From positions 1 through 37,660 of the IMG/VR virus record IMGVR_UViG_3300029821_000014: a stretch of DNA of 37,660 bases. The stretch is one strand, 5' to 3'. Under the pieces are notes generated by a model, which was given only the letters and a program-made list of their open reading frames with translations, was not told where the DNA came from and did no database searches. The DNA is from a virus (Duplodnaviria; Caudoviricetes). Numbering within the stretch: the stretch's first letter is position 1; every line of letters begins with the position of its first letter. The position numbers were made by a program, and so were the translations under genes. Positions 1-37,660 of this stretch are shown here, one piece after another.

Positions 1-127
1 AAGTTCTCTCCACGTTTAGCATTGTGACATGATGTACACAGTAGTTGAAGGTTACTTTCATTGACTGAGATGCTATCATCATCAATGTTGTTTAATGATA
101 AAGGTATCTTGTGATGTACTTCATGAC
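1..127 (+). repeat. Terminal direct repeat, copy 1 (circular assembly overlap)
   Basis: Identical to 37534-37660. Confidence 0.95.
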
Positions 128-239
128 CTACATCTCCGCACTCTTCGCATATTCCCATGCGTTGTGCTCTTATATATGCTCGTGCCTTCTTCCATTTGCT
201 TGACTGATAGAATCTTATAATCTTTTCTGGTGTTGGCAA
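1..239 (-). CDS. HNH endonuclease, terminase-associated (5' part; continues across the junction to 37458; 104 aa)
   Basis: Manual translation from TTG at 239 behind an AAGGAGG RBS: MPTPEKIIRFYQSSKWKKARAY...CEECG...EVHHKIPL...NLQLLCTSCHNAKRG. Lies directly upstream of terS. Missing from the ORF track. Confidence 0.9.
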   Translation of the reverse strand, partial: MPTPEKIIRFYQSSKWKKARAYIRAQRMGICEECGDVGHEVHHKIPLSLNNIDDDSISVNESNLQLLCTSCHNAKRGEN

Positions 240-261
240 TATAGTCCTCCTTGCATATGTT

Positions 262-420
262 AAAACAGGTTAACAATTCTTTACTTAATCACTGTTACCC
301 TGCTGCATTCATGATGTTATCTATACTTTGGGATCTAGTTCCATAAAAATTGGGGGATTTTATACAGTACCAGAGCAAGGAGACTGTGGTTTCTAGGTCC
401 CAAAGTATAGATAACACTTT
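262..420 (-). ncRNA. Structured late-leader RNA or sRNA
   Basis: 24-bp inverted repeat 315-338/393-416 with one mismatch encloses two small hairpins. A further hairpin at 265-277/291-303 is followed by a short U run. Promoter immediately upstream. Confidence 0.6.
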
Positions 421-428
421 TCACCCTT

Positions 429-457
429 ATGCTATGGATATCAATATATTAAGTCAA
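429..457 (-). promoter_or_regulatory. Sigma-70-type promoter, putative late promoter
   Basis: TTGACT-N17-TAGCAT, located between the early-operon terminator and the packaging genes. Confidence 0.55.
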
Positions 458-506
458 TACCAAAACTGCATAGAGCGAAAATATGACACCTCCACGTAGT
501 GACAAT

Positions 507-530
507 AAAAAAAGGCGATTTATAACCGCC
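507..530 (-). terminator. Intrinsic terminator ending the early operon
   Basis: GGCGGTT-ATA-AATCGCC followed by T7, right after the PcfJ stop. Confidence 0.8.
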
Positions 531-2066
531 TTAGCTTACTGCCATTTCTGTTCTATTTCTGATATCACTAATGTTATCGTTTATCCAATTACTAAAAAAC
601 TGAGCAACATTTGCAGGATCTAAATTATTTGTACTTCGACATTGAACTACCTTCTCATTTCTAACTTCTACTGTATAGAATGGTTTATCAGGATATTTTT
701 TCTTCCTAATAAATAAAACGGCTGTTTCCTTCTTAGCTATTCTATCTAAATAATCGTACACGCAATGATTCAGAGTTTTCCCTTCAACATACAAGTCATC
801 AGATGATTTTGGAGCAATCAGAATGTAATCCTCATTAATTTCTACATTAAACAGTCTATTTGTCTGCCAAATTAATTCAAGAGTACGCTTCATCTCTTCC
901 TTAGCTTTTCTCATTCTTTCTTGTTGTTCTTGTTTTTCCTTAGCTTGAATAATCTTGCGATTTTTGAACTCTAGTGCTTCATCTGCATATCTTAGGTCCA
1001 TTTGTTCGATTTCTAATTGTGATTGCCAATTAAGTAAACATGACTTATATTCACCATTCGAGTAACTGTATTCCATGACAAGTAAAATGTCTTTAAACTC
1101 CTCAATCAAATCTTCCGGAAAAGTAAATTTATCTTTAGACAAATCTAATCCTATCTTGTAAATGTAACCTAGATACATTTTGTAGACATCTAAGAATACT
1201 TCACCAAACAAGGTTGCTGTTGTCTTTCTCCCCTTAATATACTTGATTAGTTTTCTTCTGTTTATCTCTGGATGATCTACAAGAAATCTAATCCAAAACT
1301 GATAATAGTATGATTCAGATATATCAAGAAACATAAATTCTGGATCTTCAAAACCTTGTTTTTTTAGTTCGATGATTCTTCTATAGTGCCACAGTCCTTT
1401 TCCTCGTAGTTTAAAGAAATCTTGATATTGTTTAAACAGTTTGAAGTCTATGTTTTCATACGATGATGCTAGTTCAGTAGCCAATCTTGTATATCCTGAC
1501 TTTATTAACATTTCAATTTGCCATAGATGTTCTTTTTGAAATCTGTTATTTAATAATGGATAAAAGTTTACATACTTGAGCTTCTCAAAGTCAATATATT
1601 TGAATTCAGGAAGTTCTTTGACAAGTTTTATGTCTTCTTCGCTCGGTTTATAGTCAGTTCTATAAAATGAATTTGAAGGATTTGAGTTTGCATTATATTG
1701 TGTGTAAGAATTTACCCAAATACCAACACTTGTAGACTTCCAAGTTGCAGCATGATAGACATGACATGCTCCGCTTTCAACTTCAAAAAATGCTGCAACC
1801 CAAGAGTTTTTCATCATTAAATACTTTTTCTCTAGAATAGTGACATATTTTATTAAATACAATTGAGTTCTTTCCATCGTTGGCATGAGTAGATTAATTG
1901 CTTGCATCATATCTTTGGTTGACTCAAAGTTCTCTTTATAGTCTTTTCTGTGCTTATATAAAAGCTTCGGATTTGTTTTATAGAAATCTCTTAGATTTTC
2001 TAACTGATCTTTATTCAAACCAAAGAATGACTCTTCAAATGTTATAACCTCTTTTTTCATAATCAT
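531..2066 (-). CDS. PcfJ-like domain protein
   Basis: C-terminal APKSSDDLYVEGKTLNHCV...LFIRK...PFYTVEV...VVQCRS matches the PcfJ signature. Coupled to a PcfK-like gene. Confidence 0.85.
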   Translation of the reverse strand: MIMKKEVITFEESFFGLNKDQLENLRDFYKTNPKLLYKHRKDYKENFESTKDMMQAINLLMPTMERTQLYLIKYVTILEKKYLMMKNSWVAAFFEVESGACHVYHAATWKSTSVGIWVNSYTQYNANSNPSNSFYRTDYKPSEEDIKLVKELPEFKYIDFEKLKYVNFYPLLNNRFQKEHLWQIEMLIKSGYTRLATELASSYENIDFKLFKQYQDFFKLRGKGLWHYRRIIELKKQGFEDPEFMFLDISESYYYQFWIRFLVDHPEINRRKLIKYIKGRKTTATLFGEVFLDVYKMYLGYIYKIGLDLSKDKFTFPEDLIEEFKDILLVMEYSYSNGEYKSCLLNWQSQLEIEQMDLRYADEALEFKNRKIIQAKEKQEQQERMRKAKEEMKRTLELIWQTNRLFNVEINEDYILIAPKSSDDLYVEGKTLNHCVYDYLDRIAKKETAVLFIRKKKYPDKPFYTVEVRNEKVVQCRSTNNLDPANVAQFFSNWINDNISDIRNRTEMAVS

Positions 2067-2542
2067 TCATCTTCTTCATTATAGTCATCATCATCAGATT
2101 CATTACTATCATTTTCCATGAAATCAAAAATTGATATACGTTCAAATGATGCTTTATTTTCATCTTCAGGTTTCTTGATGTTCTTTTCTTTTTTAATTTG
2201 AACTTTTTTACTTGCAATAGTTGTAGTTTCATAGGTTGTTTTGCTAGTTTTTATTTTACCTACTTCACTTTCTATCGTTTCATTAGATTCAATAAAATAA
2301 TGAATTGCCCAACCAAAAACTACATTAGGCATAACATGTCCTGATTTACTCCCTAGGTGTTGTTTAGCTTTTTCCATGATGTAAGCCCAACAATTCTCAT
2401 AGCTTTTTTCAGGACTATTTAAGGAGTCTCTTAGCTGTTTATCAAAAACGGATGACTCCTCACAATAAATTTTGATAGCTGATAGTTGATCTTCTGCCAT
2501 CATTGCTTTTAGTAAAATTTCATTATTTCTCTGTTCGTTCAT
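2063..2542 (-). CDS. PcfK-like protein (family that includes AcrIIA9)
   Basis: KSYENCWAYIMEKAK...VFGWAIHYF motif and a C-terminal ISIFDF. Directly upstream of PcfJ. Confidence 0.8.
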   Translation of the reverse strand: MNEQRNNEILLKAMMAEDQLSAIKIYCEESSVFDKQLRDSLNSPEKSYENCWAYIMEKAKQHLGSKSGHVMPNVVFGWAIHYFIESNETIESEVGKIKTSKTTYETTTIASKKVQIKKEKNIKKPEDENKASFERISIFDFMENDSNESDDDDYNEEDE

Positions 2543-2858
2543 TGTTTTCCTCGCTCTGGATACCTCTGATGGGTAAGTTATAGTCTTTCATTGTTTTTCG
2601 CACAGTCTTGTACGATACTTTATACTTGCTTGCAATTGCTGAAATAGACCATTTTTTCTTATTGTATAATTCAATCAATTTTTCTTTAGAGACAAGTCTT
2701 TTAAATGGATTATTAACAACAGCATTCATTTTTTTTAATCTTCGATAAATAGTATCTTGTGACACGTAGTTTAGAGCTGCAATTTTTTTGATTGTAATAC
2801 CGTTTTGATATTGATAGAGAATTGTCTTATCGTGTAAATCTATTCTTTTAGCAGCCAT
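2523..2858 (-). CDS. Tandem helix-turn-helix protein
   Basis: Two HTH-like repeats: TIKKIAALNYVSQDTIYRRL and SISAIASKYKVSYKTVRKTM. Confidence 0.7.
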   Translation of the reverse strand: MAAKRIDLHDKTILYQYQNGITIKKIAALNYVSQDTIYRRLKKMNAVVNNPFKRLVSKEKLIELYNKKKWSISAIASKYKVSYKTVRKTMKDYNLPIRGIQSEENNERTEK

Positions 2859-2866
2859 ATCATCAC

Positions 2867-3676
2867 CTATGCAGAATCATCGATTTTGACAACTTCAGCT
2901 AGTTCAAGGATCCTCGTGGTAAGTCTTCTTGTATCCACTGAATCACCATATAGACTCGTTAACTCCTCGATTGAATAATTGCTAGTAAATATCGTGAGTT
3001 TCTTAAAAGCAAGTCTATGCTGCAGTAATGGCATTAAAACTTCACTTCTAAACCAGGATGATTTATGTTCAGCTCCAATATCATCAATTACAAGAAATTC
3101 TCCATCATTGATATATCTAATTCGCTGCTCTATCTCATTGAATTCCTTTGCTTGTCTTGCAAGACTTGGTGTGAATAAGAAACTCCCATGCAACCCTTTG
3201 TCAACCAAGGCATTTACGATCGCATTAGCCAGATAAGTTTTACCAATTTGAAAATCATTAGAGTGGATATAAATTCCATAACCTAACTCTCCATCAATAA
3301 TTGCTTTAGCTAACTTGTAAGCATTCTTTCTCAAAGGAGTGTTTTTTCTGAATTTATCTATTGATGCTTCAATATCTCTACTGTCTTCACCAAAGCAGTT
3401 CACATATTTGGTGCGCTTGTTTTTTTGAATTGTTGCTTTGGTTGGCACATAGGTTATCTCTAAATAAGGATCCTTTTTAAGTTGTGGTAAGCATCCATCT
3501 TTTTCAATGCCTTTTAACTGAAGGTATAAATGAGCTGTTGAAAGATTATGAATTATGGATACATCTATGTCTCTAGTTTCAGGGTCTTCAAGAATTGCTT
3601 GTTTCATCTTTTCCAGACTGTCTGTCTCTTCTAGGGATGTATTGATTTTTTTCAGTTGGTTTTGAATCTTTTCCAT
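2867..3676 (-). CDS. DnaC/DnaI-like helicase loader ATPase
   Basis: GKTYLANAI Walker A, LVIDDIGAE Walker B, TIFTSNYS and RLTTRI motifs. Follows the replication initiator. Confidence 0.85.
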   Translation of the reverse strand: MEKIQNQLKKINTSLEETDSLEKMKQAILEDPETRDIDVSIIHNLSTAHLYLQLKGIEKDGCLPQLKKDPYLEITYVPTKATIQKNKRTKYVNCFGEDSRDIEASIDKFRKNTPLRKNAYKLAKAIIDGELGYGIYIHSNDFQIGKTYLANAIVNALVDKGLHGSFLFTPSLARQAKEFNEIEQRIRYINDGEFLVIDDIGAEHKSSWFRSEVLMPLLQHRLAFKKLTIFTSNYSIEELTSLYGDSVDTRRLTTRILELAEVVKIDDSA

Positions 3677-4346
3677 TTCCTGTCTCCTTTCGATTCCAAT
3701 TTAAGATAGTTAAGTAGTGTGATGAATATGATTTTCCAGTAGAACCCATGTACATTGATAAGTTTTCAATGAGATCTTCAAAGTTAGTAAATTTCTCTTT
3801 TAATTTTTGAAGTTCTTCATCTGTTAATAAAACGTTTTTTTGAGATCCATGTTTATGTTTGGAGATAGTGGGCGGATTTTTCTTTTTTATACTTTTTTCT
3901 TTACTATCCTCTACTAAACTAACCTTACCTAACCTAACCTGTGTATCCAAACTGTATACATTAGTGTTTTTTTCATCATCAGAGAACAAATCAATGTGTT
4001 CAGATCGTAATGTATACACCTTGTTTTCTTTATAATCTAAAAGTAGTTTTTCATCATTATAAACAGTCGGTTTAAAACGATCCTTTTGAATGTAGTTGTG
4101 AACATACCAGTGTTTGATAACTACTATTCCGCTTGGAAAATCTATGATGAATCTCTTGATTAAAAGCAAATCCATGTCATTTTTGTTTGCCCCAACAATC
4201 TTCATTATCTTTGATGGATTATTAAGAAATCCTTCATCATCAGCTCTCATGGCAAGATGAAAGTATAAAGCTTGAGCTGATACAGGCATATCCAGGAACA
4301 TGTCACTATCAATTATTTGTTTTGAAAACATTCGTCTTTCAGCCAT
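3588..4346 (-). CDS. Phage replisome organiser / replication initiator
   Basis: N-terminal MAERRMFSKQIIDSDMFLDMP...QALYFHL...ADDEGF. Short ACCTAA repeats at 3915-3940 may mark the origin. Confidence 0.85.
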   Translation of the reverse strand: MAERRMFSKQIIDSDMFLDMPVSAQALYFHLAMRADDEGFLNNPSKIMKIVGANKNDMDLLLIKRFIIDFPSGIVVIKHWYVHNYIQKDRFKPTVYNDEKLLLDYKENKVYTLRSEHIDLFSDDEKNTNVYSLDTQVRLGKVSLVEDSKEKSIKKKNPPTISKHKHGSQKNVLLTDEELQKLKEKFTNFEDLIENLSMYMGSTGKSYSSHYLTILNWNRKETGNGKDSKPTEKNQYIPRRDRQSGKDETSNS

Positions 4347-4716
4347 TTTGTGTCACTCTCTTATTCCCAAAATCGTCTAAGTGTTGATGGTATGCAATTT
4401 TGTCATCATCAATCCAACTGTCACTTAACATTTCAACTTTGTTTTTCTTTATAAAGTAATGTTCTTGATGGTAGTCATTTGTTGTCAAAATGCTTCCAAT
4501 TGCGGTCATTTTATCGTTTTCATCAAACGTGATATTCCAAGTCTTAATAGTGATTCTAACCAATCTATTATTTGATGAAGGTTGTTTGAACCAGACATTG
4601 TCTCCATCAACAATAATTGCATTTTCTCTAAAGATCTTGTTGATAATTTCACCTTCAAATTTAGCTCTAATTACTTGTCCATATTCTTGGACCAATACAG
4701 GTAATTCCACTCTCAT
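4339..4716 (-). CDS. Hypothetical protein
   Basis: ORF with GAGG RBS that overlaps the start of the initiator gene. Confidence 0.6.
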   Translation of the reverse strand: MRVELPVLVQEYGQVIRAKFEGEIINKIFRENAIIVDGDNVWFKQPSSNNRLVRITIKTWNITFDENDKMTAIGSILTTNDYHQEHYFIKKNKVEMLSDSWIDDDKIAYHQHLDDFGNKRVTQNG

Positions 4717-4740
4717 TTGCTTACCTCTTTTCGTGTGTAG

Positions 4741-4885
4741 AAAATCTTACATAACCGCTAGAACTGTAAAATTTTCTATTTTTTTATTTAATGCTTACTT
4801 TTTAGCCTTATTGACTTATCAAGTGCGGTTATTCAAATCAAATATTTTTAAAATAATTTACCGTAATGCTAAATCCCGTTAAATT
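4741..4885. other. Bipartite res-like recombination site, copy A
   Basis: Two imperfect 11-7-11 palindromes starting at 4744 and 4856. Homologous to 8553-8697. Confidence 0.65.
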
Positions 4886-5498
4886 ACTCTTTTTTTGGTT
4901 CTAAAAGATACATAATTTGCTTGATGGATTCACCACGTTGATACACTGCATAAATTCTAACTTTATCACCAGGACGAACAGCTGTATCTTCTGCTTCAGA
5001 ACTTAATCCAAGAGCTGCAGCATGACCAGCAATATAACCTTCACAAATCTCTTCAGATGTGATTTCATCAGCTAGATAATCTGAAGTTCCATCAATTGGT
5101 TCTATTGAATTCTCAGGTGTTACAATTGCTTCACATGAAAAGATACCATAGACACAAGCACTGCATAAATCATCCGTAACCCAGTAGCAACCACCGGCAC
5201 AAGCATGGTCCTGAGTGCATTCACAAACCTTACAGAAACGAGGATCCTTATCAAAGAGTGATTCTTCTTTTTCAAGCTCTCCTTCTTTGATAACCTCAAA
5301 TACTTTTTGAGAGTATGGTTCTTTATGATTCACAACATAGTAAGCTTGTCTAATTTCCTTACCTAGTTTAAAGCGTTCATCTTCAATCTTTTGCATGATG
5401 TTAGCAAGCTGCACTGCTTCATCAGAAGTGATCAGCGTTAATACATCTTCTCTTTTAATAACAATGTGAGTATTAGTTTTTACTTTAAATTCCTTCAT
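4884..5498 (-). CDS. Hypothetical protein with Cys-rich motif
   Basis: CKVCECTQDHACAGGCYWVTDDLCSAC, probably metal-binding. Confidence 0.65.
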   Translation of the reverse strand: MKEFKVKTNTHIVIKREDVLTLITSDEAVQLANIMQKIEDERFKLGKEIRQAYYVVNHKEPYSQKVFEVIKEGELEKEESLFDKDPRFCKVCECTQDHACAGGCYWVTDDLCSACVYGIFSCEAIVTPENSIEPIDGTSDYLADEITSEEICEGYIAGHAAALGLSSEAEDTAVRPGDKVRIYAVYQRGESIKQIMYLLEPKKE

Positions 5499-5707
5499 AT
5501 TTGTTTCTCCAATTCTTTTTTGGTTAGTTTTTTATTACATGTTAGACAATATGCAGTTTTTTCTTCTACACCATACATTATTCCTTCATGTGAATCCCTT
5601 TGATCTTCTGCATACTTGCCGTCACCATCATAAACGTTGAATATTTTTCCTTTAACTTCCTGGTACTTATAATATCCTTCAGTGTTTCCGCAATTTGAAC
5701 ATTCCAT
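5495..5707 (-). CDS. Small zinc-ribbon protein
   Basis: CSNC...CLTC. Confidence 0.6.
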   Translation of the reverse strand: MECSNCGNTEGYYKYQEVKGKIFNVYDGDGKYAEDQRDSHEGIMYGVEEKTAYCLTCNKKLTKKELEKQI

Positions 5708-6418
5708 TTAGATCACCTCGAAAAGTTTTGCTGCTTGCTTAAGCAACTCTATAGCATCATTGTGCTTTTTGTTATCTAAGCTTATGTAGTCAAATACATT
5801 AAATATTGATACATTGAAACCGAATTTTTCTTTGAACTCTTTTTGGAAGTTTTCCCAGTCTTCTTTTGTATAGGTTTTAACTCGATTAAGTTCACGTTCA
5901 AGACTTTTTATCTTGTCTGATATTTTGGTTCCGTATTCTTTAGATTCCACTTTAGCTTTAATATCATCCAAGTATTCTTGTCTAGTTGGTGGCCGTTTGT
6001 ATTCATTCATTTTGTAGAAGATACAGTGGAGTAACATATCAGGATTAATATCGATATTTCTATAAACAGCTTTTTTAATTTGTCTTAGATTTCCATTACT
6101 GTATTCAAGAATCCCTACAGTTTCAGGTACTTCATCCTTTTGTATTAATCCTTTTGGAACAACGAAATAAAATAGGTGTCAAGTAGACATGTAATGAGGA
6201 TATTTCTGATCGTTTTGGAAATCCCAATTTGATACCTTAATTTCATAACCAATGATTTGTCTAGGACTCCAAGTGACAGGAATTGCTACAGCATCAAGAA
6301 TCTTATTTCCAAAGGATCCCATTTTGACCTGACTAGCAAAGAAGTCTCCCCTAGTTTTATGTCTTTGCTTTAAAGCATTAGTAATATTACCTTCTGTTAC
6401 TCTTTCCGAAGTTGTCAT
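5708..6418 (-). pseudogene. MmcB-like PD-(D/E)xK nuclease interrupted by an in-frame TGA at 6179-6181
   Basis: The track ORFs 6179..6418 and 5708..6037 are one frame: LDAVAI...GYEIKVSNWDFQNDQKYPHYMST*HLFYFVVPKGLIQKDEVPETVGILEY (236 codons). Confidence 0.75.
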
Positions 6419-6741
6419 AGCTTCTTACCACCATGTCTAAAAGGTCTAGATATGTTGTACTTATGCTTGTTCTCAATAATAGACTCCATGTCGACATTCT
6501 CTGAACCAGCCCAATCTAATATACGAATAATCACATCAGCAAGTTCAACTGCTTTTCCTTCAGGTTTACCATCGACTATGTAATAATTAGGTTTGCCATT
6601 TCTATGTTCTTCGAAAGCTTCAGATACTTCAGAATGTATTAATGCAGTAATATCTCCAAAGGATCTCTTTTCATCCCACCATCCATGAGATATTGCATTC
6701 TCATGAATGTCTCTAATTAAACTTGTTATTGATTTTCCCAT
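6415..6741 (-). CDS. MazG-like nucleotide pyrophosphohydrolase
   Basis: ALIHSEVSEAFEE...ELADVIIRILD motifs. Confidence 0.8.
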   Translation of the reverse strand: MGKSITSLIRDIHENAISHGWWDEKRSFGDITALIHSEVSEAFEEHRNGKPNYYIVDGKPEGKAVELADVIIRILDWAGSENVDMESIIENKHKYNISRPFRHGGKKL

Positions 6742-7115
6742 AAATGCACCTCATGTAACTGATCTATAAATTCTTGCCTTTTTTCATAAGTGATTCCGAG
6801 TAGAAAATTTGCAACCTTCAATCCGCATTCAACATCGTATTCTGATAGATCATTTTCGTTCTCTTCAATCCATAGAATCATTTGGTGTATATTATGATCT
6901 TCATAGTCTCCTTCTTCAAAAGCATTATGTAAGCCACATTGCATCGATGAGGTGTAACAGTAGTTTGCTGTTGCGAATGCATCGCTATAAATCAATTTGT
7001 TATATTCTTTTTGATGTGCTGCTTCATTCATTATGACTAATAAAGAAATGACAAGCATTGCTACAAACATCATCAGATATAGGATTAACTTCATAGCATT
7101 CTCACTGATTTTCAT
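6726..7115 (-). CDS. Hypothetical membrane-anchored protein
   Basis: N-terminal hydrophobic helix; overlaps neighbouring genes. Confidence 0.6.
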   Translation of the reverse strand: MKISENAMKLILYLMMFVAMLVISLLVIMNEAAHQKEYNKLIYSDAFATANYCYTSSMQCGLHNAFEEGDYEDHNIHQMILWIEENENDLSEYDVECGLKVANFLLGITYEKRQEFIDQLHEVHLWENQ

Positions 7116-8062
7116 ATTATTACCTCATCTGAAATACTTATGTCATTAAAGTTTGCTTCTTGTAGAATCTTTATGAGTTTCTCTACTTGTGGACTTCTCC
7201 ATGCGGTCATTGCATATGTATGAACTGTGTCATTGTAATGGTAATGATTCCGTTTGATATGCTCTTGGCATTCACGCTTTGTTAAAAACATTGTGTCTTG
7301 CTTGATAACATGAACTTTTTGTACAGGTACTTGATAGTATTCTTCTCTGACATACTTTGGTAGGTCATCATAGTCATTGATTGAATCTAAATGAAAATCC
7401 TCTTGGTCTTCAAATTCTTCCAAGCCTTCTTGATTGAAGTGTCCGTTTGAATTAAGGTAATCACTTTTTTTCAAGCGTTCTTTCAAAGCTTCAAAAGATT
7501 CATATGTAGTTTCACCATGACAGTAATAGTGGTCTTGAGCGTTTTCTTCCCAACAGTCATGCCATTCGTATTGAGCTACTACCCAGAAGCGTGGGTCTGC
7601 TTGACCAACTGTATCTTGAGTTTTAAGTTCTTCCTGAAGTGCTTTTAAGAACTCAATTTGCTCTCTAGTAAGTCCAGTTCTCTTTTTGTGTGTATTTGGA
7701 ATGACAGCAACATATCTTGCATATCTAAAGCCCTCTGAGTTCACTAACAATGAGTAGTCGCTTTCCTTGCAGAAAACTTCAATGCAATTTTCTACGAGAT
7801 CTCCATCCCTAAACATTATGTTCAACTTGTTGAAGTCTTCGATGAATGGTTGATCTTCAAGTAGATTTATTTTAAAACTACTAAACTGTTCTTCACTCAT
7901 TTCATATTCAGCTTTGATGTTGTATTGAGAACTGTCTTCATGGTGTTTAAAGGGGAAGAAACCAAGTTGAGAAACATGACCTGGCTTTCTATAAAATATA
8001 GCTCTGTTCATTCCTTTCTTGATTGGTTTATCTAATGGGTATTGTGGTTCTCTTGTTTCCAT
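7112..8062 (-). CDS. Two-domain hypothetical phage protein (DUF6329-like N-terminus)
   Basis: LLVNSEGFRYARY motif in the N-terminal half. TQDTVGQADPRFWVV...NHYHY...HTYAMTAWRSP in the C-terminal half. Confidence 0.6.
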   Translation of the reverse strand: METREPQYPLDKPIKKGMNRAIFYRKPGHVSQLGFFPFKHHEDSSQYNIKAEYEMSEEQFSSFKINLLEDQPFIEDFNKLNIMFRDGDLVENCIEVFCKESDYSLLVNSEGFRYARYVAVIPNTHKKRTGLTREQIEFLKALQEELKTQDTVGQADPRFWVVAQYEWHDCWEENAQDHYYCHGETTYESFEALKERLKKSDYLNSNGHFNQEGLEEFEDQEDFHLDSINDYDDLPKYVREEYYQVPVQKVHVIKQDTMFLTKRECQEHIKRNHYHYNDTVHTYAMTAWRSPQVEKLIKILQEANFNDISISDEVII

Positions 8063-8086
8063 TTTTTAAATCTCCTTCGCTCTGGA

Positions 8087-8114
8087 TTGATTTTTTATTT
8101 TTTTAATATATAAT
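8087..8114 (+). promoter_or_regulatory. Sigma-70-type promoter, antisense to the early operon
   Basis: TTGATT-N16-TATAAT. Confidence 0.55.
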
Positions 8115-8120
8115 AAAACT

Positions 8121-8229
8121 GTTAATAAGTTTGGAAGTTCTACCGTGCATGGGTAGTTCTACGAGCTTGTTAACTTAAACATGTCATTGGTCTTTAGCAA
8201 CTTGAGCTATTTAGTCCATGATTTTTTTT
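8121..8229 (+). ncRNA. Putative sRNA of about 110 nt
   Basis: Stem 8121-8133/8162-8174 with three G-U pairs that form only on the + strand. Inner CTACC/GGTAG stem, then a second imperfect hairpin and T8. Confidence 0.5.
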
Positions 8230-8524
8230 ATTTATTAATCTGTTGTGTAAACTTGCCATTAATAGGATGAATCAGTCCACAATCATTACATTTGACTTCA
8301 ATTGCTTGGTTAGGAATATTACTTCCATTATTAACACATACTAACCATTCAGGTTTTGAATTATATGCCAAATCATCACTTCCACAATATGGGCAAACTG
8401 GATCAGCATCAACTTTAACTTCTACAATTTTTTCAACTTCTACTTCAACAACCTTGCTACCTAGAGATACTAATTCTTTGTAATCTTCAAACTTATCAAT
8501 AGTTATTTCTGCTTTAAATCCCAT
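8228..8524 (-). CDS. Zinc-ribbon hypothetical protein
   Basis: CPYC...CNDC; AAGGAG RBS. Confidence 0.65.
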   Translation of the reverse strand: MGFKAEITIDKFEDYKELVSLGSKVVEVEVEKIVEVKVDADPVCPYCGSDDLAYNSKPEWLVCVNNGSNIPNQAIEVKCNDCGLIHPINGKFTQQINK

Positions 8525-8552
8525 GAGTTATTCTCCTTTCTTTGTAGTTTAA

Positions 8553-8697
8553 AAAATCTTACATAACCCCTAAATCTGTCAATTTTTTTGAAACACTTTA
8601 TTTCTTTAAATCGTTCGCACTATCATGCGGTCAACTCCGTTTTTTTAGTTCTTTGCTTTTCAAAATAATTTACCGTAAAGTTAAATCCCGTTAATTT
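8553..8697. other. Bipartite res-like recombination site, copy B
   Basis: Palindromes starting at 8556 and 8668; 30/35 and 33/36 identity to the subsites of copy A. Confidence 0.65.
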
Positions 8698-8753
8698 CGT
8701 TATTTTTCATAATTGTTTGTGCTATAATGAAAATAAAAACTGGGGGTTTGTAA

Positions 8754-9326
8754 ATGGAATCAACATTAATAGTCATCGCTTTAATTTCAGGTGGTTTTCC
8801 AACAATTGGATTAATTGTAACTACCATTGTCAATGCGAAAAATAGGGTTAAGGACATTCAGACAACAACTAAATTAGAACTATATAAAGAAAATATGATT
8901 AAACGTCAAAATGCATATCAGTCTATTGTGAGTACTGCAAGGGATCTTGGTACTAGATTTACAACTTGTATATATGTGTTCTCAAGAAGCATAAAGAATG
9001 AATCTTTGCATCATGATGGACTTGATTATGAAGATAAAAATGATTTTTTCTATAGATACTTCTTGTGCTTTTTCAATGACTATAAAAACATTGAAAAAAA
9101 TAACATAATTTACTCAAGTAATAAAGCAAACATTTTATTAAAAGAGCTAACACAATCAATATTTAACTTAGGATCTGCACTTGCAAATATTGGTAATGGT
9201 GGATTTATAATTAGAGCAGACTCTAGGAAAACGCTTGAAGGATATAGGGAATCATTTGATAATGCATTCGATAAATATCTTAGTAATGTATTTGACGAAA
9301 ATGAATCACTTATTGTAAAAATTTAG
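8754..9326 (+). CDS. Membrane-anchored moron protein
   Basis: Opposite strand to the operon. Extended -10 TGcTATAAT near 8720-8728, GGGGG RBS, N-terminal TM helix. Confidence 0.7.
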   Translation: MESTLIVIALISGGFPTIGLIVTTIVNAKNRVKDIQTTTKLELYKENMIKRQNAYQSIVSTARDLGTRFTTCIYVFSRSIKNESLHHDGLDYEDKNDFFYRYFLCFFNDYKNIEKNNIIYSSNKANILLKELTQSIFNLGSALANIGNGGFIIRADSRKTLEGYRESFDNAFDKYLSNVFDENESLIVKI

Positions 9327-9486
9327 GATGATTCAAAACTATAAGACAAAGCGTTGTTGATGTTGCTGCATTAACTAGTGCTGTAACAATTAGTGAGGTA
9401 TTAAATAAACCTACTAGTATGAATGGCATAATCATTGGATATAGCATTAATGCAATATAAATATATACTCGTTTTCTTTTACTCAT
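9310..9486 (-). CDS. Small two-TM membrane protein
   Basis: MSKRKR followed by two hydrophobic segments; start reassigned to ATG 9486. Confidence 0.4.
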   Translation of the reverse strand: MSKRKRVYIYIALMLYPMIMPFILVGLFNTSLIVTALVNAATSTTLCLIVLNHPKFLQ

Positions 9487-9531
9487 TTTGTTAATTTCTC
9501 TCTTTCTTAAACCCACATTAGGAGGTTTAGT

Positions 9532-10074
9532 ATGGACACATATTTAAGTATTGCTAATTTGCTTTTAACTGCAGGGATTGCATTTTCACAAGTTTTATTA
9601 TTTAAAAAGATTAAAGATTACGAAGTATTATCTGGTGCTAAGCTTGAAGCAAGCAAAGAACTTTTTAAAAGACAACTAGATTCTTTGGACAAAGTGATGG
9701 AATATACCAATAAAATAGAATTTTATAGACTTTCAATTTATAGAGATGAAGTAGGTGAAGATATTGACGAGTATATAAAAAACCTAAGAATAACGTGCAA
9801 TAATCTTAACGATTTATTTGTTAATAAAATGCACTACTTTAATTCAGTAATGATAGGTGCCCTAAACAGGTTGATGGATAATTCAGAACGTTTGTTGGAT
9901 ATGTTAGATAATAAATCATATCTAAATAATTATGAAAGCTATAAATCCCTTAACCATGAATTATTAAAAGCTAAGACCAAAATATTCTTTGAAATTCATA
10001 GTTCTCTATCAAGTATCAATGTCTTATATAGTAATGAAGAATATGTGCGTTTTGTAAATAATGTGAATGAATAG
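9532..10074 (+). CDS. Membrane-anchored moron protein
   Basis: AGGAGG RBS, N-terminal TM helix followed by a helical domain. Confidence 0.7.
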   Translation: MDTYLSIANLLLTAGIAFSQVLLFKKIKDYEVLSGAKLEASKELFKRQLDSLDKVMEYTNKIEFYRLSIYRDEVGEDIDEYIKNLRITCNNLNDLFVNKMHYFNSVMIGALNRLMDNSERLLDMLDNKSYLNNYESYKSLNHELLKAKTKIFFEIHSSLSSINVLYSNEEYVRFVNNVNE

Positions 10075-10091
10075 CAGTTTTTTTTGAATAT

Positions 10092-10745
10092 TTATTTCTT
10101 ATGTACTCCACCAAGGTATGTAGCTGCTCTTTCTTTTTCCGCATCCACACTATCCCACATGACATATAATTGAGTTGTTGGAATATCATTATGGTTGTAC
10201 ATCTTGGATAATGTTTGCCATGATCCACCATTGAGAATATATTGGTGACCAAATGTCTTTCGTAAACTATGCAGTCCGAATGTATAGGCAATGCCTATCG
10301 CTTGGGCTGTTTTGCTTACAATTGAGTGTCCTTGCTGCCTTGTGATTGGTAAATAATAGTCAAGTCCATCCTGCTTTGTTTTTTGACCCATGAACATGTA
10401 GTCATACTCAGTAAGACTATTTCTTTTAACATAGTCGATTATATCCTGGTGTAAATCTTTATTCATCCGAAAGTTCTGCATCTTACCAGTTTTATTTTCC
10501 TTTATAGACACATAACCTTTGCTAACATCCTTTACTCTTAACTGCAGCAAATCTTCAGCTCTGAACGCTGTATTGAATCCAACTAAGCAAACCATCCAAT
10601 TACGATCAGCTTGATACTTCTTAACAGGTGTTTTTGCTTGTTCTCTTTTTTTTAACAAGTAGTACATAAATCTTTCTATTTCCTTTGGATCCTTGATAGG
10701 TAGCGTTTGCTGCTGTCCACCGAAAGTCTTAACTCGTCTGGCCAT
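10092..10745 (-). CDS. Small tyrosine recombinase (resolvase-like)
   Basis: Catalytic set R (AFRAEDLL), K (ENKTGK), HSLR, H (YNH), Y (TQLY). 217 aa, no arm-binding domain. Confidence 0.9.
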   Translation of the reverse strand: MARRVKTFGGQQQTLPIKDPKEIERFMYYLLKKREQAKTPVKKYQADRNWMVCLVGFNTAFRAEDLLQLRVKDVSKGYVSIKENKTGKMQNFRMNKDLHQDIIDYVKRNSLTEYDYMFMGQKTKQDGLDYYLPITRQQGHSIVSKTAQAIGIAYTFGLHSLRKTFGHQYILNGGSWQTLSKMYNHNDIPTTQLYVMWDSVDAEKERAATYLGGVHKK

Positions 10746-10989
10746 GAGTTCTCAACCTTTCAGCAAAGTCAATTGCTTTATCAATATCTCCTAGGCATTT
10801 CTTATCAAAGATAGTATCTCGGTTTGGTGCAAACACATTTCTTCTCCAGGGAGCATGATAATAAATCTTCCCTAATCTATCTCCATCTTTGTTATCTACA
10901 TAGATGGTTGATGTTTTCTTCGCACCTAAAGGTTCAACTACTCTGAAGGTTAGAAACCTACTATTGATTGTTTTGTTTATATCTGGCAT
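10729..10989 (-). CDS. Hypothetical protein
   Basis: ORF in the early operon with RBS. Confidence 0.6.
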   Translation of the reverse strand: MPDINKTINSRFLTFRVVEPLGAKKTSTIYVDNKDGDRLGKIYYHAPWRRNVFAPNRDTIFDKKCLGDIDKAIDFAERLRTHGQTS

Positions 10990-11062
10990 AACTTCAAATC
11001 CCTTCTATTTTGAGTTTTAAACAATTTGAATATTATTTATGACTATTGATAGCGTTATTTGG

Positions 11063-11344
11063 TTAGAAGTCCATTTCACGCAAATATAAGACAATTGAAT
11101 TGATATCCTGAGGAAACGCACTAAATACAATATCGCCACCGTGCATGATGTAGTTTCTCATTGCAAGTATCTGATAAGGATGTTTCATAGGATTATTAAA
11201 TGTTCTGACTTCTATCTTTGCAAATGGTGTTCCCTTAAGAACACTTATCCGAATTGCATTTTCTTCAGATACAACTTCCCAATTCCCCTGGTTCTCAACA
11301 AAGAGTCTTCTCTCATCATTGTTTCTTAATTTCTTTTTGGCCAT
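11063..11344 (-). CDS. Hypothetical protein
   Basis: AGGAGG RBS. Confidence 0.6.
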   Translation of the reverse strand: MAKKKLRNNDERRLFVENQGNWEVVSEENAIRISVLKGTPFAKIEVRTFNNPMKHPYQILAMRNYIMHGGDIVFSAFPQDINSIVLYLREMDF

Positions 11345-11574
11345 TGGCTTTCCTCCTCATCACGCATGATTGGTAATGAATCAAATTTGCTGGAGCATAG
11401 AATGAGTTCAATGACGATTAGCATGATAGCAATACCACTGATAATCAATAACTGAAGCTTGATTGCTGCATCTGGAACATCATCAAGACCTAATGAATAG
11501 AATATGAGAAATCCAAGCATCAGGATTAGAATGAGGATAAGTTCAATGAGAAATTGAATCCATTTAGGTTTCAT
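11326..11574 (-). CDS. Two-TM membrane protein
   Basis: Two strongly hydrophobic helices; ATGA overlap with the upstream gene. Confidence 0.65.
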   Translation of the reverse strand: MKPKWIQFLIELILILILMLGFLIFYSLGLDDVPDAAIKLQLLIISGIAIMLIVIELILCSSKFDSLPIMRDEEESQWPKRN

Positions 11575-12347
11575 TTCAAATCTTCATCCAGGTATGCAAC
11601 CAAATGGATGTCCTTCTCTTCTAACTGAATTCCATACTCACTGATAGCACAAATCGCATAGTTCTTAAGAGCTTCAATGTACGCTGTTCTTGCATCATCC
11701 AACTTTTTAAGCATTTGCTGTCTATATGGAATGGATTCTTGTATTACTTTATCGACATACTCTTTTGAAGTTGATCGTGGATCTTCTTCATACATGTCCT
11801 CATAATCATCGATAACACCTTGTGTTATACCTGGATCTGGATAATCATGAACAGCCATTTCATTTGGGTTAGTTACTTTGATTTCCTTTGGACTCACTTT
11901 TTTTTGTTCATAAAATAGATGGTACTTAGCATTGGTCTTGCTTAACTTCTTTTCATCAGTCATAGCTAAGATGTTTCTTATAGCTGATACACTTAAGTCC
12001 AAATCTAATGCAGCATCCTTAGCTGAGTCATAAACTTTCATTGTTTTTTTCAACGTACTATCCATCAATAATATCTTCTTAGGTTTTGGACCCTTATTAA
12101 CTGTTTCTTTCATAATTGATTTTTTCTCCTTGAATAGGTATTTTTTTCTTCCTAACGATTTAGAGTTAGGATCATAAGTGTTATCCATGAACGCATTCCA
12201 AATAGTGTCTAAAGTGTCTTCTTTTACAAGTTTTCTTCCTTTGTCATAGAATTCTCTCTTAACATCAGCTCTTGGTATCGTTCCTTTTTTAAGTGTTTCA
12301 AAGTAATTGTTAGCGAATGCTTTAATTGTTATTCTGTAGTCTTTCAT
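11571..12347 (-). CDS. Hypothetical protein with NUMOD1-like DNA-binding segment
   Basis: KVYDSAKDAALDLDLSVSAIRNIL resembles the NUMOD1 HTH. Confidence 0.55.
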   Translation of the reverse strand: MKDYRITIKAFANNYFETLKKGTIPRADVKREFYDKGRKLVKEDTLDTIWNAFMDNTYDPNSKSLGRKKYLFKEKKSIMKETVNKGPKPKKILLMDSTLKKTMKVYDSAKDAALDLDLSVSAIRNILAMTDEKKLSKTNAKYHLFYEQKKVSPKEIKVTNPNEMAVHDYPDPGITQGVIDDYEDMYEEDPRSTSKEYVDKVIQESIPYRQQMLKKLDDARTAYIEALKNYAICAISEYGIQLEEKDIHLVAYLDEDLK

Positions 12348-12355
12348 AATCTCAC

Positions 12356-12769
12356 CTACTCACTTTGAGTTGGTTGATTTGCCAGTTTGATGCATGTTTC
12401 ACATGAATGAGATTCATCTTCATTTTTTCTTAACATAATAGGATCATGCCAGGTTAAACATCCTGAGCATTGAACAAAGCTAGCTGGAACCAGAACTTGC
12501 ATCGCTGTAAGAAGATTTAAATCTTCATTGATAGCTACATCAATCCTCTTAAAGAGAGATTCTGGTTTCTTTCCGACAAATGAGGTTATGAATATTTTCT
12601 TTCTCTTGAGTGAAATTGAAATACTTTTGAAATGTTTAGAACCTTCTTTTAATCTATACGTAGCAATCACTCCAAATTCATCAATCTTTATGTCATTCGT
12701 GTGAAACCGATCTTTAATGTTATCTATTTCACTTTGAGTAAAGATCTCATTGGTTAATTTAACTTTCAT
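12356..12769 (-). CDS. Hypothetical protein with C-terminal zinc finger
   Basis: CSGC...CETC. Confidence 0.6.
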   Translation of the reverse strand: MKVKLTNEIFTQSEIDNIKDRFHTNDIKIDEFGVIATYRLKEGSKHFKSISISLKRKKIFITSFVGKKPESLFKRIDVAINEDLNLLTAMQVLVPASFVQCSGCLTWHDPIMLRKNEDESHSCETCIKLANQPTQSE

Positions 12770-12783
12770 ATTTGCACCTTGTC

Positions 12784-13281
12784 CTATTCTTTATTTTGAT
12801 GTATAATTATTTTGGTTTCTTCCTTGCTCTGGATTTGACCATTGAACGCATTCGCCCCTCCAGGTTGAGCGTTCTTTTCTTTTTCCTTGAAATATATGTC
12901 AATATATCCAAGTCTTAATGCGAAATCTCTAACACGTCTCATGAACCAATCATTCATGTCTCGATAACCTGCTCTTCGAAAGTTTTCTTTGCACATAAGC
13001 TTCTTTAACTTTCGAGGCAATCTGACATGAACATGGAAATGAGGATAGTCTTCAGGAACATTGAACCGGTTGTTTAGACTCTTTAATAGCTGCAGTTCTT
13101 TTCGTTCATACAACTCTAATCTGTTCTTCCCAAGTGATTCTTCTAAAGCTAGCATTACTTGTGGTGTTGGAAGAACCTCATAGTTTTCAATTAGGGATAG
13201 AATCATCGGACTGATTTGGACCTTCTCAGCTAGATCAGTTTGACGATATCCTTTTTTTCTTCTTATGATTCGTATGTTCAT
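12784..13281 (-). CDS. XRE-family HTH protein
   Basis: IRRKKGYRQTDLAEKVQISPMILSLIEN. Confidence 0.8.
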   Translation of the reverse strand: MNIRIIRRKKGYRQTDLAEKVQISPMILSLIENYEVLPTPQVMLALEESLGKNRLELYERKELQLLKSLNNRFNVPEDYPHFHVHVRLPRKLKKLMCKENFRRAGYRDMNDWFMRRVRDFALRLGYIDIYFKEKEKNAQPGGANAFNGQIQSKEETKIIIHQNKE

Positions 13282-13619
13282 GCTTGCTGACCTTTTTGAC
13301 TTAAAAATCTTTCCATGTTATTCAACTTACTGAAATCTAGATTGTTAACTTTGCACCATTCTTTATATGAAGGAACAACTCCTGGATCTAATGACCAATC
13401 GATTTTTTTAATTGCTTCTTCTGATAAACCGATTTTTCTAAGTCTTATTGTTATACCTTCAATGATTGCTTTTTGTTCATTTTGCTTGCATCTCTCAGTA
13501 GTTTCGTTTGACTTGATTAGTCCATAAAATAAAGTTGTCTCTGTTAGTGCAGACTTAGCTTCACTAATAACATCAACAACTTTTTCACTTTCAATAGATA
13601 ATTTATTTTTCTTTTTCAT
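13278..13619 (-). CDS. Hypothetical protein
   Basis: AAGGAG RBS; ATGA overlap with the downstream gene. Confidence 0.6.
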   Translation of the reverse strand: MKKKNKLSIESEKVVDVISEAKSALTETTLFYGLIKSNETTERCKQNEQKAIIEGITIRLRKIGLSEEAIKKIDWSLDPGVVPSYKEWCKVNNLDFSKLNNMERFLSQKGQQA

Positions 13620-13749
13620 CGTTTTTCTCCTTGCTCTGGATTATTTGATTTTCTTTCCATGCTGCATATTCTTCAGGATGCTTTATTTTGTAGTCAACTG
13701 CCGCAGCAGCTAATTGATACATAGAAGATTTGCTGATTTTTATTTTCAT
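13603..13749 (-). CDS. Small hypothetical protein (48 aa)
   Basis: Manual translation MKIKISKSSMYQLAAAAVDYKIKHPEEYAAWKENQ...; GAGG RBS. Not in the ORF track. Confidence 0.55.
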   Translation of the reverse strand: MKIKISKSSMYQLAAAAVDYKIKHPEEYAAWKENQIIQSKEKNDEKEK

Positions 13750-13781
13750 TTCTTTAACCTCATCATAAAAATCTCATAGAT

Positions 13782-14000
13782 CTAGTCTGCTTTCTTGAAT
13801 AGATAACTAATATCTTTGTTTAGATAATCCGATATTGCGTTAATTTCTTCAAGTGTCCATGATGCTACTCCACTCATTTTCCTGCGAACCGTATTTGAAT
13901 GCACTCCAATTTTTTCAGCTAAGGATGCAATCGTGATACCATGTGTAGACATTGTATATCTTAGATTTGGATACAATAATGTCGATGGCTTGTTTTCCAT
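13782..14000 (-). CDS. Cro-like repressor
   Basis: 72-aa HTH (TIASLAEKIGVHSNTVRRKM), divergent from cI. Confidence 0.85.
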   Translation of the reverse strand: MENKPSTLLYPNLRYTMSTHGITIASLAEKIGVHSNTVRRKMSGVASWTLEEINAISDYLNKDISYLFKKAD

Positions 14001-14023
14001 TACTTCACCTCTTTTCGTTAAAA

Positions 14024-14140
14024 TGGTACACTTTGACCACTTTGTATGTTTCTATAATAGCACATTATGACCACATGTCAATACGTAAATGGTCTTTTTG
14101 TATTATTTATGGTATTTTTTGACAACTATTGTGATAAAAT
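14024..14140. promoter_or_regulatory. Lysis-lysogeny switch: four operators and divergent promoters
   Basis: 16-bp TGGT-N8-ACCA-like sites at 14024, 14058, 14090 and 14110. Minus-strand TTGACA-N16-TATTAT (14081-14054). Plus-strand TGaTAAAAT (14132-14140). Confidence 0.7.
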
Positions 14141-14162
14141 ATGAGTATAAGGATGTGATCTG

Positions 14163-14506
14163 ATGGACTTTTATGATAGAGTAAATTTAAAACTTAAACA
14201 AAAAAGGCAACAAGAAAAGAACTTGCTGAATCTATAGGAATTTCATACGACACCATTAACGGTTTGTTCAAACGTAGATCTTACCGTATAAAATTAGAAC
14301 TGGTTCAGAAAATAGCTGATTTTTTAGGAACTACAACAGACTACTTAGCAAAAGGATCTGAATCTACTGAAGAAAACTCTTCTTTTGTTGAACTTGAACG
14401 AGTATATACAATTCTGCCAGTAAAGCAACAACATGAGTTAATGAACTTTGCTTATTATCTTCTAGACAAAATTGAAGATGAAAAATCTGGAGGATTCAAA
14501 AAATGA
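14163..14506 (+). pseudogene. CI-like repressor with frameshift in an A6 tract (14200-14205)
   Basis: The ATG 14163 frame stops at 14237. Adding one A gives MDFYDRVNLKLKQKKATRKELAESIGISYDTINGLFKRR...KIADFLGTTTDYL, a 114-aa XRE HTH protein. Confidence 0.8.
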
Positions 14507-16029
14507 ACAAGTCTGTATTATATATTAGATACAGCGACGAGAAGCAAAATGAACAGTCTGTTGATGGCCAAATTAGAGTTTGTAAAGAATATGCCAAAAA
14601 AAACAACCTTGAAGTTGTTGGAATCTACATAGATAGAGCGCTTACTGGAAAAAACGATAATCGTCCTGAGTTTATGAGAATGATTAGAGATAGTTATAAG
14701 AAAAGATTCAATTACCTAATTGTTTATAGATTAGATAGATTTGCAAGGAATAAATTTGATTCAGCTATTCATAACCATACTCTCAAAAAAAATGGTGTTA
14801 GACGTCTATCAGCTATGGAGAACATCACAGATGGACCTGAAGGTGTGCTTATGGAATCACTTCTAGAAGGTATGGCTGAATATTATAGCCTTGAACTTGC
14901 TATTAAAGTTAAACGTGGTATCTATGATAATCTTGATAAAGGAAATGGAATTGGTGGAACAACTCCACTCGGTTATGACCTTGTAGATAAAAAATATGTA
15001 ATTAATGACTATGAAGCGCATATTGTAAGATTAATCTTTGATCTCTATCTAAGAGATAAAAACTCCATAAAGGTTGTACAAGAGCTTAAAACTAGAGATT
15101 TGAAGGATAAAGAAGGTAGAACATTAAACGTAAACCGAGTTCTACGAGCTTTAAATAATGAAAAATACTCTGGTGTATACACAAAGGATTCTGTTTCATA
15201 TACTAATATTTACCCCCAAATTGTAGACTCAACAACTTATGAGTCAGTTAAATCTATTTTACATAAAAATAAGCGATCTCCTGGTTCAAATCGTACAAAT
15301 GTTAATTATCTTCTCACAGGAAAACTATTTTGTGAGAAATGTGGCCAGTTAATGATTGCAGATTCAGCAAATAAACCTAATAAAACTTATCATTACTATT
15401 CTTGTAATAAAAATAGGAAACATAATTGCCCTGTCCGTCCTGTCTCTAAAGACTACATTGAAAAAAAAGTCGCTGAATTGTTAGTAAGTAAAGTCCTAAC
15501 AAGAGATGTTTTAGTACCAATAATAGATGAATCCATAGTAATTTATAATAAGGAAAACAAAGATGATACTATTATTAGGCATCTTATAAAAGAAAAAAAG
15601 AGAGTCGAAAATGAACTCTCTAATTCGATACTTGCTATCAAGAATGGTTTTGTTTCTGATACTCTACAAAAAGAAATTATTTCATTAGAAGTGTTTTTGA
15701 AAAGCATTGAAATTCAGATTGCAAAAGAACAGATTAAGCAACCAATAGCTTTAACTCGTGATGACATGCTTTTTATGTTTGATACTTTTATAAGTGATAA
15801 AGATAATGAGAATCACATAGAAAAGGTAATAGATACGTTCGTTGATAAAGTTATCTATACTGAAAAAGGAGTTACAATCACTATCAACTCCCATCAAAAT
15901 AACACATATAAGCTTGATTTCGATGATATCAATAGTTCGATTGTGTCCTCGCTACGGGCACCATCTAAAAACAAATCGAACTTCGTATTCTATAAAGGAT
16001 ATTATATATTCTATTTCAATCTTGAATAA
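14503..16029 (+). CDS. Large serine recombinase (integrase)
   Basis: YIRYS catalytic Ser, LDRFAR, recombinase domain, zinc ribbon (LLTGKLFCEKCG...YYSC) and coiled coil. Confidence 0.95.
   Translation: MNKSVLYIRYSDEKQNEQSVDGQIRVCKEYAKKNNLEVVGIYIDRALTGKNDNRPEFMRMIRDSYKKRFNYLIVYRLDRFARNKFDSAIHNHTLKKNGVRRLSAMENITDGPEGVLMESLLEGMAEYYSLELAIKVKRGIYDNLDKGNGIGGTTPLGYDLVDKKYVINDYEAHIVRLIFDLYLRDKNSIKVVQELKTRDLKDKEGRTLNVNRVLRALNNEKYSGVYTKDSVSYTNIYPQIVDSTTYESVKSILHKNKRSPGSNRTNVNYLLTGKLFCEKCGQLMIADSANKPNKTYHYYSCNKNRKHNCPVRPVSKDYIEKKVAELLVSKVLTRDVLVPIIDESIVIYNKENKDDTIIRHLIKEKKRVENELSNSILAIKNGFVSDTLQKEIISLEVFLKSIEIQIAKEQIKQPIALTRDDMLFMFDTFISDKDNENHIEKVIDTFVDKVIYTEKGVTITINSHQNNTYKLDFDDINSSIVSSLRAPSKNKSNFVFYKGYYIFYFNLE
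15934..15982. other. Candidate attP within the integrase 3' end
   Basis: Perfect 9-bp inverted repeat AGTTCGATT/AATCGAACT spanning 49 bp. Confidence 0.55.
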
Positions 16030-16050
16030 AAAAACCATCTCTCGATGGTT
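16028..16050 (-). terminator. Intrinsic terminator
   Basis: AACCATC-GAGA-GATGGTT followed by a T run, between convergent genes. Confidence 0.7.
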
Positions 16051-16057
16051 ATGCAGC

Positions 16058-16294
16058 TTACTTAGCTGCTTTTTTTACATTTACCGTAATCTTGATAACT
16101 GTCCACTTTTCTGACTCTTGTTCACCATCACCGTAATCCTCTTCAGTCTCAGTATCAATAACAGTTAAATTATCAAAATCTAGTTTCTTTAAATCTTCTT
16201 CAAACAATTGATTCCCATCAACATCATAGAATTCTACATCATGAACAAGTGGGCCAATATTATCTAGGAACTCCTTTAGATTATTTAATGACAT
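16058..16294 (-). CDS. Small acidic hypothetical protein
   Basis: AAGGAGGTG RBS and its own terminator. Confidence 0.7.
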   Translation of the reverse strand: MSLNNLKEFLDNIGPLVHDVEFYDVDGNQLFEEDLKKLDFDNLTVIDTETEEDYGDGEQESEKWTVIKITVNVKKAAK

Positions 16295-16500
16295 TTCTAC
16301 TCCACCTCCTTTTTCATCATGATATCAAATATCAAAAAACAAACATTGAAAATCTTTGATAAAAAACATTCAAATCAGCACACTTAACATAGTAATGTAT
16401 GATTAAAAAAAATATAGTTTGAATTGTTCAAACATTTTCTCAATGATTTTAATTCTATAGTAGTATATCATAGTATAATAGGACTTAAGAGGTGGGTCAT

Positions 16501-17355
16501 ATGTATAACATTGATTTTCTATTCAATCTTAGCAGTAAAAGAAGACTAAGTATTACAGAAGAAAAACTAGAGTTTAACTATGGAAGTTATTTATGTATAC
16601 TTGAATCATTAGATAAAAAAGGAGTTAGAGAATCTATAGAGTTCAAAATTAACATCTCAGGTATAGAGTCAATTGATATTGCTCAGTTATTTGAATCAAA
16701 AGTAAAAAATTGGTTAGTGAAATTTGCGTATAAAACAGATACGATGATTCTGATTCCTAACAATTACTTTAAAATAAACGAGGACGGCATTACGAACATT
16801 ACTTTGAAAATATCAGCAGATATTGATTACTATTATTCGTTAAATCGAGATAAAGATTTTTTTCTTGAGTCCATTGTTGACTACCCAAAAAGCCATCAAT
16901 TATTATTCAATATGTATAATAATGCTCTCGTTGGATCAGTCGAACTAAAAATATTAAATCTAACATCCATACTTGAGCAAGTAGCTTCAGCATTTATTTC
17001 TAATAACGAATTTGAAAACACTGAAATAACAAGGTTTTTAGATTATTTAATTTCTCAAACTGAAATTTGCTTTATTGAAAACAAAGCTAAAATGAAGATT
17101 ATAGATAAACTAACTGAAGATAAGAAAAAATCAATTAGAAGTAAAATCCAACTCTTAATTCATAAAATGAAGATTACAGAAGAATATTGTGGTGTTTCCG
17201 CTGAAAAATTTGTACAAGAATGCTATTCTATTAGATCGAACATAAGTCATAATGGGAGCATTTCAATACCTAAAAAACTTAGTAGTCATTCAATAAATGA
17301 TATAATCTCAAATCTAAAACAATTGGTCAGATTAGTAATAGAATTTTATACATAA
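16501..17355 (+). CDS. HEPN-domain protein (ApeA-like, putative anti-phage RNase)
   Basis: Rx4H motif YSIRSNISHNG and upstream LTSILE. Own TATAAT, RBS and terminator. Confidence 0.7.
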   Translation: MYNIDFLFNLSSKRRLSITEEKLEFNYGSYLCILESLDKKGVRESIEFKINISGIESIDIAQLFESKVKNWLVKFAYKTDTMILIPNNYFKINEDGITNITLKISADIDYYYSLNRDKDFFLESIVDYPKSHQLLFNMYNNALVGSVELKILNLTSILEQVASAFISNNEFENTEITRFLDYLISQTEICFIENKAKMKIIDKLTEDKKKSIRSKIQLLIHKMKITEEYCGVSAEKFVQECYSIRSNISHNGSISIPKKLSSHSINDIISNLKQLVRLVIEFYT

Positions 17356-17376
17356 ATAATTGAAATTCCAATAAAT

Positions 17377-17403
17377 GCAAGGTCACCAGACTTTGCTTTT
17401 TTT
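17377..17403 (+). terminator. Intrinsic terminator
   Basis: GCAAGGTC-ACCA-GACTTTGC followed by T7. Confidence 0.8.
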
Positions 17404-17420
17404 ATATAATGTATTGATTA

Positions 17421-18329
17421 TCAAAATCGACTTGATCTTTTTCTTCTTTTAAGATTTCTAGTTTTTTTTCTATTATCCAAGTCATCATCTTCCTGTCTTT
17501 TTTTGACTTTTTCTTCTACTTTACTCTTTCTAGAACTATTGAAGTGATCGAATAATAAAGGTATAAAAACAGCGGTTGCTACCAAATGATAGACAGAGAT
17601 TGTTCTTTCGAATACCAACTGGAATTCAGAGCTGTATCCTAAAGTGTCAATTTCAGCAAAGTGAAAAAAAGCAATAATTGTTCCAATGAGAAATGCCATA
17701 CTTAGTGATCTCGGTGTTAGCTTTTTTTCTATTTGAGCATTTCTAATTGTTTTATTTTCATCGATTTTAAGATTGATTCTTTGACTAAGGTTCTCTGTAT
17801 ACATTACAAAAATATAAAACATTTCAGTCACTAGAACGATGAGAAATAATCTAATCAACAGTTTTACGACAAGCAATGAGTCATTATCATAAATAACAAC
17901 ATAACTTTGGTAATCGAAATTATACACTCCTCCAAATAGTAAATATAAAAATGAAACAATTAGATATGTGAGTATAGCAAAAATAGGTGCAAATGGAATT
18001 AATAGTATCCATTGATGAAACGATATTTTCTTATTATCTTTGCTTTTAAAGGCATATAAAGTTACTCGGAAATTAAATATCAAGTATCCCAAAAAAACTA
18101 CTCCCATTAGGTTCATAAACCATTGTGGCTCTCGAGTTAATTGACTATAGCCATTAACTACATATATAATAAACAACCCAAATAATGCTAAGATAAATAA
18201 GATACCGACAATAAAATGTCCCAGTATCCATTTTTTTGTTGCTAACATGTTTAATCTTAAATACTGTAATGGATGTCCCCATTGAATAAACACTATGAGA
18301 AATCCTAATCCGATTACTAAATCTTTCAA
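17421..18329 (-). CDS. Polytopic membrane protein (about 7 TM helices)
   Basis: Many hydrophobic helices and a basic C-terminal tail. TGcTATAAT and GGGGG RBS upstream of a TTG start. Confidence 0.75.
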   Translation of the reverse strand: MKDLVIGLGFLIVFIQWGHPLQYLRLNMLATKKWILGHFIVGILFILALFGLFIIYVVNGYSQLTREPQWFMNLMGVVFLGYLIFNFRVTLYAFKSKDNKKISFHQWILLIPFAPIFAILTYLIVSFLYLLFGGVYNFDYQSYVVIYDNDSLLVVKLLIRLFLIVLVTEMFYIFVMYTENLSQRINLKIDENKTIRNAQIEKKLTPRSLSMAFLIGTIIAFFHFAEIDTLGYSSEFQLVFERTISVYHLVATAVFIPLLFDHFNSSRKSKVEEKVKKRQEDDDLDNRKKTRNLKRRKRSSRF

Positions 18330-18378
18330 AATAAAACCCCCTTATATGTTTTATTTTATTATAGCATCAAATAGTAAT

Positions 18379-18400
18379 AAAAAATGCCTCTGTTGAGGCA
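18379..18400 (-). terminator. Intrinsic terminator
   Basis: TGCCTC-AACA-GAGGCA followed by T6. Confidence 0.8.
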
Positions 18401-18408
18401 ATGATATA

Positions 18409-18963
18409 TTATTTTTTTATTTTTCCACAACAAGCTTTATACTTTTTTCCACTTCCACAGTGGCATGGTCTATTTCTAGGATATTCACCTGCAGTGTATG
18501 GTTTATCCTTCATTAGGTTAAAATTTACAGTTTCTTGAGAAGGAATTCGAAAAGAAAATACAGTTTTATTATTAAAGTTTGTTACTGCAAAATCGCCTCT
18601 AGATATAATGTCCATACCAATTAACATATCTGCTCCACCAATACCATTTGGAGCTTCTGTCACTACAACATCTTCCACAATAACAGTATTCGGAAGATGC
18701 AAATCCACAATATATTTGTTAACAATAATTGTTCCGCCAGCTGTGTTAACAACAACTTGACCTGTTGAGATTAAACCTAAAGCTGAAACTAAATTATGAC
18801 TTAAAACACTATTTGTAGCCCCAGTATCCCAAATGGCATTATAGCGACCTAGTTTTTCACTAGAAAGACCTATGTATCTTTCTTTAGTTGGATCAGTTAC
18901 CCCCACCTGATTCTGCAAAACATTTGATATGCCAGAGTATGTTGTAGTGAACGACTTACTCAT
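18409..18963 (-). CDS. Retropepsin-like aspartyl protease with C-terminal SEC-C motif
   Basis: AIWDTGATNS and LIGMDII motifs; RNRPCHCGSGKKYKACC. Confidence 0.88.
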   Translation of the reverse strand: MSKSFTTTYSGISNVLQNQVGVTDPTKERYIGLSSEKLGRYNAIWDTGATNSVLSHNLVSALGLISTGQVVVNTAGGTIIVNKYIVDLHLPNTVIVEDVVVTEAPNGIGGADMLIGMDIISRGDFAVTNFNNKTVFSFRIPSQETVNFNLMKDKPYTAGEYPRNRPCHCGSGKKYKACCGKIKK

Positions 18964-19208
18964 GTTCTAAAAATAACCCTAGAATGGAAAGTTTGTGGTT
19001 CTTGAGTAAACTGAGAACAATGTTCAACAATAAATGACCCCAGTTCATATTTTGATAGTGCAAAAGTCATGGCTTCTGGGAGTGTCTTAAAATCACCTTT
19101 GACAGTGCAATCTTTAATGATTATATATCTATTTTTGTATTTACTTAAGAATGCTCTTTTATTTTCTTGGAAGAACTTGGTTTCTTTTTCTAATATGGAA
19201 TTACTCAT
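18960..19208 (-). CDS. Small DUF5678-like partner of the protease (82 aa)
   Basis: FFQENKRAFLSKYKNRYIII...A pattern; ATGA overlap with the protease. Start reassigned to ATG 19208 behind a GGGGG RBS. Confidence 0.65.
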   Translation of the reverse strand: MSNSILEKETKFFQENKRAFLSKYKNRYIIIKDCTVKGDFKTLPEAMTFALSKYELGSFIVEHCSQFTQEPQTFHSRVIFRT

Positions 19209-19291
19209 AAAATGACCCCCTTGCAACATAATAATACCACATTTTCCATAAAATCAACACTAAGGTTACTTTTTTAGTCATGAAATACGAT

Positions 19292-19318
19292 AAAAAGAGC
19301 TTGCTAATAGCAAACCCT
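19292..19318 (-). terminator. Late-operon terminator
   Basis: AGGGTTTGC-TATTA-GCAAGCTCT followed by a T run. Confidence 0.75.
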
Positions 19319-19339
19319 TTGTTTTTAACACATTTTACG

Positions 19340-19933
19340 TTATTCGAGTATTTCAAGTAGTCTCTGAAGATATTTCTTGTACTCATCAATCTCGTCAATT
19401 TTCTCTGTGATTAATGCCTTGGCCAAGAAGATTTTATCCTTGTGTACACTGCAGTCTTCACATTCAGGACATGTTAGAACGATTACTTGTTCTTCTTGTT
19501 TGACTTCAGGTTCTTCAACTGATCTAGCATCAGCAACTTCTTCCACAACTTCTTCTTGAAATGTGGCAGTTTCTTCCTGATGTTCCTGGGTTTCTGTTGT
19601 CATGACCTCACCCAAATCACCTTCAGTTACTTCTTCAACTGCTTCGACTACGGTGGGATCTTCTTCATTTTGAAGTAACTTTGAAGTGAATTCGACATCA
19701 CCGCGTTTGTTAGTGAACTGTTCAAACTCACTGTTTGAGAGATCAAGAATCTCTTGAGCTTCAGAACCTGTGATTGGGATTGCAATATCAGAGATTGAAT
19801 CATAAGTATATACTGAACCATTCTCAGTAATACCAACTGCCTTAACTTTGAACTCATCAGCTTGCTTCTGAAGTACTTTAAGATCTTGAACATTTTTGAT
19901 TTTGCCATAAGCGCGTTCACTGTTTACGATCAT
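19340..19933 (-). CDS. Acidic hypothetical protein, last late gene
   Basis: Glu-rich linker, CPECEDCSVH motif, C-terminal coiled coil. Confidence 0.7.
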   Translation of the reverse strand: MIVNSERAYGKIKNVQDLKVLQKQADEFKVKAVGITENGSVYTYDSISDIAIPITGSEAQEILDLSNSEFEQFTNKRGDVEFTSKLLQNEEDPTVVEAVEEVTEGDLGEVMTTETQEHQEETATFQEEVVEEVADARSVEEPEVKQEEQVIVLTCPECEDCSVHKDKIFLAKALITEKIDEIDEYKKYLQRLLEILE

Positions 19934-20712
19934 TTGAGTTCCTCCTTCAGCTGAGTTATTTCAGTGATATGACCATTGATCTTCTTTTCTATTGCCAAGC
20001 GTTGTTTACCGTATGTATCCTTAGCAATACTTTGTTCTGCAGTCAGATCTCCGCCATATTCTTCGATTCGCTTAATGTATGGTTTTAAATAGTCATAGTT
20101 TACATCAAGTGTATCTAGTTCTTTCTTAGCCAGCTTTACGAGTTTGTTCAATTCTTTAATTCGTCCTTTGGATTGAACCACTCTTTTCACAGCTTCACCA
20201 AGTTCTTTACCTCTGTTCAAAATACCAGGACTAGAAACGACACCAATAGAAATTAAGAAGATTTCAAAGTTTTCAGCAATGAAGGCTAACTCTGGCATGA
20301 ATACCGATGCAATACCTAATCCCAATAGCAACACCGTCAATAACAGTGATGCTAACTGAATCCAACTTAAAGATTTAAAATATGCTTTCATTTTTATTCC
20401 TCCTATTTTTAGAATATTGAAAGTGTTAATAACGATTTCCCCTTTATGCTCTGGGTTATGAGCTAAATGTACTAAATTATTCGTTTTTTCCATAAGTAGC
20501 AATCGGTTGACTATTTTTTTATTTTTCCGATTTTTTAATAATGCCTGGATAATCCCCACCCAAATTAATATTAAAGATGAGATGTAAAATGCTTTTTGTA
20601 GATTGACTACATCTAGTCTATCAACGAACATCGATAGTATTGTCATCGCATATCCGCTGATTAACAACCAGAACTCTCTAAGGACCCTCACATTACGCAT
20701 ACCTCGCTTCAT
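19930..20712 (-). CDS. Four-TM membrane protein with coiled coil (holin-like slot)
   Basis: Two pairs of TM helices; internal AGGAGG and ATG at 20391. Confidence 0.6.
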   Translation of the reverse strand: MKRGMRNVRVLREFWLLISGYAMTILSMFVDRLDVVNLQKAFYISSLILIWVGIIQALLKNRKNKKIVNRLLLMEKTNNLVHLAHNPEHKGEIVINTFNILKIGGIKMKAYFKSLSWIQLASLLLTVLLLGLGIASVFMPELAFIAENFEIFLISIGVVSSPGILNRGKELGEAVKRVVQSKGRIKELNKLVKLAKKELDTLDVNYDYLKPYIKRIEEYGGDLTAEQSIAKDTYGKQRLAIEKKINGHITEITQLKEELK

Positions 20713-21022
20713 ACGATTCTAGTAAATCAGTAAACCATTGGATTGTATTCCCTACCGGATCTAATCCTAATACAAATTGAGCTAACATAAACGCTCCAAT
20801 CAGTAAGATGAAGAAACTCATTACTGCAGCCCAATAGTTTCTAGGATCAAAAATGAATGCTCCAATTTTCTGATTAGTCACTAGAAAAAACTCAAAGAAT
20901 CTGTAAATCCAATAAATGAATGTTAGAAACAATACAATGTAGTAAAGTATTCTAAGCACCTTCGGCAACCTATCTGCTATTCGAAAGGCAAACCGTTTTG
21001 AAATTGCTGATGCATTTTCCAT
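20693..21022 (-). CDS. Two-TM membrane protein (holin candidate)
   Basis: Two TM helices; position after the tail fibre genes. Confidence 0.55.
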   Translation of the reverse strand: MENASAISKRFAFRIADRLPKVLRILYYIVLFLTFIYWIYRFFEFFLVTNQKIGAFIFDPRNYWAAVMSFFILLIGAFMLAQFVLGLDPVGNTIQWFTDLLESYEARYA

Positions 21023-21058
21023 TAAAATCCTCTTTCCGCGAGTTCTGTCGCTACTTTA

Positions 21059-21322
21059 TTAATCACATCTGTAAAAGCGTGTTGTACAAGGCATAGGTTC
21101 ATTGGTTGAATGAGAGACTCTCATCAATGTACCAACGGGAAAAGTACCTGGTGGACGATTGGTTGTTAGTTTACTTCTTGTAGTAGCTTCAGTGTCACAT
21201 GTTGAACCAGTTACATAACTGTATGTTTCATCATAAGATCCTGAAGTACCTATATACGTCCAAACAGTTCCATATACAATAGGTGGTATTACATTTTGAC
21301 TTGCTACTATTCCTGCTATCAT
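21059..21322 (-). CDS. Small tail-fibre-associated protein
   Basis: ATGA-coupled to the fibre gene; Thr-rich with three Cys. Confidence 0.55.
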   Translation of the reverse strand: MIAGIVASQNVIPPIVYGTVWTYIGTSGSYDETYSYVTGSTCDTEATTRSKLTTNRPPGTFPVGTLMRVSHSTNEPMPCTTRFYRCD

Positions 21323-23334
21323 GTCTTAATCGCTCCAAATAGGACCCATGTATCTGTAAGTATCTTTTTGATTGTGACAACTTGATATTGGGTATTGATA
21401 CGTCTCTTTGTTCCATCTGATAGTAATGTGACTCCTGAACCAGGAGCTAGTGATACTTCACCAGTTCCATATCTCATGAAGTGTATTTCTGTTCCTACAG
21501 GAAATGCAACACTTGAGTTAGGTGGAATCGTAAACGTCAATGCTGAAGATGAGTTAACATATACAAAGTCATTCTCATCTGTTAAAGCCAATGTAGCTGA
21601 CACTGTTCTTGTTATCACTTGCGCAATGCTACGCTTACGAATCGCTTGTTCTGTTCTTTGAGGTGTCATGTATTTGAGACCAGAAGTTCCTGCTTCAGCT
21701 TCAGCTTGAGTAGCTATTCCATAATTCTCTACACTACTTAAACCTATAAAAGTTTTATTAATTGCAGTGTTTGCCCAACTAGTCCCATTCCATACAATCG
21801 CATGATCTGTTCCTGGACTAGAGATTGCAACATTGAATAGATCTCCTAAACCTAATGAATCAACATAGTTTTTGGTTGCAGCATCTTGTGCGTAATATGG
21901 ATCTGAAACATTAGCTAATACAGCTCCACCAAAATTAATACTATCAAGACCAGTGAATAAGATATATCCTCCATCAGATGTTATATTGTCATTGAATGAT
22001 ACTGGTCCAGTGAATGCTCCTCCAATTTTTGGCATTGCCCCTATGTCATCAGGTGAAGGTTTATTTCCCGAATGATATATGCTATAAATATTACTATTAG
22101 TATGAAACTGAAGTTTGTTGACACCTATTCTTATATAATCAGAAATTGCATTAATATTCTCCCCACCGCCAAATAAATACTCTCTATCTGTTGATGAACG
22201 AAGCACCATTGAATACCCACCAGTTGCACCATCCCCTTGATCGTTGACATTAAATCCTCCACTTAAAACACCACCTATTGATGGAAATTTCGTGGAATCA
22301 TAGATTGTAATATTTGAAGAGCCATCAAAATTTATTCCATTAATTTGTCTTGCAGTTGTTAGTTTATCTGCAAGTTCTGTACGGTATTGATAATCTAATG
22401 AAACAGTCATATTGGTAAACCACGCAGTTTCACCAGAACCTGAGTAGTTCATCAACCAACCAATCTTTATCTTTGCTGTTCCTGGAGGAAATTTAGTAGA
22501 AACATTTGTTCCTGAAAAATCCATTCCATCCATGATACCTGTGTATGTTACCCAATCTGTTGTTAAAAGTGTATTACCCATAACATTATACTTATATGAT
22601 CCACCTGATGAACCATTACTTAATGGTGTTCCTGCTGGTATAGTTCCTCCTGCCCAAGCTACTCTTAAAGTAATCGTGTTGTTTGTGAAATTAATTGCTC
22701 CTGGATCCCAAGCATTACCTGTCCAATTTCTCGAATAAGTAAGCGGTGGGTACAGATAACCAAAACTGTTCACATAATTCCAAATGATAATCGATCTAAG
22801 GTGAGTATTGACTCCAGCAGTTCCGCTATTGTCCCAGTTAGCAGCACTATTCAAATAGACAATAGTATCACCATTTTTTAACTCTTGAGCTAATGTAGTT
22901 AGTGTATTTGCTCTAAACATATGAGTGTTTGCATTTACAAAATTTCCATCAACATCAAAACAAACTGTCATCATGTAATATCGTCCAACACCATTTAGTG
23001 TTTTTGCATCAATAGACATTTTGTATCTTTTGGTAGCTTCCACTGGCATGAATTCATCATTGAATAAAGTTGCTGCACCTGTGTATCTAAATGAACCAGG
23101 AGAATTATTTGCATGTGCACCATCAAATATAAAAGAACTGAAATTTGTGTTGTTTCCAAGTAATGCGGTACCATTGGTAAGAAGGTTTTGCCCTCTTGAG
23201 GCTATATATGTTTTACCTGTCTTTTCATCTAGAATAGTCTGAAGACCAATAACCATATCTATAGAACTTTCAAAATAATATTTGTCCCAGGTACTGCCAT
23301 TCCAATATAAGTATTGAGATTTTACTGTTGCCAT
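21319..23334 (-). CDS. Tail fibre / receptor-binding protein 2
   Basis: Fibre motifs RQINGINFDGSSNITI, DAATKNYVD and IATQAEAEAGT..MTP. Confidence 0.8.
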   Translation of the reverse strand: MATVKSQYLYWNGSTWDKYYFESSIDMVIGLQTILDEKTGKTYIASRGQNLLTNGTALLGNNTNFSSFIFDGAHANNSPGSFRYTGAATLFNDEFMPVEATKRYKMSIDAKTLNGVGRYYMMTVCFDVDGNFVNANTHMFRANTLTTLAQELKNGDTIVYLNSAANWDNSGTAGVNTHLRSIIIWNYVNSFGYLYPPLTYSRNWTGNAWDPGAINFTNNTITLRVAWAGGTIPAGTPLSNGSSGGSYKYNVMGNTLLTTDWVTYTGIMDGMDFSGTNVSTKFPPGTAKIKIGWLMNYSGSGETAWFTNMTVSLDYQYRTELADKLTTARQINGINFDGSSNITIYDSTKFPSIGGVLSGGFNVNDQGDGATGGYSMVLRSSTDREYLFGGGENINAISDYIRIGVNKLQFHTNSNIYSIYHSGNKPSPDDIGAMPKIGGAFTGPVSFNDNITSDGGYILFTGLDSINFGGAVLANVSDPYYAQDAATKNYVDSLGLGDLFNVAISSPGTDHAIVWNGTSWANTAINKTFIGLSSVENYGIATQAEAEAGTSGLKYMTPQRTEQAIRKRSIAQVITRTVSATLALTDENDFVYVNSSSALTFTIPPNSSVAFPVGTEIHFMRYGTGEVSLAPGSGVTLLSDGTKRRINTQYQVVTIKKILTDTWVLFGAIKT

Positions 23335-23350
23335 GGCTATACCTCCTTAG

Positions 23351-24505
23351 TTATGATCTTGATAGTTCCTTTAAATATGAATCTCCAGCTGTGTTACCAG
23401 TTCCAACTGGATCAGCAACTCCTGTACTGGTTTTATTTTTTGCTCCAGCCAAAGTATAAGCACCAGCAATTGTTTGCGCGTTACTAGTATTATAGGTAGT
23501 TGTTCCACGCAACAGTTTAATGACTGAAAGAATATCTTTAACCCTTGATAATAATGAAATATCAGCATTTGCAGCCTGGATGTTAGCAAATATTTCACTA
23601 TCAAGTGCTGCAAAAGTTGCGAGTTTATCTTCTGTGATACCACCAGCTAACATATCATTAAGAATTCCTAATTGTGCTACTCCGAAGTTGGTACCAGTTT
23701 TTACTAAACCACCACTTCCGATGATTCCATAAGTGTCTGTTCTACTCCATAGAATCCATGTATTATCAGATCTACAGTAATACTTATAATCGTTTTGAGT
23801 TGCACCTTCATGGACGAAAACCAATGCTCCTACTCCACTATCTGCAATCACCTTTGTCCAAGCACCAGAGCTTACGGTATATATACCATTTTGAGTAATA
23901 GTGGTTTGATTCTTAACAAGAACCCTATTACCTGCAGCTAAGACGATGCCATCAATGGTTAGTAACCCGCTTAATGAAGCAATATTTGCTGTTGAAGCTG
24001 CTCTAACTTCATCAACAGGATCTACACCTTCTGCGAATATTCCATCAACATATTCTTTGTTTGCAGCATGATGACCTTGTGAAGGTAGTGGAACATTAAT
24101 CACTGGAATGCTATTGATGTTTATAAAATCTAAACTTCCACCAAATGCTATAGAACCACCATTGGAATCGATAATATTTGCGAAGATAGAGTCTGTTGAA
24201 AAGTTTCCACTGAATTGTGCATTTGTTCCAATAAGGTCTCCAGTTAGTATTCCTCCACCTAATGACAACATCAAATGTGTTAAATCAGGAATTATTGTTT
24301 CTTCAAGATATCCACTTATGTTTATCTTTGCTAGTTGATTAGATCCATTGAAGTTTGTCAAATAATCAGCAATCTTAGTTCTTTCATCTGAAGTGAGTAC
24401 TTTTGCTGTATCAGTTTCTACAATAAGATCAGCACTCGTTTTGAAATAATATAAGTCCCATGAACTACCATTCCAATAGTAATATTCTGACTTAACAGTT
24501 GCCAT
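23351..24505 (-). CDS. Tail fibre protein 1
   Basis: AANKEYVD and VRAASTANI...LTIDG...RVLVKNQT...NGIY fibre motifs. Confidence 0.8.
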   Translation of the reverse strand: MATVKSEYYYWNGSSWDLYYFKTSADLIVETDTAKVLTSDERTKIADYLTNFNGSNQLAKINISGYLEETIIPDLTHLMLSLGGGILTGDLIGTNAQFSGNFSTDSIFANIIDSNGGSIAFGGSLDFININSIPVINVPLPSQGHHAANKEYVDGIFAEGVDPVDEVRAASTANIASLSGLLTIDGIVLAAGNRVLVKNQTTITQNGIYTVSSGAWTKVIADSGVGALVFVHEGATQNDYKYYCRSDNTWILWSRTDTYGIIGSGGLVKTGTNFGVAQLGILNDMLAGGITEDKLATFAALDSEIFANIQAANADISLLSRVKDILSVIKLLRGTTTYNTSNAQTIAGAYTLAGAKNKTSTGVADPVGTGNTAGDSYLKELSRS

Positions 24506-24914
24506 GTGGACTCACCTCTTCTTCGACATCTGATTCCTTTTTTAAACTCTTTGGAATAGGGAATCGAACCAATCGTTTTCCATCCAACATAAGTTCTTCT
24601 ACAGGCGTATCTGGAGGTAATTTGAAATGATGAGTCGCTTCTGCTTCAGGGACTTCATCAAAATGTCCATCAGGTTTAATCTTTAAATGAAAATCTTTTA
24701 GTCTTGCTAATATCATCTCAGCAATAGAAGATTCCTGAATCGATGGTATTCCTTTATAGTCACCATAGATTACTGGTTTTTGATAAGTCATACCCGCTTC
24801 GATAACAGCAAAAGGTTGATCTGCATAAACCTCATCATTCTTTGATATTTTGACAACTATAAGTCCTTTAAACCTCTCAGTAGTTGCAATGATGTTTACA
24901 ATTTGCTTACTCAT
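24492..24914 (-). CDS. Hypothetical tail-region protein
   Basis: AGGAGG RBS before ATG 24914. Confidence 0.6.
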   Translation of the reverse strand: MSKQIVNIIATTERFKGLIVVKISKNDEVYADQPFAVIEAGMTYQKPVIYGDYKGIPSIQESSIAEMILARLKDFHLKIKPDGHFDEVPEAEATHHFKLPPDTPVEELMLDGKRLVRFPIPKSLKKESDVEEEVSPHGNC

Positions 24915-24925
24915 ATCTATTCCTC

Positions 24926-26569
24926 CTAAATTGGTTTGAACCATGATTTATAAAGCACTGGATCTGGAGTAGTTGCTTCAGTCCATGCTTCACTACCATA
25001 TTCGTTAATTACTGTACTTCCACCTTTGCTACCTTGTTTCACAATAGGATCTAAAGCAATATCGTTCTTAATAATCTCAGTAAGCTTTGTTTTTTTAAAA
25101 CCAAGTTTAACTTCGACTTTTATTCCTTTAGCATCTTCTGAATAACGCTTTTCAGCAACTGGAAGTTCTTTATATTCACCATTTTCATCATATGCCCATA
25201 CCAAGGTGTTTAAAGGCAACTCAGTTAGTGGGATTGGTGAAGATGCATTATCATCTGTAAGAATGATATTTTCAACGTATCTAGTGTTTACTAGTTCTGA
25301 TACAGCATTGATTTGAGCTGTAGCTAGATATTCTGATTCGAATATCTTTTGCTGCACCGGATATATTCTTTTCTCAAACGGTGCAAATCCACTGTATATT
25401 TGATTGTCAGTTCCCAAGGTGTAAATACGCTGTGGAAGGTCTGGACGAGGTGTATATATGCTTCCTACTTTTTGATGATAATCCACTATTCCTAATGCAA
25501 CTGATTTACCATATTGTGCCTGTGAGCAATAATAGATTTGACCATCGGTTGAGCTCTGGTAATAAAATATCCCTTTATAGATAACCTTGTCATCAAATGG
25601 TTGCTTTTGGATCTCATTCCACATTGCTGTTCCTGAAGGAGGAACTGAAGGGCAAGTTGATCTAATAAATGGACTTGCAGGTATGTTAATTGTTGCTTTA
25701 TAGATTGCTGCATCATATAATGCCTTAGTACTAGCTTCATAAAAAGCATATTCTACACGTCTTAAGATGTGTAGATTTTCATAAGTATTTGGATCTGGTA
25801 AAGCAGGAAGATTCCCCTGAGTTCCTAATAATGTGTTTTTCGATATTGATGAATCAAATGCTCCTTCATCAGAAACTATCCATTCTGTATCTTTTTCTTC
25901 AACAGTATTAAAGCTAATAGTTGCAATCACTTTATTGGTTTTAATATCACTAGTGGTTTTTTCATGAAGGAAGTCTTTGATGTTGATTTTCACGGGAGAT
26001 CCTTGTGCCAAAATTCTAAAATCTATTCGTTGCATATATTGATTGAATCTGGCTTCGATATAATAACCAAAGTAAGCTAGATATACTTTTAAGAACTTCT
26101 CAAGATTAACTACAATGTACCGATGAGAGTAATCTGCAATGAATGACACGTCTTGAGTATCATTTGGTATTTCGAAGAATACCGGAATATTCCCTACCAT
26201 TGCATCTTTTGCATTATAGATAGCATCAGCTACTTTTTCAAAAATTCCTTTTAATGAAAGGTCTATAGTACCGTTACTCCAATCAAGGAGTGCATCAATG
26301 CTGTAAACCTTGCGAAGATCTTCACCTTTGAATTCTACAACTCCAGGTGCTGGATACTTTATGTTCTTAACAAATCCTGCAGGGTAATATGCTCCAAATG
26401 GACGTGGTTTGTCTTTGATTACATAAAGTACTGCAGCATCAATCTTCTGATTGCATGTACATTTAAACTGAGCTGAATTCGAATCAAACACACGCTCTTC
26501 ACTTGATCTACTAATGATTTCTATATTGATGATGTGTTTTAAGTCTTTATCGTATAGTTCTAGATACAT
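24926..26569 (-). CDS. Baseplate hub / Tal-like minor tail protein
   Basis: Position after Dit; MYLELYDKDLK start and EVKLGFKKTKLTE motif. Confidence 0.65.
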   Translation of the reverse strand: MYLELYDKDLKHIINIEIISRSSEERVFDSNSAQFKCTCNQKIDAAVLYVIKDKPRPFGAYYPAGFVKNIKYPAPGVVEFKGEDLRKVYSIDALLDWSNGTIDLSLKGIFEKVADAIYNAKDAMVGNIPVFFEIPNDTQDVSFIADYSHRYIVVNLEKFLKVYLAYFGYYIEARFNQYMQRIDFRILAQGSPVKINIKDFLHEKTTSDIKTNKVIATISFNTVEEKDTEWIVSDEGAFDSSISKNTLLGTQGNLPALPDPNTYENLHILRRVEYAFYEASTKALYDAAIYKATINIPASPFIRSTCPSVPPSGTAMWNEIQKQPFDDKVIYKGIFYYQSSTDGQIYYCSQAQYGKSVALGIVDYHQKVGSIYTPRPDLPQRIYTLGTDNQIYSGFAPFEKRIYPVQQKIFESEYLATAQINAVSELVNTRYVENIILTDDNASSPIPLTELPLNTLVWAYDENGEYKELPVAEKRYSEDAKGIKVEVKLGFKKTKLTEIIKNDIALDPIVKQGSKGGSTVINEYGSEAWTEATTPDPVLYKSWFKPI

Positions 26570-27351
26570 TAATCAGCCACCCACTTTTTATATGTTACAG
26601 TTATTGCTACAGCTTCAAAGCGTTCGAATATATCCCAGGACCCTTTTTCAAGTCTTAGAAATGCGTACATCTCATGGCCAACATCTGAATACGCATTTTC
26701 ATATGCAGTACCATTCCAAAAACGAATTTCTTTTTTATCACTATCAATCTCAAGATACTGTCCTGCAACAAAAGATTTATTAATCTCCAGGTTATACACA
26801 TTTTGTGCATATGTACCACCTTGGGATGCTACTGCTAAATAGTAAGGTGGCTCAATTGGAGTTGCATATTTTACGACTGGTTCAATTGCAAGAAAATGCA
26901 CATTCGTTACATTTATTCTTGTACCTGTTGCGGTGATTATTTCATACCAAGGAGTCAAACGGTCCCAAGTAATATTTTCTTCAAACACATTAAACTGTGT
27001 CTTTTGACTTTTAGTAGCTTCACGAAACTCTACATCCGCATAAACAATGCGTTCGTCAATGGCATACTCCAATATAAAGCCATTATTGAATTGATCTGCT
27101 ATGAAGTCCATGAAAGTTCTAAACTTAGTATATGCATTGGATTTATGCCCAAAAATAACTTTCATGCTTATAGATTGAAACTTGATTTGTCTATTGGTTG
27201 TATATGATTTACCAATCCGATCAGAAACAACTGAAGAAATCGAGTTATCCATTAGTAATCCTAATCCCTTGATTTCTCCGGTTATGACTCCATCACCAGA
27301 TAGATTAAAACTAGATGTTCGATTCTTATTCCAAACTTTAAAAGATCTCAT
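26569..27351 (-). CDS. Distal tail protein (Dit-like)
   Basis: Position after the tape measure gene; LTPWY and LEIDS motifs. Confidence 0.65.
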   Translation of the reverse strand: MRSFKVWNKNRTSSFNLSGDGVITGEIKGLGLLMDNSISSVVSDRIGKSYTTNRQIKFQSISMKVIFGHKSNAYTKFRTFMDFIADQFNNGFILEYAIDERIVYADVEFREATKSQKTQFNVFEENITWDRLTPWYEIITATGTRINVTNVHFLAIEPVVKYATPIEPPYYLAVASQGGTYAQNVYNLEINKSFVAGQYLEIDSDKKEIRFWNGTAYENAYSDVGHEMYAFLRLEKGSWDIFERFEAVAITVTYKKWVAD

Positions 27352-29396
27352 TAGTATGCCTCCGCCAGTTTGATTTGGATATCTTGAACCATTTTATCTA
27401 CATCGACTTCAGCAGCATAGTTTTGAACTGTGACTTCTATAGTAACGTTCTTTGTTGAATGGTCATTTGAGTAATTCACTGTACTATTTGAGATAGTACC
27501 TGGAACTCCTCCAATTGCTTCTTTAACTTGGTTGTTATGAGTAGATGGAGTGGTTGTGATTGTTTGCTTGGTATTAATGGTTGAAGAGGTTTCTATCTGC
27601 ATTTTCACTTTATCAAGTTCACTTAATGAGATTCCCAACCATCCTCCAAGATTATTGATTCCTCTAATTAACCCATTAATCAAATCGATTGATTTGTTTA
27701 TCATAAATTCAATGGCTTTCAATACTTTATTCATTTTATCGATGACCCAATCAAACACGTCACTCATGACATCTGAGAACCAGGTTAACCCTTTACCTAG
27801 TAAGCTTAAAAGACCCATAAGTGGTAACATCGATATTTGAATAATCTTAAACATAAACTCCAGGGATTTCATCATTGGGATTAATCGAATACCAATTAGT
27901 TGTATTATTGGATTTAATATAGTAGCTAGCATTGTAATAACTGGTGCTAAAACATCTCCAATCATGGTTATAATAGGCATTAAAGATTGAAGTAGACTAT
28001 TGAACAGCGACATTACTAAATCTAAGATTGGTGCAAGTGCACCACCCAAGACTCCAATCAATCTGTTTATTGATTCTCTAAATTTCTCATTTGAATTATA
28101 AAGAATTGCTAATAATCCCACGACAGCGCCAATGATTAATACAATCGGTATTGCAGAAACTGCTGCCAAAGCAGTATAGAGCTTCATCACTACACCAATT
28201 AGTGATCCAACTCCATTAGTTAAGCTTCCTATGATAATTAGAACTGGTGCAAGTGTTGCAACGACTGCAAGTATTGATACAAGAATATTCTTCTGTGAAT
28301 CTGATAAATTACTAAACCATGAAGCGAGTTGTTGTACTGCTGGAATAATTTTTTCAACTATGATCTGGTTGAATGTTTCCATGACAGGTAATAGAGCAAC
28401 TCCAACTTCATTCTTTATATTCGCGAATGCATATTTTGTGCGATTTAGAGCATCATCAAACTCTGCCAATGATGCTATATCTTCATTGGTTAAATAACCT
28501 AGTGCTTCAAACTCTGCATTAAGATCTTTCAAACCACTTGCTCCACCATTTAATAAAGGTATTATTTTTGACCCTAATCTGTCACCAAACAATTCATTAG
28601 CAAGATATGCTTGTGTAGTTGAATCGGTTACTTCAGAGAGTTTTAAAATCATTAACTCAAAGTTGGCATCCATTCCTTGAGCAGCCTGTTCTGTACTGAT
28701 ACCAAGCATTGCTAATGCATCAGCAGCTGGAGTAATTTCCCCGACTGATAAATCCGCAAATGCTGCTTGTGTTTTGGTCAGTGCATTTTGTAATACTGTG
28801 TTGTCTAATCCTAACTGCATAGCAATGTAACGCCACTTTTGTAGAGCTTCAGCATTCATATTGACCATTTGACTCATGTCGTCAATTTCAGTAGCTGCAT
28901 TAATTGTTGATTTGCCTATCGCAGTCATACCCGCAAGTACACTAGCTGCAGCAGCACTAAATGGGATTAATGCTTGACCTGCTTTGGTGATTGTGTCACC
29001 AATGTTTTTTATACTATCTGCTAATCGAGTAACCTTCATCTCATTGAGTTGTTGAATTTGATTACGCAACCTCTCAGCTTTGTCTTCTGTTTTAGTTATT
29101 TCTGTTTGTAGATTAATAAATGAAGAGCTGTCAGCTGAGAATCCTTTTTCTGACAGCTTTGCCATTTCTGCTCTTAATTCTTTGACTTTATCATCAGTTT
29201 TTGTAATGGCATTTTGTGCCATCTTTTGAGCTTCTGCGAATTTAGCAGAATCCCACTTTAATTCTAGAGATTTTTGTAAAGCTTTGACTTGATTCTCAGT
29301 AGCTCGGATGTCCTTATCAGCTTCCTTCATCTTCTTTTTGAATTCAGAATTATCAAACCCAAGTTTAACCGTTAAGCCTTTAATTTTTTCAGCCAT
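27351..29396 (-). CDS. Tape measure protein
   Basis: IKGLTVKLGFD start, helical coiled coil, hydrophobic repeats; follows the chaperone genes. Confidence 0.9.
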   Translation of the reverse strand: MAEKIKGLTVKLGFDNSEFKKKMKEADKDIRATENQVKALQKSLELKWDSAKFAEAQKMAQNAITKTDDKVKELRAEMAKLSEKGFSADSSSFINLQTEITKTEDKAERLRNQIQQLNEMKVTRLADSIKNIGDTITKAGQALIPFSAAAASVLAGMTAIGKSTINAATEIDDMSQMVNMNAEALQKWRYIAMQLGLDNTVLQNALTKTQAAFADLSVGEITPAADALAMLGISTEQAAQGMDANFELMILKLSEVTDSTTQAYLANELFGDRLGSKIIPLLNGGASGLKDLNAEFEALGYLTNEDIASLAEFDDALNRTKYAFANIKNEVGVALLPVMETFNQIIVEKIIPAVQQLASWFSNLSDSQKNILVSILAVVATLAPVLIIIGSLTNGVGSLIGVVMKLYTALAAVSAIPIVLIIGAVVGLLAILYNSNEKFRESINRLIGVLGGALAPILDLVMSLFNSLLQSLMPIITMIGDVLAPVITMLATILNPIIQLIGIRLIPMMKSLEFMFKIIQISMLPLMGLLSLLGKGLTWFSDVMSDVFDWVIDKMNKVLKAIEFMINKSIDLINGLIRGINNLGGWLGISLSELDKVKMQIETSSTINTKQTITTTPSTHNNQVKEAIGGVPGTISNSTVNYSNDHSTKNVTIEVTVQNYAAEVDVDKMVQDIQIKLAEAY

Positions 29397-29414
29397 GCTT
29401 TACACCTCCTTTAA

Positions 29415-29719
29415 CTATGAAAGTCCATGAAGTCTATTGATTTCTTCAGGGGTTGCTTTTCTTCTTGATATACCAAGTTGGTCTAGTCGTTCTTTCTCTT
29501 TACGCTCAATTTCTTGTTCTAAATCTCTTATATCGTACTCGATAATTAAAGCTTGTAGATCACTAAAATGGAGTGTAGTCATGATTCCATAGCTTATCCC
29601 ATGATCTGTTGCTCTTTGAATCACTTTAATAACATAAGGCACGTACGAAGTCCCTTTGTTTTCGTTTTCACCATACAATAACTTAGTGAGACTAGTAAGG
29701 TGCTTCGCACGTGCTATTA
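29415..29719 (-). CDS. Tail assembly chaperone GT extension (-1 frame)
   Basis: Open frame starting at the slippery site and running into the 29415..29678 ORF. Confidence 0.7.
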
Positions 29720-30094
29720 GTTTTTTGCGGCTGTATTACCTACGCCTTCAAGAACTGTTGTGATTTTTTGTATTATGACTTGGGTGTTCTCAAGATCTAA
29801 TAATCCCAAGAAGTCATTAAATGTTGGGAGTTCATCTGACTGCAAATAACAATATAAGACTCTTAAGATATCTGTTATTTTTGATACAGCTTTAGATCTA
29901 TCTTTAATGATGTCTGCAACAACAGCAGTCATTTCAGTCAGTGTCAGTCCTTTAAAAGCTTGAAAATTTTCTTCCCATTTCAAGTGAGCTCTAAATGAAG
30001 TATCAACTTGAGCCTTTATAACATCTTCTTGTGTTTCAACTAGTCCGGTTGCTTCATTAAAGCTTCTTGTGATTCTAGGTAATGTGACTAACAT
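29717..30094 (-). CDS. Tail assembly chaperone G
   Basis: Lies between the major tail and tape measure genes and ends in a slippery site. Confidence 0.75.
   Translation of the reverse strand: MLVTLPRITRSFNEATGLVETQEDVIKAQVDTSFRAHLKWEENFQAFKGLTLTEMTAVVADIIKDRSKAVSKITDILRVLYCYLQSDELPTFNDFLGLLDLENTQVIIQKITTVLEGVGNTAAKN
29720..29726 (-). promoter_or_regulatory. -1 ribosomal frameshift site A AAA AAC
   Basis: Last codons of chaperone G, followed by a GTGC-GAA-GCAC hairpin. Confidence 0.75.
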
Positions 30095-30095
30095 A

Positions 30096-30707
30096 CTATG
30101 CAGTTACCTTTAATACGGGTACTGTATCACCGAAAGTTGCATATCCTGTATCTGTAGGTTTAGAAACTAAACGAGTACCAATTAGCCCATTTCCTTTTTC
30201 ATCAACATAGTCTGCAGTACCTGCTGCATTCTTAACTGTATCACCCATTACAGTTAAAGGAATATCTATGTTATTGATTGTTGGATTCTCTTTACTTTGA
30301 GTCAAAGCTTCAGAATGTCTCCCTGAAATCACATTAAATAACCAAGCTTTAAATGTGCTCTTTACTCCACTAACAACTGAAGAAAACTCATAGTAAATGG
30401 CATGCTCAACATCATCTAGTTGAGTGACATCTGCAACTCCACCATCTAATACTTTTTTTCTTCCCATATCTTTTTCATAATCTTCTGCTGGTTGAACAAG
30501 AATCAAACTTCCAGTCATACCTTTATCTGAGGAAAGAGTTGCGATTATTTTTCCATCACCATATTGTTTTTGAGTTGAAAAAACCGCTTCAAGTGATAGG
30601 CTTTCGGCATGTGCAAGATCTTTTGGAGTTCCATACAAGTGGGTGATTGGATCTTTGACTGCATACTTCACATTTCTAATATCAAATTGTAATTCATTTG
30701 TTTTCAT
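30096..30707 (-). CDS. Major tail protein (phi13-like)
   Basis: NVKYA...YGTP...YGDG...KGMTGSL pattern. Confidence 0.85.
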   Translation of the reverse strand: MKTNELQFDIRNVKYAVKDPITHLYGTPKDLAHAESLSLEAVFSTQKQYGDGKIIATLSSDKGMTGSLILVQPAEDYEKDMGRKKVLDGGVADVTQLDDVEHAIYYEFSSVVSGVKSTFKAWLFNVISGRHSEALTQSKENPTINNIDIPLTVMGDTVKNAAGTADYVDEKGNGLIGTRLVSKPTDTGYATFGDTVPVLKVTA

Positions 30708-30721
30708 TAATTAAAATCCTC

Positions 30722-31081
30722 CTATTTCAAGACATCAGTCATGATTTTATAGATTCTACTTTCCGATGCATTAAATGCTTTAGAAATGAATCCCTTGTGC
30801 TTGCTAGCTTCAGAATATTCAAGAATATTTGCTAGCGGAATGTTACTACTTGTTTTTCCTTTTACAGCTCTGGTGTTACCGATATATCTAACACCTTTAT
30901 ATTGCATTTTTGTGCTCCACGATTCTTTGAACTCTTTGGTATCTACTGGACTTGCATCTTCTAAAACTTTTTGTAGTTCAGCTGCTCCTAGAGTCAATCC
31001 TTTTTCAATTGCCTCTCTAAGTTCTTTCCCATAACCCTCAACAATTTTATTGAACTGTTCTTTCAAGTCATCATTCTGCAT
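30722..31081 (-). CDS. HK97 gp10-like neck protein
   Basis: SPVDT..F..SW and LANILEY motifs. Confidence 0.75.
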   Translation of the reverse strand: MQNDDLKEQFNKIVEGYGKELREAIEKGLTLGAAELQKVLEDASPVDTKEFKESWSTKMQYKGVRYIGNTRAVKGKTSSNIPLANILEYSEASKHKGFISKAFNASESRIYKIMTDVLK

Positions 31082-31436
31082 ACATGTAACTTCCAGTCAG
31101 TAAGATTGAGAAGCGATTTGTACTTGGATCTAAAGTAGGACCAAACATATCGTAGGATATTTGATTAGTTTTCATAATGGTTTTGTATCGATCAGAAATT
31201 TCTAATGCTTTGTCAGAAGAGTTTGCATGAACTCGAATGTTAAACTCCTTATTTCTATACAGTGGAGTTCCATCACCGAATACTTTAGGTTCATCAAATA
31301 CAGCTCTTTCTAAAACAGCATAATTGGTTTCTGCAATTTTAGATGGTGTATTCATCATGTCAACATATAATTTTTCTTGTGAACCTGAAGGTTTGAACAA
31401 ATTCCATAAATAGTCTTTATCAAATGACACTTTCAA
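31071..31436 (-). CDS. Putative tail terminator
   Basis: Size and position in the neck module. Confidence 0.5.
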   Translation of the reverse strand: MKVSFDKDYLWNLFKPSGSQEKLYVDMMNTPSKIAETNYAVLERAVFDEPKVFGDGTPLYRNKEFNIRVHANSSDKALEISDRYKTIMKTNQISYDMFGPTLDPSTNRFSILLTGSYMYAE

Positions 31437-31773
31437 TCAACTCCTCTAGGCTTTCTTCGGTATTCTTACAGTTTAATTTGATTAAATGTAGTGATTCACC
31501 CTTGGCCACATTATGGATTTGAAATATTTGTGTAACTTTATTTCTGTTCTTGAAGGCAATATATTTTTGATCTTTGTAGGATCTCTCATGCATTTGAACT
31601 GTATAAAGAAGTTCGGTTCTTTCTGAAGATCCAGCCCAATATGTATTCGCTCCAACAGGTGATATTTCAGCATTAAGTGAAGTTATCTTTATTGGTGATT
31701 TGGTCATTATTCCACTGTCTAGTGTTTGATTCTCAACGACATCAAAAAGTTTTACACATCCATTTACTCTCAT
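31420..31773 (-). CDS. Head closure / head-tail adaptor
   Basis: Size, position and predicted beta-rich pattern. Confidence 0.65.
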   Translation of the reverse strand: MRVNGCVKLFDVVENQTLDSGIMTKSPIKITSLNAEISPVGANTYWAGSSERTELLYTVQMHERSYKDQKYIAFKNRNKVTQIFQIHNVAKGESLHLIKLNCKNTEESLEELIESVI

Positions 31774-31782
31774 GATACCTCC

Positions 31783-32070
31783 CTAAACAGCTGCTTCAAT
31801 AGTTGATCTGAGCTTGTCTACATTTGCAATGTACATCATTGAAGTTTTGTGGTCACCTGATGTTAAGTTCAAATTATCATTAACAAAGATAACAAGGGTA
31901 GACACGACCAATTTAGGAGTATTTTCTTTCACAAGGAGTGTTTCAGGAACACCTGCAGCCTTCATATCTTCTATTCCAGCATCAACAAGTAATTCAATTA
32001 ACGTTTGGCTTTGTATATCGGATACATCATATCCAATGATAGTTGCTATTTTTGTTCCTAGATCTGACAT
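31783..32070 (-). CDS. Head-tail connector (gp6-like)
   Basis: Helical 95-aa protein after the capsid gene; DMKAAGV motif. Confidence 0.7.
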   Translation of the reverse strand: MSDLGTKIATIIGYDVSDIQSQTLIELLVDAGIEDMKAAGVPETLLVKENTPKLVVSTLVIFVNDNLNLTSGDHKTSMMYIANVDKLRSTIEAAV

Positions 32071-32096
32071 ATGTCTACCCTCTTATCAATTATTTT

Positions 32097-33233
32097 TTAT
32101 ATAGTTGGTTTCTTAATTCTTAGGAATCCATTCCACATTGCAACGTTTCCACCGAAGAATCCACTAGCTCTAAATGCAACCAATCCTTCATTGAACTTGA
32201 AATCATCAGATCTCTTTAACTCAATGTCACTGAATTGTGCAACAACATAAGCATATAAACTTCCATAAACCATGCTGTATGATCCAGCAGCAGTTGTCGC
32301 CAAATCTGTTATCGCACTTGAAATGATGTATGGAACACCATTGATTGTGCTATTTTTATAGTCAATTTCATAAGCTGATTTCTTTGTTGTAGTTGACTTA
32401 ACAAGAGCAAATGCTTTAAGATCTTTCTTATTCAGAATTAGGACTCCACCTGCGACATCTTCATCTCCACCATAACTCAAGATAATGTTATCTAGAGTAT
32501 TTTCATCGATTGCAGATACTTCTAAATCTTTTGATGCTTCAAGATGAGGTTGAGTTGCACCAAGAATACCAGATAACTGACCAGATGCTCCAGAACCTTT
32601 AATAATGTCATAAACAAGTTTCTTTCTAATTGCTACAGAAAGGTTTTGCTTAATGACTCTCATGTAATCTGAGAACCCAAGTTTTTCAAATTCTTCTGAA
32701 ACTTCCATATAGATGGTTAACTTGACTTTTTTGATTTCAGAATATCCCCATACAGGATCACCAGTACCATATGCTGCACCTTCAACAGTGACTGATGCAG
32801 TACCATATCCTTTGATATATGGTTCACTATATGTTTCCCCACCAGGTAGGTAGACATAACGAACGCGATCAACAAGACTTGAGACTTGATTGAATGTGTC
32901 ATTCAAAGTAGTTTTCTTATGGTCTTGATGCAATACAGTCAAATCACCTGTTAAAGTGATTGCACGTTTTTGCTGAAGATCTTTAGCGTGACGTTCATCA
33001 AGTTCAGCTTTCATTCTTCTTGTTTCAGAACCAAGTGTTTCTAGTTCTTCACCAGATTCAAAAGCTTTTCTAATTTCAGCTTTTTCTTCAAGAATCAATC
33101 TTGTTCTTTCTTCAACAAGTGTTCTTGTTTCTTTTTCAATTTCTGCCATTCTTTCTTGGCTAGCAGCATCTAGTTCAGTATCAAATGACTGTAATCGAGC
33201 ATTGATATCTGCAATTCTTTGTTTTCTGTTCAT
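32097..33233 (-). CDS. Major capsid protein (HK97 fold with delta domain)
   Basis: N-terminal coiled coil; TINGVPY and DFKFNEGLVAFRA motifs. Confidence 0.92.
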   Translation of the reverse strand: MNRKQRIADINARLQSFDTELDAASQERMAEIEKETRTLVEERTRLILEEKAEIRKAFESGEELETLGSETRRMKAELDERHAKDLQQKRAITLTGDLTVLHQDHKKTTLNDTFNQVSSLVDRVRYVYLPGGETYSEPYIKGYGTASVTVEGAAYGTGDPVWGYSEIKKVKLTIYMEVSEEFEKLGFSDYMRVIKQNLSVAIRKKLVYDIIKGSGASGQLSGILGATQPHLEASKDLEVSAIDENTLDNIILSYGGDEDVAGGVLILNKKDLKAFALVKSTTTKKSAYEIDYKNSTINGVPYIISSAITDLATTAAGSYSMVYGSLYAYVVAQFSDIELKRSDDFKFNEGLVAFRASGFFGGNVAMWNGFLRIKKPTI

Positions 33234-33249
33234 TGGTATTTCTCCTTTT

Positions 33250-33900
33250 TTATTTTTGATTTCTAATCAGATTTCTAATCTGTGTTTTTTTAGCTTCTAA
33301 CAAAGCTCTTTTTTGCGCATCTGAGGACTCCACCTCTTGTAAACGAATTGCCTCCGCATCTTCGAATCTTCTCGCATAAAGATCTGTTTGCTCGTAAGCT
33401 GGATGTGCAACAGCTGCAACATCATAGAGTTTTTTAATCTTTCTAACAGTCCATGTATGGGTGTCTTCATTGAAACTCTCTTCACCTATTGAAAACGCGA
33501 AACTCATCTTATCAATGATTCCACTTCTGACTAGTTCATATAAATCTCTACCTGCTGTTGTATTAGATAATTTGGCTTTAATGAATAAACCATCTTCTCT
33601 AATTTCAAGTTCTAAACTTCCTTGTTTAACGCGTGCAACGACCATATTATCGTCATGGTTGAACTTTAAGAAACATTCTCTAGTATCTGCTTCATCTACA
33701 GCATGACCATCGATGATTTCTTTATACTCGACTCCGTTATACTTAAAAAGAACAGTTTCTTGATTAAAGACAATTGCTTGACCTTCGATAATCATGTCTT
33801 GATTGTCATCAGATAAGTCAACTGCTCTAATATTCACGATCTCCCTAATATAATCTACTCTTCGCGCTCTTATATCATTTGGTTTCAGTTTTGGTTTCAT
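33250..33900 (-). CDS. HK97-family prohead protease
   Basis: FNHD, KMSFAF and LYDVAAVAHPAY motifs. Confidence 0.92.
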   Translation of the reverse strand: MKPKLKPNDIRARRVDYIREIVNIRAVDLSDDNQDMIIEGQAIVFNQETVLFKYNGVEYKEIIDGHAVDEADTRECFLKFNHDDNMVVARVKQGSLELEIREDGLFIKAKLSNTTAGRDLYELVRSGIIDKMSFAFSIGEESFNEDTHTWTVRKIKKLYDVAAVAHPAYEQTDLYARRFEDAEAIRLQEVESSDAQKRALLEAKKTQIRNLIRNQK

Positions 33901-35083
33901 CTGGTTTTTCCTCCTTGTTATCCTTGTATTTATTATCCAAATCCATATCTTGATAGTTCAAGAACATATACGTTTTATCTCCACCTTCAATTGGGTCCAT
34001 GTACAAGAGTTTATTGACATCATTTGGACGGTGAATTGGAGATTTTTGAAGAGTTTGTGCTGCCATGAGTCTTGTTTTAAGTGATGCTGTTTGCAACCTA
34101 TTAGCATCAACAATAACCTCGTTTCCAAACTCAATTTCTCTTTGAGTCAGTAGTTTTTGAGTGAGTTGTGCAGAAAGTTTCATGACAAGTGGTTCAATTG
34201 ATGATTCATAATAGCTTTGCCAATCATCTTCAGAGAATGTTGCATCGATGATTTTTCGATTGATTCCTAAATAATTGAATATTTTTTGCTCCAACATGGT
34301 CATAACTTCTTGACCAGCATATTTTCCTTTTGAAGTATCAAGTTGCACCACCTGTTGTGCTGCATCCAGGTAAGCTACACCAACTGAATCTTTACCTAGG
34401 TATTTAGCTGCGAATGTTTCTGCTCTTTTCTCTTTTTCTTTATCAGATAAAACTGTTGGTGTTGAGACTAGAAATCGAATAAAAGCACTCATAGTGATGG
34501 ATTGCTTCATCCCTTCATAATTCGTTTGAATCAGTTCAATAACGTTATTGATAGATGAGTCGATTTTTCCAAATGGATCTATTAAATGGCCAGAATTCCT
34601 TGAAATATGTATCATTTGATCTGAGTCTGCATAGAAATCTTGACTCTCGATTTTAAACTTGTAATAGATCTTCAACCCATTGACTCTAAGCTCTATTTCA
34701 TCAGGTGGAATAATCCATAAATTAGCGAGTTCTTCGTGAATTGATGTGTGATTATATTCGAGAAAAATGAATGCGTTATTGAGTTGAAAATAATCGAGTG
34801 TCAATCTTTCCCAAAATGTTGGTGCATCCATAATTGGATTCGGTCTAGTTTTGAGTATGTAATTCATCCTGGATTTATTGGTAGATATCATTCCATTGTA
34901 ATAAACCTGCGGACGAAGTTTTGCACCATGTCTCCCATGGGCAAGACAAGCTGATACAAAGGTATCATTTAAACTAGGATTTGATGTGTTACTAAATCTT
35001 GGAGTAAACATATCCATGGATTGTGCTGTGTATGATTTTTCTTTCCCTTTGAGTAAATTTTTAATAAAATCCCATGCTCCCAT
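33875..35083 (-). CDS. Portal protein (HK97 family)
   Basis: RPNPIM...NNAF and MDPIEGGD motifs; position after terL. Confidence 0.92.
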   Translation of the reverse strand: MGAWDFIKNLLKGKEKSYTAQSMDMFTPRFSNTSNPSLNDTFVSACLAHGRHGAKLRPQVYYNGMISTNKSRMNYILKTRPNPIMDAPTFWERLTLDYFQLNNAFIFLEYNHTSIHEELANLWIIPPDEIELRVNGLKIYYKFKIESQDFYADSDQMIHISRNSGHLIDPFGKIDSSINNVIELIQTNYEGMKQSITMSAFIRFLVSTPTVLSDKEKEKRAETFAAKYLGKDSVGVAYLDAAQQVVQLDTSKGKYAGQEVMTMLEQKIFNYLGINRKIIDATFSEDDWQSYYESSIEPLVMKLSAQLTQKLLTQREIEFGNEVIVDANRLQTASLKTRLMAAQTLQKSPIHRPNDVNKLLYMDPIEGGDKTYMFLNYQDMDLDNKYKDNKEEKPDETKTETK

Positions 35084-35095
35084 ATAGTCCTCCTT

Positions 35096-36796
35096 CTACT
35101 CCAAGTAATTATCAACATTTTTAGATAGAGCAACATAACAGTTGAGTATAGTTGCTGCTCCATCGATTTTTCTTTCTCTTTGATCGTTTAGTTTCTTAGG
35201 CATCCAGTTACCATTCCGATCTGTCTCTAACTCAATATTCGTAAAGCACCATTTGGTTACCGGATTATTTTGATAACACAATATATTCTCAATCAGATGA
35301 GCTGAAAGTAATTGCATGGGTACCGATAGTGTTTTATATCCTTGCTGAGTTGCAATCAAACAGGTATCTCTTTGGTAACCACGTTGAACAAACTCTTCGA
35401 TGAGATAATTCGCTGAATATGAGTCATAATTGATGAATTGATACATCCATCCTCTATCCTTGAAATTATCTGTCACATAATTCGCGACATCATGATAGTT
35501 AATAAGTTCTGTACCGCTGATTCTTACTAAACCTCTTTCAACCCAGGATTGCCAAGGAATCTTATTTTTCTTATCAGCAATTCTCTCGTTGTAAAATTTC
35601 GCTGTAATCCAATACATTGTTATTGCGATGGGTCTACGTTTCTCTTTATCAAATAGAAGAGTGTTAAAAGCTGTCATGTCACCTGTTCTTGATAAATCAA
35701 ATCCACCCAATACCCAAGTGTTATCAAATTTCTTTAACTGTTCTTCGGTGTAAACAATTGCTTTCCCATCTTGATCGACTACATGAATATCGTCATAACT
35801 TAACCATGCTTTGTTTTCAACACCACGCAAATTGAAATCCTTTGCTTTAACAGTGTTTGATACATTTCGATCTGATTGCATTCTTTGAACTTGCTCAGTC
35901 AAATACTCCCATTTTTTGATTACACCAAGTGATGGATTTGCTTTTGGCCAACACTTTGGATCTGATATTTCTGATTCACTATCTAGTTCATAGATGAGTG
36001 GTAGAAATGTATCATCAGGACTAATTCCTTCCAGAACGTTAATTGCATGATCGTAAATATCATCATATAATCCACCTCTAACAAATCCTGCGGTTGTAAT
36101 CATACTTATCAATGTCTCTTCACGAACTGATGTTGCTTGTTTTAATATGTCATAAATGGATCTAGGCAGTTCATGCACTTCATCAATAATTGCTGTGGAT
36201 ACATTTAAACCATCGAATGTTTTGACATTTGAGGATAGAGCTCTAGCGTATGAAGCAGATCTCTTTAACTTGATGGTAAGTGGTGGTGAGAGACGATAAT
36301 TAAAGATTCCAGCTAAATCATTGTCTTGCTCGATCATGCTGATTGCTTCCTGAATAACTCTCATTGCCTGAGATGTGACAGTAGCTGCAGCATATACCTC
36401 TGCACCTTTCTCTATAAGCGTTGCCCATAGGACCAATGGAGCATGTTCTGTTGTCTTACCATTCTTTCTTCCTTCTACAGTAAAGACTTCTTTAAACCTT
36501 CTTTTGTTCGTCTCACGATGTAATATTCCAAAGATTGCTTGCCATTTTGCTTTCTGAAATAGCATGAACTCTAGGGGTTCTCCTGTCCATTCGCCTTTGG
36601 ATTGTTTGCAAAAAGTTTCAGCAAACTCTATGTACTTAGATCCTGGTACTGGATTAAAGTAGTACTTAGGATTTTCATCATTAATAATTGGTTTAAACCA
36701 TTCGAGATAAACCTTTTTAACTTTCTTGGATACTCTGATTCGTCTAGACTCAATCTCATGAATGTATTCTGCAATGTAATTTTTGGGTTCGTGCAT
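35096..36796 (-). CDS. terL: Terminase large subunit
   Basis: GRKNGKT Walker A, IIDEVH Walker B, GFDLS and KIDGAA nuclease motifs. Confidence 0.96.
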   Translation of the reverse strand: MHEPKNYIAEYIHEIESRRIRVSKKVKKVYLEWFKPIINDENPKYYFNPVPGSKYIEFAETFCKQSKGEWTGEPLEFMLFQKAKWQAIFGILHRETNKRRFKEVFTVEGRKNGKTTEHAPLVLWATLIEKGAEVYAAATVTSQAMRVIQEAISMIEQDNDLAGIFNYRLSPPLTIKLKRSASYARALSSNVKTFDGLNVSTAIIDEVHELPRSIYDILKQATSVREETLISMITTAGFVRGGLYDDIYDHAINVLEGISPDDTFLPLIYELDSESEISDPKCWPKANPSLGVIKKWEYLTEQVQRMQSDRNVSNTVKAKDFNLRGVENKAWLSYDDIHVVDQDGKAIVYTEEQLKKFDNTWVLGGFDLSRTGDMTAFNTLLFDKEKRRPIAITMYWITAKFYNERIADKKNKIPWQSWVERGLVRISGTELINYHDVANYVTDNFKDRGWMYQFINYDSYSANYLIEEFVQRGYQRDTCLIATQQGYKTLSVPMQLLSAHLIENILCYQNNPVTKWCFTNIELETDRNGNWMPKKLNDQRERKIDGAATILNCYVALSKNVDNYLE

Positions 36797-37290
36797 TATG
36801 CTTCATTCCGATCTACTAGTGCTAACACACCATTAACTTTCGGTTTCTTTACAGCTGCCATAGCACCTACTCGTGCACGACCTGATGGAGTTAACATCAA
36901 GTGTTCTGATAAGTTTTCCATTTTCTTAGATTGCTTGTCCATGATGGTTAGTACCTTTTCAAGTTTGATGAACTGATCTGCATCCATGTCTTCTTTAGCA
37001 GCTTTTGCCCAAATCTTCTGTCCGGATGTGTAGATTGCATAAGACTCACAATACACCATGAGCATCGACGTGTCGAGTTGCGTTATTAAATTAAGTTCAG
37101 CACTTTCAAATAATCTGATAATCTCCCTGAATTTTCTTCTAGCTATGACTGATAATCCTTTAGGCATTCTAACTTTTTGGGTTGGTGACACAGCTTCTTC
37201 AAATTCTTTACGATCTTCAATTTCTTTATTGGACTTCTTATGTTTACTATTGTCTATTGTCTTTGCTGAATGTGCTTTTCTTCCTGACAT
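36796..37290 (-). CDS. terS: Terminase small subunit (P27-like)
   Basis: PKGLS...YCESY...LMLTPSGRAR. Confidence 0.88.
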   Translation of the reverse strand: MSGRKAHSAKTIDNSKHKKSNKEIEDRKEFEEAVSPTQKVRMPKGLSVIARRKFREIIRLFESAELNLITQLDTSMLMVYCESYAIYTSGQKIWAKAAKEDMDADQFIKLEKVLTIMDKQSKKMENLSEHLMLTPSGRARVGAMAAVKKPKVNGVLALVDRNEA

Positions 37291-37374
37291 ACTTTAACCT
37301 CCCTTAAAGGGGTTCTAAAAATCTATATAAAATAAAACTGTTTTCAATATCTTTCAAAAATCGGCAATTTATCG

Positions 37375-37440
37375 CGAAACACCCCACACCCGGTGTACAA
37401 CGAATACATTTGACTGATTTAGGGTGGGGGGTATCCCTAC
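37375..37440 (-). other. Candidate cos region
   Basis: GC-rich CCCCCCACCC and CCGGGTGTGGGG tracts between the HNH stop and terS, the usual cos position in HNH/P27-terS phages. Confidence 0.5.
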
Positions 37441-37457
37441 ACAAATGTATTCATAAC

Positions 37458-37660
37458 TTATATTTGATTGTGTTTATATTGCTTTCTTTGAACTAAATCA
37501 CCATTTGAATCGAATTCAACATCACTTCTTATCAAGTTCTCTCCACGTTTAGCATTGTGACATGATGTACACAGTAGTTGAAGGTTACTTTCATTGACTG
37601 AGATGCTATCATCATCAATGTTGTTTAATGATAAAGGTATCTTGTGATGTACTTCATGAC
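37458..37660 (-). CDS. HNH endonuclease (3' part)
   Basis: Reads ...NLQLLCTSCHNAKRGENLIRSDVEFDSNGDLVQRKQYKHNQI with TAA at 37458-37460. Confidence 0.85.
   Translation of the reverse strand, partial: HEVHHKIPLSLNNIDDDSISVNESNLQLLCTSCHNAKRGENLIRSDVEFDSNGDLVQRKQYKHNQI
37534..37660 (+). repeat. Terminal direct repeat, copy 2
   Basis: Identical to 1-127. Confidence 0.95.

What the first reader, a model, noticed from the sequence alone, without database searches (positions are those of the whole stretch)
247..457. Late-leader RNA with an anti-Shine-Dalgarno loop that matches its own downstream RBS and four early-mRNA sites
Seen: a minus-strand promoter (457-429) leads directly into a 24-bp stem (315-338/393-416) enclosing two hairpins, with loops CUCCUUGCUCUGG (382-370) and UCCCCCA. 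The first loop is complementary in cis to the HNH RBS GCAAGGAG (254-247; about 11 bp with one bulge if the small stem opens). It is complementary in trans to CCAGAGC(A/G)AGGA at 2548, 8071, 12821 and 13626 (14 nt perfect at 13626). The A-to-G variant keeps pairing through G-U. A further hairpin with a U run (262-303) could end or attenuate the RNA. Known: C-rich loops are how sRNAs such as RNAIII and RsaE block ribosome binding. Inference: an RNA-based early/late switch in which the leader silences early genes, or early mRNAs free the late RBS. No ArpU/RinA-like late activator is apparent in this genome.
Basis: partly seen in the sequence, partly recalled or inferred. Interest (0 to 1): 0.82.

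Follow-up and report, generated by a model that had tools for sequence, protein, structure and literature searches.

The report
Twin-seed phage RNAs silencing early genes
This temperate phage and its relatives carry a conserved hairpin at the head of the late genes whose loop mirrors the ribosome-binding sites of early genes and changes in step with them, plus a second, likely separate small-RNA gene with the same mirror sequence, so the phage probably switches its early genes off by RNA pairing, although neither RNA has been shown to be made.

Summary
Mostly confirmed, with one reinterpretation. The hairpin (315-416, here E1) is real and conserved behind pcfJ in related phages, including Acholeplasmataceae prophages: 6 of 26 stem pairs change on both sides while a 12-nt loop seed is invariant in 5 of 5 close members. 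In a loop-blind test the leader of the first gene after cro ranks 1-2 of about 40 leaders in 6 of 8 genomes, including a lineage with a wholly different loop. The 12821 'target' is no ribosome site: its other strand looks like a second small-RNA gene (RNA2, about 12813-12884; promoter, same seed, terminator; 7 of 9 phages). The cis pairing to the HNH site is not conserved (0 of 8 relatives). Best reading: E1, likely made from the late promoter, represses early translation in trans; RNA2 would do so earlier. No RNA data exist. No Rfam match; no paper found. New variant of a known kind; interest 0.7.

The parts
505..532 (-). Intrinsic terminator closing the early operon behind pcfJ
   Evidence: a hairpin plus U run at the same place in relatives
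492..500 (-). Conserved ACTACGT-type box about 40 nt upstream of the -35; candidate activator site (inferred)
   Evidence: also before the late leader of G005/G007
429..457 (-). Predicted late promoter, -35 TTGACT (457-452), 17 nt, weak -10 TAGCAT (434-429)
   Evidence: TTGAC invariant, 17-nt spacer and TAnnnT kept in relatives
315..416 (-). E1: long outer stem 416-393/338-315 enclosing two hairpins
   Evidence: 6 of 26 pairs with two-sided change; 9 G-U cells against 2 unpaired cells
370..382 (-). E1 seed loop, anti-Shine-Dalgarno
   Evidence: 12 nt invariant in 5 of 5 close members; pairing tests 11, 75, 86, 109
345..361 (-). Second, C-rich hairpin of E1; only in the closest lineage; no target established
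262..299 (-). Downstream hairpin with short U run, candidate attenuator or 3' end of E1
   Evidence: a hairpin of other sequence at this place in lineages i-iii, none in G005/G007
243..254 (-). HNH ribosome-binding site that can pair with the loop in cis; window-specific
13626..13639 (-). Target site on the Shine-Dalgarno region of the first gene after cro (13278-13619); the target conserved in all four lineages
8071..8085 (-). Target site on the Shine-Dalgarno region of 7112-8062; in relatives the tag stands before various unrelated genes
2548..2559 (-). Target site on the Shine-Dalgarno region of pcfK (2063-2542)
12779..12807 (+). Predicted promoter of RNA2, TTGTCC-17-TATAAT
   Evidence: hexamers kept in 7 of 7 copies
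12813..12884 (+). RNA2: predicted ~72-nt small RNA, seed hairpin (seed 12821-12834) then terminator hairpin and U run; antisense to the 3' end of the HTH gene
   Evidence: (z = -3.2)
13278..13619 (-). 113-aa all-helical protein of unknown family, main target gene
   Evidence: no family or fold named
12784..13281 (-). XRE-type HTH regulator overlapping the stop of the target gene; its tail overlaps RNA2 and is not conserved
2523..2858 (-). Tandem-HTH protein, candidate late activator (inferred)
   Evidence: orthologues in relatives

Best explanation
E1 is a conserved structured element at the 5' end of the late operon whose loop is complementary to tagged ribosome-binding sites of early genes; it is likely transcribed when the predicted activator-dependent late promoter turns on and would then block translation of those genes in trans, above all the first gene after cro, as late-to-early negative feedback. 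Shown: the fold's co-variation, the complementarity, its conservation and co-variation with the targets. Inferred: transcription, timing, release as a free RNA (by the downstream hairpin or by RNase III cutting the long stem) or action while still part of the late mRNA, and repression as the outcome. A second predicted RNA (RNA2, + strand 12813-12884) with a near-consensus promoter carries the same seed; it would silence the same tags earlier or in the lysogen and also pair in cis with the early mRNA, as lambda OOP does.
For: Element kept directly behind pcfJ although the window's packaging genes are of another type than in relatives. Stem: 98.7% of cells paired, 6 pairs with two-sided change, 9 G-U cells on this strand against 2 unpaired cells; slid controls 35-42%. 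Seed invariant while the stem varies. Sites lie on Shine-Dalgarno regions of early genes only, on the mRNA strand. With opening costs the loop still binds the three early leaders at -12.9 to -17.8 kcal/mol; five control leaders gave +0.4 to -9.6. Loop-blind test: orthologue leader rank 1,2,2,1,2,1 of 39-45 in W, G002, G006, G005, G007, G178, 0 of 60 shuffles each. E1-specific co-variation: in G006/G178/G173 the loop pairs in two blocks with that leader, and in G178 RNA2's match has decayed (-19.9 against -28.5 for E1); in G005/G007 a different loop pairs in two blocks with the same orthologue (-21.2, -20.4) while it gives -5 to -7 on the window-type leaders. In G005/G007 the boxed promoter runs without terminator into the first late gene, which ties it to the late operon. 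Hosts of two prophages encode RNase III.
Against: No RNA holder is listed, so expression and timing are untested (see Tried and rejected). In G003/G001 E1 pairs weakly with the orthologue (-16.4, -14.2; rank 3-4 in 75, rank 7 in 109; 2 of 60 shuffles) and better with the G006 leader (-22.7) than its own; G173 ranks 6 in the blind test. There RNA2 fits the tags much better (-21.6 against -13.4), so RNA2 alone could explain the tags in lineages i-iii. Folding energy favours the other strand in 3 of 8 (window, G005, G007). G005/G007 hairpins are matched to E1 by position, not sequence. Only four lineages, so counts are not independent. Loop windows were chosen after seeing the matches. The function of the main target gene is unknown, so the effect on lysis versus lysogeny is open.
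Confidence: 0.58

Rival explanations
1. Same pairing, other timing: the promoter is always on and the downstream hairpin stops it, so E1 is a constitutive short RNA that helps hold lysogeny by silencing leaky early transcripts (the pR'/StxS arrangement combined with a C4-like role).
For: Near-consensus invariant -35; a hairpin with a short U run follows E1 in lineages i-iii; StxS shows such a product can be a regulator (81, abstract).
Against: Weak -10 and a conserved upstream box suggest activation; U runs are short; G005/G007 have no such hairpin; RNA2 already has the anatomy of a constitutive silencer.
Confidence: 0.17
2. The tags are served by RNA2 or by a protein (start-associated sequences, small TCC-N7-GGA hairpins), and the E1 loop is a duplicated relic or a decoy for that protein.
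For: RNA2 seed fits own-genome tags best (longest perfect runs 9-15 nt own against 6-7 nt on lineage ii for the window; 10-14 against 5-6 for G003); E1 fit is poor in lineage ii; the tags can form 3-5-bp hairpins; mycobacteriophage SAS are a precedent of unknown function.
Against: Seed invariance in a varying stem; E1-specific two-block pairings; lineage iv lacks RNA2 and the tag yet keeps loop-leader pairing with new sequences. A decoy would carry the tag's own sense, not its complement.
Confidence: 0.12
3. E1 is a sensor: early mRNA binds the loop and thereby frees the HNH ribosome site or lets transcription pass into the late genes.
For: 11-bp cis pairing in the window, net -9.9 kcal/mol; a downstream hairpin that could be an attenuator.
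Against: Cis pairing to the first late gene absent in 8 of 8 relatives; the stem of 23 or more pairs isolates the loop from the downstream hairpin; the 3' half of the seed, which only early sites match, is invariant.
Confidence: 0.09
4. A DNA element (invertible segment or cruciform between inverted repeats; repeated operator).
For: Near-perfect 24-bp arms; an extra tyrosine recombinase in the early region; strand asymmetry of folding is not uniform.
Against: One-sided changes are mostly G-U compatible; arm sequences are unrelated between lineages; tags are all on the mRNA strand over Shine-Dalgarno sites; one contig spans 1-446 in 4 of 4 DNA runs with no inversion joint listed (contigs drop rare variants).
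Confidence: 0.04

Closest known systems
C4 antisense RNA of phages P1/P7 (passages of PMC5320573; PMC8201110)
   Same: Phage RNA whose loops pair in trans with early phage mRNA and cover ribosome-binding sites; specificity segment differs between phages together with its target.
   Different: No Rfam match; C4 is ~77 nt, three stem-loops, RNase P-processed, in the immI region and aimed at the antirepressor operon; E1 heads the late operon, has one long stem and several dispersed targets.
StxS of Stx phages (PMC7547250, abstract and opening text)
   Same: Regulatory RNA arising from the 5' end of the late transcript.
   Different: StxS comes from a constitutive, Q-antiterminated promoter, binds Hfq and targets stx1AB and host rpoS; E1 targets early phage genes, its promoter looks activator-dependent, and Hfq was found in 0 of 5 host genomes (possibly incomplete).
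Lambda OOP RNA (passages of PMC5869508; PMC5415839; PMC12197685 part 2)
   Same: For RNA2: ~70-77 nt, own promoter and terminator, antisense to the 3' end of a regulator gene shortly behind cro, host has RNase III.
   Different: No sequence likeness tested positive; the overlapped gene is an XRE-type HTH, not cII; RNA2's 5' seed also matches two to four other early ribosome sites, and a paralogous seed sits in the late leader.
Start-associated sequences of Cluster K mycobacteriophages (passages of PMC3203893)
   Same: Private 13-bp tag at ribosome sites of non-structural genes, symmetric outer bases, and a single opposite-strand copy in four genomes.
   Different: Different sequence, 11-19 copies against 3-5 here; no partner RNA was named in the passages read.
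C-rich-loop sRNAs RNAIII/RsaE (recalled, no call)
   Same: Anti-Shine-Dalgarno loop on a stable hairpin, no Hfq needed.
   Different: Host chromosomal RNAs with generic seeds; here the seed extends into a phage-private tag.

Membership tests
C4 antisense RNA | Match to the Rfam model / three-stem-loop fold | tested here: not met
   No hit at gathering score in the window and none to C4 at E up to 5 for 200-600 or 12600-13000 (72, 73); fold differs
C4 antisense RNA | Loop pairs in trans with own-phage ribosome-binding sites and co-varies with them | tested here: met
   By computation only
C4 antisense RNA | Target is the antirepressor operon | tested here: inconclusive
   Main target protein has no named family or fold
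C4 antisense RNA | RNase P processing | not testable with these tools
   No RNA holder listed
StxS / pR' leader RNAs | Encoded at the 5' end of the late operon | tested here: met
   Behind the early terminator and before the first packaging gene in all records examined
StxS / pR' leader RNAs | Constitutive promoter, tR' and Q antiterminator | tested here: inconclusive
   No Q-family hit among 60 proteins scanned in PHROGs and 38 in Pfam; downstream hairpin has only a short U run
StxS / pR' leader RNAs | Hfq binding | tested here: inconclusive
   Hfq in 0 of 5 host genomes, completeness not given
OOP RNA (for RNA2) | Own promoter and terminator, antisense to the 3' end of an early regulator gene | tested here: met
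   7 of 7 copies
OOP RNA (for RNA2) | Overlapped gene is cII; sequence homology to oop | tested here: not met
   XRE-type HTH; no Rfam hit over gathering score
OOP RNA (for RNA2) | RNase III cleavage of the hybrid | not testable with these tools
   RNase III present in 2 of 2 hosts searched; cleavage untested

The most novel reading that the evidence does not exclude
A two-RNA timer: one phage-private tag on early ribosome sites is read by two RNAs with the same seed, an OOP-like RNA that holds the lytic programme down until early mRNA (its perfect complement) titrates it, and a late-leader RNA that re-imposes silencing once late transcription starts, all without Hfq in a phage of wall-less bacteria.
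Probability: 0.35. Interest if true: 0.85.

Novelty: new variant of a known kind. Interest (0 to 1): 0.7.

Why it matters
Early-gene shut-off in temperate phages is usually credited to proteins (recalled). A late-leader RNA that feeds back on early translation, with a second RNA sharing its seed, would be an RNA-only layer of developmental timing. The natural loop-target swaps between lineages give ready-made orthogonal pairs for a direct test and point to the first gene after cro as an unrecognised key regulator. The likeness to start-associated sequences suggests a testable explanation for such tags in other phages.

Tried and rejected
Expression: no RNA holder listed, 4 DNA runs of one study; this says nothing on expression. 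Rfam: 0 hits at gathering score; only sub-threshold hits. A single-protein PcfJ scan of viral contigs found no relative; terminase relatives L006-L009 lack the element. Of 16 viral matches to the E1 seed pattern 3 were the element (1 new) and 13 were chance, mostly coding. Of 76 viral matches to the RNA2 pattern 3 were RNA2, none new. Pattern search of 307 genomes gave 85 with a match, nearly all chance; real copies in G006, G067, G173, G178. G067 is the same prophage as G003 and was not counted twice; L019/L020 likewise. G098 and G312 (distant pcfJ) showed no RNA2 and no tag set in the stretches fetched; L015/L021, L022, L017, L023, L026-L033 and G213 were not analysed for a late leader. RNAalifold found no consensus structure for RNA2 (4 pairs) because the sequence alignment misregisters three unrelated terminator stems; the claim rests on single folds. 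Protein-level cause of RNA2 conservation rejected: frame and tail differ, tail absent in four orthologues. Cis switch on the HNH site rejected as a conserved feature. No target established for the C-rich second loop. Main target protein: confident model (pLDDT 84.8) but no fold match above background (93-95; best Z 8.1, helical hairpin only), no family; HTH partner model poor beyond its HTH. Rho RNA-binding domain in 0 of 2 hosts and Hfq in 0 of 5: incomplete genomes possible. Nine literature searches listed no paper on this element; the library lacks most subscription papers, and I read no supplements (the review PMC12197685 lists 38 further sRNAs in a supplement I did not see).

Full report
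Setting. The window is a complete circular temperate siphovirus genome (127-nt terminal overlap; direct terminal repeats) with serine integrase, cI/cro-like pair, replication genes, pcfK-pcfJ and an HK97-type late module. Its DNA occurs in four groundwater runs of one study. Two relatives are prophages in records titled Acholeplasmataceae and Paracholeplasma; the window's own host is inferred from these.

Observation. The promoter-like hexamers, the long stem (23 pairs and one mismatch), both inner loops, the 14-nt complement at 13626 and the 11-pair cis match to the HNH site are in the sequence. The four sites are the loop's four best partners in the genome, with a gap to the rest, and 4 matches at up to 2 mismatches compare with 0.43 expected. 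The 8071 site has an extra base. Three sites cover Shine-Dalgarno regions (genes 13278-13619, 7112-8062, pcfK); 12821 does not.

Conservation of the hairpin (E1). A PcfJ profile gave related loci. E1 stands directly behind pcfJ and its terminator in L011/G002, L014, L018, L035 (lineage i), G001/G003 (ii) and G006/G173/G178 (iii), although these have another packaging module than the window. In lineage i, 6 of 26 stem pairs change on both sides, 98.7% of cells pair, and one-sided changes give 9 G-U cells against 2 unpaired ones, which favours the minus strand; 12 loop bases are invariant in 5 of 5. Whole-hairpin energy favours this strand in 5 of 8 records and the other in 3. The -35 is invariant, the -10 weak, and a short box lies upstream. 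In G005/G007 (lineage iv) such a box precedes a shorter hairpin that leads without terminator into the first late gene, so this is most likely the late promoter.

A second RNA. The 12821 site has no start codon behind it in any relative. On the + strand it reads as a small-RNA gene: promoter at 12779-12807, seed hairpin, then a hairpin and U run ending at 12884 (z = -3.2). It is present in 7 of 9 phage records (W, G001, G002, G003, G006, G173, G178; not G005, G007) with three unrelated terminator stems before an invariant U run, independent of reading frame or protein tail. Its seed tracks the tags: window seed -26.1 kcal/mol on own sites against -17.6 on G003's, G003 seed -21.6 against -17.9; the G006 seed is less selective (-25.9 own, -24.6 window, -21.1 G003). 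RNAalifold did not recover a consensus on the sequence alignment.

Does E1 matter beside RNA2? Three results say yes. Its seed is fixed inside a varying stem. In lineage iii its loop pairs in two blocks with the leader of the first gene after cro, and in G178 RNA2's match there has decayed. In lineage iv, which lacks RNA2 and the tag, a different loop pairs in two blocks with the leader of the same orthologue, and cross-pairs with the window fail (-5.9 and -11.0). In a test blind to the loop, that leader ranks 1-2 of 39-45 in 6 of 8 genomes with 0 of 60 shuffles each, and 6 and 7 in G173 and G003 with 2 of 60 (region ends and orthologue starts were set by me; G001 left out because its first copy holds an N). 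Against: lineage ii pairing is weak and not self-specific, and four lineages are few.

Cis switch. The loop pairs with the first downstream gene's leader only in the window (-17.2 against -5.0 to -9.7 in 8 relatives). It may be a local add-on but is not the conserved function.

Mechanism. Most likely E1 is made when late transcription starts and masks tagged early ribosome sites in trans (0.58); RNA2 would do the same earlier and pair in cis with the early mRNA. With opening costs both RNAs bind the three early leaders at -12.9 to -17.8 kcal/mol. Hosts searched have RNase III (2 of 2), which could trim the long stem; Rho (0 of 2) and Hfq (0 of 5) were not found. Transcription, timing and repression are inferred. 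The main target protein folds confidently but has no named relative, so the effect on lysis versus lysogeny is open.

Comparison with known systems. It works like C4 (passages), sits like StxS (abstract and opening text), and RNA2 is built like OOP (passages); the tags recall start-associated sequences (passages). I also read parts 1-2 of 6 of the review PMC12197685, the abstract of PMC4825925 and only the listing of bioRxiv 10.1101/2024.10.31.621285. It is a member of none: no Rfam match. Nine searches listed no paper on it. Earlier notes of this scan describe E1 on another genome (e1-3504167) and similar logic in unrelated phages; these are unchecked AI notes and not support. A look-up with the RNA2 sequence returned nothing.

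Verdict. Real, conserved and co-varying; a new variant of a known kind; untested in the cell. Interest 0.7.

Noticed in passing
window 417-2567 and 2862-2891: DNA contigs branch at 417-446, 2535-2567 and 2862-2891 and depth drops over the pcfK-pcfJ block (29 against 174 in X4), suggesting a co-occurring strain with another block; the 33-nt piece holding the 2548 target has higher depth than its flanks.
   Followed up: no
window 4735-4895 and 8547-8707: Repeated 41-nt and 77-nt intergenic element, similar text before tagged genes in L018; candidate repeated early promoter or cassette junction.
   Followed up: no
window 10092-10745: A short tyrosine recombinase in the early region in addition to the serine integrase, 67-98% identical in relatives, more than its neighbours.
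   Followed up: no
window 1-239 and 33875-37660: The window's HNH-terminase-portal block is of another type than in its pcfJ relatives (terminase about 30% identical to theirs, 55-65% to L004-L009): a module swap just behind E1.
   Followed up: partly
G003 and G001, start of the gene before the large terminase; also L018:13125: A late packaging gene carries an 8-9-nt match to the seed on its ribosome site, as the HNH gene does in the window; possible secondary late target.
   Followed up: partly
window 345-361 (-) and 12853-12863 (+): C-rich second loops occur in both E1 and RNA2 in lineage i and in neither in lineages ii-iii; E1's could kiss the G-rich mirror loop in the early mRNA.
   Followed up: no
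window 8754-9326 (+): The leader of this opposite-strand ORF is the best partner of E1's second hairpin (-18.4 kcal/mol without opening cost); may be chance.
   Followed up: no
L033:7116: A tag-like sequence before a start codon near a distant pcfJ-like gene in a record titled Treponema.
   Followed up: no
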